NCBI GenBank assembly: GCA_020536535.1
Contig: JAHLWZ010000163.1
Coordinates: 8,325-72,324, forward strand
Origin: Pelomyxa schiedti
Taxonomy: Eukaryota > Protista > Evosea
DNA length: 64,000 nucleotides
Direction: 5' to 3'
Position numbers and translations under genes: made by a program. Position 1 is the first letter of the stretch; every line of letters starts with the position of its first letter. The notes below the pieces were generated by a model. It ran no database searches. It was not told where the DNA came from and was given only the letters and a program-made list of their open reading frames with translations. Positions 1 to 64,000 of the stretch are shown one piece after another.

Positions 1-3000
1 CACACCGACACAGGAAGTTCATCCATTGCTGTGACATCAACGGAGATGCCAACAGTACCCCGAGAGGAAAGAAAACGAGACCGGCGGCACTCCACTTCCC
101 CATCACCAAGAGTAACAGATCTTGATGAGTCTCATAAGCACAAGCATAGGCACAGGAATACAAAAACTTCACAAGAAGATACACCAGCAGCGGTTCAAGA
201 ACTCACTATACCTCAAGAAGACACTGCACACACTCACAAACATAGACACCGTAAAAGTTCTTCCCACCAAGATGCTGATGTGGAACAGCAAGCCGAACCA
301 CAGAGCATGGGAGATGAATCAGCAGAAAGGCAGAGAACAGAAGTGCAAGTAGAATCAGATCCCAAAGTTGCACCTGAAGCAAGAACACAAGTCAAAGCAA
401 GCGTGGAGGTAACAAATTCCAGCAGGGACATGGAAATCAAGGTAAAAACAGATCTAGACTCGGGCCCTGTAAAAGGAAAAGCTCTGGCTGAGGGAACAGA
501 GCAGGATACTGTGAACACAACTGGAGACCTAACCTCCAAACCTGCCGATTCTCAGGTTGCGCCACCTCAATCAACAGTTGAGGTAAGTGCAGAAACAGAC
601 TCCAAACCCATAACTGAAGAGGAAGCTGAGGAAAGATCAAAAGCTAAGGCCAAAGCTAAAGCTAAAGCGAAAGCAAAAGCTAAAGCAAAAGCCAAGGCTG
701 AAGCTTTGGCTTCTGCAGAAGCAGAGGCAAAATCCAAGGCCGAAGCAGAGGCAAAATCCAAGGCCGAAGCAGAGGCGAAAGCCAAGGCCGAAGCAGAGGC
801 GAAAGCCAAGGCCGAAGCAGAGGCGAAAGCAAAAGCAGAGGCAGAGGCAAAAGCAAAAGCAAAAGCAGAGGCGGAGGCGGAGGCCGAGGCAAAAGCGAAA
901 GCCGCCGACGCAGCGAGATCGGAAGCAAAAGCTAAAGAAAAAGCCAAAAGGGAAGAAGAAAAAGCAAGAAAGGCCAAGGAAAAAGCCCAAAGGGAAGAAG
1001 AAAAAGAAAAAGCACGACAGGCCAAGGCCGAGAAAAAGGCTAAAAAGGGGAAGGAAAAGGAAAACCTAATGAAAGAAGCTCATCAAGAGCCAGCAATCAA
1101 CCACGATGAGAATTCACTCAAGTCCCCAGCAAAAATAGATCCAGTAGACAAATCGGAAGCCACACAATCTCGAAGAGAAGTTACACAAATGCCCACAGTG
1201 CACCCTGAGTCCGAGCCCACTTCACAGGATGACGCTGCGGGAGCAACAGACCCTAGTAAATTGACGCCAGCTTGTGAAACTGGACATAGGACCAAAACTC
1301 ACAGGCGCCACCACCAACAAACTGACGAGAAACCGGAAAAACCACTCAAAGAAGAACCTCACCTCGATGCAGAAGCAGCACCAGCAGTTGCAGTCACAAG
1401 TACCAGTAAAACGGAGGAGTCATCTGAAATCTCACCTGCGCCACCTTCGACAAAAACACCAGAAGAAAATACTCCCCGTCCCACAGAACATGTGGACAAA
1501 AAGATGACACCCCAAGGTTGGTGTTTATTACTTTTGTTATGTGATAACTCTTATGAAAGAGGAGCGCGTACAGAAAGCGCAATGCGTGGTTCGTCAGCGC
1601 GTTGCCAAGGAGCTTCTGAGCACTGAGCAAAGCTATGTTGAGAGCTTGGATATTCTGATTGACAAACTGATCAACCCACTTTTAAAGTAACCTAATACAC
1701 CACAAGCATTGGGGTGGAGAAGCCAGACAAAATACTTAAACCTTTTCGTAGTTCTGGAAAACATGGAAATCCAGTCCTCACCCCCTCTGAGTTCTATCAA
1801 GTGTTCTCCAATGTTGCCGAGCTTCTTGATCATCACCATAAGTTCTTGCACGCACTTAACAAAAAACTTGAAACTTGGACTGATATGGTTACTACCATTG
1901 GTGATGTTTTTCTAATGGAGGTAACTTGCATATGCATAGCCCTCAAGTATAATGAAAACACCACCAGGCCGATTTCTTTCAACTATATGGTGCCTATCTA
2001 AGAAATTTTGATATATCCAATGTAGCTGTCACCTACTTCATGAACACTCGCCCTCGCTTTAAAGAGATGATTTTGGTTCTGCCTTGTCTTCCATCCAAAT
2101 AACTTACCGTAACACAGGCTTTCGAGAAAGCTCTCCAACAAACAGCAAATCCACTCAATTTAGACTCGTTTCTAATTATGCCCATTCAAAGGTTAGTTTA
2201 CTCCAACAATGAGAAAATAAAAAGAGGACGGCTGTTCAATCAATTTTTTACCTGAAATAACCAGACTTCCTCGCTATATGCTTCTTATCAATGATATGCT
2301 TAAGTACACTGGAAACTGGCATCCAGATCACCAACTCCTGAAGAAAGCTAAAGATAAAACTGGAGCTGTTATAACAGCTATTAATACATCTATCGATCAA
2401 TCTCTCGCTGAAAATGCACACAAAATAATTTCCCTGTCTTCGTCCATACAGGGTGCTGAGGGACCAAAGGTGCAAAACTTCTCTAGTAGTCATTCAATTT
2501 ATAAACAAGCTAAGCACAACAATAGAGTTTGATTGTTCCGAACAGAAAATATATCAAGGAGGGTCCTGCTAAAGTTGACATCAAACGGGAGAAGGCCATC
2601 TCTAGGTTTAATATTTTGAAGAAGCCAAATCATTATTTATTTCTTTTCAACGGTATTTCTTTACCTCTCGTACTTTTTGTTTCATTGGAACGTAGATGTA
2701 CTTGTGCTTGTGGACAAAAGAAAAAAGCAATCCTCTCAGGCAGATGCGGAGAAGCCTTACACACTCATTGCTATAATCAATTCACCCTTTGACCTCTTTG
2801 ACTTGGACAAGAGTGATTCTTTCAAAGTCAGAGTCAATTCCGAGTACGTTGGCTTTTGTCCATTAAACCAAACAAACAATCCCACCGCACTCACTCACCA
2901 CACTCCACAGGGGTGTTATACATTGGAACCTCGAATTCAAAACCGCAGCACTGAAGAGTGAATGGGAGGATGCACTGTATGCATCCAGATTTCTCCCTAC

Positions 3001-3094
3001 CCTTCTTACATCTTCACCCACAGAAGAAAAGCTGCACCGTGAAAGTGGAAATTCACTTAGTTATAGAGGAGGCAAGACCAGGGAGGGAGAATGA
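1..3094 (+). CDS. RhoGEF (DH-PH) with long charged/KA-EA repeat N-terminus; 5' end probably outside the window; multi-exon
   Basis: Spliced exons give DH motifs RVAKELLSTEQSYVESLDIL, VFSNVAELLDHHHKFL and LDSFLIMPIQRLPRYMLLINDMLKYT, then a PH domain RKYIKEG...YLFLFNDVLVLV...KSEWEDAL. Stop TGA at 3092-3094. Confidence 0.88.
640..900 (+). repeat. Coding tandem repeats: (KA)n followed by about 5 copies of a 24-bp unit encoding AEAK(S/A)KAE
   Basis: GCAGAGGC(A/G)AAA(T/G)CCAAGGCCGAA repeated from 721; AAAGC(T/C/A/G) repeats at 640-700. Confidence 0.9.
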
Positions 3095-3273
3095 AGATAT
3101 ATAATTTTTGTTCTGTGTTAATACCAAAAACAAAGCATTGCACAATGTCGATGGCCACTTCCTCACCCTCTTTTAGATTTCCAATTTTTCCAAACATCAC
3201 AGAGTCTCCTGTTTCGTTCTATTTCACGAAACCCCGCTGAGTTACTACGACCGAGACGCTCAGTTCAATTGAC

Positions 3274-4508
3274 ATGACGTCGAGTACCAACACACCAACC
3301 ACAGCACCCATAAGTGCTTCTTCCTCGGCGACTCTGGCGGCATCTACGCCGTGCTGCGGTGGCAGTGGTGGGGCGTGTGGGTGCGGTAGTAGCACCAAGG
3401 ACATCAGAGTAGTTGCGTGTGATTTGGACGGTACTTTGCTGACACACGCAAACACGGTGTCGGACGAGTGCGCTGCCTATATTAGGAAGCTACAGGCTCA
3501 GAGGGGCGTCCGTTTCGTTGTATGTAGCGTGTGTTAATTAACCAATAAGTGTTTATGAGTTGTTTGTTGTTTGGGTTGTTTTTTTTTTTCCCCCGTGGGC
3601 ATCAGAACTTTTTTTTTTGGTGTGGAACTATCTATACACTGAAGAATGTAATGTATGTTTAATTGAATTAGTGGTCTCAAGTACGTGATTAGGTTTCTAC
3701 TGGGAGAGGACTATCGAGGACTTTTCTGGTTAAGAAGTTCCTTCCAGATTCATTTCATTTTGTGTGCTTGCAGGTTCAATTCCCTCAAGGTGCCTTAGCT
3801 AGTGTTTGTACTATTTTTATGTCTATTTAATGTCTTGTGTACTGCTTCCTGACTTTCACAACCACTTTCCTAATTGTTTGGTAGGGCTTGATTGCCGGAA
3901 AGTACGAGGCCAATAAGGCTACTCTCTTATTTGAAATCCCTCTTCCTGAGGGCTTCTTCCCGGCATTACAGAAACTAGCACTCTACACTCCCCGCGTTGA
4001 GTTTGCACTTCAAGAACCAGATGGAACTATGTACGTGAACTCGCCAATGAGCATCTCCTATCTCAACAGCATCGGATTCTCGGCCCGGCTTTGTACAGAC
4101 TTCAGCAAACTGACATGCAAAATAGCCAAACTCATGTTCCCCATAGCCAACGAAGAATCCAGACAAAGAGTGGAAGATTACATAACATCGCCGGCTGGCC
4201 AGGAACTAGTCAGGCTGAATATGAGGGTTCTACACACCGCCTTCAATGTGGAGATATTCCCAGCCACGGCAGATAAGGCAGTGGCACTCGATTACCTTGT
4301 GAGGACCGAGTTTGGACTGGAGCTGGATAATGTGATGTGCTTTGGTGACGATGCAAATGACTCGAGGATGTTGTCAATGTGTGGAATGTCAGTGTGCCCT
4401 TCTAATGCCACCTTGGCTGCTATTTCCTCAGCAAAGAAAGTTTCATCCTGGTCAAACAACCAGGATTGCGTGTTGAAAGAGTTACAGGCTGTGTTTGGGC
4501 CATTGTAG
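3274..4508 (+). CDS. HAD-superfamily subfamily IIB (Cof-like) hydrolase
   Basis: Motif I VVACDLDGTLL, motif II VSTGRG (exon starting near 3693), motifs III/IV ADKAVAL...VMCFGDDANDSRML. Confidence 0.92.
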
Positions 4509-4600
4509 GGAGCAAAAAAAGAGAAAGTTTTTTTTCCTCTCAAAAACTGAAGGAGTGTGTATAGGGGTTATTGACAATGTAGTCTCTTGCTAAATAATCC

Positions 4601-5757
4601 TCAAGAATGTTTGCCGACTTTCTTTGGCTCTTTGGCGGAGGTCCACGTGTCATCATCTTCTATGTCCCATGCCTCATTCCAGGAATCACCTAGTTGGTTT
4701 AGTTTGGAAGCAAAACAAGAATCATTACCTGGGTTTGAAGTGGTGTCTGGAGCTGTGGCTGACAAAAGCGGTGCTTTATCTTGTTCTTGTGGTGTTTGTG
4801 CGACTGTTGGGGGTGGTTGAAGTTGTCTCTGTAGTGGTTTGGGTTGAACTTGTGACATGGGAGGCGGCTGGGCCATATCGTGTGGGCTTGTTTTCATTGT
4901 GTCATCTGGGAAAGGTGGTGGGGATGGTGCTAAGGACGTTTCCCTGTTTGCTGGGGTCGGTACAGGTTGCATTTCAACACCTGCTACAGCACTGCGGGAA
5001 CGAGATAAGAACGGTAACCAGCTCCTCTAGTTTAATGAACACAGTCCATAAAAAAAAGTCAATAGATAAGGGATGCCATACCCCAGATAAAGAGCTGAAT
5101 TTCCAGCCAATAGCTGCCAGTGACCCACATAAAATACAAATGGGTATAACAGTGTACACCCATTCACCTACAAGTAGAGATGATTCAGGCACTGAGGATG
5201 AAGAAGAAGAAGATTGCGAGGAGGATGATTCTGAGGAGGAAGATTGTGAGGCAGATTGGGAGGAGGACTGTGAGGACGACTGTGAGGAAGATTGGGAGGA
5301 GGACTGCGAGGACGACTGCGAGGAGGATTGCGAAGAGGAGAGTGATAGTGAGGAGGAACTAGAAGACGACGTGGAAAACTACGGCGGGTAAGACAAACAT
5401 AGGAAAAGCGAAATGACGACGCGATACCCGCGGAGCAGAAGTGCACACATAGGCACAGTAGTCCTGGCCATTTACGCTCGCCGTTCCGTTTTTACACACA
5501 GGAGTACCCCAGAGGGCTGCGTTACAGTACGTAGTGCAATCTTCTGTGTTACATTTTGTAGTACAGATGGTGCAGTATTCCTCGACGGGGGTGCCACAGT
5601 CTCCCGTGCACAGATCATTGAACGGCACCGTGACCTCTGGCGTAACTTCAGGAAAAAAAAAGAAAAAACCTGTATAACCTTCAGCCCCCCCATTGACCAC
5701 ATTGCACACGAGCACAATGAACCCCACAAGCATCAGTACACGTGGGCCAGCCTTCAT
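4601..5757 (-). CDS. Predicted type I membrane protein: signal peptide, Cys-rich domain, Ser/Gln-rich stalk, TM helix, Pro-rich cytoplasmic tail
   Basis: N-terminus MKAGPRVLMLVGFIVLVCNVVNG; about 10 Cys in the ectodomain; (SSSQ)n stalk at 5200-5360; TM WVYTVIPICILCGSLAAIGW; splices in frame into MQPVPTP...KHS*. Confidence 0.6.
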
Positions 5758-5892
5758 TTTTCGATTTTGATTGCAGATTCCGCTGGGCCCGTAAAATCTC
5801 TATTGTGTAATGGCGTTCTATGCGTTCCTCTCTGGAGCGCTACAAGAACTAAGGAATACAAACAACAAGAAAAGCAAAATTGTGTGACTAGT

Positions 5893-6759
5893 TCATAATA
5901 ACAAACACCCTCCTCCACCACCCTTTTTTTCTGGTTTCTTGATCGATCTGGGTCCCTTTTTTGCTCTTGGTGTTGCCATTGCCCTTTCCTCCGCGGCCGC
6001 GTGTGCTGCAACAACATTGTTGTGTACTGCTTGTATAATGGCATCAAAGCATTCTTGTACCATTTCACCAGATGCTGCAGAAGTCTGTATGGTTTTAGGC
6101 CATGTGAGGGCAATGTAAAATGCAAAGGGAACCTCGTAGTATTCAGCATGAATGTTGTTGCTCATATCTTCTGCTTCGCCTCTAGATACCTTGCGAGGGA
6201 GATCCTTTTTATTACCCACCAGATATACAACCAGGGGGGCTGATGGTGCGTCCCTGCTGGCGGCTGCATCAACATCACTGAACCGGGTCAGCTGTGTGTA
6301 CCACCCCTTGACACCCTGAAGGGATTCAGGGTCAGTTACATCATATACAAGAATGGCACCTTGAAAACCGAATTTTCAGAACGAGAAGGGAGCGGGAGCA
6401 CACAAACCTTTGCATCTTTTGAAGATGGAAGTCGTTACGTGGGAGAATTTCTCTTCTCCTGCAGAATCCCATGTCTTTTTACCGAGTAAGAAAGCGAAAG
6501 TAGTAGAAACTACGTGTGGGCATGCAGTGGTATGCCAGAATACCTTGACACTAATTGCCTTCTTGCCAATTTTCCACGGTTTCGTGTAGAACCCATCCGA
6601 ATCCCTATCGGCGAACGAAGCTGTGTCAACGCCGCCGCCGCCAACGCCTCCAACGAGACACGGACTGAAGTTGTTCATGAAGCACCTCACAATGGACGTC
6701 TTCCCAACACCCGCCTCGCCCAACAACATCAGCTCCACCACCGTAACGTCGTCCCCCAT
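5893..6759 (-). CDS. Divergent Rab-like small GTPase with C-terminal CLLL
   Basis: G1 LLGEAGVGKTS, G3 WDSAGEE, AILVYDVT, G4 GNKKD, G5 SAASG, CaaX CLLL*. Confidence 0.9.
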
Positions 6760-7190
6760 GAATGGAGTGTAGGTGTTTGGTTTTTTTGAAAAAAATGATT
6801 GTCTGCGGTGTAATTGCTATGTGGTGTGGGTGATACACTAATCCCCTGCACTGATAAATTAACGAGTATAGGGTAGTGCGGGGTTCCACGCGGTTGATCC
6901 CGTTTTTTTTTTCTTTTTGATTTGTGTGGCATTTTCTTTGTTTTTGTTTTCCTGCTCGTTTTTCTCTCTTTCTTCGGTTTCTTGCGTTAATTATTTTGTC
7001 TTTGCTCTTTTTTGTTTATCGAAAGGTGAAGTTGTAGTTCGTTTACCTGTAATCGACATCGGGCAAAGCAACGCTAAAAATAAAAAAAAGGTAGAAAGAC
7101 TTACGGTTAGGTACAGTTACAGAATACAAGTGACTGTGCTGGTGGTGTGCTTTGGTTTCTTTGGGTGGGGTTTGTGGGGATTTCGCTGGA

Positions 7191-8703
7191 TTATGTCTTG
7201 TGGGGGGGTTCTTGGGTGCTACTTGTAGGTTTTTCTGTGGTGTTGTGGGTGGTAGCTTCTTTGTCAGTTGTGGGTGCTGGTGGGGGAGTGTGGGATTGTG
7301 CTGGGGTTGTGGGCTTATCTGCAGAAGTGGCTGGGTGGTCCTTTGTGGAGGACTGCGGGTGGCTCTCGGGTGTTGGATTGCTGTTTGCTGGTGTGGATGA
7401 TGCCGTTGTAGAGGCGGCAGTGGTGGTGGCCGGGCTTGCTTCGTTGGCAGTATTTGCATTGTTCTTGAAAGAGCAAAGTTAGGACTGCGGTTGAATGGAT
7501 GCACAAAGGAACACACGTGGTTTGGCATAGGTTTTGGTGGATGGACGTCGGAAGGTTTTTCGCCATCACTGTTTTTGAGATTGGGATCTGCACCAGCCTT
7601 CAACAGGAGCTGCTCAATAACGGTTCCTGCCGAATACCTACTCGAAAGGACAGATGAAATTGTACGTGGGGGAAAAAAGCTACCTGTAGGTCATGTGCAG
7701 AGCGGTATCGCCTTTATCATTTTGTGCATTAACGTCAGCCCCTCTGTTGACAATAAGTTGAACCAAAGTTTCGTTACAGTTCCTTGTTGCAACGTGCAGA
7801 GGAGTTGCCCCATAAGGGTCTTTAAGGTTCTATGCAAGGTTACGAAGCTCAAGTTCCACAAGGGACGAAGCATACAACAGGACATCCGCTATCAAGTAAT
7901 GCCTGGACTTGATTGGGTTTGTTGTGGGCTACACAGCTGAAGATTTTGTTAAAGTCCTCAGGTTTCGGCTTTACTGCAGGATCATCGGGATTTGATGCCC
8001 AATCCGATTCTCCCGTGTTCTTTGGGGCAGCACTGCTGCTGGCCGTTTCCTTTGACTCTGCTTGCTTTCCTTGAAGGGTGCCAGAAGGTTTTTTTACAAT
8101 TGTAGCAGCAGGACCTAAAAGTAAAAACCACCCCACACAAAGTCAATTCTTTCGCGTAAGCCATCGGCTATTTTCCCCCAAGTCAAAAATCACGAAGCAA
8201 TACGAACCTGATGATGCGGATGCAGCGTGATTCTGGTCGTGCGGCGTAGAAGCTTTCGCGGAAGGAGCCTGGTGCTGCTGATGCTGATGCTGAGCCTGCT
8301 GCTCCTGATGATGATGGTGCCCACCGGTGGCCGGCTGAGCAGAACCAGCGGCACCACTGGGCTTCGTTTTGGAGCCGTGATTGGGGCTGCCCTGGGATTT
8401 CGCGGGGTTGGAGCTGGAGAGCGGGCTTGCAGTTGCTTTCGAATTCGCAGTTGCAGCAGGCGTCGACGCAGGAGCCTGTTTTTTGGCTGCAGAAGACGAG
8501 GAGGGGCCTCCCGTCGGGGCATTGGACTTTGTCGGAGGGGCCTCAGTAGATTTCTTCAGAGATTTGGGAGCCGGGGTAGATGGCGGGGGGCCGTTGTTGG
8601 CGGACGTGGAGGGCTTGGTGGATGCGGGCTTACGAGGTGTGGTACCTGCATGTGAGGGGTGTTTGTTGTTGGAGCCGGCGGCTACGCTGGCGGAGCAGCC
8701 CAT
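7191..8703 (-). CDS. Ankyrin-repeat protein with N-terminal myristoylation/palmitoylation-type motif (MGCSAS)
   Basis: Ankyrin repeats GATPLHVATRNCNETLVQLIVNRGADVNAQNDKGDTALH and LLLKAGADPNLKNSDGEKP; low-complexity termini. Confidence 0.82.
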
Positions 8704-9108
8704 AATTGGTTTTGGGCGGTGTTTTGTGTTTTAAAATGGGGTGGTTGGAGGTGTGTCTTTGGGGGACCCCGGTGGGTTGCGGGGGGGAGACACAACGGTA
8801 AACGGTGCTGTGTTGTGTTAGGTAATTAGTGAAAAATACAATTCCGGGATTGTCAACCACACAACAAAGGAGGGGAAACGGTACCAGAGGATCTTTTCTT
8901 TTTTCTGCTTGTTCAACCAGGCCCGTTTCTGCGAATGTAATCCTCCTTCTTGAAGTGTTCCAGCGGTCAGAAGGAAGCAGACAGGACCGAGTGACGCCAT
9001 ACGGTGGTGCACGAATATGATGATTGTATTTCCATGTTAGAATTTGGGAGATTGGCACCTTTCATCTCCTGCAGTTAATTTTTACACAAGCAGCGCCCTT
9101 GACAGCGC

Positions 9109-9781
9109 ATGAACCACTCAGCCGGTACTGCGACAGCTACATCTGCATCTGCAACCGCATCTGCGACGACAAGCAACTCTAGTGTTGGGGGTCCACTGCC
9201 ACAATGTTCTTTGTATTACCATTACCGCGATTTGGAGGGAGCAATGTTTGGGCCTTTTTCCTTCGCGCACATGGTGGGTGCAATTTCTTGTCTGCTGCGT
9301 GTTGCACTTGTGTTTTTTTTTTTTTTTTTTTTGTGAGTGTGTGAGTATCGCACCCCAACTGCACTGCACTTCGCTTTCATGTGTGGGAAGGTTATGAATC
9401 ACCGTGTTTGCATGCCACTTACTCTATTTTTTTCACAAGTATCACTGGTGGATGGCTGGCCATCTGGATCCTAAAGTTCAAGTTCGTGTGGTAGGGGAAA
9501 CAGAATTTACTCCTATTGCAGGTGAAGGTTCTTTTAAAAAAACCTTTCACTTAACAAACACTAGAAAGACCGGAGTTCCCAGCCAAGGAAGTGTATACAA
9601 TCGTTCTCCCTAGTACAGTCGTAGAAGTGACAGAGCCGAGCGCCAAATAGCCCACTTCATGGATTTGGAGGCCTACCAGGAACAGCGACGAATGGCCAGA
9701 CAACTAGTGGAGTTGGGACTTGTAAAGCCAAAGGCAAGAAACCCAAAGTACCCAAGAAGAAGAAGATGCCCGCATGGCTAA
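9109..9781 (+). CDS. GYF-domain protein (3' end approximate)
   Basis: YYHYRDLEGAMFGPFSFAHM|YHWWMAGHLDPKVQVRVVG resembles the GYF consensus W.Y.D..G..QGPF...M..W...GYF. Confidence 0.7.
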
Positions 9782-9969
9782 GTGAAATTCATTAATTCCG
9801 TGATGACGTTAATTTTAGAAAAACAAATTCCAAAATGTTGCTCTTTTTTTTGGTTTTCCCTATTAGTGTGCAGTAGTGCGTGTCCTTTTGTGTGCAGGGC
9901 GTTGTTTGCAATAACAGCAAAAAAACCAGATCAAGCAAGACAAGAAAAAAAGTGAAGATAGAGGATAGA

Positions 9970-10862
9970 ATGGCATTGCACCAAGCACTGTTCATGTTTG
10001 GGGTCGTGGCTGTACTCTTTGGTGTGGGTTACTCTCAGATTGTTGTGACCGGAACGGGGACGTACAATACAACAGCGGACACAGCGGTTATTCAAGTTGG
10101 AGTTACCACAAATGGGACAAGTGTAGCTCAGGTAGTAGAGATAAATGCCCAGAAAGTCCAGGTATGACTTCTTTGAATTGTTTTATTCTCAGGCACATTG
10201 CACATAGACTGTGATTCAGCAAATTGTCGATGCTGGAATCAGGAGAGATGACATTCAGACAATTGTCCTCGAGTTCCGGCAGCTCTTTGGTGATTTTGAG
10301 TCCGGTGATTCTGAGACCGACAACACAGAGACTGACACTAGCGAGAGCTCTCCTTCAGATAATCAGGTTAATAATTAAGCATTTTTTTAGGGGTTTTCTG
10401 TTGTTGCTCCACTAACACTTAGATAGTGGGAAATGACACAAATACTAAGCGTTACAGCACGTATTGAATTGCTTCCCAATGTGATTGAAGAAGCAATTTC
10501 TGGAGGAGCCACATCAATTGAAGGTGTTGATTTCCAGGCCAAGGACTATACCCCTGTATGTAATCACATTATCCTTTTAAATAACGTATTATAAATACGC
10601 ATACATCCAATCCCATAATAATGCACAGGCACTCCAACGTGCGCGTGTATTAGCCGTAGCCGATGCACAAGCCAAGGCAGCCAGCCTCGCCACGATCAAT
10701 AAGGTCATTCTGGGAAAATTGCAGACGATAAGCGAGCCTCCAGCAACAGTCTCGGTGCTTCAGACGGAGTACACGTCGGAAAACTCGCTCGTTTCGCTGC
10801 CCATTGCACCTGGAACATTGAGGGTAAAGGTCTCGGTGCAACTCATTTACGCCATCCAGTAG
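9970..10862 (+). CDS. SIMPL/DUF541 (BP26-like) domain protein with signal peptide
   Basis: Signal peptide, then IVVTGTGTYNTTADTAVIQVGVTT; ALQRARVLAVADAQAKAASLA; C-terminal PIAPGTLRVKVSVQLIYAIQ*. Confidence 0.8.
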
Positions 10863-11017
10863 TTCATAGTGGCTGAGTTGCTTTGTACCACACAATCGTA
10901 TTATACGAGTTGAGTGGTGTCACAACAAAAAAAAACCCTTGTCTTCAAAGATTGATGATTGGGAAAAGAAGCGTTTCTTTTTGATTTTCTTTGATAACTG
11001 AAGTTTAAGGGTGGTTG

Positions 11018-13548
11018 ATGTTTCGGCGGGAGAAAAGCACGAGCAGTCTGAACGCTACGTCGACGGCGACGGCGACGGCTACGGCGACTACGACGACGTC
11101 TGGGACTACGAGCGGCAACGATTGGCAGCGTCCCACAATCCGGCGCCAGACCTCCGCCACAAGCACCACGTCACCCATTTCACAACCGACAGCGACACCG
11201 AGCAGCACCAACACTGTCACTACCAACGTAGGCCCAGAATCTTCCAAGGAGACACCGGCCGAACAGACCACCACCGAAACAGTTATGGGTACTGGGTCCA
11301 ACAAAAAAAACAGAGCTTCGTGCCCCCCTATTGCCAAACCGGCAGACGGAAGCTCGCACGATAGGCACCATTCGTCCCACAATCGCGAGCACAGATCCAG
11401 TGAGTCCCATGCCAAGACCGGCGCCAATGTGGCCCAAATCTCAAGTGCAACTGCAACCGCAACCGCAGCCGCTACTTCGGCTGCCGCTTCTGACAGTCAC
11501 CAACTTGGGTCGACCGGCAGCACCGTCGATCCGTCGCCAAAGCCAGTGACGTCAGATGCTGCAGCAAATGCAACTGCGACGGCAAATGCAACTGATACCG
11601 GTGCATTGGAGTCTAGGCTAACAGGGGAGTTAGGAGAGGGGGAACATGATGTACAATATATAATGGATGCATGTGGGGGTGACAAGTTCGCTCTGTGCAC
11701 ATACGCCCTGAACCAGCACACCATGTCCCTGGAACTCCTGTCAAAGATATCCTTTTCTGGTATTCCCGACGCTGCTCCGACTCTCCGAGCACAGTACTGG
11801 AAGGTATGCTGTTGAACAGAGTTCTTTTTGTGACTGACTCTTGGTGCTAAAGGTGCTCCTCCATTACTTGCCACCGAAAAAAAGTGACTGGCCATCAAAA
11901 CTGGCTTCCAGTAGACGTCAGTACATGGAATGGAAAAATGAATTCGCACTCAATCCCAAACACCCACTTGCAATGGTACGTCTCTTCTTACCTTCGCTCT
12001 TCTGTACTTACAACCTCTTGGTTTTCAGGCTTTGTCTCCTGAAGAGAGTAAAGCTCGTTTATTGGAACAGGTGATGCACCACATATAACTCTTATTCGTA
12101 TTAACAGTCGTAGGATGAAACAGAAGGGACATCAGATCAGGTTTGTATCATTCGTTGCTGTTTGATCTGAAACTGGTTTAAGCGAAGAAATGCTGTGGCC
12201 TACTCAAAACCTGACACAACAAGGTTCACCAATGATATTATTAGTTCTATCTGACGTATTATCAGTGACTTTGAACCTGATAGAAAACTACTTGGCGAAA
12301 TCATTAAGGATGTGAGAAGAACGTGCCCAACTCTCCACTTTTTCAATTCTGTGCGTATTCATTGAATTCCTCTTTTCTGTAACCAAAGTCAACTTCGTGT
12401 TTGACATTGTTAAGGCCGCAGGTGCAAAAAATGCTGTGCATTATGATGCATTAATGTGTATATTGGTACACAATTATGCCTTCTCTCTGCACCTTACCCA
12501 AACTTTTTTTTCATATATCTTTCTGAATTGATCAAAAGTTTATTTATGCGCACTATAATCTGTGTGTACGGTATGCACAAGGAATGAATGACATACTAGC
12601 ACCACTTTACTACGCGTTTGCTATTGATGTTGTTGAAACTCAAGGTTTACGGTTTTACTTTACAAGACTTCCCCAACTTGATTTCTAGAACATGCAGAAG
12701 CAGATGCCTTCTTTTGCTTCTCCAACCTCATGAGTGAAGTAATGGACAATTACATTATGAATGTTCGTTTCCTTCCATCTTTCCGTTTCCCACTTTAATC
12801 GAAAGTTAGAATTCGGAACTCGGAATTCATTCTACAATAAGTAAGTTTGACCAACTTCTCAAATTGAAAGACCCTGAGGTACATTCAGTGCCCCGACTAT
12901 TGCTTATTGTCATAAGGTTTGGGACCGTCTAAATAGCCAGGGAATCCTCCCTACTTTCTACAGTCTCAGATGGCTTTCACTTCTCTTATCACAGGAGTTT
13001 GACATGCCCGATGTAACCACTCAAAAATCCTCCCAATTCGAACAAATAAATAATTTCAGGTTTTGCGGCTATGGGATTCTCTCTTCGGGGATGAACACAG
13101 ATTTGACTTTTTGTTGTTCTTCTGTTGTGCAATGGTCAAGTAATTTTTCTATACTTCAACAATGGGAGGAAAAAGAAAAACCCAGGTGTGTGAGAGGCCC
13201 TCTTCTCGTCGGTTCCTTTGCAGAAAACATGGCCTATCTTCAAGTTTGTTCCCCCACTCCAGGAATCCACCGACTAACAAGCTTTCAGCAATACCCACGA
13301 TTGATATCTTTTGATGACATTTTCGATGTTGCAGTTGTGTTGCGGAAAAACACCGATCCCTCTGTATTACAGACGATGGTGCTGACATCAACACCCCCAG
13401 AAATGGGAAACTTCCGGGATGTACCACCTGTAAAAAAGAAGGTTTGCTATGGATCCCTTTATTCCGAGGTACTGAAATTTACACCTAGGGAGGAATAAGA
13501 AAATTTTGGCAGCGAGAGAAACACCCAAAACAAAAAGGCAATTCGTGA
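11018..13548 (+). CDS. TBC-domain Rab GTPase-activating protein (TBC1D13-like)
   Basis: SGIPDAAPTLRAQYWKVLLHYLP, arginine finger EIIKDVRRT, glutamine finger YAQGMNDILAPLYYAF, EADAFFCFSNLM, FYSLRWLSLLLSQEF...VLRLWDSL. Confidence 0.92.
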
Positions 13549-14169
13549 GAGTTTGTAGACGACTACAATCCTGGTTTTGGTGGGATGGGTTGGAGACATT
13601 TCCCCTTCCTCTGTTTTATTGTACCACTACCACAAGTTCAAAGAAACACTTTTTTTTAAGCAGAAGCCATTCATTCCTTTCTCTTATCCTTTGCGTGCTT
13701 TGGTATTCACTGTTCTTAAGTACTTGGTACAGCTATGACCGTTCTTACTAGGATTTTAAAGGAATTCACTCACAGAATCTGGCACACCGGGGGTTGGAAT
13801 TGGGTTGTGAGTCTTGTTGGGATGTTGAGAACATGTGCTACAGCCTCGAGTTCATAAGTTGTCCTGGCAAAGTGAAGCTTGTCAGTTGGAACTTTCCAAG
13901 CCCGGCACGGGCACGAGGCTCGTCAGGTCAGTTGCGAACCAGTGGCATTTCGTACATCGACCCACAATGAGCGAGTTACCATACCGCAAAAAAGAAAACG
14001 CATCACCTCTCAATGTTTTGTGTTCTCTTCTGTCTCTCAGCTGCAGGCTGGGTATTTTTAGCGCAGGAAGTTTTTGTTTCATGGAACAGTGAACAGGAAA
14101 CTTCCTCTTCAATTCCACATGTGGTATCAGCGACTCCCAAAAGGAGTCTGTCTCACTTGCCACTTTTCT

Positions 14170-16620
14170 TCAGGGTTCTTGTACTTTGGAACGTTTTGGG
14201 GTGTGTTTGCTGTTGGGGTGGTGTTGTCTCTTTCTGGATAAAGAGTCTTCCTCATCAGCAGAATTCCCACCTGCAATAGGTGGAATCATCTGTTGCGGCC
14301 CCGTTGTTGTGTTTGGAAGGGTTTGTGATGGTGGGGGTGTGACCGGGCTTGAGGTGTGCTGATGCGGAGTATGACCCGTGTTGGGAATCAGAATTGCAGA
14401 GGTGGGTGATGGTGCCCCGGTTTGGGATGTGGATGAGGATGCGGTCGCAATATCCTGCATTTCCATTGGTTGCAGGCCTATATTTTGTGGGATGAGAATG
14501 GGATAAGCTTTCACCTTGAAGTATGGAATGTACCTTTTGAGTCCAGTGGTTCCCCGTTATCTTCCACTGATTCTCTGTGATGAGAGTGGGTGAAAAGGCA
14601 AAGTGCTCACGGAAATCTTACCTCTTCATGGTCATGGAACCGTTGGAAGGTGTGGAATTAGAGTGAGGGCCGGGGAGTCCATCTATGGGGGTGAAAGCGC
14701 TTGAGCCGGATGGTGCCTTTGGCGTTCCACTCTTTGTTGGTGCATTATTAGCAGAACAAATACTCAATATCGGTTCTATCACAAGCGGAGGTTGTTTATC
14801 TTCCTCCAGCGATTCCCTTTTCTCACTGATGCCTGCGTTAGCTGGGAGTTGTAGTGGAAAACCATACCCATTCTTAAGCATGGCCAACCGCTGTTGGATG
14901 AATTTCGAGTTTGGGTCAATCTCTGCGGCTCTTTTACATGCATCAATTGCATCAGGAATCTCGACAGATAATCAGAGAATAGAAAGGATGTCATGGGAAA
15001 ATACTTGGTTACAAGCCTCATACAATGTTCCAAGGTTATACCAAACTTCACTCAACGCAGGGCCAAGTTTAATGGATTTGGTAAAAGCATCAAGGGCATC
15101 CCGATACTGCAAATAAGTAAGTCGCGCCTAAAATTGGAGGGTTCAGGTCCAACTTGGGAGATTTTGTAATAAAGAATGCCAATTGAACACCAATAAGAAG
15201 AACTTTTAGCATCCTGATACCTTGTTGGTTTCAGATTTCATGGTTGTTTATTTAAATAGATACTTACACAGCCTGTTGATATGCCTGATACGCTTTTCTA
15301 TACTTCATTTGAGCCATATGGCATCTCCCAAGAAGATAAAATGCCTGTCCAGCGGATTGTGGGTCATTCAAATCTGTGTTATTGTCTACATTTTGTGTGT
15401 ATGAAGGAAACTTTGTACCTTGTTGTGTTGCTTTGGTGAGCAAGTCAATTGCGTCATCTGTTTTACTAAAAGCATAGTGATTTAGCCATCCAAGTAGAAT
15501 CATAAGCTGCTGAGTTTGTTTGGGGGAAGTGGGATTTTCCTTGAGAGCATGCTCATATGAGTCTTTGGCAAGTTCATACTGGACACGTTCAGACAAAAGT
15601 GATTGGATGACAATAAACCTCTTTTTGCAGCTCATATACATTCCCAATATGTGTCCAAATGTCCACTTTTGATAATGGATGTGGAGGCTTTGTGCATACT
15701 TGCTGAAATGACTGCGAAGTGTTGGTTTACAAGAAAATGGTACTCGGCACAACCTCAAGGGCTTGAGATAATTTTGATGGTTGCTGCTTGTACAGCATTC
15801 CCAGCCTGTAGTGTATTTCTGATGCCTTCTCAAAATCAGGATCCATCTTGAGAACAGCCATGAACGCTTCTTCAGCGTGATCATTTGAGCCAAATCTTTC
15901 ATATAAAATGCCAATTCCATACCAAAGATTTGGGTCCTAGCAAGTTTGAGGTTCTTATTAATGAAAATGAAATTACCTTTGGGTTATCGAGATGGTACAG
16001 TGCTTGTTGATAGGCACTGTAAGCCTTTTGCAGTTCATCTTGAAGCAGATGAACATGACCAAGAGCACCCCATATTTCTCCATTGGTAATGTCAATGTTG
16101 AGTATGCGCTGGAAATACTCTGCTGCCTGGCGGGTTTATATTAAAATAATTCCTGGAATAGCGGCCAATGGAGTTACCTTGGGATACTGTTCTCTTTGCC
16201 TAAAAATGAATGCAATGTAGGCAAGGGCCTTTGTGTTCCGTGGATTGTGCTTCAGTACATTCTCGTAGCACTCCATTGCCCTGTCAGTCTCACCCAAAGC
16301 TTCATTCATAGTCCCTGAATTTATAACAAGTTGAACAACAAAATTACATATAACAAGCCCAAGAATAGACAAATACCCAGTTTGAGCCAGGTCTGTTCGT
16401 TTGCGGCCACCAACTTGGTGTTGAGCGAAACACCCGTCGACGAAGGGGACTGCCCAACGACGCAGTTGCTGCTGATGACGTTTCCGTTGGTGCAACTGCT
16501 GGAATTGGTAGTCGCGGCGCCCGGCGACGTGCGGTTGCCGTTGTGGTGCTGTATTTGCGCAACGACGCCAGCTGTGGATTGTGGGTGGTGCGACGGCGTG
16601 CGGTGGTTTGCGTTGTTCAT
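14170..16620 (-). CDS. Ssn6/Cyc8-type TPR transcriptional corepressor (Dictyostelium TrfA-like)
   Basis: NEQTWLKLG...AMECYENVLKHNP; GEIWGALGHVHLLQDELQKAYSAYQQALYHL; DPNLWYGIGILYERFGSNDHAEEAF. About 10 TPRs in the Ssn6 order. Confidence 0.88.
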
Positions 16621-16773
16621 TTTTGGTGATGACCCGAGTAGCCCTCGGAGAAGAGACCAAGAAAGTAGTGTTGGAAAAAATGGAAAAGTGGTCATTTTCG
16701 TTGCTTCTTCGATTGATTGGCGTGGCGGTTTTTGGTGTTGTTAGACGAAAAGAATTCTTGCCACTTTTGGGTG

Positions 16774-18483
16774 TCACCCTCGTCTTCTTTTTTGGTTCTT
16801 GTGTTTGCTTTGGGGTGTGGGTTTTGTAGATGTCGTTGTTGGCGGGCTTCGCCGCGGAACTGTTGTATCAAAAACCTCCTTGAAGGGAACGAAATTACCT
16901 CGGGGGTTGTGGTTCTTAATTTTGTGGTCGTCTGTGGCTTGTTAGCAACCATAAAATTGACAATTCACACACCGAGGATAGCGAATATTATTCTGGCAAA
17001 TGCGCCTTGGTAATGTGCCATTACTTCTTTGAATAAATAGGCCATGTGCAATGGGGGGTTTCGGAATGCACCGCATCCGAATGCTGAAAGAACTAAGGAG
17101 TCGTACCCTTTTTGCCATCTGAACGTATTGGTGAGTATAACGGTGCTCAAACTTGTGGAAGATATTACGCAGTCTCAAAGATCAACGAGAGCTTATCTTT
17201 CGTTTTGTCTGCAAATTTTGGATCCATGGCAAATTCATTCTTCTGTGCCGTAGGCCAGTATTTAAGTGCAGGAACTAACTTTGGAGAAATGTATGCAGAT
17301 AACGCAATGAAATCGAACTGTTCGGGAGTACCCAGGAAAGCATATCCGTTCTTCATTTGATTCCGTGTTAATTGTTTATGATCATTCCCATATACACACT
17401 TCTTCTGACGCTCGGAAAACAGATACCCCTGAGGTTTTTTAGAATGAATTATTAGTATTAAGCAAATACCAGCGGAATAAACTGCACCAAACTCGGGAAG
17501 GGGATAACCCCAGGTCCGTTTTCGGTCTACATTTTCGGGATCTTCGAGGATTTGGAAGTAGTTGCTCCTGTATTTCATTTAGTCTAATGGAAGAGCTTGT
17601 TCACTTACCTCCGAAATAAATTTTCCTCTTGCCCATTAGCACCATTCATGTATCCGCCACCGGGACGCTTTGGTGAAGCCATGTTAAGAACTAAAGGCCG
17701 CAGCCCCTCGTGTTTCAGTCTTGAGGCTGTTCTGAAGTTACATTGACTGGGGGCTATGAAAAATTACCTGCAACTAAGCAGTCTTCATTAACAACTTCAA
17801 CATGTGTAGTCCGTTGGGGGCGTGGTTGTATTGGTGGAGGAACACTTGGAGTTGTAGTAATTGTACACGTCAGTGCTTGCTCTGGAGTTGATTCGTTAGT
17901 GACTGGAGTTGATTCTTCGGTGACTGATGTTGAAGTTGTGTTACTCTCCGTGTCGTGGGAGGGACGTTTTGGGGAGGAAACAGGACACCTCCTGGGATTT
18001 GTGTAGACTGGTTTGTGAACTTCCATCAGCGGTGGAGGTTCTGGTGGAACAGTAAATGAATGTTGTATCCCGTGGCTCATCACTAATTCAGAGGAGCAAG
18101 TGGCAGTTGTGAGTTGTGGTGTAGTGGTTATTACAACCGGGGCGCCAGTTAGAGGGTGAGGGTAACACATTTTGATGCAGGCATTACATGTCCCGTATTG
18201 CACTAGCTTTCTTGTTGTTTCAAATTCAGTCACCACAAAGTTCAGCACGTGTACCTCAAAGCGCGAAGAGAATCCGTGTCACTTTGCGAGGTGTAGTATT
18301 GAAACCATTTCTTCCACAACTCAGGTTCGAACTTGCACGCCGTAAGGAAGTCCAATGACTCAACACAGCACACTTTGCTGTAGTGCTTAAAAAAAACGAA
18401 GTAAATCAATCAGTCAATAGACCCCGTCTGCCGCAACCGTAACAACACACCACTTGTTGTTGTGCCCGCTCTTCCTCGTTCAT
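16774..18483 (-). CDS. TIGR02452/DUF2263 bacterial-type poly(ADP-ribose) glycohydrolase-like macrodomain protein
   Basis: VLNMASPKRPGGGYMNGANGQEENLFRRSNY (contains the PARG GGG-x-QEE signature), LVLSAFGCGAFRNPP, C-terminal DDHKIKNHNPRGNFVPFKEVF. Confidence 0.85.
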
Positions 18484-18538
18484 CTTTCTCCTTTGTTTTG
18501 CAGATCTCAAACTTCTTCGGTTTTCTCTAATTTATTCG

Positions 18539-19743
18539 ATGACGGAAACGGAGCGCGTGATGTGCGTATTAATTTCCCTGCTGTTGTGTACTTCTAATTT
18601 CTTTCATTTTATTTGATGCAGTAAGTTGCTGCTCACTGGTATTCTGATCTTCTCACTTTTTCTTGTTTTGTTTATTTATCCCATCACTTCCTCACAGGGG
18701 ACTCTGCCGTAGGCAAAAGTGGGTAATTTCTACTCTTTCCGTTTTGTTGCTTACAATGTATCAGCATCCCTTATTGTCCGCTATGTGGTAGGCCGAATTA
18801 TTTCTTTTTTTCTTCTTAAAAGCGCAGGAAAATACATTCAGTGATGCTCTCGAGGCACGAGGGCAAGACTTTGTATGGGCTCCCAGATATTATTATAGGA
18901 TCTAATACCCAATCATACATAAGCTCCAAAAAACAATCGAAATAGATTCCCACCCAGTAACTGTGAGAATTGTATGCTTTAGAAACCACCTTTGATATTA
19001 TCAAATCTTATTTAACTTTCTCTAGTTCGATACAGCTGGCCAAGAGAGGTTAAGAAGCTCTTTTTCCTTTTTTTTTTTTTTGGAGATTTTTACTTATTTA
19101 CATCAGATTCGCTACTATTACTAGTTCATGTATTTCCATGCAAGTCATATAAGAAAACTCAACTGATTTTGTTATATGTCTGCTAATTAGACTACCGAGG
19201 TGCCTCTGGCATAATTGTTGTATAGTATGCTTCCATAAAATCTCTAAGCCAATTCCCACTATCATAGTGATATAACAGACAATGAAACATTTCAAAATGC
19301 TCGGTATTGGATAAGAGAAATTGAAAGATATTCACCAGGGGTGGCAGTTATGCTGGTTGGAAACAAGGTAACGTGTGAAAGCCGCAGCGACCTTAATTTC
19401 CCAATTAGTCTGATCTTGAAGAGAAACGGGTTGTACCCACAGCCAAGGGGGAAGAACTTGCCCACGGCTATGGGATTCCGTTTCTGTAGCCCGCCTTTTT
19501 TCTTGTGTGCGCCTTATTTGTAATAGGGAATGCAGTGCACTTACTCCTAAAAATGTGGAAGAAGCATTTAGTACCGTTCTGAATGAAGTCAACAAAAAAG
19601 GGTGTGTGCAATTTCCCACTACACTTCACTCAACTCCCAAAAGGTCTCTAGGTTCCGTACGCATTTCTTCTTCTCCTTCTTTCGTGCTTAAAGACATGGA
19701 TTCAACAACACATACCAAAAAGAACAACTGCGCATGTACTTGA
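18539..19743 (+). CDS. Rab GTPase (Rab1/8-like group, divergent switch I), highly fragmented into small exons
   Basis: [63 protein letters not shown], C-terminal CACT*. Confidence 0.93.
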
Positions 19744-19854
19744 ATGTTTTTTAAAAAAATAAAAAGAAAATTTTGTACAAACCAAAATCATTTTAAGTTT
19801 ACTTAAACTACTTTACCCTTTGCTTTTTTCCCTTCCCACGCATGCAGCTTTTTG

Positions 19855-22800
19855 TTAAAAAGCTGGTGGGGGAATATCAAACAATGGAGGTGGTGGTATA
19901 GATGATGCAGGTGGCCTCATGAAGTCAAATGTCACTGGGAGGCCAACACGCTGCGGGGATTGAGGGGGTGGTATTACATTTGAGGTGTTGTTGCCTGTTG
20001 CTGATGGTGGGGGAGGGGGCCCACAGGGAGGTAGTATGTCAACAGGGGGAGGTGGTGGCATAATGAGGGTGATTGGGGGTGGCCCGGAAGATACCGGTGG
20101 TGGTTGTGGTGGGGGTGACGAGATTGTGGGAGATACTGCAGGGAGGTTTGATGTCGGTGTAGTTGTAGTTGTTGGTTGAGTTGCCGATGCTGTGGTTGCT
20201 GGGGTTGTTGTTGGGGTTGGAGGAGGTGCGTGGGACGGGGGGCGGTCTGAGGGTGGTGGCGGTGCGGAATCTTTGAGGGAAGCGATTGAGGGAGTGGCGG
20301 TGGGATAGGATTCTGGGGTTTCGTCGGCGCTGGGTATTGGGTCACTCCCCCTTCTTTGGCGGGCGGAACTGCTCCCGTCACTGTGATTTGAGGGATCCAA
20401 GTTGGGGACTGTGGGAAGCAGTATGCTTGTGGGTGTGCGTTTATGGGACTGGCAAAATCTCTTTTTGGTGTCAATAATCCACTCGTGCATCTTCTGCATT
20501 AGGAGCTGCTTTTCTGAATCACAAGAGGCATAAAACAGGAATCTTGGCTGTTTTTTTTCCTTTGCTACATCAATTCGTTCAAGCTGAAAGCCATGTGATG
20601 GTTGACCTAACAACACACTTTCAGTCAAGGAATCCCCAATGGGAACAATACCCGCAGAATCAATAATGTTTGTAATTCTGCATTGTGTCATTGGAATATA
20701 GCCTTTCAATACAAGTTTATGGTGTCTGGTGGTTTCCAGCTTTCCCGTTGGTATTTTGACAACAACAATAAGGTCCGTGAAAATCTAGAAAAGTAAACGT
20801 TGACATGAGAAATATTAGGAGAAGTACAAATATCCGGTAATCATGCTCTTTTCCATTTCTCCTGTCAATGCCCCGCAATTTTTGGTCCATTACATAACGT
20901 CGAGTAGGAGTGATTAGTTCCTGTGATAAGTTTGGTGTTTCAAAACAACAAAAAAAAATTCTTACTTGGCCTTCCCAATCTTCAACGCTGTTGTTGATTT
21001 CCATGATTTTTTGTTGCATTTCAAAAACTCGTTTTCCTATTTATTGTCAAAAAACCAGCAACATGAAGGAGGACTCACCTTCATTGATATATTTTACTAC
21101 TTGCTCAATTTGTTGTTGTGCCTGTACCAATGCTGCATAATCTGCATGGTCTTGAGGGGTGTGTTTGATTAATTCCCTAAAGAACAATGGATACTACAGT
21201 GCAAATACGTAAGAATAAGAAGTGGTCTTATCCCATTACCTTGCATATTCGTTGGACAGGTTTTATAATATAACCTATCAATTGAACCCCCTTGGCCCGC
21301 TTATCTTCGTTGCACTTGGCTAAAAATTTCATCCATTCAGATTCAACTTTGAGTTCATCATACAACAGAAGAGCTTGGTCTTGGCTGGCACAATAAGTAG
21401 TGTACATCTTTTCTTCAAATCAGCTTTCTGCATTTAGTTTTACGGAAAATACACACCTTGAAGTACTGACTCTTTTTTCAGAGGTTAGAAAGTATCGGAT
21501 AAATAAAAGGACAACCATTGATTTGAAAATATCTCCCACAAATTCGCCATTGTTCGTCACGGTGTTATCTAGTAACTTATCTAGAACTTCCTTGTGAATG
21601 GGCAATAACATCTCAAAGTTGCTGAAGAGTCTGTTTATTTCTTCTTCCTTCAATACTTGACTGGACTTGATGGGAACAAGGAAAACCTTCTCTGTATGAG
21701 ACACGTACAAATTAGAGAATTAGAGTCGAACCTCTTCTAAGATCTTCAAATCATCAAGATAAGTCTGCTCTGTGGTAATAATTTCGCGGATACAGGCGGC
21801 TCTCATCCTTGCACGTTTCGCAATGGCTTCGGCGATTTCCTCAGCAGTAGGTGCTAAGACGCAGTTAAGGTGACTATCAATCATATGGCAAGCATACGGC
21901 GATCTTCGTCGGAATCTTCCTCTTTCACAGGCTGTGCAGGGGTGGATTCTTCAGGTTTAGTTTCTATAGGCGTAGTCTCTGCAACTTGTGTATTTGTTGT
22001 TGCAGGGAGTGCAGATGCATGTTCAAGTGGAGGGGTTGTAGAAGGTTTGGTTACTGGGGGAGAACAGGAACGAGGGGTGGAGTCAGCCGATTCTTTTAGT
22101 TCAACTTTTACAGGTGCTGGAATCTTGTTCGCTTGACTTTCATCACTTTGAGTTGAAGGAGACATTTGCACAATTGGACTGCTTGGTAATCTTCTTCCAA
22201 TAAGACTACGTGATGAGAGTGGTGAAGAAACAGCATTTTTATCAAAACTAGAGGGAAACCGTTTCAGAAATGAAAAGTAATCGGTAAATTTTACCTTTGT
22301 TTCCAGTGCAGAGACTGAGGAGGAAAACGATTGAAATTTGGAGCGGCACCCTGGGAGTGTGTAGTTAGACATGCCAACTTGGAGTTGAAGTACCTGTGGC
22401 CCTTCAGCAGTATGTGGTTCTGGGGAATTTTTTACACTAGGTGTCTGAGGGGGTGTGGAAGAAGTAGAAACTGGTACTTCATGTTGAGTTTGAGATGTGT
22501 CTTGCTTGTTTCCTGGAGGACCGTGTGCAACTGGCGAGGGAAGGGAACTGACTGGTTGCTCCTCATGGACTGCAGTGGGATGTGTAGTTGAGGGGGGAAC
22601 TGGTCGCCCAGGGGGCGGGGATTTGGCGTGTGCTGTAGTGACAACTGGGGGGTGAGATTGTACAGCAGGAGGAGGCTGTGAGGTAGAAGACAGAGGAGCT
22701 TGGGAATGTGTTGCTGGTGGCTGTGGGTGAGCTGGTGAGGGGTGGGCACTTAGTTTTGGATCAGACGCTTGCCGAGGAACAGGCTGCGCAGTAGCAGCAA

Positions 22801-24265
22801 CTTGTGGGTGGGCAGCAGGCTGCGAGGTAGCTTGTGGTGAGCTCAGAGACTGGGGGTGTTCACCCGGTGGTGAGCCCACAAGAGGTGGAGTGCGTGCAAG
22901 GGGTGGACTTCGGCTTATCTGCACTGGCTGTGGTGTTGGCTGTGAAGGATGCTGTGGTGTTGGCAGTGATGGATGCTGCGGTGTTGGTTGTGAAGGATGT
23001 TGTGATGTTGGTTGTGATGGATGCAGTGTCGGTTGTGCCTGTGCCTGTGTTGTTTGTGCTTGTGTTTGTTGTTGTGGTATTTGTGTTTGTGTGGGTGGTT
23101 GCTGCTTTTGCTGTGGTGGTGGTGTTGGCTGGGATTGTCTTTGCACCTGTGATTGGGCAGAGGGGATTTGTTGCTGCGAGGTGCGTAGCGCTGCGCGAGG
23201 AGGGGGAGCCACCGGGGGGTGTGATGGTGGCCGCGAGGCAGCTGGCTGGGTGGCACTTATGGGTGGCGTGTTGGTGTGCGTGAGAGACGGGGAAGGTGAG
23301 TGCGAAGGGGCGGGCGAGGGAGAGTGGGGACTGGGACTAGGAGAAGTATACGAGGACGACGAGTAGGCGTCCAGGTCCCCAGGATCGCCGTAGGCCGAGT
23401 AAGGGTCGTAAGAAGACGGCGGGCTAGTTGCACGCACGAGGGTAGGAGTAGTTCCACTAGTAGCCGCCGCCGTGGTTGCAGCAGTAGTAGTAGTAGTCCC
23501 TGTGGGTCCGTGTCCAAGTGGCGTGGGGCTCGGGGAGGTGGCGGGAGGGCCTGTTAGTGCCGCCGTGTGTGTCTGGGCCTGCACGGGATGCAGCGGCTGC
23601 GGCTGCGGCTGCGGCTGCGGCTGGGCGGCGTGCGCTGGGGGGTGTGCGGGCGTGGGGTGCGGCGGCGGGGGCTGCTGCTGCGGCGGCGGCTGCCCAGGAG
23701 GCGGCGAAGTGTGCGGCTGCGTGGCTTGGGGTGGGGGCAGGCGCCGGCCAGGGGGAGGCGTTGGTTGTGTCTGTGCCTGGGTATGGGTCTGTGGGTGCGG
23801 CTGAGGCTGAGGCTGTGGCTGTGGGGAGGGGGGCTGCGGTTGCTGCGGCGGGGTTGTTGGCTGGGGGTGTGTTTGGGGCGGGGGTTGCGGCTGGGCTCGG
23901 CCGCGGGCTGCCGGAGGCGGGAGCGGGCGAGAGGCAGCGGCAGCGGTAGCCGGTGGGGGAACTACTGCGGTTGTTGGTGGCGGTTGCTGTTGGTGCTGCT
24001 GAGGAGGGGGGGCCGGAGATGGTGGGTGGAGGAGACCCTGCTGCGCAGGAGGCGGGTCCGGCGAGGCCGTCGGCGCCGTAGGGGGCGAGCGGGGAGGGGG
24101 CCTAGCTGGGGGCCCAGCGCCCGGCGGCCCCGACGCCGAGGGGTGCGGGGGAGGCAGCCGCGCCGGGGGGGCCCCGCCGCCTCCCTGGTACTGCCCGGGG
24201 ATGGGCCGGCCTGGTGGCGGCTGGGCCTGGGGATGGGCTTGGTGCCCCGATTGCGGTGAGCTCAT
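19855..24265 (-). CDS. RhoGEF (DH-PH) with Pro/Gln-rich N- and C-termini
   Basis: RAACIREIITTEQTYLDDLKIL, INRLFSNFEMLLPIHKEVL, PH-like region RRYVMDQKL...FLFYASCDSEKQ. Confidence 0.88.
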
Positions 24266-24696
24266 TTCGTGGTTGTTTTTTACTTCCGTGTGCTGTTTCG
24301 TGACGGAACAGTTCGTTTTTTGGATGTTGGGTGTTGGGGGCTGGAAAAAGTGGAATGTCACATACCGACACTATTGTTTCCTCCCCAAGACTCGTGATCC
24401 TCAATTGGTTCCCCGCCCCCGACTGTCAACAGATCTGTCGGTAATGCACTTCAAGGTCAACTTCGATCAGTCCTTACAAGTCTGTGAAGTGGCTGCAGAT
24501 CTCAATCTCATTTTTCGTTGACACGCAATAATCGCGAGGAAAACGAAACCACAAAACAAGAAAGAAAGCCGAAGTTCGTTTCCCGTTTGCCGTGCCGCGA
24601 CGGCTGGCACCAACAAGAAAAGAATAACACCCTAGTGCCTCAACGCGAGGTGTTCAAAGAAAGAAAAAAAAAACGATTTCGATACCGGAAAAAGAA

Positions 24697-27523
24697 ATGA
24701 GCAGTCAGGTTCAACTGAAGGTCCATCAACTTTCTCCTCGGGGCCTCTCAGGCCCTTTGGTTTCGACAGGGACCCCGCCGTCGAAATTGCCCCCTTGGCC
24801 GCCGACGTCTGCCTCGACCCACGCGTCGCCGTCGCCGTCGCCCACCGGTGGCGCCACTTCCCTGCTCTCCAGCCAAAACCATCAAACGCAACCGCAACCA
24901 CAACACCACCACCAATTCGCCCAATTCCCGCAGCACCAACACCAAAACCAAACTCCTGCTCAGACCCAAAATCAAATCGCACACCAACGCGCCGCCGCCA
25001 ACTTATGTCACCCTCCACAACAACAACAGCAGCAACTGCAGCAGCAAAAACCCGCCGAAAATCCATTTCATCCACCAAATTCGCCACAGACGGCCCCTGC
25101 ATCTGGGGCCACGACCGGATCTGCGATCTCCCCTTCACCTGGGTCCAATGCGGCACTGGGCAACGCAGCTGCTGAATGTCTACCACCAATCAGCTCACCG
25201 AGATCTCCTAGACTCCCGGGGTCGCCGAGATCTCAGGCAGTCGTAAAACAACAGCCCCCTGCAAGAAAGCACAGTCACACACACTCGCCCTCTGATTCCG
25301 GCGTTCGAATGCTGCCGCCGGCGTCTCCTTCTACATTACAGCATTTTTCCTTTCGACCTGAAGCAGCACATACAGGGTCACGTAGTGGTTCTGCATCTTC
25401 ACCACCAGCTTCCCGTACCGGCAACACACCTTCTTCATGTGACACATTTCCTCAGCTATCTCCTAGAGAGAGGGCGAGAAGAGCTTCTGCAAACATTTCA
25501 CAACAACAGCCACGGCATTCTTCCACTTTGACAAATTCAGTAGAAGAATGCCAACCAACTATACTTCAACTTCAAATACTCAACTCGTCACAGCGACTCC
25601 ATGGAAAAGCTGACGATTCCACTACTTCAGCACTACCATCACCTCACTCTCAAAATCGAGAGACAAGCACCACTCGCTCGCGGTCTGTGTCTCTGACATC
25701 CAAAACGGGCCTTCCAACTCCTACGCACAACGGAGATGATACGAGCGTTTTACCTCAGGAGGAGCTTGTCCATCCTGAGAAATCGTTTGTCTTTCGTTAT
25801 AAAGTTGGTGTGGGCTCCCCAAAATATGGCAATCTTTAATATCTCACAGGAGAGGGGAGTTTTGGTTCTGTGTGGAAAGCTATCCACCGTACAGGGCGCA
25901 TTTTTGCAATTAAAAAGGTACATGTCTCTCAGATAAACTCCTTATTCTTTCAAGGTACCTATAGACGATAACCTAGGTGATTTAAGCAAAGAAGTCGAAT
26001 TCATGAAGTCTATGAAAAGTGAGTGGATAGTGAGGTAAATCGAACAAACATATTAAACCCCAACGTATTAAACTCAACCCTCACTTTTCAAAGGTACTTT
26101 GGAAGTTGCACTATCAGCGGAGAATTCTGGATAATTATGGGTACTTAGTCTTCCGTTCGTCACATATTTTTACCTTGTTTTTAGAATTTTGTGGTGCTGG
26201 AAGTTTAAGGGCGATAATGAAAACCTGTCGGGTCAGTTTTTCATTTTTTTTTATGCTGCTAAGTTTTTCTAGAGAAATCTCGTAGAAAAAGAAATCGCGA
26301 GAGCTGTTAATCACATCCTCCATGGTTTACACTATCTTCATAGTATACGGAAACTCCACAGAGACATCAAAGTACCGTTTTATTTGCACAAAATGTTACT
26401 ATTGAGTTATTTAAAAATTTTATCTAGGCCAGCAATGTGTTAGTAGATGATAAGGGTATCTGCAAACTTTCAGACTTCGGGGTCAGTGGGCAGCTAACAG
26501 ATGCGCACTGCAGAAGACACACCATGATTGGGACACCTTTTTGGATGGCCCCAGAAGTAAGTTTCATCTTCAGTACTGTGTTTTTATAACTTGTACAGGT
26601 AATACGAGATGTTGGGTATGACGAACATGCTGATATTTGGTCATTAGGAATTACCTGCATAGAGCTTGCAGAAGTAATCCCTTTAGTGACTGGCTTCTCC
26701 TCTTAACAGAAAAATACTTTAGGGGAAGCCCCCGCACTTCGATTTAAGTCCTATAAAAGCTATTTTCTACATACCAAACTGGGATCCTCCTACTCTACAG
26801 TCTAAAGCCGCTTGGACAGCACCTTTCCATAACTTTTTATCACGAGTACTGACAAAAGACCCTGAAGTCAGGTTTTTACCATTAATCTTTTTACAGATTA
26901 TAAGAAATATTTCTCCAGGCCTCTCACTGAAGCCCTGCTGGAAGACCCTTTTGTACATAATTTGACTTCCGACACCCTTTTAGGTATTATTACGTTTAAT
27001 TACTGCCCTTATACAATAAAACGAAGACCTTGTCCGAGAGCAAGAGCAGGCTAGAGGATCACAAGGTGGCTCTTATCATGATGATGACAGTTCTAAAGAG
27101 AATAGTCTCAAAGGCGTTACTACCTCAGATAGCGACTCGGATGTTGGTAGTGCCGATGGGTCGACTTCTCGTCAGTTTAACACCTCTTTGTCACTTCAAG
27201 GTGTTACCGCCAACAGAGGTTAGTTTATGAATCAAGGTCCACACTGTTTCTTAACATCAAGGGGAAAAAAGGAGTTGTGACAAAAACCAGCCCGCGTTGT
27301 CACAACTGTGAAGTAATGACAAAGGAAATGCATCTTCTACGTGATAAAGTGAGCAAGCTGGAAGCTCAGGTTTGGAGAGCCTAACTACTTCCCAAAAATA
27401 ACACAAGCAAAGCTTGAAAAAGTTGGCTCTGATTTGCTGAAAGTGTCGAACGAAGCAAACCTTTATAAAGGACAAGTACTAGTTTTTGAGAAATTAATGT
27501 CCCAATCCCAGTCTCCACCCTGA
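24697..27523 (+). CDS. STE20-family (MST/Krs-like) Ser/Thr kinase
   Basis: [11 protein letters not shown]...[57 protein letters not shown]; C-terminal coiled coil. Confidence 0.93.
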
Positions 27524-27680
27524 CATGACACATTGCGCTCTTTTTTTTTGTATCACCACGCACTATAAGATAAAACAAGAAGAAAAGAGTAGTCTAAACA
27601 GTAACATTCTTTTGTCTTTTTCGCTTATGTAAAAGGGGAAGAACAGCTTCTTAGTCTGTGGGTTTCTGCTTGGTAGTTCT

Positions 27681-28900
27681 CTAGTGAGAATCGGCAGGGC
27701 GGTCACGGGGCTCGGACTTGTCCCTGCTGTGCCTTTCACCCTCGTGGTCCCTGTCGCGGTCTCTGTCCCTGTCACGGTCACGGTCACGGTCCCTGTCTCG
27801 CTCACCATCTGCCCTGTCTCTGTCCCTGTCACGGTCGCGATCACGATCGCGGTCCCTATCCCTGTCGCGGTCGCGGTCACGGTCCCTGTCTCTATCCCTA
27901 TCTCTGTCTCTCTCACTGTCTCTATCGTGATCGCGGTCGCGGTCCCTGTCTCTGTCACGATCCCTCTCTCTATCTCTGTCACGGTCTCCATCCCTGGCCC
28001 TGTCATGATCGCGGTCCCTATCTCTGTCTGAAGAACGGCGGGCTGGTGAGTGTGAGCGGGACCTTGAGCGCGAACGTGAGTGAGATCGAGGGCGACTGCT
28101 ACCGCCACCACTGCCGCCGCCACTGTGACCATGTAAGGGAATACGGTATTGAGGTAGGGGGAGTACCTTCTACTTGGGCAATCTCTGGCCCAGTGGCCTT
28201 CACGTCCACATGAGAAGCACTTGTCATTATCTGAAGCGAAATGAGGGATTGCAATTGGAACAATCAAACGGGAACAGCAATATGTGTGACAGAGTGTGAC
28301 TAGTTCTGACGTGAACTGTGTTTGGCGAAGTGTGGCTACGACTGTGTGTGGCAAATGACTGTGTGAGCGCTAGAAACTGTGCTGCAACACAATCTTTGAC
28401 TGACTGTGAGGCACTGATGTGTTGACTTATGACAGAGGAGGGGGCCTTGTACTGACTTCAAGCCCCGACAAAACAACTAGCACAGCGTAAAGTGCGATAG
28501 TGAGGATCACACAGACAGTCTCACACAGCACAACCGAACTGAACTGAACTTACTTTGGCCTGAGTAGCCTGTGCCTTTCGCCCATTCGACAGTAATTCTG
28601 CAACCCATCAACTGAGAGCCTGTGACATGGAGGGGTCAAAAATACACAACAATGCGTGCGTTGGCAGAAACCATTCAGATCGTAAAGTGCGTCTTCGGCA
28701 TCTCTTCTGTCACGGAAGGCGACAAAGCCAAAACCTCGAGAACAAAAAAGGACATGTTAGCTACGAAATGCGAGGAAAATGGAGATGCTACCTCGGCCGC
28801 GTTTCACTTCGCACTTGTCGATAGGACCAAACTTGTGAAAGTGATCTTCAAGATCCCTCGAGGTGGTCTCGAATGATAGCCGACCCACAAACAACGACAT
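27681..28900 (-). CDS. SRSF7/9G8-like SR splicing factor (RRM + CCHC zinc knuckle + RS/RD repeats)
   Basis: MSLFVGRLSFETTSRDLEDHFHKFG...GFGFVAFRDRRDAEDA...RITVEWAKG; CFSCGREGHWARDC; RSRSRS and long (RD)n tract. Confidence 0.9.
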
Positions 28901-29149
28901 CGGGTTGGTTGTTTCCGGCCTTGGTTTATTTGTTTTTTTATGTACTCTTTCCGAATCTGATTGGAGGAAAAATCAGGAGCAAAAATGCAACTGAGAATCT
29001 CTGCACAGTGATGGAGTCTGAGGCTCCCACGCGGAGTACTTTGTAGGATTGAGCGAAATTCTGGCATTAGTTCCCTGCTCTGGTGCCACAGGCACCAGTT
29101 GGGGCAAAAAAGCGGAAAACGTACAATAAAAAGAAAAAAAAACAACGGG

Positions 29150-30098
29150 ATGCACAGCGACTATTACGACTTCTCTTTGACCACCTTCAGCCCTTCTGGA
29201 AAGCTGGTCCAGATTGAGTATGCCTTAAACGCGATGACCTCTGGTGGCACCGCTTTGGGCATTAAAGGCACGTCGCCCCCGTTATCCACCTTGTTTGTGA
29301 CGTTTTTCCCCCCACAACTGAAGCTAAGAACGGGGTTGTTATTGCCACCGAAAAGAAATTGCCCCCACTTATGGATCACACGACCGTGCAGAAGATCAGC
29401 CTTCTCACTGAAAACGTTGGTACTTCTCTCACATCTGATTTTATTGGAAGCTGTCAATAACGTTGGGGAAGGCATGGTGTATGCCGGAATGGGCCCAGAC
29501 AGCAGAGTTCTCGCTAGGAAGGGGCGAAAAGCTGCTCAACGTTACAAGCTTGTTTATGACGAGGATATTCCTTGCTCACAGATGGTAAAAGAATTGGCAG
29601 CTGTCATGCAAGAGTTCACACAGTCCGGGTAACGTACTCCTTCTTTTCTAACAACCGACTCAAATTATCCCAGTGGTGTGAGGCCATTTGGTGTTTCATT
29701 ACTTATCGCTGGTTATGATCATTCTGGTACACAACTCTATCAGGTAGGCCGGTCTGCTCTTTATTAGTACTAACAACTATTTGTAAGGTGGATCCATCTG
29801 GGTCATTCTGGGGGTGGAAAGCGAGTGCCATTGGGAAAAACATGGCTAACGCAAAGACATTCCTCGAGAAGAGGTTAACGAAAGTACTTTTCACAGTCAC
29901 TCTCTCAATCCTTCCAGATACCATGAAGATATGGAATTAGAAGACGCCATCAACACCGCCATCCTGACACTCAAGGAAGGGTTTGAAGGACAGATGACAG
30001 AAAACAATATTGAAATCGGCGTGATTTCTGATGACACCCGCACCTTCAGAGTACTTACCCAAGCACAAACAAAGGACTACTTGGATTTAATTGGTTAA
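29150..30098 (+). CDS. PSMA2: 20S proteasome subunit alpha type 2
   Basis: [94 protein letters not shown]. Confidence 0.97.
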
Positions 30099-30230
30099 GT
30101 GAATCCTCCCAAAAGAATAGTTTTGAGTACACCCAAGGCCTTTTTTTTGTTCCCCGTTGCTCATTGTATTGTGTGCAAAGAAAGAAAAAAAAGGAAAATT
30201 GTGCTTTAATATTTTCATGTTACCCTTCAT

Positions 30231-31548
30231 TTACAAGAAATCGATCTTTGAGGTTTGGGAACTGTTTGTCAAGCTGCCATTTCTCTGCAAAGTTGTACAC
30301 AGCTTCTCAAACAGTTCTCGTATGCCAGTACCCGTTTTGGCACTGCATTCAGAATAGAACACTCCAACTGGACCAGAGCCCCCTGAGCCTGTGCAGTGTG
30401 AGAAATCATTTTTGTGGCTAAAAGGGGTGTTGCAACCAGAGGAGCCATCTTCAGTTTTTCTGACAAATTCTTCTGCTTGTTCGCGGGTAATAACGCGCTC
30501 ACACTCCAAGTCCGTCTTATTTCCCACAATTGCGATGGTGATGCTTGGTGAGGCTCTCAGTCGCAACTCATCGACCCACCTCTTCATTGCCTCAAATGAT
30601 TCCTTTTTGGTGATATCTGTATAAGGGGAAAAGAAAACCAGAAGTAAAATAGCAGTAGGCTAAGTGAACACTCTTACCAAATACAATTAAGGCCGCAGCA
30701 GAGCCTGGAGAAAATGGTCAAATGGTATGGAGTAAATGTAGAGAAAGTACCTCGGTAGTACATTGGGGCTAAGGCACGGTACCTGGAGCTACTTTAACAT
30801 ACTTTTTTTATCTGATACAAAAAAAACCTTTCTTGACCAGCAGTATCCTTTCGTTTGTGTAAAGAGAAAAGTTAAATAGAGATGCAATTTGACAGGGGGA
30901 ATACCCATATTTCTAGCCTGAATGACTGGTCTGAAACCCTTATCTTGTGCAATAAAAAGGCGGCACTGGTGATGAAATGGTTTTAATTTCAAACATTCCT
31001 AAAAAGGGAACAAACCCGATTGTTGGTTCTGGTCTATCTAAGAACTGGTTAAATGTCTCAATGAAAGGTACAGAAATGTTGTGAAGAAAAAAATGGAATG
31101 GCTAAAACCTAAGAAGGTATTTTTGACAAGTCGTTGAGCTATACAAGTCTTGCCTGAAGAACAAAAATGAATAAACAATAAACACAAGGGGTGAGGGAGG
31201 AGAGAGCCCAAAACTAAATAAATCACTACTAATAAAGCTAAAGCTCTTTGCCCCGCCATTTTCGGTGTTTTCCCAAACCAATGTTAGGAGAAAACAAAAC
31301 AACTAACCAGCGCTCATTTCACCCAGCAAAACAATCTTGGCGCCGAGCTCCCCAGGGGGCCCGCCACCAGAAGGCGACCCAGAGCCGGCAGAAGACGCCG
31401 AAGCCGAGGCAGAGGAAGACGACGTGGTGGTAGAGGATCCCGACGACGAGTCGGCGTAACGAATGCCGCTGCTGGAACCACCACCGCCGCCATTTCCGCC
31501 TCCTGGCGTACTTTCTCCGTTTGATTGTTTTCCCCCACCGCAACCCAT
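30231..31548 (-). CDS. Rab5/Rab22-family GTPase with N-terminal MGC acylation motif and no C-terminal prenylation cysteines
   Basis: [71 protein letters not shown]; ends in KIDFL*. Confidence 0.9.
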
Positions 31549-31970
31549 CTCCTTTGTGTGCCTGTGTCTATAAGTGACGTAGATTGTCGCAATACCGCAC
31601 GTGACGGCTGCTGGGGAAGGAAAAAAAAGGATTAAAGGCGAAAAAAAGCAGTTCTTCTGCTGATCAGATGAGCGTGGAATTCGTTTTTTTTTGTAACGGC
31701 GATTGCACAGTTTCAAAGATCTACCGATCTATCACCCACAGACTAACTAGTGGGTTCAGTGGAGTGGGTGTCTTGTCTGCCCCAGAGTAAGTGGGATTGA
31801 TGATATTGATGTTGTTAGAAGAACCAATCTTTCGAAAAATCCGCAGAAGAAGGGGAGAGGACAAAAATTCAACTGTGCCTTCTCGTCATTGTTCTTTTTT
31901 TTCTCCCTTCGTTAGCCAAATAAAAAAAAAGCCAAAAAACAAATCAAGGCCGGGAAACGATCGAGGAGAC

Positions 31971-33788
31971 ATGGCTCACATTGCTGAAGTTTTGTGGGTA
32001 CGTTACTTCCCTGCGTCGTGTTTCGTGTTTTTCGGATCTCGTTATTCATTTATAACAAACAAATCACCAACGTCGATTGTGTAGGATGGGTTCGACAAGA
32101 CCATGGCGAAGGTGGATATCAACATCCGCACGATGAAGGAGTACTACGAATTCTTCAACAAGAGGTCTGGTATTGAGCGCGACTATGGTAGGCACTTAAT
32201 GGATTTGTGCAAGATGCACCCTGGTGGCAAAACTCCGGCTGTGGACAAAATGGAGAAGTGAGTGCAAGTGTTTCCGAGGAACGGGCAATAACGCAATTCT
32301 TCATGTAGGACAATGAAGGGTGCCCTTGTCACAGTATCCGACAGTGGGCAGAGAGTGGCACTTAAACATACAGATGTCTCCACCAAAATTACCAACGAAA
32401 TTGTCAAGCCCATCGAAGCTGCTGTGAAGCAAAGTGATCTTGATAAAAAGAGGGTTTGAATGGCAAGATATCATACTTTTTCCCAACTAGTATCCTAGAT
32501 TCTCGCCGACGGAACAAGAAGGATTAAAATCTACATGGATAGCGTTAATGCAGCTAACAAGGTATTCGGCTGTTTTTTTGTTGTTCCCTCCTAATCCTGA
32601 AATGTAAGGCCCACGAAAATTATATCAAAGCCTGCAAGGAATCAGAGGTTGCCAAGGATCAATATTTACGTGCTGAAGCCGAGGTCAAGGCTGCACCCGA
32701 ACCCAAGAAGACAAAACTCCAGCAGAACATGCCTAAGGTTTCACAATTTCCCTTGACGCACAGTAACCACTAGTAGTTTCAAACAAAACGTTCGCAATGC
32801 ATCGAAAAAGCCAACCAAATGGAGGCTGCCTACAAGGTTTTCCATTATTATCTAATGGAAGATTAATTGACATTTGTTTTGTAGGCTAGTGTGACTGCTA
32901 CCAATGAGGCTCAACAGAAGTTGTATTCTCAGGAAATGCCCGTAGTTCTTGCCGATCTCGAAAAAGTTATCGAAACCCAGTTTACATGCATGTCTCAGTG
33001 TGCCAAGAACTTCTTGAACATGCAAAGGGTAAGTTCACTTCCCAGCTCACTTTAAACTCACAAACCCCACCCAGGACTTCCCTCCTGAGCATACTGCCGC
33101 TATTGATACCATCAATACTGCAGTAAACGACCTCAGCTGGGCAAATGATTTACAGGAGTTTATTGATGCCACACGCAACCCTACCGCTACTGGCCCAACA
33201 CCAATGGAGTTCATAGCATTCGAAGGAAAAACTTCAGGTTGTCAGAACAAACTTGGTTGATCCCTCTCACTTCTCCCCCCAGATGCTCTTCCTGGAGAGT
33301 CTGCAAGTGCTACCCCCGCAACAACCACTGCGGCCCCTACAGTGTCTACTACCACGACTCCCACAGTAACTCCAACGCCAGCAACTACCGCTACCCCCAC
33401 CGCCACCGCTACACCCACACCAGAAACCACAGAAGCCAAGCCAGCTGTGGACGCCTCTGTTGGATCCTCGTCTGGTACACCCTCTGGCTCCGCAACCACA
33501 ACCACAGGTACCCCCGCTGAAACAACAACTCCTGCCACAACCACCCCAACTCCCACAGCGGCAGTTACTCCAACACCGGCTCCTAAAGGTGACTTTCCCC
33601 CGTTTTGTATCCCTGTCTTCTCACCTTTTCTTACAGCCGATCCCAACCTGTTTGATGCCAGTGGTGGTGTGTTCCCTTTCACCACTTTTCCCCACCTTCA
33701 CAGACTAACTTCTCATTCTTCAGACCTTTTTGGTGACCTTGGCACAAAGAAGCCAGTTGACGATCCCGCCGATTCCTTGTTCAGCTAA
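31971..33788 (+). CDS. F-BAR (FCH) domain protein with Thr/Pro-rich tail
   Basis: EVLW|DGFDKTMAKVDINIRTMKEYYEFFNKRSGIERDYGRHL fits the FCH consensus; helical region, then LFD/DLFG/SLF endocytic-type motifs. Confidence 0.82.
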
Positions 33789-35185
33789 AACTCCGCCTCC
33801 GTTTGCCCTCCTCTCTGTTGTTTTTGGTTGGGATTGAAGAATTTTTGTTCCTGCAAAAGCCCACATGACACTTCGTCTTCCTTTATCAGGTGCTTTGTAG
33901 CGCCAATGTGAATCTTCCGCCGTCGTCTTCTTGCAATAGGGCGTATTGGTGTGTTGTGGTGGGTGTACCTGAAAGAGCCGTAAAAGTCCCCTATGTGTTG
34001 TGTTTAGAATTTCACTTTCGGTGAGGACTTACTATGGAGACAGAGCTTGTGGCAGGCCGTAGGTCAGTGGGTTGATGGACGTGGGCACATACCATCAGGT
34101 CGTGTGGTGTGAGTTCATTTATGGCTCGGAGTCCTTGAATGAATGGTGTCACTTGTTCCTTGGCAATCCATAGGCCATTGCCACCTTGTATTTTGGGGGA
34201 AGGAGGTAATGAGTAGGGTTGAATTGGATTTGAGCAACGAGATTGAGAATACCATCGTGGGTGAGATAGGCTTTGGAACCGTTGGTGGAAGTCAGGCACA
34301 ATAGTTCTTTTGGTGAGTACTGCAAGTTTGGAATTGTGCTCAATGAGGACCGGTAGAGCTGGAACGCGAACCTGTCATGGTTTCCTGTTGGGAAAAAGGT
34401 GTAAGTAGTGACAATTGGTGTTGAACAAGGTTTATTGCAGCATACCTCCAATAATATAAACACTGTTACAAGCAGTGCAGAGACTATTAACCGTGGAGAG
34501 GAAAAATTCCTTATTTTGTACATTGCGGGCCATTGGGCCACTCATTTGATGAAACACATCACCAAGAACAATTAGTTGGTCAGTTCTCGTGGTAGCCACA
34601 ACTTTCTGCAAATCCTCCAGTGCCTTATTTATGGTTATGAATGCTTTGGCTTTGTGTGTTTAGGTTCCATGGCTTCACAACTAAGAAGCAAAAATAAGAC
34701 AAAAAATTGAAAAACTTGTTTTTGAGCGTCCACTGTAAAATAGCTGTCCCCAGTGCACGTAAGGTGCAAATCACCAACCAAAATAGCATTCCACTTGCTT
34801 ACCCACGCGCCGTTACTACGCCAAAAATGGCTACGTAGACACAAACCCACTTGTGGGAGCAGGCAAGGCGCCCAGCACCCCGCGTCTTAGCTCAAAACCT
34901 CCACTGTCAGCCATTCGAAAAAAAAATCAAAATGACGGTTAGAAAGTCCTTCCGTGATACTCTTTTTCCGATACGGGCTGTAGCACGCCCACAATTGTAC
35001 GCAATCGGCTTAACACAAAAAAACCTTGGCGCCAGTCTGTCACCAATGTTGCACCAAGTCTGGTGCCATAAAATACACGAAAAGATGTCATGCCCGTCTT
35101 ACAAAGGAAAGGCCTTCCCTGTTTGGCTACGTGAATCCATTCACGCGCTCATCCATTTCTATTTTATCGATGCATTTGGGTGAGC

Positions 35186-36889
35186 TTATAGATGAATGGT
35201 GTATATCCTCATTGTGTTGTCGAGGGTGATTTGGAGAACTTCTCTCTGTGAAGTGCCTTTGAGCCGTGCCACTTCTGATGCAATGACTGGAATATCTGTG
35301 CAAATTGAATTGTTTCTCAAGTCAAGATTGGTGGGAACTCTTACGGCCAGGGTGACCAGTTTGTCCTTTGAAGGGCACTGGGGCCATGTATGGCCCACAT
35401 GTGTCAAGAACAATGTGACCAAGGGGCAACATTTTTACAGTTTCTTGCATTCTGTCAGAGTAATTGGGAATATTGAAGGTCATTGCCCCGCTGATCCCAA
35501 AAGCAACATTTGGGAATCTATTTATTTGTTGTTTGAGGTAAGTCGATTGTGTACGGCACATATGGTACAACCTCCGCATTATTTGTGAGGCAAATTCTGG
35601 CCCACCTGTGAAACAGTGCATGTGGATTGGGTGGCTTGAAGGCAGCACTTCTGTCATCAGTCGGAGAGTGTCGTCATCAGCATCTCTGGGGATAAGGATA
35701 ACTATTTTTCTCTGAAAGGGGCATTGAAGACTCACCGGGTGTGCACAACAAGAGTTTTTTGGAACTCTATGGCTCTTTTCATTTGCCTGAAGGAGAGGTG
35801 AGTCGAAAACATGAATGTGGAAAAGAACCTTGGGAACACTTCTTGTTGAATTTCATGTGAGACAAAATTCTAATAAAAATTATATGTTGCAAGAAACTCG
35901 GTAATAATATCTCACTACCTTGAAGTAATCCAGACCACATTCACCCCACCCAACTGTTCGTGGGTGGGACATGCGCTCAATGATCTTGTTCTCATATTCT
36001 CCAGTGAATTGATTGGCAAAATGCGGGTGCACTCTGCAACCAGTCACTGTATGTGCGCTTAAACACAGACATACCCATATGCCGAGTAAATCCAGTCACA
36101 AGTATTTTGCAATTCAATGTATTGGTCAAGGTCCTCCGGCCCGACACATATGCTCACAGCGAATCTTATTGTGGGGAACAACAACTCTCTTGCAGTACTC
36201 AAGTCCAAGATTGGAGTTGCCTTTGGAGAACTTGCAGAGGTAGTTGAAGTTGTTACACTTGAAGCAGGTGCGGTCACAGATTTTCGCAGTTCATTTTTGG
36301 CCAGTCTATGCAAGACGAGACTTAAATGAACACCAGAATCGCAATAAGGTTGGTCACCAGGTTCCTCCACTGCAGTTGCTGCTTTTCCCGTTCCCTCACA
36401 GCTTCCAGAGGTGCTTGTGTGCTCTGGACCTCTGTGTGAGGTTGCAGAAGGTGCTTTGGTTTTTGCACCCCTTCCAGAACTGTGAATGGGGTTGTTTTTG
36501 TTGTTTGTTGTTACTTACAAAGTAAATTTTTAAAAGTACAAACATACGCCGCTGAACCACGAGGACGTGATAGCTGAACAGCAATCTTACGTTCGTCAAT
36601 AATGCAATTGTTCTTTTCTTCTACAGCGCGAATAGCACTTTCCTCAGTCTCAAACTCCATAAATGCGTACCCGCTAAGCACGTCAATAGAAACGCTATAC
36701 CCGCGCGTGAGAAATATACAATTAAAAAGCGGGAAGGGAGCAGACGGAAACATACATTGTCCCATAAGCACCAAACACAGCCTTTAATCCTGCCTCACCC
36801 AACGAGTAAGGTATGTTGCCTACAAATATCTACACTGTATTTCTTAGTTTCGTTGTAACGATCGACACCCAATCGTAAACCTTGGCCAT
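35186..36889 (-). CDS. RRM-TatD DNase-family fusion protein
   Basis: RRM: KIFVGNIPYSL...GYAFMEFETEESAIRAV. TatD: YGVHPH, WGECGLDY, VVHTRDA, HMHCFTG, VLDTCGPYMAP, ITLDNTMRIY. Confidence 0.88.
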
Positions 36890-36969
36890 TGCCGTTTGAA
36901 ATTATGTGATGATTCTTGGAATCCCAAGATTCAATGATTGCAAAACTGTCTGTTCTTTTCATTCTGTTC

Positions 36970-38223
36970 CAATAACATTCTGATGGTGTATATCCTCATG
37001 GTGTTGGCAAGAGTGATCTGGAGAACTTCTCTATGTGAAATGCCTTTGAGCCGTGCCACTTCTGATGCAATGACTGTGCAAATTGAATTGGGTTGTGTTG
37101 AAGTCAAGATTGGTGGGAACTCTTACTAGGCACACATGTGTCAAGCACAATGTGATCCAGTGGCAACACCTGTATGGTTTCTGGAACTGTGTCAGAGCAT
37201 TGGTAGGTTATTACTCCAGTGAGCCCAAAAACAATATTTGGGAATCTATTTGTTTGTTGTTGGGGGTAAATTAGACTATGTATGGGACATATGGAAACCT
37301 TCACATGAGTTGTGAGGCAAATTCTGGTCCACCTGTGTAACCGGGTGGCTTGGGTGACTTGAAGGCAGAACTTCCGTCATCAGTCGGAGAGAGTCGTCGT
37401 CAGCATCTCTGTGGATAAGGATAAGGATAACTATTTTTCTCTGGAAGGGGCATTGAACAATAAATTACCGGGTGTGCACGACCAGAGTTTTTTGGAATTC
37501 TATGGCTCTTTTCATTTGCCTGAAGGAGAGGTGATTTAAAAAGAACCTTCGAAACACTTCTTGTTTAATGTAATGTGAGACAAAATTCTGAAATTATGTG
37601 AAGCTCGGTAATGTATTATAACCCTGAAAGAAGCCATACCACATTCACCCCACCCAACTGGTCGTGGGTGGGACATGGTGCACTCTGCAGCACAGTGATT
37701 ACATGCTGTGGAGCAGACACATACCCATATGCCGAGTGAACCCAGTCACTAGTATTTTGCATTGCAATGTTTTGGCCAAAATCCTCCCGGCCGACATGGA
37801 TGTTCACAGCGAACCTCATTGTGGGGAACAACAACTCTCTTGTGGTCCGCAAGTCCAAGGCAAGGAGAGATGTTACCTTTGGAGAACTGGCAGAGGCAGT
37901 TTGAAGTTGTGACACTTGGATGCAATTCGGGAATCCATGCAACAGGCTGTCGCAGTTCATTTTTGACCAGTCTGTGCATGCGCAATACAAGACCTAAATG
38001 AACACCAGCATCACAATAAGGTCGGTCACCAGGTTCCTCCACTGCAGTTGCTGCTTTTCCTGTTCCCTCAAACATCAACGCTGCCTGGGGGACACGCACA
38101 TTGTACCATAAGCACAAACACAGCCTTGATTCCTGCCTCACGCAGAGTACCTAATCTTGCCTACAAATATCTACACTGTATTTTTGAGCACTACGCGGCA
38201 GCGATCAGCCGTAGCTGGCTCAT
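36970..38223 (-). pseudogene. Tandem degenerate copy of the RRM-TatD gene
   Basis: Collinear nucleotide similarity to 35186-36889, including introns, with 1-nt deletions in RRM exon 2 (in-frame TGA), loss of most of the RRM, and deletions in TatD exons (e.g. around HPH and GPYMAP). Confidence 0.82.
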
Positions 38224-38455
38224 AACTGGGTCCAAATGAAGCCCTCCACACCAGTTCACAGTTGCCGTCGGTACTCCTGACTGGGGTGCACCTTTTGGAT
38301 TCCCTTGGTAACTTTGCACCATGAAACCTGAGAGACATCATGTGCACTTTCACGGAATGATGAGCGCACCCTTCTTGTTACTGCATGCCAGAGCCTCATA
38401 GTCAAAAGCGGTTACTTTGTTGGGGGCGCCCAAAACAAAACAAAGAAACCACCAA

Positions 38456-41368
38456 ATGACGACCCCTAATGATGCCGATCTTAGTGACCACGAAGACGAC
38501 AACAGTGTGGCAGACGGCGACGGCTACGGCGAAGCAGCAGAAGGTGCCGACGACGACGAACCAAACGCCGACGACGACGAACCAAACGCCGCCGCCGATG
38601 ACGACGAGGAAGAGGCTGAGCTCATAGAGGGTCTCGCCGAGACGAGGGACATGAGGAGGATTGTGGGAAAGAGCCTCGGCAGGCTGAGGGAGGTCTCCGA
38701 GATGCTCGAGGTGCGCAAGGAGAAGATGTTGCTCAAGAAGGTGAGTCCCGCAGCAGAGGCTGAGCGAGTGGCCCTGTTGGTGTCTGCCAACAAGTCCATA
38801 GCCGCAATCCTGGAGGATGCCGAGACAGTTGGCTCAAGATTCACCAACGCGACACCGGAACCGCCAAGTGATGAACAGATCGAGGAAACCAAATGTGAAA
38901 CGCAGAGCTTTGCTGAGGAGTTGAAGAAGACACAGAGGACGCTGCACCGAGCAGTTTATGTATTGCAGACGCGCTCTGATATGATATTTGATCAGCTGGC
39001 AAAAATGCAGGCCGAGGTGGAGCCTCAAGTTCGCGCTATGCTGCGTACTCCAATTAGTGATCACAGTCGCATCTGCAATACCGTTCATCAGTTCTGGAGG
39101 TACATGAGGGCACTTGGTCATAGCGCTGAGGAAATATTCACAGTGTTTCACGAGAACAAGGAGATTGTGGGAGTCGGTGTGACTGAAAACATGAGCGCCA
39201 GTCACAGGGATTTCTATGACCTTTTAGCTTGCGAGTGTGTGAACCTGATCACTGAGTTCACCTCAGAGTTTACTCCACTCAACGACTTGGTTCCTATTGG
39301 TGTGCGGCCGTTCTTTGGCCGATTGTTTGAGATCGGCACCAGAGAATACAGCAGCACTGATGAGTTTGGCTTGTCTGCTTTTGCTGCAGCAATGGGAGTT
39401 TTGAAGAAGTTGATGTGGGTTCCAAACTGCAGGCACTTGTTCGTTCCATTTGCCAGCCAATTGAAAGTTCTGATCATGAAGGCACCACCAGGTTATACTC
39501 AGGGAGAACTGCTCACATGCTGTGTAAACCTGGGCCCGCTGTTGCCACAGCTTGTTCAGGGGCTCTGTGATACATTTGCGTCGACGATTGCTGAAGGTGG
39601 GAACTCAGAGCCTCCGTTTAATTGGGTGAGTGGGTGGGATGTGTTGCTTCATTCTTCAAAGGATGTTGTGGAATTCCTCCAACAGAACAATTTCACAGCT
39701 CGGCTCATCGCAATCTTTCTCCGATTTTGTGAAAGCTTTGGATTGCAGGACACTGGGAATCTCGATTGGCTCATTCTCATTGTTATTTGCAGGGTTACAA
39801 TGCTGTGTTCTGTTGATCCACCAAGTGGACACAAAGCCATTGTCCGATTCGTGGAGGATCACATTGGAAGTGACAAGCTGCTTCTCAAGGCCGTTTCTGT
39901 GTTGGTTATCATCCCAGTGATTGTTACTGGAGGCACCATTGACGAAAAACTATTGATGAAGGTAATTACGGTTGCCTCTGCTGATGACTCCCCAGAAGTT
40001 CTCGAGATTCTTTTCAGTGCCAAGCAATTGTTTGAACAGTTGAGTTCCAAATCAATCGAATTTTTATTTGAGAAGTCATTGGAAACAAAGGCAAACACAA
40101 TCAAACATGCTGGATTGTTATTTCACATGTTGAAGTTCTGTGCTGGTCGAATCAAAGGCCTCCCTCTCTTTTCAGAAGCCGCCATGCGATTCGCCCAATA
40201 CTATCAAGAAAGACAAAAGAGAGCAGCAGGAAATCAATTGCAGGAAAGGGGAGATGTAGACCTACAGGTGCTTAATATTTTGTCTGCAGACCTCCATTCT
40301 GCTGGGTGGCACCGCTCACACTTTAATATGGGAATGCCCTCCCATTTCGTCGATCTTTCTGCATGTTTCACTTCCAGTTTTATAGTTCTGCTGGCATCTG
40401 AACACCCTGGTACAAGCATACACACCCTGAGTTCTGGCATTTTCACGTCATTGTTCTCTGTAATGCATATGTGCTGTCTGGAATCACCGTCAAAGCTTAG
40501 TATCATTGAGGAGAATGAAGATGCTGTGGCATCTCTCTGGATGTGCGCCCCTGATAGAAGGGTACATATGCAAGAAATACTTGGGAAACCGGTTGAACAA
40601 CTAGTCAAGTTTTTGCCCCTGCTGAAAGGGCTGTTGATGGGAGAAATCCAGCCCATAGCCCCATTGGAGCCAAGAATATTGCCTCGTACACTTTGCCACT
40701 ATCAGCATACCAGTGCGTGCAATCAGGAGAAAATCCAAGAGGTGCTACAGTGCCCAACGGTAACAGAGTGCTATGAGACAGTATTGCATTTACAGACTCT
40801 GGCTTACATGGAATCTGATGACAACAAAATATGCCGACTAATGAGACTGTGGCCAGGACAATTTGACACCTCTGTGTTGGAAGGGGCAGTGAACATCGGT
40901 GCTTACGGAAGGGTTTGTAAGCTTCTCCCGTTGTGCGAGCCAGGACACATTCCATCTTGCCTCATTGTTTCCGCTGTACAACGTGGTCACCGTGACATCG
41001 CGGAGTTGCTGCTGTGCCATGGTGTGTTCATTCCTGAATCCGCACTGAATGGGGCTGACACAGTGAGAATCCAAGGGGAACCAGTTGATGCACGGCACCC
41101 GAGTGTGCAGAAGTTCTTCAACAGCACACCGATGTGGGACCCACTCAGACACCAACTGTTCCCATGGTGGTTCAAGGTACACATCCTCAGGACCGTCCTC
41201 CTCTGCTGGCTCCACGACGCCAATGTTCAATTGTTCTCAATTCCTGTGATTCTTGACCAGAAGCAACCACCGCACCGAGACAGTTACACTCCATCATCAA
41301 TTGGGATGCTGTCATGGTGCACCATCCACCTCATTCTTTCATTCCTGTCCCCTGTTCACTGGTTCTGA
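38456..41368 (+). CDS. Intronless ~970-aa helical protein with acidic N-terminus, coiled coil, C-terminal ankyrin-like repeat and F-box/PRANC-like tail
   Basis: Uninterrupted 2.9-kb ORF; SAVQRGHRDIAELLLCHG is ankyrin-like; tail WDPLRHQLFPWWFK...VLLCW...IHLILSFL. Confidence 0.75.
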   Translation: MTTPNDADLSDHEDDNSVADGDGYGEAAEGADDDEPNADDDEPNAAADDDEEEAELIEGLAETRDMRRIVGKSLGRLREVSEMLEVRKEKMLLKKVSPAAEAERVALLVSANKSIAAILEDAETVGSRFTNATPEPPSDEQIEETKCETQSFAEELKKTQRTLHRAVYVLQTRSDMIFDQLAKMQAEVEPQVRAMLRTPISDHSRICNTVHQFWRYMRALGHSAEEIFTVFHENKEIVGVGVTENMSASHRDFYDLLACECVNLITEFTSEFTPLNDLVPIGVRPFFGRLFEIGTREYSSTDEFGLSAFAAAMGVLKKLMWVPNCRHLFVPFASQLKVLIMKAPPGYTQGELLTCCVNLGPLLPQLVQGLCDTFASTIAEGGNSEPPFNWVSGWDVLLHSSKDVVEFLQQNNFTARLIAIFLRFCESFGLQDTGNLDWLILIVICRVTMLCSVDPPSGHKAIVRFVEDHIGSDKLLLKAVSVLVIIPVIVTGGTIDEKLLMKVITVASADDSPEVLEILFSAKQLFEQLSSKSIEFLFEKSLETKANTIKHAGLLFHMLKFCAGRIKGLPLFSEAAMRFAQYYQERQKRAAGNQLQERGDVDLQVLNILSADLHSAGWHRSHFNMGMPSHFVDLSACFTSSFIVLLASEHPGTSIHTLSSGIFTSLFSVMHMCCLESPSKLSIIEENEDAVASLWMCAPDRRVHMQEILGKPVEQLVKFLPLLKGLLMGEIQPIAPLEPRILPRTLCHYQHTSACNQEKIQEVLQCPTVTECYETVLHLQTLAYMESDDNKICRLMRLWPGQFDTSVLEGAVNIGAYGRVCKLLPLCEPGHIPSCLIVSAVQRGHRDIAELLLCHGVFIPESALNGADTVRIQGEPVDARHPSVQKFFNSTPMWDPLRHQLFPWWFKVHILRTVLLCWLHDANVQLFSIPVILDQKQPPHRDSYTPSSIGMLSWCTIHLILSFLSPVHWF

Positions 41369-41661
41369 AAACTATTCACTTGACTGACTGAACTCCACAA
41401 AAACACTTGACAGACTCCCAACACCATAAACTCCATAAGCTTCTCTGTTTCCAATCAGTTCCTGGAATTCGGAACATCCCGAAGAAAAAAAAAACTGTGC
41501 TTGTTTGTTTTATTGGTTCCAGTTTGTTTGCCTTTGGAGATATTACACAAATGTATATCAACTGTGATGGGTAGTAGTATCCTAAGACATATCTGATAGG
41601 TGTCCAATCTCATCTGACACAAACAGATTCCCAGACACAGACAGACGCCAAAATGACTCTC

Positions 41662-44600
41662 TCACTCAGCCGAGGCCGAATCAGAGTGCATTGGGCCGCT
41701 GTTTTGGTGCGTAGCCACGCGCTTCTCCAGGTCCTTGTCGTGGTCCGCCAGCAGCGTGATCGTGTTGTTCCATGAGGCCAGGACCCGCGCCTTGTCGGAC
41801 GCGTCCGACGCTGTCACGACCATGGAGGTAGTCCCAGAGTGCATCTCCCACGCGTTCTTGACCTTGTGCCCGAGGACGTCCTGGCCGTCGACCAGGTTTC
41901 GGACGCGCGATGAGCGGAGCTCGACGCTGAGTTTCACGGTCTGCTTCTTCTTGGAACTCGCTGGCTTGTCCGTAAGAAGCAAGCGGTCGTTGAAAAGTAG
42001 GTAATGCCGCTTTTTGGTCTGCCCAGTCTCAGGGTCTAAGATTAGAACGTCGCCTTCGCTGGGAAATTAGGGTGAGATTTTTGGTAGAGGGGATTGGATT
42101 TTAAATTGTTTGCGTACTCTACGAAGTATCGGTCCCAGGATACAAACTCCTCCTATGGGTTTGTTTCAGTTTGTGTGTATGGTAGAAGTGTACACAAATG
42201 TAAATTTACATAGAGCTTTTACCTTGGGTTTTGGGGAGAGAATCTTTGTGAATTGTTGCAGTTGGCGGTACTTCTGTAGTTCCGATTCACTTCTTATCTG
42301 TGTATAAGGTGAATATGAAATTTGATCCTGGTGACAGAACCTGTGATTCCTTGGCTTTTTGGAGTAGAATCTGGAATGCGGACACTGCATTTTCCAGATT
42401 CTCGTAATCCAAATGGTGGGGCTCGGTGTTGTCACGGAATTGCTATTAGTACAACTAGTAAGGAACTTGTTGAAAGAGGACGAAGAGAAACCATAAGCAT
42501 TGTAACATAACGTGAAAGTCTCTACCACTACGTTAGACAATAACTAAACAGAAACAGACCTACCTGGACTGGTAAGACCAAAAATGCAGGTAATGTACTA
42601 GACTGATCTCTGAAGAGTTGTTTCTCACAGATCTGTAATCAAAATGAGTGTTGATTGCCTGGCATCAAGAAGTAAGAACCTTCGCGAAATTCTTGAACTT
42701 AGTGTTAGACAAGATCGCATCTTGAAGCGTGTGTGTCCCTCGGATGTAGGAAGAGACATATAATTCGTATGCATTCAGAAAGTCAGAGGTACGAATCTAG
42801 GAAATGTTATTTCATGATAGTGAAGAGCCAACATACCAGATCTACAAATACTTTCCCCAGGCAACTGCACTTGTTCCAATCGAGAGAGTTATCATGTAGT
42901 TTTTCGGCTAGTCGAGTACTGTATTGGCAAAGGTCTCTGAAGCTTGTTTAAAAAGAGGATACTCTTCCAATGCAAACGCACAATATGTTTCCAAAGATGT
43001 TTGAGATTTGGTATTGTGTGAGCAGCGGCTTCGACTTGTGAATTCCAGCCGCAAGAGGGTCCAGGACAACAGTTTTTAGGGTGGTAAGAAGGGATGCATA
43101 TTGATCTTCTGACCGAGTTAACTCCATGCACACAATCTGGCGGGGTGTTCCTGCAACGGGTAAATTTGAAAAAAACTGGGGAAAAAAGTAACACACCAAC
43201 TTCTTTCCACCATTGCCGTGTTGTATATCCTCTCCATACTTTTTGAATCATAATAGCTGCCTCTTCGTCAGAAAATCGTCTCTACGGCTAATTATTGGGT
43301 GTGACAGTAGAAGTTTTCGCACCATGACTGGGGCTGGGGCGGGTTGTTCTGCATGTGGAACGAGAGATGGAGGTGCCAATAGGACTGGGGGCTTGCTTGA
43401 GGTTGTAGAGGAGGCTCCAGTCTGCCCTTCAACATTTCTGGGGCGCTGGTAGGAGGTGAAACACTGGCATTGATTGATTTGGCGTACACGTTTCACTGAT
43501 GTTCTGGGATCTCGGGTAGCAGCGGCATTCATAATCTTGAATCTTGTTCCCCAGTTCTTGATTCCAATTGAAGTTAGGTATTCATCTGTGAAGGAAGAAA
43601 CTTTAGATCAGGAGGAATAGAAGAATAGCCAACCTTCCAATTTTGGGAGGTCTTCCAACTTTATATTGTTCTTTAAGAAAATTTGGATCACTGTTTTGTC
43701 CATGTGCATTTTCTCCAGCCACAATTCGATGTCTTCAGAATGTAATTACGGAGAATAGAGTATATATGGCGGACCTGTTTTTACTTGAAGTGTTGAGCTT
43801 GCTAATATTTCTTGTTTTACACTGGCTAGTGAAAAGTCAGAAGGATCAATGATTCTTGTAAAAGTTAAAAAGGAACGAAAAATATGGGAGGAAAACTTGG
43901 TTGCAGGAGCAGGTGATACGCAGGATAGGGAGGAGGACCTTGAGTATGTTAGGAGAAAAAGTTTAATAAAAAAAGGAAAAGCTAACATTACAACAGATGA
44001 GGTCGCAGATTTCCTTTCAGGCATAGAAAGTGAAGGGTTGCGCTCATGGCTGGTGGGAGTAGGTCTCCTAGTCAAATATTACTAGGAGATTAAAGATTGA
44101 TGAGCCCAACATTAGTAGTGGAGGAACCCTCAGATCAGGAACCCCATCTGAATCAGAGGAACTACTCGGGATACCACCCGGTTGGAGACTTGTACTTGAT
44201 GAGACTTGTGGTTTCGGGGGAAGCCTTGGCGGGAGTGGTGGTGCTTCTTCCTCCTCTTCCCCTCCATCTCTTGTACTTGATGGTGGTGGACTTTGTTCAG
44301 GATCCGCCTGTTGTCTTTCCTTCTCATTTTCATTTTCACTATTGTCATCAGAATCCTCACTGTTTTCTTTGCTTTCATTCTCATTTTCATCATTTTCAGA
44401 CTGCTGGTACATGGGGGCAATTTGCCTGGAGGCAATGGCTGCCCAGTAGAGATCAGGAATACTTGCTGGTAGCTGTGAAAACGTGAGAAGATGTCTATTG
44501 GGGGAACAAAATATCTGCCTTGTAACCAAGTTTTACTTGATCAAACAAATGCATGCTTAGGGTAAATTCTTCTTCAGATAAACTTCCAGATTTTTCTGTG

Positions 44601-47600
44601 TTATTTAAGAACTTTGTGATTGTTAGAGGGATATAGTACGTGGATCACACAGGAACCAGATCTTTCTTAGTGTTGAGACTGGAAGTCCCGATGACATCCA
44701 CAGTTGCTTTATTTGGTCAGGTGCGGCTCTGTTCATGCCTGAGACTTTAGGCAACTCAGCAAACATCTTGGCATAGGAATTTCGCATTGCCCACGGAATT
44801 GAAAGGCCCGCTTCTTGGCCTGAAGACTACTAAAGAGTAAATTATGGTAAAAAAAAGAGAGTGCACATACAGAGGACAGTGGCTGTGCAACAAATGTGGA
44901 TGGCATCTGGGTATTTGAGAGTTGACTAGGAGCCACTGGTTGTGTCTTGGGCGGCGGAACAGGGACTCCCGGCAATATGGAAGGAGATGCAGATCCCATA
45001 GAAGATCGAAGTTGTGAACTCTTTGCTGGTAAAGGTGGGGGTAAATCTTCAACTTCAGGACTTGCTTTAACTGGAGGCATGGTGGGAGTCAACAGATCTG
45101 CTACAGAAATCTTATTAAATTCTTCCTTCCTGCTTGTAGGCGTTCCCTTCAGCTGATTCAGAATATCAAATGTTGACTCGGAAGTTTCTTTGCTAAGATC
45201 TATGTTTGGGGATACTTCAACCTAAAAAAAGAGCAATAATTAGAGGAATTCGCATAGCTTAGCTGTACTGTAGCTTTCTTCGGCGGAAGTGGTGGAGGAG
45301 CATCTTCCTCCTCAGCTATCGACCCAATTTCCTAAGCAGTATGGTTCATACAGAAGGAAGGAGGTTTCACTTCATAAATCTTTAGCATACCTTGAAAAGA
45401 GAATTTGAAGGCGGAGCCATAGTTGCTAAGATGGGAGGTTTTGGACCCATGGGAGGGGGTGGTGGGCGTGTGGGTGAAGGTGGTATCTGAATGGGAGTTG
45501 GAGGGAGTGTGTGCACTGGAGCTGGTGGAAGTGACTGTGCTGGAGTTGGGTGTGGAGTTGGAGGAAGTGAATGAGTTGGAGTTGGGGGGAGTGAGTGTGC
45601 TGGTGTTGGAGGGAGTGTGTGTGCTGGGGGGAGTACATGTGTTGTTGGAATGGGTGGAAGTGTCAGACTTGGGAGCTGGGGTCCTTTGGTGGCACTCACT
45701 GTTGCAGGCTGTAGTAAAAGTGAGGGGGAGGCAAGATCACTGCTCGATCCACGCCCAGCATTTGATGTTGGAGAAAGTTGAACTGGTTGCACACTAATAT
45801 CAAAATCTACAAATGCAGAAGAATTCGACTTAGGGGAAGGCAAAGTCGGTGCCAGACTGGATGGTGAAGATGGAGGGGGCCTAAGCGGTAATGGCTTGTG
45901 GACAGGAGGTTCAGACTCAAAGAGCAATGATTCAAAATTAAACTTGGGAGCAGTTTTGGAGGTTGAAAAAAGGTCTACTTCGTTTTGAGGTTTTGTTGCA
46001 GCAGACAAGTTCAAAGTGGGCACTGTTGTGAAGGAAGATGTGGTGGAAAACATTGAGGTAGTGGTATCAAATGTACTCCAGAGACTAGTATCTGCAGTGG
46101 GTCGAGGCTTGGGGGGAACTGTAGGTTGCTGCAAGGGAATAGTCGAAGAAATTGCTGCCAAGGGGGGAGGGGAGTCAGATTCGGTACCCTGTTCCATAGG
46201 TTCCACTGTGGTGGATAAAGGAATTGGTTTTGAGATTGTGGAATCTCCAAATACACTTACACCAGCTCCAAAAGACGATTGGCTAGACTTTAGAGAGGAA
46301 TTGGCAACTGCAGGCTGGGCGGGACTGGTGAAAAGTAATTCCATTGTCGACTGTGCAGAAGTTGTGGAACTAGAGGCAGGCCACAGTGATTTTGGTGGAG
46401 GAACTGGGGGTTGTGGTGGTAGTTGTGGTTGCGGTTTGGCAGCTGGCCATAAAGAAGTGCTCTTTTGTGGAGGTACAGGATTCGTCAAGTTTGTGGCCGG
46501 CTTGCTTTCTTCCCGAGTAGGCTCTGGCAGCACAGGGGGAGGCTTAGGCATGGGGAGGGGTACAGCGGCGTGTTGCGGTTTAACTAGCTGTTGCTTTTGA
46601 AGTTCGGTTATCAGTGATTGAGGAAGTGGTTTCTCAAAAGTTGTTTCTTGTGGTAGCCTGGGTGCGATTTGTGGTTCTGATCGAACTCCTGTTACAACAT
46701 TTCCTTGAGAGACGGTACCTTTATAACCAGACTGTTGAATATTGACTGGAATAGAATCCAAGAAGACGTTGGAAACACCAAGAACTGATACACTGAGCGA
46801 AGGAGAAGGGACAGAGCTGGAATCCCGGAAGGGGTTCGGCGCAGACGGAAGTGGTTTTGCAGGAATAGTTGGTTGTTGGGGGTTGGGGTGACTTACTTTT
46901 TCTACACAGACTACAGGTGTTGATGATAAGAGAGAGGGTATCACTGCTGGCGTCTGCGTTACTGTGGATGCTATATTTGATTGAAAGGGATTTAGAGGGG
47001 AGATTGGAGGTAATGTTATAGGACTTGAGGTGACTTTGAAAGGATTTGGAGTTTCGGTTTGAGGAAAGGTTGCTATAGGACTTGAGGTGGCTTTAAAGGG
47101 ATTTGGAGTTTCAAGACTTAAATTCCCGTTCGAGGAAGTCCAGTTGTTGGTATTATTCGGAGGTTGAGTTTGCATAGTTGGTATGGAAGCCGTAGGAAGA
47201 GACAGTGGTATGTTATCGGTGAATATATTTGAAACTCCCGGAACAGACACCTTCGGCGTTTGGAGAGGCGATGACTGTATTTGACATAGAAAGGGATTCT
47301 TTGTATTAGAACTCCGCACTTCTAGACCCAAGAATAAGATGTAGTTTTAGGAGGGGCAGTACATACCAGATGATATAGGTTTTGGAGGAACACGGAAAGG
47401 GTTTGGGGTTGTAGCTGCATCTAATCTTGCCTAAAAAAGACAGTAAACACAAGTTTAAACCAGGAAGTTTTCACACTGGCAACGGATTTTCAGGTGCAGG
47501 AAACAATGATTGCGAAGTACCACTATTAGCCCAAGGGTTATTGGTATTCATTGCTGGTCCTATTGCCTGGAAGTAACTTGGTTAAAAGAAACCAAGGAAT

Positions 47601-48772
47601 ATTTCTCTAATTTATTGTTTAAGTTTAGTAGCTGATATCTATAAAATAGGAAAGTACTTGCATCTGAGGAGCTTGTGGTTGGATCGTGAGCTGTGCAGAA
47701 CTCTGGGGTGTTTGTTAGGCTAATTTCACAGACTCAGAAAAGGAACCTGTGGAAAAGACATTTGCGTTTGTGCTACCATTTGGGGCTGAATTACCGCAGG
47801 AGAAAGTGTAGGCCGAGGAACTGCTGATTCTCCTTGCTTCAAATTTGTGGAACTTAGACTGGTGCCAACTCCAAACAAACCAGGGGCTTGAGGGGGATTG
47901 GTTTGTGTCAATTGGCCAGAAGTGGGCTGCTGCAAAATATGGGATTGGAAAGTGGAGCCTCCTTGCCAACTGGTGTTTGACTGGGCAGACATGCCAGTAC
48001 TTCCCAAAAGACTAAGTGCACCAGTGGCTTGAGTGTTGTTATTTGACCCAAGAAGAGTTAAAGAATTTCCCTGAGTCTGTACAGGGGATCCAGATGCCAT
48101 GAATTGCAGATTAGGTGAAGAGGATGATTTTGCAGAGGTAAGCAATGGGTTCCCTTGGGGTACCATTTGAGTGGCTTGCAAACTGACCAACTGTGGAGTG
48201 GTAGCAGCTTGAAACGGAATTGTGGGCTGCTGTGGATTCAAAGCCTGAGTTTGAGGAGGCCACACACCAGTATTCATAGGCCCAGAAATCGAGGGAGAAC
48301 CCATAATTGCGGCAGAGGGGCCAAAGAGGCCCCCAGACCCCGAAGCATCAAACGGTGATGGCGTCATGCCAACTGAAACCCCAAAACCGCCGCCCCCAAG
48401 TTGTCCCTGGATCTGACCCTGAGGGAACTGAAATTGAGCCTGAGCTTGAGGCTGCCCAAACATCCCACCAAAGGGATTGACTGCCTGTTGCATCTGTTGT
48501 TGCTGAATCTGCTGAGTGGAAAACCCAGGAGGCACAGCGGACACGAAAGACGACGAGGCTCCATAGGTGGCGGCGGTTGTCCTCTGCAACGGAACGTTAA
48601 TTGTGGGAGCGGTTGCAAGTCCCTCCTGGAACAGCGATCTGTAGTCCTTCTTGGGAGTCGCCGACTGCGGCCCGGTGGTTGTCGGCTTCTGCGGGGTGGA
48701 CGGCAAAGACTTGATTGTGGGAGTGGCGAAGGGGTCGTCTGGGCGACTGGGGAACAAGTCCTGGTGGCTCAT
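41662..48772 (-). CDS. Large NPF-rich RhoGEF with EH, SAM, IQ, DH and PH domains (treated as one multi-exon gene)
   Basis: About 7 NPF motifs; EH SSGLPVSTLRKIWFLCDPQKSGSLSEEEFTLSMHL; SAM EDIELWLEKMHM...EYLTSIGIKNWGTRFKIM; IQ IQKVWRGYTTR; DH CMELTRSEDQYASLL...LPAFLVLPVQ; PH EGDV...RHYLLFNDRLLL. Confidence 0.8.
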
Positions 48773-49037
48773 CCCCAAATCGTATTTTTTTATAACAGGT
48801 TACTTGAAAGGCGAGACTTTCTTTATTGGGGAATCGTTGTTTGATGGCATGGGATTGGGAGTTTGGTGTCCAAAGAGGTGTTATTCTAGGGTACATGTGA
48901 TGTTGGGGAGAATATAATGACACAGGTGGTACTAGTTGAGTGGTACTGAGCAATCAATACCACAATCAATAGACAAACATGGGGAAGTAGGCACACAGGG
49001 GAGGAAAGTGTGGTGTGTCTGTGACTAGATAAATCCC

Positions 49038-52000
49038 TCAGTCTTCCCATGCGTGGGAGTTGGCGTGTGAATTGGGATGATGGGACTTATCGTCGGCGGC
49101 GCTGCTACTGCTGGCACTGCTGCTGCTTCCACTGCTACTGCTACTGCTACTACTGCTAAACACAGTAGGCGGGCTGGTACTGTTTGTCAATACTAAGAAT
49201 ATTACTATGGCAGCCACAATGATCATTAGAAGTAAGAGCAGAATTCCGGCGATGAGAAGAACTGCGATTGTTAGATCCTATTTTCTTCTGGGGGAGGGTG
49301 GATACCTTTCTTTTTTTTGGAGGACTTCTTTGGTATGAGACTGGTTTTATCGTTGGGATTTTCATTGATCGGGTTGCTGTTGAGTGTTTGTTGCATCCCC
49401 TCAATTCGTTTGGCAATTTCCACAGTGGCACCCACTGTTTCCATGAGCAGGGCATCTTTGTTCACCATAACCAGCCCGTCAACCTTCTCCCCATTCCTTA
49501 GTTTTAATAGAACAGCATTAGTACACTTGTGAAGTTATTTGCACTAAAGAAGAGGCATACTCTAAGTCGACTTTGTAGGTGGTGTCAACAACTGCATGCG
49601 GAAAGACCTCTCGTAATTCTTGGGCAATAATACCATGTTGGTGTTCATTTCCTGTATTTCCGGTTGCCATTCCTTTCTTTACAAATTTTAGACCTCCAAA
49701 AATTACAATAAAACAACCTTCATTTTATAATCATATAACTTGAGCTGAGATATTTTCTTCAGTTGGTCACTTGTGTCAAGAGGGGTGATATCTTCTTTTA
49801 CTCGTACATCTTGTTCCGATTAGTCGGATACAAAAAAGTGGAACTACCAGAGGGTTGGTAGATTGTGCCAGTTAGTGCTATGTTGCCGACAACGGATAGG
49901 GCTTCTGTAGGCTGTGTTGTATTTATACCAACTTTACCCTCAAGGTAAGTAGTGTGAGCTGATGGAATGGAAGATTTTATGGGAGTCGGAATTTCTGGGG
50001 GGTTGCTCTGCTGTATGACTGGTCCAGGTTGTGGCGCAAAAGATTGGGACGTACATTGCTGCTCCCTCTGTACCTGAGCCTGTACAGTGGGTGGTTGAGT
50101 GATTACAGTATCCTGTTTCGGCAATTGGTTATCTTGCTGAGGTAGCGAGGGGTTTGAATGTGTACAATTCTGAGCTTGCTTGGCAAGCTCAAGTTGTAAT
50201 TGTTGTAATTGCTGTAATTGTTGCAGTTGTTGCGAAAGTTCCAGCTGTACCTGAATTTCGCGAAGTTGCTGCTGAATGTCAGGTGACGGTGGCTTTCGTT
50301 GTAACTGTGATTGAGGTGGCTGCGGTTGCACTTGTAGTTGTGGTTGTGGTTGTGGTTGCAGCACAGGGGTAGGCACGGACCGGGCTAATGGCATTTGAAG
50401 TTGGAGTTGCTGTTGCTGGAGCTGCTGTAGCTGTTGCTGTTGTGTTTGTGGTGCCTGCATTTGAAGTTGCGGTGGCGGTATTTTGAGTTGTGGCTGTGGC
50501 TGAGTAGCAACGTGGGGTTGAGGTTGCACATGGAATTGAGTTTCTGTCATGTGTGGTTGGGAATGGAGTGGCACTGGTGTTTGCTGTGGGATACTGGGTT
50601 GAGAATGTGAATACTGAGATTGTGGATGCCTGTGCACTAATGTTGATCCTGTTTGGACCTGACTTACCCGCTGAGGCGCAGGAGCGAGTTTTGACTGTGT
50701 GTCTGAGTCGTGGTTGTCTGCTAGGGGAAAATAAGAAAGCATAAGAGTAAATTGGAAGATTCACCACAAGTTTGTTTTGGTGACACAGTTTTGGAGTTGG
50801 TAGGAAGGTCAAATTCCTTCTATTTCCAATTTAGATGGTTATGATTACAGAAGATAAAGTGTACTTTAGTAGTAAGTTCTAATGTGGGTCTTGCAGCGCT
50901 ATTGGAACTGCCACCTTCGGTTGAGGAGAATATTAAACTGCTCGGGTGAATAGAAGCGGTTGCCGGGACGCTCGAAACCGCTGGTATCCCGTCCGAGCTC
51001 TTAGAGTGATAGTATTTGCCTGGATGATTCCCCCTCACGACAAGGGGATCAGACATACGGGAGATAATGGTTACACTGGTTCCAGTTGCAGTGTTGGCAA
51101 TCAATGAAACCACGAGCCGGAAGTATTCCTGTTTGTCCTTTTTACAGTTAGACTGGTTAGATCGCCATGGGGTGCAAGGAAAAACACCTTATTGCTACTG
51201 GAGTTGTGTGCAGTCGCCTTGGCAAAGTAGATTTTAGGCAATTTACACTAATTATGATCAGCCTTTTAAAAGACAAGGAGATTTTAACCTTTTGTCCATA
51301 GTGACAGGGGAAAAAAGATGAACATTTCTGTCTTTTATCTCGGGTGGTTGTGGTACAAAATAAATCCACCTGTGAAATATTTGACATCGTCGAAGAGAAA
51401 AAAATAATTACGTTTTTAATGGGAGACGAATCGGCAATGACCCCAACAATTCCATATGAAAAGGACTCAATGGTTTGCCTTCTGTCTCCTAAGGAGGAAG
51501 AAGAAATAAACCTGAAGGAAAATGAGATCTTTCACTGGGTTTTTTGGCACACTTTGGAACATTAGGGCTGGTGAAAGTACAGCAGACTCTGAGTTGATTG
51601 CGTCGATAATGAACAAACGCAGTCAGTTCCTCGCTATACTGGTATCCAGATGCCTCTATTTCCAGACTGCAGACTCTAATTAAAGATTAGAAAATAAAGG
51701 TGGTATTAGTAAGGAAAATACACAGGAGAATAGGTTGCATCTAATACAACAATATTCGTAGATTGGTTTACTTTGTGCCATGAGAGACTTTTTGTGCTAG
51801 AACTTTCGCACGTCTTCACTGATTGTGTTTGATTGCCGGTAGTTTCAGTCACAGTTGGGTGGCTTCGTCGAGTTCCAGCTAAATTTTGGTTACTGTAGTT
51901 ATTTTGCATCGGTAGAACAACCTAAAGGAGAATCATCAGCAATGAGTGAAGGTGTTTGCCACCTTGGAACAGACGTAATTGGGGCCGGGGATGCAGTATT

Positions 52001-53028
52001 TTGATGCAGAGCGATAGGTAAGGTACCGCTCGTTGATGTATGACTGTCGATATGGCGAATCAAGGGTGGATGGGCAATGCCTTTTGAGGTTTTGTACTTG
52101 GCAGATTTAGGAGGTCGAACTGGCTTTGCTGTATCACTGCTGTCACTATTATCACTTTCCGATTCTCCTGCACTTATATTTCCTTCGACGCGTCGTGTGG
52201 CTCCACCCTCTGCTGGTTGCGTTCCACTTCCATTTTCAGTTCCTAAATAGGCGGATGTGCTTCGCTGAGGAGTTTTGGAGCCGCTACCAAACAATTGGAA
52301 GTCTGGAATTGGCAACTGTGGTGGGGCTGATCCATGATTAAGGCCCACAGGGACAATTGATGGAGATACGTCCAGGGTGAACGGACTAACAGCTGAAGAG
52401 TAAGGAGGTTGAAACTGTGGGATTTTCTGCATTGTATGGGTTGCTTGCTGCATCAATGGGAAAAGGGGACTTATGGTAGGATTGAGGTGTTGCTGGTTAT
52501 CCGTTCCCACTGCTGAAGTAACAGGGGACGATGTTGTGGACCCTTTAGGGGTCCTGCTTGGAGATGCTTGGGGTTGGGCGCCTAGGTCTGGTGATATAAT
52601 ACTACCTGTGTTGAGAAGAAACCTTTACAGTAAGCACTAGAAAATGGGGTAATGACCTGGTAAAGGGTAATCCAGGGGAATGGGCAAAGGTTCTACGGCG
52701 CTATTTCTCTATAAGAACCGAAAACCCGAAGAGAAGGAAATTTAAACCGGGAGTCCAATTGGTCCCCGGAATTGTTCATTGACCACAATAAGGCCTCTTG
52801 GTCGACTTCATGTACAAAGGACTCATAGGAGAGCTGGTTCCTCGCCACATTTTGTTGCTGTGGTAGTTGCGGTTGTTGCAGTTGATTAAAAGCAGAGGAC
52901 TGCAACTGTTGCTGTTGAACTTGTTGTTGCTGCGACAACTGGCACAATTCCCAGACATTCGGCGCCATAGACGCAGATCCGGAAGACGGATCACCAACAC
53001 AGGGCTGAAAGGTTACTGCCGAACACAT
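49038..53028 (-). CDS. MYRF/MrfA-like membrane-tethered transcription factor (NDT80-like DNA-binding domain, ICA/peptidase S74 autoprocessing domain, C-terminal TM)
   Basis: GKVGINTTQPTEALSVVGNIALTGTIYQPS|DVRVKEDI (S-D-x-R-x-K cleavage motif), GIIAQELREVFP, VNKDALLMETVGA, TM LLLLMIIVAAIVIFLVL; ISRMSDPLVVRGNHPGKY closes the DNA-binding domain. Confidence 0.88.
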
Positions 53029-53632
53029 TTTGCCACGTAGATCTCCGCCACGATTAATAACGCACCAAACAACACAACGGGCTGTTGCGTGGTCTGGAAA
53101 GAAAAATAATGATGAGGATTCGAAAACGGGTGCGAAGGAAACATCACCAGACGTTTTTTGTGCAGGGCATTCCAATCAAATCAAACGTATTCTGTGTTGA
53201 TTCCGAGTCCAGCAGTCGCGACTGGAAAGCAGCACCAGATCGCGAAAGGTCTCTTCGGCTAATCGCAGATTGATTTTACATCAATGTTGCCTGTTTGGTG
53301 GATGAACTCTGATCAGGTAAAGAAGCCGATGAAATTTGATTCTTGCACCCTTCCAAGATGCCGTCCTTTCAAGAGCAAAAATCACCCCTGAGGGTTGGCC
53401 AACTTGATCATCGGAAATTCCAAACCGCGATTTATAAGTGACACAATTTACCTGCACCAACATTTCTCTTTCATAATTAAAAAAAACAAACAACACCAAC
53501 ACGACACTTCAACCGCAGGTAGCGGTGACCACGACAGATCTGGTCGATAAGACCACGCAGCAAGATCCCCTACTACACAGGCACAGCCAAGATCGTTGTA
53601 TAGAAAAAACGAACGATAAAACAAACATCGCG

Positions 53633-55068
53633 ATGTTCGAGGACGCACAAGGACAATACTACGGAGCGTACTCCGTTCCAAGCACGCCAACGTATGCCGA
53701 ATACGCTCCGCCGATGACAACCACAACGACGGTTCAGAATGGAACTGTTACTGTCGATTTGCGAAATTATTTCCACCTACCTGTACGCGCTTCCAAATTT
53801 TTTTTTTTTGCGCTTAACATTTGTTCAGATTCAGGTGGTTGCTGGTGAATTGGGAGTATGCACAACAATGCTTAAACAGTTGTGCAGAAAGAACGGTATC
53901 CAGCGGTGGCCTTACCGCAAGGTATGTTATCCTTTTCGTTTTGTTTTCTCCATTCTTATTCTTTTCTAGATACAGAGCCTTAACAATAGCATCCATCAAC
54001 TCGAATGTAAGTTGAGTGGCGCCGGTGGTGCTTTAGGCGAGAGTGTAAGAGCTCTTGCCCAAACACAACTTCTCATCACTCGGGCAAAGAAAGACTTGCT
54101 CATTAACAACCCTAATGCTGATGTAGACCTTACATTCAAAGGTTTGCTTTATCCTCCGCACTCCCACATTTCTTACGCAACTTCAGAATGGACAAAGATT
54201 GCCTCAGGAAAAAGCACTGGAACTATCATGACTCCCCTTTCCGATCTGCCTCCTCCACCGCAGCACACTGCAACAATACGGCAGAAGAAGCGCATCTCTC
54301 GAGCTCTTTCTACTTATACCCCGCCAGCTACTCCTCAGCAGTGCACTCTCCCTATTAAGAGGTCATCTTCAGAAAACCTGGAGTGCCAACGGAAGAAACC
54401 AAGGGTTGATGTTCCCACAATTCTTTGTATGTCATCTTTCAAATGCATTTGATTTTCTGCTAATATACTCCCAGCACATCTGGAAGCCTTGAACAAGGAC
54501 AGAGAAATACTCTCCGAGCACATAAGAAGATTATCCAATTTCCCGGAAAACTGTCAATCAGAGGATGGAATCAAGGAGATGGAGGAGCTAAATGGTAATT
54601 TCCGTGCTCCGCGGTCGAGTTTCATCTTACCTTTGAACAGACGAAAGCGAACTGCTCTTTGCCGAAAACACTTTGTTAACCATGATGCTCCAGTCTCAGG
54701 GAGCAAAACCTTGCGAGCAGACCGCTCAGCCGGTGGACCCGGCAACACCCCCGCCGATGCCTACACCCCCGGCAACACCACCCCCTTCCATAACACCACC
54801 CCCAATCACCCCGCCACCAAGGTCCTCTACCCCCTCCACCCCAACCCACACAACAAACACAGCAACCAGCACCCCTATAAATACACCCGTTCCATCCACA
54901 CCCAGCACGCCAACCACCTGCTCGGAGCCACCCTCCCCACTATCAGCAACCCAACAATCCGCAATGTGCCCCAGCATCACCCAACAGCTGGAGAGCCACA
55001 CTTGTCGTGTGGTATTCCTCCCGCCGCCACCAGCCCACTGGCTATCCACCACCGAAATCGAAGTGTGA
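53633..55068 (+). CDS. RWP-RK domain transcription factor
   Basis: DLRNYFHLP|[31 protein letters not shown]|IQSL is a full RWP-RK consensus. Confidence 0.9.
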
Positions 55069-55362
55069 ATAACCCCAAACACCCTCACATCCCGCGCACA
55101 TCGCCAAGGCACCCACACACTCCACACATACACACCAACCAATGTACCACCAAGTTATCAACACCACACCACAAAACATACACACGTACATTAGAATGTA
55201 TATGTTATCTGTGTGATAAGCCCATAACCGGGCCTATCACAGAAAACAAAATAATTACCTTGAATTCCATTGTCTTTACTTACAAGAGGAAAAAAGTATT
55301 CTTGTTTTTCCTTCACCCCATTCATTAGAATGTGTAGTATTTGTGCTTTTCAGCAGGCTTTC

Positions 55363-57420
55363 TCAGCCGCTGAATGTAATGTGATCCCAAATGTCGAGCA
55401 GGGTTTTCATTGGAGGCCTGAGTGATGGCTTGGCAACAAGGCAACATGAAATAACCTGCCGTGCCCATAATGGCAACGCTACACGCTGCGGTTGTTCTCC
55501 CTCAGCAGTTGTTGATGTGGTTGACTCGGACACTGTTGCAACTTGGAACCTCTCAACCTCAAAGCAATTGTATCCTCCACATTCCAATAATTCCGGCGCT
55601 GTTTGAAGAGACATGTGGATCACTATTAGTTGCCGGGAATTGAATAGGAAAATTACCGGGGGTTGCAGAACTGAAAGATTTTTCGCGGGATACAGAACTG
55701 AATCCGCTGGTTGTTGAAGTGGCACAATTGCTTGCCGGGGCTGTGGATATTTTCCGAGGTCCGGGATTGCTTCTATTCGGTAATGATTTAGTAGTTGTTG
55801 ACCTGATATTTACAAAGGAGAGTGGGGCAACAACGTTGTGGACGAGAATCCCTTTTTTTTGTTGTGAGTAATGGTACCACTAGTAGTAGGTGCTTGGGGA
55901 GAAAAGAAAAGTACCGAAATTCCACACATCACCATGAGTGGTGGGAAGAGTGTCCCCTTGAATGATGCTTCTGGGCTCATGTTCCTAGGTTGGATGTATT
56001 TCAAAAGGTGAAGGAAGGGAAACACCTTTGCCCATGGGCTTGATCCTGCGGGATCCAATGAAATGATCAGAACATTTCCTGTGATTTTATATATTAATAC
56101 CGGAACAGCAGAAAGGGGAAGAGTGCACAAACCAACGTCCACCTCACCGTGGACAACGGCAGGACACTGACTGTGAGCAAGGCCAAATGCAACATCTCTC
56201 AGAATATGTTCCCGCACACACATTGGCAGAACTTCATCTGGTGGCACACCTCGGAGCTGTTGGTTGTCAAGGTACATCACTCTTAGGAGGTCTGCCATTG
56301 AGAGAATTTCGCGAGACTTTGTTGTTGTTGTGGTAAGAGGAAACAATTGAGGAATATCAAGGGGCCGAAGGCGTTCACTCATTCCCAGCAGTGTTGTTTC
56401 ATCATGCAAAGCCACCCCGCAGAACTTTGTGACATTTTGGTGGTCTGGAACGTTGTTCAGTGTGTTCACTTCTGGTATCAGCAATTCCAAACTTTCCAAC
56501 TTCCGAGTTTCTGTTGCCCCCTTTGGGTCGTTGCAATTGGAACACAACACTGTCAAATGGGGTGCAGTGGGTGGCCGTTCACTTCCGTCAAAATTCCTCT
56601 TGTAAAAAAAACTGTTGATTGTGAGTTGGGGAGAAAGAGCCCATTGGTATTCATACAGTCTTTTGAGTGCAAGGTCCTGTCATCTGAACTCGGATGCGAG
56701 TTACTTCCCAAATTTGCACCAATTACTCAGAGCATGCATGAATTCCGGGTGGCATAGTGACGTTTGTTGACGCAAACACATGGCATAGTCCAGACCCTGA
56801 TTTGTTTGAATGAAATGATGGGGGGGCTGTTGGCATTGGGGGTGGTGGAATTGGGGAATTTGTCTCTTCGAGCTACTGGGCCACATGGATACACACAGTC
56901 ACAAATAAGCTTGACAATTGGGGGGATTTATGAGGGACACCCGCCCAAAGACCTCCATTGGCACCAGTAATCGACCCGCGGGGGGGTTTTCCCAACCGGT
57001 TGGGCCTCCAGCTGGGAAATTGGGGATTGCTAGTCCCCGCGGGCAGCACTTGGTGCAAATGGAGGTGGGTCTCAAATGATGTGTCAAGCTTATTTGTACT
57101 GCTCTTTGGGATTGTGTACAGTGCGGCCGCTTCGAAGCAGACTTGTATGGGTTCCACCAGCATAGATGTTGAGGAGTGTGCAGGCAATTTTTTTCAGATA
57201 TCGGGTTCGGTTATATTCACCTGAACTGAACTGAACTGAACTTCACTCGTGATGTCAAAAAAAAAACCTGTTGATTGTGAGTTTGAGGGGAAAAAGTGCA
57301 TAGGTATTAATTCATACAGTATTGAACATCTGCCAGACAGGGGTAATGTGTAATGTGCAGATAATTCTGCTGCGGTCTCACATCAACCACAAACCGCACT
57401 CGTGAGCAGATGATATATAT
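55363..57420 (-). pseudogene. Degenerate TKL-type protein kinase fragment(s)
   Basis: EVNTLNNVPDHQNVTKFCG, HILRDVAFGLAH...VVHGEV, NVLI, NMSPEA, CCLVAKPSLRPPM. No intact Gly-loop, HRD or DFG; upstream part has stops; ~60-bp internal duplication (about 56600-56660 and 57255-57320). Confidence 0.55.
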
Positions 57421-57939
57421 GCAGGCTCTGTCTGGCTGTTCTAGATGCTGTGCATGTGCTTTGCTGGGGGCAAGAGATAGATCCCCCCCGCACTCGTGCA
57501 GTGTGGCACCAGCAGCTGGAGTGGTAACAGAGCCAGAGTCTGCGGCCGGAGAAGGGAGGGATGACCGGTAAGCCGGCGGCGGAGGCGGCGGAGAGGAGGG
57601 GCTGTCGTAGCCGGTGTCGTGATACAAGGAGGGGGGCGAGGACCGGGGGGAGCCAGAGGCACCGGCGGCGTCGGCGTAGGTACCTCTGGTTCTGTGTAAT
57701 TGTATGTTTGTTCTGTGTTGTATCGTCTGTTCACAATTCCAAATGGAAAGAGAACATTCCACCCACAATCTCTTCCAAAGGATTGGACAAGGCAATGTCA
57801 GGGGTAATAACCCAGTCTGCTGGCCTCGTGTTTTGCACAATTTCCTGGAAAACAGGCAAAGGAGGTTTGATGGCAGCCGTCGTTTCGCCCCTGCGAAACT
57901 ACCGTTCCGTTGAAAAAGTGCAGGTCACCGAAACCCACA

Positions 57940-59557
57940 ATGTCGTCGTCGAGCGTGGACACCACTACCGCCGCCGCTATTCCAGTTGCGCCCATGACAT
58001 TCTTTCAGTCAGTGTGGGACGGTGACGTGGGGGCAATTGACAGGATGCTCGCCCAAGGTGTGCACGTGAACGCCCAACCAAATGAAAGGAATAAAGTGGT
58101 GTGTGTGTGCCATGATCCCGGCTTCTTCTTCTTTTTTTTTTTTTTTTAATGCTCAGACTAAAACCCCCTTTATGTATTGGTTATTGTCATTGACGTGTGC
58201 AGACTGCACTGCACTATGCAGCTAGGGGTGGACAGACGGAGTGTATGCAACTGCTGTTTCAAAGAGGAGCTGACGTGAACTTCCAAGTGAGTGAACTTCT
58301 CGCTTAACCTTTCTAATCCTTTTTTTCCCCTATGCAGTGTGTATGTGAACCAAACTACCTCTCCGTCACCGTCTCACTGATTCCTCTCTTTTTCTCTCTC
58401 TTACCTGTATCTTTCATTTCTTGCAGGATGTATGACTCTTTTTCCACAACAATTTCACTCACTTCATCCATGGGTAATCTTTTTTTCTCATTTGTCGCAT
58501 GTATTTGGAAACTTGTTTCATTTTTGCTAGTCTGTATGCGAACTTCCCTCACAATAATTTCACTCACAATTATCTCAATTCCCATTACAATTTCGAACCC
58601 AATATAAAATATCTGAAAGTTAGTATGTATCTCCCGACTCTAATTAATTAGTTTCTCATTCCCAATTATGATGCTTTGGACCTCATTCCTTTCTGACAGC
58701 CTGTATGTAACCCTTCTTAGTTTTTTCTTTCCCATTCCAAAACACAATCTCATTTTAACAGATCGTATGTGAACTCCCTTTCTCCACTCATCTGGATTCC
58801 CTTCTCATCAAAATGAAATGATTTATCAATCACGGCGCTTGGAACCTGATTCACTTTCACGCAGACCGTATGTGAACTCTCCGCCCACAATATACTCACA
58901 TTTCTATGCTTCTCATACCGATCGTGATATTGGAACCGTTGGTTCATTTGTAACAGTTCGTATGTATTTCCCAAATTCTCTCCCCACAGCACACATGCAA
59001 ACTCGCACTCCCTTCTCATTATTCTAATCTCTTTTTCGCGATTACAGATTGTATGTAGTTTCGCCCGCCTTAAACCCTCATTTTCATCCTCAAATAATGC
59101 TGTTACTGATCCCGATTCCCTTTCTTTAGTTTGTATGTGCTCCTATACAACACAACAAAAAGGGTTAACGCGTTTCCAGACGGTATGTGAACTCAACAGG
59201 CCGTTCTCACTTTATTGACATATGTTCCCATTCTTCCGGAAAAATAACAGGGAGACGTATGTGCTCCTATTGCAGTATCGATTGTATTTTAACATTCCCC
59301 AAGACTCCTTTGCATGTGGCCTGCAGGACCGGACACCCAGAAGCTGTTAGGATTCTACTTGAACATCCAAACATTGATGTGAGCATCAAGGTATCTCCCC
59401 TATTCACTTTTTTTCCAGAAATTCATTCCCCCAAGAATGCCAAGGGCCAGACAGCCCTCGACCTTTGCAAGGATGATGAATGTCGCCAACACATGCTAAA
59501 AAAGGTTGTGTGCAATCCTCCCATCTTTTGTTTCTCATCTTCTCTAAGAAGCAATAA
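57940..59557 (+). CDS. Small ankyrin-repeat protein (about 3-4 repeats) whose second hairpin loop is encoded by a microexon array
   Basis: Exons 57940-58095 (..GVHVNAQPNERNK), 58203-58286 (TALHYAARGGQTECMQLLFQRGADVNFQ), 12 microexons, 59304-59390 (TPLHVACRTGHPEAVRILLEHPNIDVSIK), then NAKGQTALDLCKDDECRQHMLKK and stop at 59555-59557. Confidence 0.88.
58287..59303 (+). other. Array of eleven 3-nt and one 6-nt phase-0 microexons
   Basis: AG|exon|GTATG at 58338 TGT, 58427 GAT, 58531 TCT, 58620 TTA, 58700 CCT, 58762 ATC, 58865 ACC, 58957 TTC, 59048 ATT, 59130 TTT, 59180 ACG, 59251 GGAGAC, separated by pyrimidine-rich introns of 47-101 nt. Confidence 0.85.
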
Positions 59558-60665
59558 AGCGACACCGAAACGGCCAAGAACCACACAGCCTCTGATAAAA
59601 CCAGAAACAACTTTTTGATTGCTTCTAAGCCGAAACCAAAAACAAGAAGAAACGTCGCATCGTTCCTCGGGGCTGTCGAGAGTATTATGGGAACAAGTGC
59701 TGGTGCCCTGGGTGGTCGACCAAGCCCTCCCTTGCCGGCGACGCGGTCGCGTGCCCCTCCTCCGCACCGCCGAGGCGGCGTTCCCCCTGGTCGCCGTGTG
59801 TTGCAGGAGGAGGCGGGGAGGAGGGAGGGCCAGGGCGAAGGGAACGAGGGAGAGGAGGAGGGGGAGGGGGACGAGGGGGACAGGGAGCGGGGGAGAGGGT
59901 GGCGGTGCCGAGTGGGCTGGGCTACGGGGGACACCTGGAGAGGGCCAGGGTGTTTGTCGAGAGTAACTGGCGAGGCGTGGGTCGATTCGGATGGGACAGA
60001 ACCACGATACTTGTGGCTGCCTGGAAAAGGACACGCGGGTGGTGGGATCCCGGCCGGGGGAAGCATTCTTGTATGAGTATTTCATATTAGTAGTGTGTCA
60101 AACAGCTCGGCGACCATTGTGGGCCACCATTCTTCAGTGACAACGATGCAATTCACATGTTTTATGTTGAGGGCCATGGAAGCCCCTCAATGGGTGAGTA
60201 AGGTGCCAGTGAAATTGGCTCTCAAATCCAAAGTGCGCACATGAGCAGAAAGGGCTTCCAAGGGAGAAAGGGCTTGCTGCTCTGAAAATCTTTGATATGT
60301 TTTTTATTGTTCATATGGCAAGTCTTCAAGAGCTTTGCCCAGTGAGGAAAACCAAATTGCTGGGAACAAACAATTTCTATGTTGACACCTTCATTTCACT
60401 GGTTCTTTTTTTTATGTTGATATGTTGTGCCAACCACAGTCAACTCAGGAGCAATCTAATCTAATGTGTGGGCCACAGCCAGTTCATGTCATTGACTGGC
60501 CCCTCATCACACCAAACCCTGCTGTTGCTGTTGTGGTGGTGCAACATTGTGAGCCACCTTTTGTCACACCTCCACCACAAGTGCATGCCCAAAGATGGCC
60601 CTCCTGAATCAAAAAAAAAAAAAATTTACGGCCTTGCTTCGGAGAAACGGCGTTTGATATCAAAA

Positions 60666-62794
60666 ATGAGCACCCATCAAACGGCAACCGCGTTGGGTGT
60701 GGATGATTGTGCGGGGATTAGGGGGCTATGGAAGAACACCAAGGGCGCCGGGGCTGCGTCGCCGGGAATGGGGGCTGTTTGGGAGTGTGTTGATTACATC
60801 CAATTCGGCGACGCCNNNNNNNNNNNNNNNNNNNNNNNNNNNNNNNNNNNNNNNNNNNNNNNNNNNNNNNNNNNNNNNNNNNNNNNNNNNNNNNNNNNNN
60901 NNNNNNNNNNNNNNNGGGTGTGGATGATTGTGCGGGGATTAGGGGGCTATGGAAGAACACCAAGGGCGCCGGGGCTGCGTCGCCGGGAATGGGGGCTGTT
61001 TGGGAGTGTGTTGATTACATCCAATTCGGCGACGCCGTGGCGCGTGTGTGTTATGGGAGCGCCGACGCGAAGAAGGAAACTACAACGCTGAGCTACTCTG
61101 TGTGTGGGGTTTTTTTTTTTTTTTTAATTAATTAAATTAAAAATTAAATTATAACATAAGAAAAATTAAAAATAAAATTAAATTTAATAAATTAAATTTT
61201 TTCTTTGTGAAAAAGAGAAGTGAAAGTTAACATAGTGAAAAGATTGATGAAAGCGTTTGTCCAAAGAGGATACAATTTCGTTCAGGCTTTATGTATGGAA
61301 GAGGAATCTTCAAGGTTGAAAAGAGTGGCAAGCACATCCACACTCTGCAACTTCAAATGTGCGATTTGAGCTGTCCTGAGGAGGGCTGGCCAGAGGACTT
61401 TGAAGTGGATCCTCACAAGCACTATGTGCTCTTGGAATTATTTGCGGCATGTTTTCACATGTTATTATTATTCCCATGTCCTCCACTCACCTTATGTCAG
61501 CTACAACTGACTGGGACCTGGCAGAACGACACAGGTGGGCCAGCGAAGTCTCTTGTATTTGACGAGAACAGCAAAGTAACAGGGAGGGGAGTAGGTCTCC
61601 CAGACCCACCTGAACCAATAGATTTCAGGGTTTACTTTCTTTAGTGATGTTATAATCTTGTGTAACACAAGGTTTTATGCAGGTAGACAACACCACCCAA
61701 CCACTGCAGATTACGTTTATCTCACGGGATGGAGAAGCACCTGGAATCTACGAATTCTTGGATTCTTGCACTGTCAGAATTTGTGTTGGTAACCATACTG
61801 AGGGTAGGCCAACAGAATTCAAGGAAGTTGCCGGTAAATCCTACAGCTTATTCACGCTCCGCAAGACACCCAGCCTTGACGATGACACTTGCCCTCCTCC
61901 CGGCTGGGAGGTGGATGTATGTTTCTTCTGCTGTTGGTTGACAAAGAACAACCCACTTCCTCCAGCATGAACTTGATGGTGAATGGAAGGAGGAAGCCAC
62001 AGAAGATAGAGGCCTTGTATTTTGTGGTCCACAAGTGACAGTAAAAGGAGGCCCATGCCCGGGAACAATTGGCTGCCGGGTGTGTTTAAATCTCTGAATT
62101 GGATTCTGCCGCTCACATTCAACAATACAAACAAGCTCAACAAGGCAACAAACCCGCGGCAAATTACATTCTTCAAAGACGCAGCAGAAACTCTCTGCAT
62201 CTACAAGTTCCTGGATCCCAGTACTCTCAAGATTTGTCTGTGCAACACCACTGGCCCGAGACCAACCGACTTCGAGGTTATTCCGGGCTCACCCTACAGT
62301 CTGCTGACATACCGCAAAGTTCCGGACAACGTGGAATCTAACTGTGCGGAACAGGTCCATCCTCATTCCCCTTCCAATCACATCCCCTCACTCTTTCTTC
62401 CAGCATTCCGCTGAGATACTTGGTACCTGGTACGATTGTGAAGGACACTGCTTCTTGAGCTTCGATGGCCATACAATGACAACGAAATCTGAGACGGGAG
62501 GTTCGCCTGAAACAGTACCCTACACGGTTTGGTTTTAACCCGGGAACCCACTTACAAACTCAAACACAAAAGATTGACGAAACAACTACACCAAAGCGAA
62601 TCACCATTGGCGGTGTGGGAAGTACACCGTGGGTGATATCTGGTATATATGAGATGGTTGGCAGTGAAGCAATGAGGCTCTGTATCTGGGAAAGCAATCG
62701 ACCACCCCAAGAATGTGACAGGCCCACTGAGTTCCTTGAGGTGCCAGGAAGGCAGAAGATTTGCAGCTTGATAAGAAAACATCCTTTGGGCTGA
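60666..62794 (+). CDS. Protein with four tandem TIGR03067-like (Planctomycetes-type) domains; spans an assembly gap
   Basis: Four repeats of L.G.W...(K/V)D.T..P.(Q/R)I.F...GIY.(F/L)....L.IC....RPTEF, e.g. FRVDNTTQPLQITF...GIYEFLDSCTVRICVGNHTEGRPTEF. Confidence 0.72.
60816..60915. other. Scaffold gap (100 N) with ~120-bp identical sequence on both flanks
   Basis: 60696-60815 is repeated at 60916-61036. Confidence 0.95.
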
Positions 62795-62861
62795 ACTGTA
62801 CATTGTCGATCATAATTCTTCCCTTCCACCATGTGTAATCTTCACACATTCTCGTTATTAT

Positions 62862-63085
62862 TTATTCATTTTCATGATGTGCAAAGGGGGTGAGTCCATT
62901 ATCAATGACGATCCGGGCAGCCCAGAATAACAGCATCCTGGCCTCAGCAATCTGTTTGTTTGTGAATGTGTGGGATTTGATTGATGGTGGATGAGAGAGG
63001 AGAGGAGACAGTCTCACGTTCTGTTCTTGGCCTTTGACCATAAGAACCGGGAAAGCCACTCTGACTGCATGTGCGAGTTTGAAGA
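62862..63085 (-). CDS. 3' fragment of an arginyl-tRNA synthetase (DALR anticodon-binding domain), cut by the gap and possibly degenerate
   Basis: LFKLAHAVRVAFPVLMVKGQEQN|IAEARMLLFWAARIVIDNGL resembles the ArgRS C-terminal helix (ARL.L..AAR.VL.NG); the usual LLGL.P..RM end appears shortened. Confidence 0.55.
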
Positions 63086-63185
63086 NNNNNNNNNNNNNNN
63101 NNNNNNNNNNNNNNNNNNNNNNNNNNNNNNNNNNNNNNNNNNNNNNNNNNNNNNNNNNNNNNNNNNNNNNNNNNNNNNNNNNNNN
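63086..63185. other. Scaffold gap (100 N)
   Basis: Run of N. Confidence 0.98.
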
Positions 63186-63367
63186 GCTGGTGAATTGGGA
63201 GTATGCACAACAATGCTTAAACAGTTGTGCAGAAAGAACGGTATCCAGCGGTGGCCTTACCGCAAGGTATGTTATCCTTTTCGTTTTGTTTTCTCCATTC
63301 TTATTCGTTTCTAGATACAGAGCCTTAACAATAGCATCCATCAACTCGAATGTAAGTTGAGTGGCGT
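63186..63367 (+). repeat. Near-identical copy of the RWP-RK exon-intron-exon segment at 53841-54021
   Basis: About 180 bp identical except one intronic substitution (ttattcttttctag vs ttattcgtttctag); diverges after GAGTGGCG. Confidence 0.9.
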
Positions 63368-63384
63368 AACTACAGATTCGTCGA

Positions 63385-64000
63385 ATGCTCGAAATGTTGC
63401 GTTGCCGAAAGAAGAAACCTTCCCCAAGCAAACCCTCACATCAAAGAAAACGTGATGTCTGGCTTCGTAGACTCGTCTGCCCGGAAAAAACCTTGCAGGT
63501 GATGATGAGGAAAACCCTCAAGGCAACTCCTAACAACAGGTTTTCCTCGTGGAAGTGGTTCCTGTGCAACATCGACCCACAATGCAGTCGCAACAGCTCT
63601 CCGCCTCGTCTCTCAAATGATTCGCCGCCTGACGCCTCGTCGAGTGGTGGAGGCGACGCTGCGAAAAAGACTGGGGAATCTGCCCCCAATCTGTCCAGAT
63701 TCGGGCACAGCTTCACGCACGTCCCTGCGCCCGCCTACGACGTCCGCACGTCGCGCGTGCCAAACAGCGGGGCCTCGTCTGCGCCCAAGTTGGTGCCAGC
63801 GCTCTTGGCCAAGTCGGAGTACTCGGGCTCGTGCGAGACCGGGAACTTGGGGCCCAGCTCGTTGTGGGACTATGGGTCTTATGCAATCATGTTTGGCGGG
63901 TCGTCTCTCCCCATTGTGGGACCCGCGGACCCCGCGTCGTGCGCCACGGGTGGGACAGTGGCTCCACCCGTGGAGTACTTCGACGACTTGTGGCAGATGA
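63385..64000 (+). CDS. Kelch-repeat protein, 5' part (runs off the window; start uncertain)
   Basis: Open frame absent from the ORF track because it has no stop in the window: PNLSRFGHSFTHV...YAIMFGGSS...EYFDDLWQM, matching kelch R.GHS...FGG...DLW. Confidence 0.65.
   Translation, partial: MLEMLRCRKKKPSPSKPSHQRKRDVWLRRLVCPEKTLQVMMRKTLKATPNNRFSSWKWFLCNIDPQCSRNSSPPRLSNDSPPDASSSGGGDAAKKTGESAPNLSRFGHSFTHVPAPAYDVRTSRVPNSGASSAPKLVPALLAKSEYSGSCETGNLGPSSLWDYGSYAIMFGGSSLPIVGPADPASCATGGTVAPPVEYFDDLWQM

Follow-up and report, generated by a model that had tools for sequence, protein, structure and literature searches.

The window analysed here, a 64,000-nt stretch of DNA from the anaerobic amoeba Pelomyxa schiedti, contains an ankyrin-repeat gene in which eleven exons of 3 nt and one of 6 nt follow each other consecutively. 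They share the 1,017 nt (58287-59303) between two ankyrin exons with 13 GT-AG introns, whose lengths range from 47 to 101 nt (in order from 1 to 13: 51, 86, 101, 86, 77, 59, 100, 89, 88, 79, 47, 68 and 47 nt). The coordinates, triplets and intron lengths given in a preliminary description of the array all agree with our recomputed list. All twelve microexons consist of whole codons, and the reading frame is kept by any subset of them. The limits of the gene were set from RNA contigs and the stop codon, the RNA being public single-cell data in the form of assembled contigs from three runs (X1, X2 and X3) of one sample. The features of the gene are as follows.

57940-58098, + strand: exon 1, start codon to phase-0 donor, 53 codons (RNA contigs X2/X3, 57974-58097 joined to 58203; translation)
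58099-58202, +: ordinary intron, GTGTGT..CAG, 104 nt (joint 58097>58202, cut +1, X2 and X3)
58203-58286, +: exon 2, ankyrin repeat TALH...GADVNFQ, 28 codons (Pfam Ank E 1.9e-08; single copy in genome)
58287-58337, +: array intron 1, 51 nt, GTGAGT..CAG (missing from RNA contigs X2/X3)
58338-58340, +: microexon 1, TGT, Cys (RNA X2/X3, in order)
58341-58426, +: array intron 2, 86 nt, GTATGT..CAG (splice sites; RNA contigs)
58427-58429, +: microexon 2, GAT, Asp (RNA contigs)
58430-58530, +: array intron 3, 101 nt, GTATGA..TAG (splice sites; RNA contigs)
58531-58533, +: microexon 3, TCT, Ser (RNA contigs)
58534-58619, +: array intron 4, 86 nt, GTATGC..AAG (splice sites; RNA contigs)
58620-58622, +: microexon 4, TTA, Leu (RNA contigs)
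58623-58699, +: array intron 5, 77 nt, GTATGT..CAG (splice sites; RNA contigs)
58700-58702, +: microexon 5, CCT, Pro (RNA contigs)
58703-58761, +: array intron 6, 59 nt, GTATGT..CAG (splice sites; RNA contigs)
58762-58764, +: microexon 6, ATC, Ile (RNA contigs)
58765-58864, +: array intron 7, 100 nt, GTATGT..CAG (last 39 nt, 58826-58864, retained in X1 intermediate)
58865-58867, +: microexon 7, ACC, Thr (RNA X2, X3 and X1 intermediate)
58868-58956, +: array intron 8, 89 nt, GTATGT..CAG (spliced out in X1, X2, X3)
58957-58959, +: microexon 8, TTC, Phe (X1: TTC between 58867 and 59048; X2/X3: within the 39 letters)
58960-59047, +: array intron 9, 88 nt, GTATGT..CAG (spliced out in X1, X2, X3)
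59048-59050, +: microexon 9, ATT, Ile (RNA contigs)
59051-59129, +: array intron 10, 79 nt, GTATGT..TAG (retained in X1; out in X2/X3)
59130-59132, +: microexon 10, TTT, Phe (RNA contigs)
59133-59179, +: array intron 11, 47 nt, GTATGT..CAG (joint 59132>59180 in X1; out in X2/X3)
59180-59182, +: microexon 11, ACG, Thr (RNA contigs)
59183-59250, +: array intron 12, 68 nt, GTATGT..CAG (retained in X1; out in X2/X3)
59251-59256, +: microexon 12, GGAGAC, Gly-Asp (RNA contigs; Pfam Ank positions directly before TPLH)
59257-59303, +: array intron 13, 47 nt, GTATGT..AAG (joint 59256>59304 in X1; out in X2/X3)
59304-59390, +: exon 15, ankyrin repeat TPLH...NIDVSIK, 29 codons (Pfam Ank E 3.3e-08; RNA contigs; translation)
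59391-59435, +: ordinary intron, 45 nt, GTATCT..AAG (joint 59386>59432, cut +4, X2/X3)
59436-59504, +: exon 16, 23 codons (RNA contigs; translation)
59505-59548, +: ordinary intron, 44 nt, GTTGTG..AAG (joint 59501>59546, cut +3, X2/X3)
59549-59557, +: last coding piece, Lys-Gln-stop (RNA contig continues to at least 59608; translation)

The predicted product is an ankyrin-repeat protein of 148 amino acids, and the ATG in exon 1 is preceded by an in-frame stop. In Pfam searches, which like the protein searches were run exon by exon, both exons flanking the array match Ank (PF00023) at profile positions 4-30/33 with scores of 34.5 and 33.8 bits (gathering cut-off 21.1), while only Ank families and no NACHT domain were found in the gene. 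The microexons, which make up 39 of about 447 coding nucleotides, are predicted to insert 13 residues (CDSLPITFIFT-GD) where two ankyrin repeats meet, so that the inter-repeat loop exceeds by 8 residues the length expected from the Pfam repeat model. As proposed before, the 6-nt exon provides the ankyrin residues preceding TPLH, with Gly-Asp filling the Pfam Ank positions there. The protein search with exon 1 yielded generic ankyrin matches only, the best being a 1,658-aa protein at 40% identity, and neither an orthologue nor a public model of the gene; an Rfam search of 57000-60500 returned no RNA family. The base composition of the microexons (T 41%, G 15%; large exons T 20%, G 27%) resembles that of introns. 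This is compatible with weak constraint at the protein level, and the loop may thus have no specific function.

Inclusion and stepwise splicing of the microexons

The RNA contigs X2 (455 nt) and X3 (439 nt) are made up of the window segments 57974/57983-58097, 58202-58286, 59304-59386, 59432-59501 and 59546 onward; the only further letters are exactly 39 that stand between 58286 and 59304. From TGT GAT TCT through to ACG GGAGAC these 39 letters are the microexons listed above in genomic order. The test suggested in the preliminary description, whether transcripts join CAA directly to ACTCCT, was applied to these public RNA contigs: the direct joint is not found and the 39 predicted letters are present. 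All twelve microexons are real exons that reach the mRNA in genomic order and, bordered by a GT-AG intron on either side, they qualify as spliceosomal microexons in the sense of internal exons no longer than 30 nt.

A contig of the third run, X1 (319 nt), consists of 58826-58867, TTC, 59048-59132, 59180-59256 and 59304-59387 and represents a splicing intermediate in which introns 8, 9, 11 and 13 are out and introns 7, 10 and 12 are still in. Each local combination falls within one 31-letter assembly word and hence stems from single molecules. In X1 an intron flanked by 3-nt exons is already gone with both neighbouring introns still there. This half-spliced form demonstrates that the 13 introns are excised separately, one by one, in an order that is not strictly 5' to 3'.

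The stepwise removal resembles recursive splicing, as in Drosophila Ubx, where a long stretch is removed by successive reactions at juxtaposed acceptor and donor ratchet points that leave no nucleotides in the mRNA. Applied to the ankyrin gene, a single long intron would be cleared in several steps, with the triplets acting as ratchet points, and the close AG and GT sites do look like recursive splice sites. Several successive reactions clear the long Pelomyxa stretch as well, but 3 or 6 nt are kept at each of the 12 sites, and all 39 microexon letters persist in the mature-looking X2 and X3, which refutes this reading for the observed transcripts and leaves it practically no probability. We also considered whether an intronless paralogue or retro-copy, or faulty assembly, could account for the RNA contigs, the genomic triplets then being coincidental. 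Such an origin might be suspected since the RNA evidence consists of assembled contigs and exon 15 (59304-59390) has two partial paralogous fragments, on C1240 and C3882. However, exon 2 (58203-58286) has a single match in the 52-Mb genome, and the DNA contig X4 is colinear with the window across 56500-59841. Together these results indicate that the RNA form is not an intronless copy, the test for an unbroken genomic version of the joined form being the single-copy status of exon 2. The RNA contigs fit the ankyrin locus without other letters, X1 links retained introns of this locus to joined microexons, which is impossible for a retro-copy, and the chance of an ordered 39/39 match is negligible. 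We therefore regard a paralogue or artefact as very improbable.

A different question is whether the array generates diversity, with cells skipping different in-frame subsets of microexons to produce many loop variants from one gene. This would be in line with the whole-codon design of every microexon and with the position of the encoded residues at the inter-repeat loop, which in ankyrin repeats commonly contacts partners. A truffle precedent is presented, in papers that cite it, as alternative splicing of codon-sized microexons. Moreover, rare isoforms would be invisible here, as assembled contigs lose rare variants and neither skipped isoforms nor inclusion levels are readable from them. 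Both mRNA-like contigs, X2 and X3, are however fully inclusive, no alternative joint across the array is reported in the RNA contigs, and the sole other form is the intron-retaining intermediate X1 rather than a skipped product. Thus, the earlier expectation that at least some microexons are used holds for all twelve in X2 and X3, but these contigs display full inclusion only and no choice among the triplets. On balance, we consider a diversity-generating array quite unlikely. What looks like a 6-letter insert in the neighbouring gene, at 61093/61243, most likely arises from the masked repeat 61094-61200 rather than from a microexon.

Donor sites, variant U1 snRNA and proposed intron definition

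The acceptor is AG in all 13 array introns, and the donor is GTATG in 12 and GTGAGT in the first. This confirms the GTATG and AG sites previously assigned around the microexons, where 12 of 12 donors are GTATG compared to 0 of 4 after the normal exons of the gene (Fisher p ~5e-4). The window contains 17 copies of the motif AGNNNGTATG, compared with an expectation of 4.99, and none of 100 shuffles reaches this count; 11 of the 17 copies lie on the + strand within 58336-59187, where ~0.04 are expected. A genome-wide motif search for other arrays, as had been recommended, yielded 35 triple arrays and 52 pairs of the AGNNNGTATG motif, versus 1 and 4, respectively, in the reversed-pattern control. 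Among 11 further array loci that were sampled, at least 6 have a TPLH or TALH ankyrin exon at their end. Hexamer counts within the window did not reveal the donor consensus of the genome. The k-mers enriched in cassette introns comprise only pyrimidine runs and a TTCTCAT-like motif, which is possibly the branch site.

Eighteen U1 genes score above the Rfam cut-off, with the arm ATACATACCTG in 10, the canonical ATACTTACCTG in 7 and ATACGTACCTG in 1. At least 10 gene copies encode a variant U1 snRNA with an ACATAC arm that matches the GTATG donors. Like variant U1 snRNAs with an altered 5' splice-site arm, these copies are capable, through ACAUAC, of perfect pairing to GUAUGU; the variant is a feature of the Pelomyxa genome and not of the ankyrin locus.

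Based on these data we propose that each array intron would be recognised across itself, by intron definition, and that its invariant intronic donor GUAUG would pair with the ACAUAC arm of the genome-encoded variant U1 snRNA. Recognition is placed on the intronic part because the exon side of each donor offers only a variable codon. A 3-nt exon is probably too small to hold the acceptor-side factors of one intron together with the U1 of the next, and neighbouring introns would therefore probably take turns. This turn-taking model draws on a single intermediate contig and on what is generally known about spliceosome footprints.

Possible origin of the array and relation to known systems

The array may have started from the phase-0 intron preceding TPLH and grown by tandem duplication of codon-plus-intron units, each of which would have extended the loop by one residue with the frame unbroken; the duplicated units would now be old and diverged. 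Common motifs at the same relative position are shared by introns 3 and 4 (z 6.1) and also by the pairs 3-8 and 4-8. Introns within the array are barely more similar to one another than to those of other arrays (Mann-Whitney p = 0.056), and the case for duplication at the ankyrin locus is thus a weak one. Tandem Repeats Finder reported no array at 58287-59303, as the units are too diverged. A dispersed mobile-intron or introner-like origin was rejected: used as queries against the genome DNA, introns 3-4 and 7-9 gave self-matches only (E up to 1), and these introns have no further genomic copies. Taking the evidence together, we consider it highly likely that the locus comprises twelve ordered mRNA exons whose introns are removed separately; intron definition by GUAUG and U1 is the mechanism we propose for it, and duplication a possible origin.

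The preliminary description knew of no report of such a run. Runs of codon-sized microexons in ankyrin genes are rare but not undescribed, since Iotti et al. (2012, Fungal Biol 116:261), as cited in PMC9815663, PMC4986451, PMC3689799 and PMC13449251, reported that the nank (NACHT-ANK) family of the truffle Tuber melanosporum harbours codon-sized (3-bp) microexons by the tens. As far as the citing papers describe them, the truffle genes share with Pelomyxa (eleven, plus one of 6 nt) many consecutive 3-nt exons inside the ankyrin-repeat coding part and the use of this design in an expanded gene set within one genome. They differ in that the host is a fungus and not an amoebozoan, in that the truffle proteins are of the NLR type with NACHT whereas the 148-aa Pelomyxa protein is ankyrin-only, and in that alternative splicing is said to serve diversification whereas the Pelomyxa contigs show full inclusion only.

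Micro-exon genes (MEGs) of Schistosoma likewise contain runs of frame-preserving exons (3-81 bp), with introns of up to 5 kb; most of their coding sequence consists of microexons, which are alternatively spliced, and the products are secreted (PMC10526429). In Pelomyxa, too, a run of very short frame-preserving exons makes part of a protein, but what it forms is a single loop within a conserved fold, and the array introns are far shorter than those of MEGs. Single microexons include a 3-bp exon in Drosophila homothorax (PMC7392893), RPS24 has exons of 3, 18 and 22 bp (PMC12207440), and plants have 1-nt exons as well as a 5-nt and 12-nt pair, the smallest exons being associated with strong conserved donors (PMC8831610). 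Accurate splicing of exons as small as 1-3 nt is thus common to these systems and Pelomyxa. Unlike the twelve in Pelomyxa, these animal and plant microexons come singly or in runs of two to three, and as a rule their splicing is regulated and the introns on either side are long.

In splicing models very short internal exons are difficult to recognise, and the accurate joining of twelve consecutive microexons, eleven of them single codons, bears on these models. With 13 introns in 1 kb, the array is a compact natural test bed for how the spliceosome handles sites 3 nt apart, for the weight of the donor's intronic half and for the role of the variant U1. Such loci would be mis-modelled by methods that are not microexon-aware. 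It would go considerably further, and we consider it unlikely, that chains of one-codon exons are a general eukaryotic way to grow and vary the recognition loops of ankyrin receptors, reached convergently by a fungus and an amoebozoan, with a dedicated U1 variant and short introns recognised by intron definition as the enabling conditions in Pelomyxa and with subsets perhaps being skipped. The truffle case is not a one-off, as the same architecture and protein fold are found in a distant eukaryotic supergroup. This suggests a repeatable evolutionary route by which loops are lengthened one residue at a time.

Spliced RNA across the array

Between 58287 and 59303, sequence inspection finds eleven AG-NNN-GTATG sites and one AG-GGAGAC-GTATG site on the + strand, and their coordinates, triplets and the lengths of the 13 introns, as extracted by a script, agree exactly with the preliminary description (introns 1-13, 5' to 3': 51, 86, 101, 86, 77, 59, 100, 89, 88, 79, 47, 68 and 47 nt). 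The window contains 17 sites of the motif AGNNNGTATG; dinucleotide-preserving shuffles predict 4.99, and 0 of 100 gave as many as 17. Eleven of the observed sites are on the + strand at 58336-59187. Since Tandem Repeats Finder reports no repeat at 58287-59303, the array is not a simple repeat. The surrounding ankyrin gene has an in-frame stop upstream of its ATG and a predicted product of 148 amino acids; RNA joints and translation define its larger pieces.

Pieces of the ankyrin gene outside the array
57940-58098, + strand, exon 1
58203-58286, + strand, exon 2
59304-59390, + strand, exon 15
59436-59504, + strand, exon 16
59549-59557, + strand, last coding piece, ending in the stop

Single-cell RNA contigs from three runs of one sample (X1-X3) were aligned to 56500-61500. 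Those of X2 (455 nt) and X3 (439 nt) show zero mismatches to the exons of the gene, with aligned blocks at 57983/57974-58097, 58202-58286, 59304-59386, 59432-59501 and 59546 onward. Between 58286 and 59304 both carry 39 extra letters, TGT, GAT, TCT, TTA, CCT, ATC, ACC, TTC, ATT, TTT, ACG and GGAGAC, i.e. all twelve microexons in genomic order and no other bases. This is the insert of ordered triplets and GGAGAC that had been predicted between exons 2 and 15, here with full inclusion, and the earlier argument that at least some of the microexons are used holds for all twelve. The assembled contigs of this sample show that all twelve microexons are included in spliced RNA and confirm that the array is real. 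P. schiedti libraries were prepared by a modified Smart-seq2 protocol with in-vitro polyadenylation (PMC10579272). Template-switch oligo tails, seen as loose contig ends, fit this design, and because of the in-vitro polyadenylation unfinished transcripts would be captured as well.

Removal of the array introns and their splice signals

One such transcript is represented by a 319-nt contig of X1, which joins 58826-58867, TTC, 59048-59132, 59180-59256 and 59304-59387. Introns 8, 9, 11 and 13 are absent from this intermediate, which still contains introns 10 and 12 in full and intron 7 in its 3' portion, giving for introns 7-13 the pattern in, out, out, in, out, in, out. Every local combination of joints fits inside one 31-letter assembly word (for example the end of intron 10, TTT, ACG and the start of intron 12), so these combinations existed in single molecules. 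This shows that the array introns are removed separately and non-processively. The cDNA ends at 58826 within intron 7, with a template-switch tail attached, directly after an A in TTTAT and 39 nt upstream of the acceptor; the end could be a reverse-transcriptase stop at the lariat branch point, or just a broken RNA end.

A retro-copy as the source of the spliced RNA is incompatible with the half-spliced contig. A contig from a DNA run of the same study (X4) follows the window colinearly from one end of the array to the other, and exon 2, used alone as query in a whole-genome search, matches only itself. Exon 15 has two partial paralogous fragments elsewhere, on contigs C1240 (96% identical) and C3882 (92% identical), which span exon positions 18-87 only and are both devoid of exon 2. 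Of the array, the C3882 fragment retains ATT and TTT, each unit together with its intron, and has lost ACG, intron 12 and GGAGAC. A second RNA contig of X1 carries A>G at 59357, has upstream sequence unlike this locus and probably derives from the C1240 copy.

Incomplete copies of the 3' portion of the gene, by exon similarity
L033, C1240:6468-6537
L034, C3882:1-694, minus strand

Further downstream, the X4 contig conflicts with the window at 60217-60916, skipping 60217-60533 and 60694-60916 with small indels near 60594-60611; a run of N ends at 60915, and the conflict looks like an assembly gap or repeat. Shortly past the 3' end of the ankyrin gene, 59807-59899 forms an imperfect, G-rich repeat of the GAGGGA type (periods 6-43) without RNA contig coverage. 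The neighbouring + strand gene (60939-61446) has an RNA 5' end with a template-switch tail at 60939 and a very AT-rich intron of ~143-149 nt ending at 61242.

Retention of any array intron would be costly because 12 of the 13 lengths are not multiples of three and shift the frame, and ten of the introns carry an in-frame stop. This cost of failed removal would explain the invariant splice signals. Introns of 47-101 nt are presumably recognised by intron definition. On a 3-nt exon the footprint of U1 at the donor would overlap with that of the factors at the acceptor of the intron before it, so that neighbouring introns are probably not engaged simultaneously and would be spliced in turn. A mostly alternating pattern, as seen in the single X1 contig, is the expected tendency if neighbouring introns exclude each other.

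Donors following the microexons read GTATG in 12 of 12 cases and GTATGT in ten, as compared to GTGTGT, GTGAGT, GTATCT and GTTGTG after the normal exons of the gene (GTATG in 0/4). As the exon side is a variable codon (last bases of microexons 1-12: T, T, T, A, T, C, C, C, T, T, G, C), donor recognition must rest on the intron side. The genome contains 25 U1 matches, 18 of them above the Rfam cut-off; by their start, ten of these genes carry ATACATACCTG, seven the canonical ATACTTACCTG and one ATACGTACCTG. Canonical and variant genes often form divergent pairs ~300 bp apart.

U1 snRNA genes of the assembly (G000)
L038-L055, e.g. C455:34088-34542, C448:31375-31831 and C966:20769-21247, three arm types

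The ATACATACCTG arm is predicted to pair perfectly with GUAUGU. If GUAUGU is the commonest donor genome-wide, this match is a property of the genome rather than of microexons. Within 58765-59250 and in the array at large, most introns contain candidate branch sites, either TTCTCAT-like or TTCAY in sequence; frequently one copy lies in the middle of the intron and another 10-15 nt ahead of the AG. GAAC at +7 to +10 after the donor is common to six of the 13 introns.

Encoded loop and origin of the array

Exons 2 and 15 match the Pfam Ank profile with 34.5 and 33.8 bits, respectively (cut-off 21.1), each over positions 4-30 of 33. Gln28 of exon 2 falls on profile position 31, which implies five more residues before TPLH. 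Since the microexons supply 13 (CDSLPITFIFT and GD), the inter-repeat loop is eight residues longer than the profile would give. The profile alignment places GD, from the 6-nt microexon, at the usual ankyrin G-x positions before TPLH, as had been proposed; where the 13-residue stretch sits in the fold we take from general knowledge of ankyrin repeats. Base composition is intron-like in the microexons (T 41%, G 15%; introns T 36%, G 13%; large exons T 20%, G 27%), which accounts for the hydrophobic loop residues and hints at weak protein-level constraint on the microexon codons.

A DNA search of the genome with introns 3-4 and 7-9 of the array, at E up to 1, returned these introns alone, so they are not copies of a dispersed element. 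A few intron pairs have motifs in common at matching relative positions: introns 3 and 4 agree at 17 of 18 bases near the 5' end (z 6.1), a motif near the 3' end occurs in both introns 3 and 8, and introns 4 and 8 can be aligned from the donor onward. The array introns resemble one another only marginally more than they resemble introns from two other arrays (p = 0.056). That this array grew as codon-plus-intron units were duplicated in tandem is therefore plausible but, at this locus, weakly supported.

Known systems and further arrays

The preliminary description knew of no report of eleven one-codon exons in succession. Such runs have a precedent in the NACHT-ANK family of Tuber melanosporum, for which papers citing Iotti et al. 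2012 (PMC9815663, PMC4986451, PMC3689799, PMC13449251) report "dozens of 3 bp mini-exons" or "tens of codon-sized microexons" that are alternatively spliced. As far as these citing papers describe it, this family is the closest known system, alike in exon size, chaining and ankyrin fold; it differs in supergroup and in its NLR gene type, and its splicing is described as alternative, whereas the Pelomyxa contigs show full inclusion only. Truffle apart, the literature searched on 3-nt exons and microexon arrays reports microexons only singly or two to three side by side, as in Drosophila homothorax (PMC7392893), RPS24 (PMC12207440) and plants (PMC8831610), and a literature search found no microexon report for Archamoebae. 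Schistosoma MEGs consist almost wholly of microexons and have long introns (PMC10526429), unlike the Pelomyxa array, and recursive splicing leaves no nucleotides behind, whereas the sites of the array leave 3 or 6 nt. The Pelomyxa array is a variant of a design already known, though very little-known.

The genome paper of P. schiedti (single-cell assembly, 52.4 Mb, 5,337 scaffolds, 7.43 introns per gene) mentions neither microexons nor ankyrin (PMC8887013). In the searched assembly (52,367,397 bases, 5,337 contigs; the window lies on C163), the genome-wide motif scan suggested earlier yields 35 triple arrays against 1 in the control and 52 pairs against 4, spread over ~25 contigs. Of 11 other loci examined, at least six (C75, C176, C417, C530, C814, C851) have a TPLH or TALH ankyrin exon at their end, and some long arrays (C601, one on C851) have no obvious ankyrin flank.

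Candidate single-codon exon chains without an obvious adjoining ankyrin exon
L021, C601:49382-50311, 13 units, reading NELIDDKTLDLIEL
L030, on C851, minus strand, 10 units, reading IKPGYGEIMI

Chained single-codon exons may thus extend beyond ankyrin genes.
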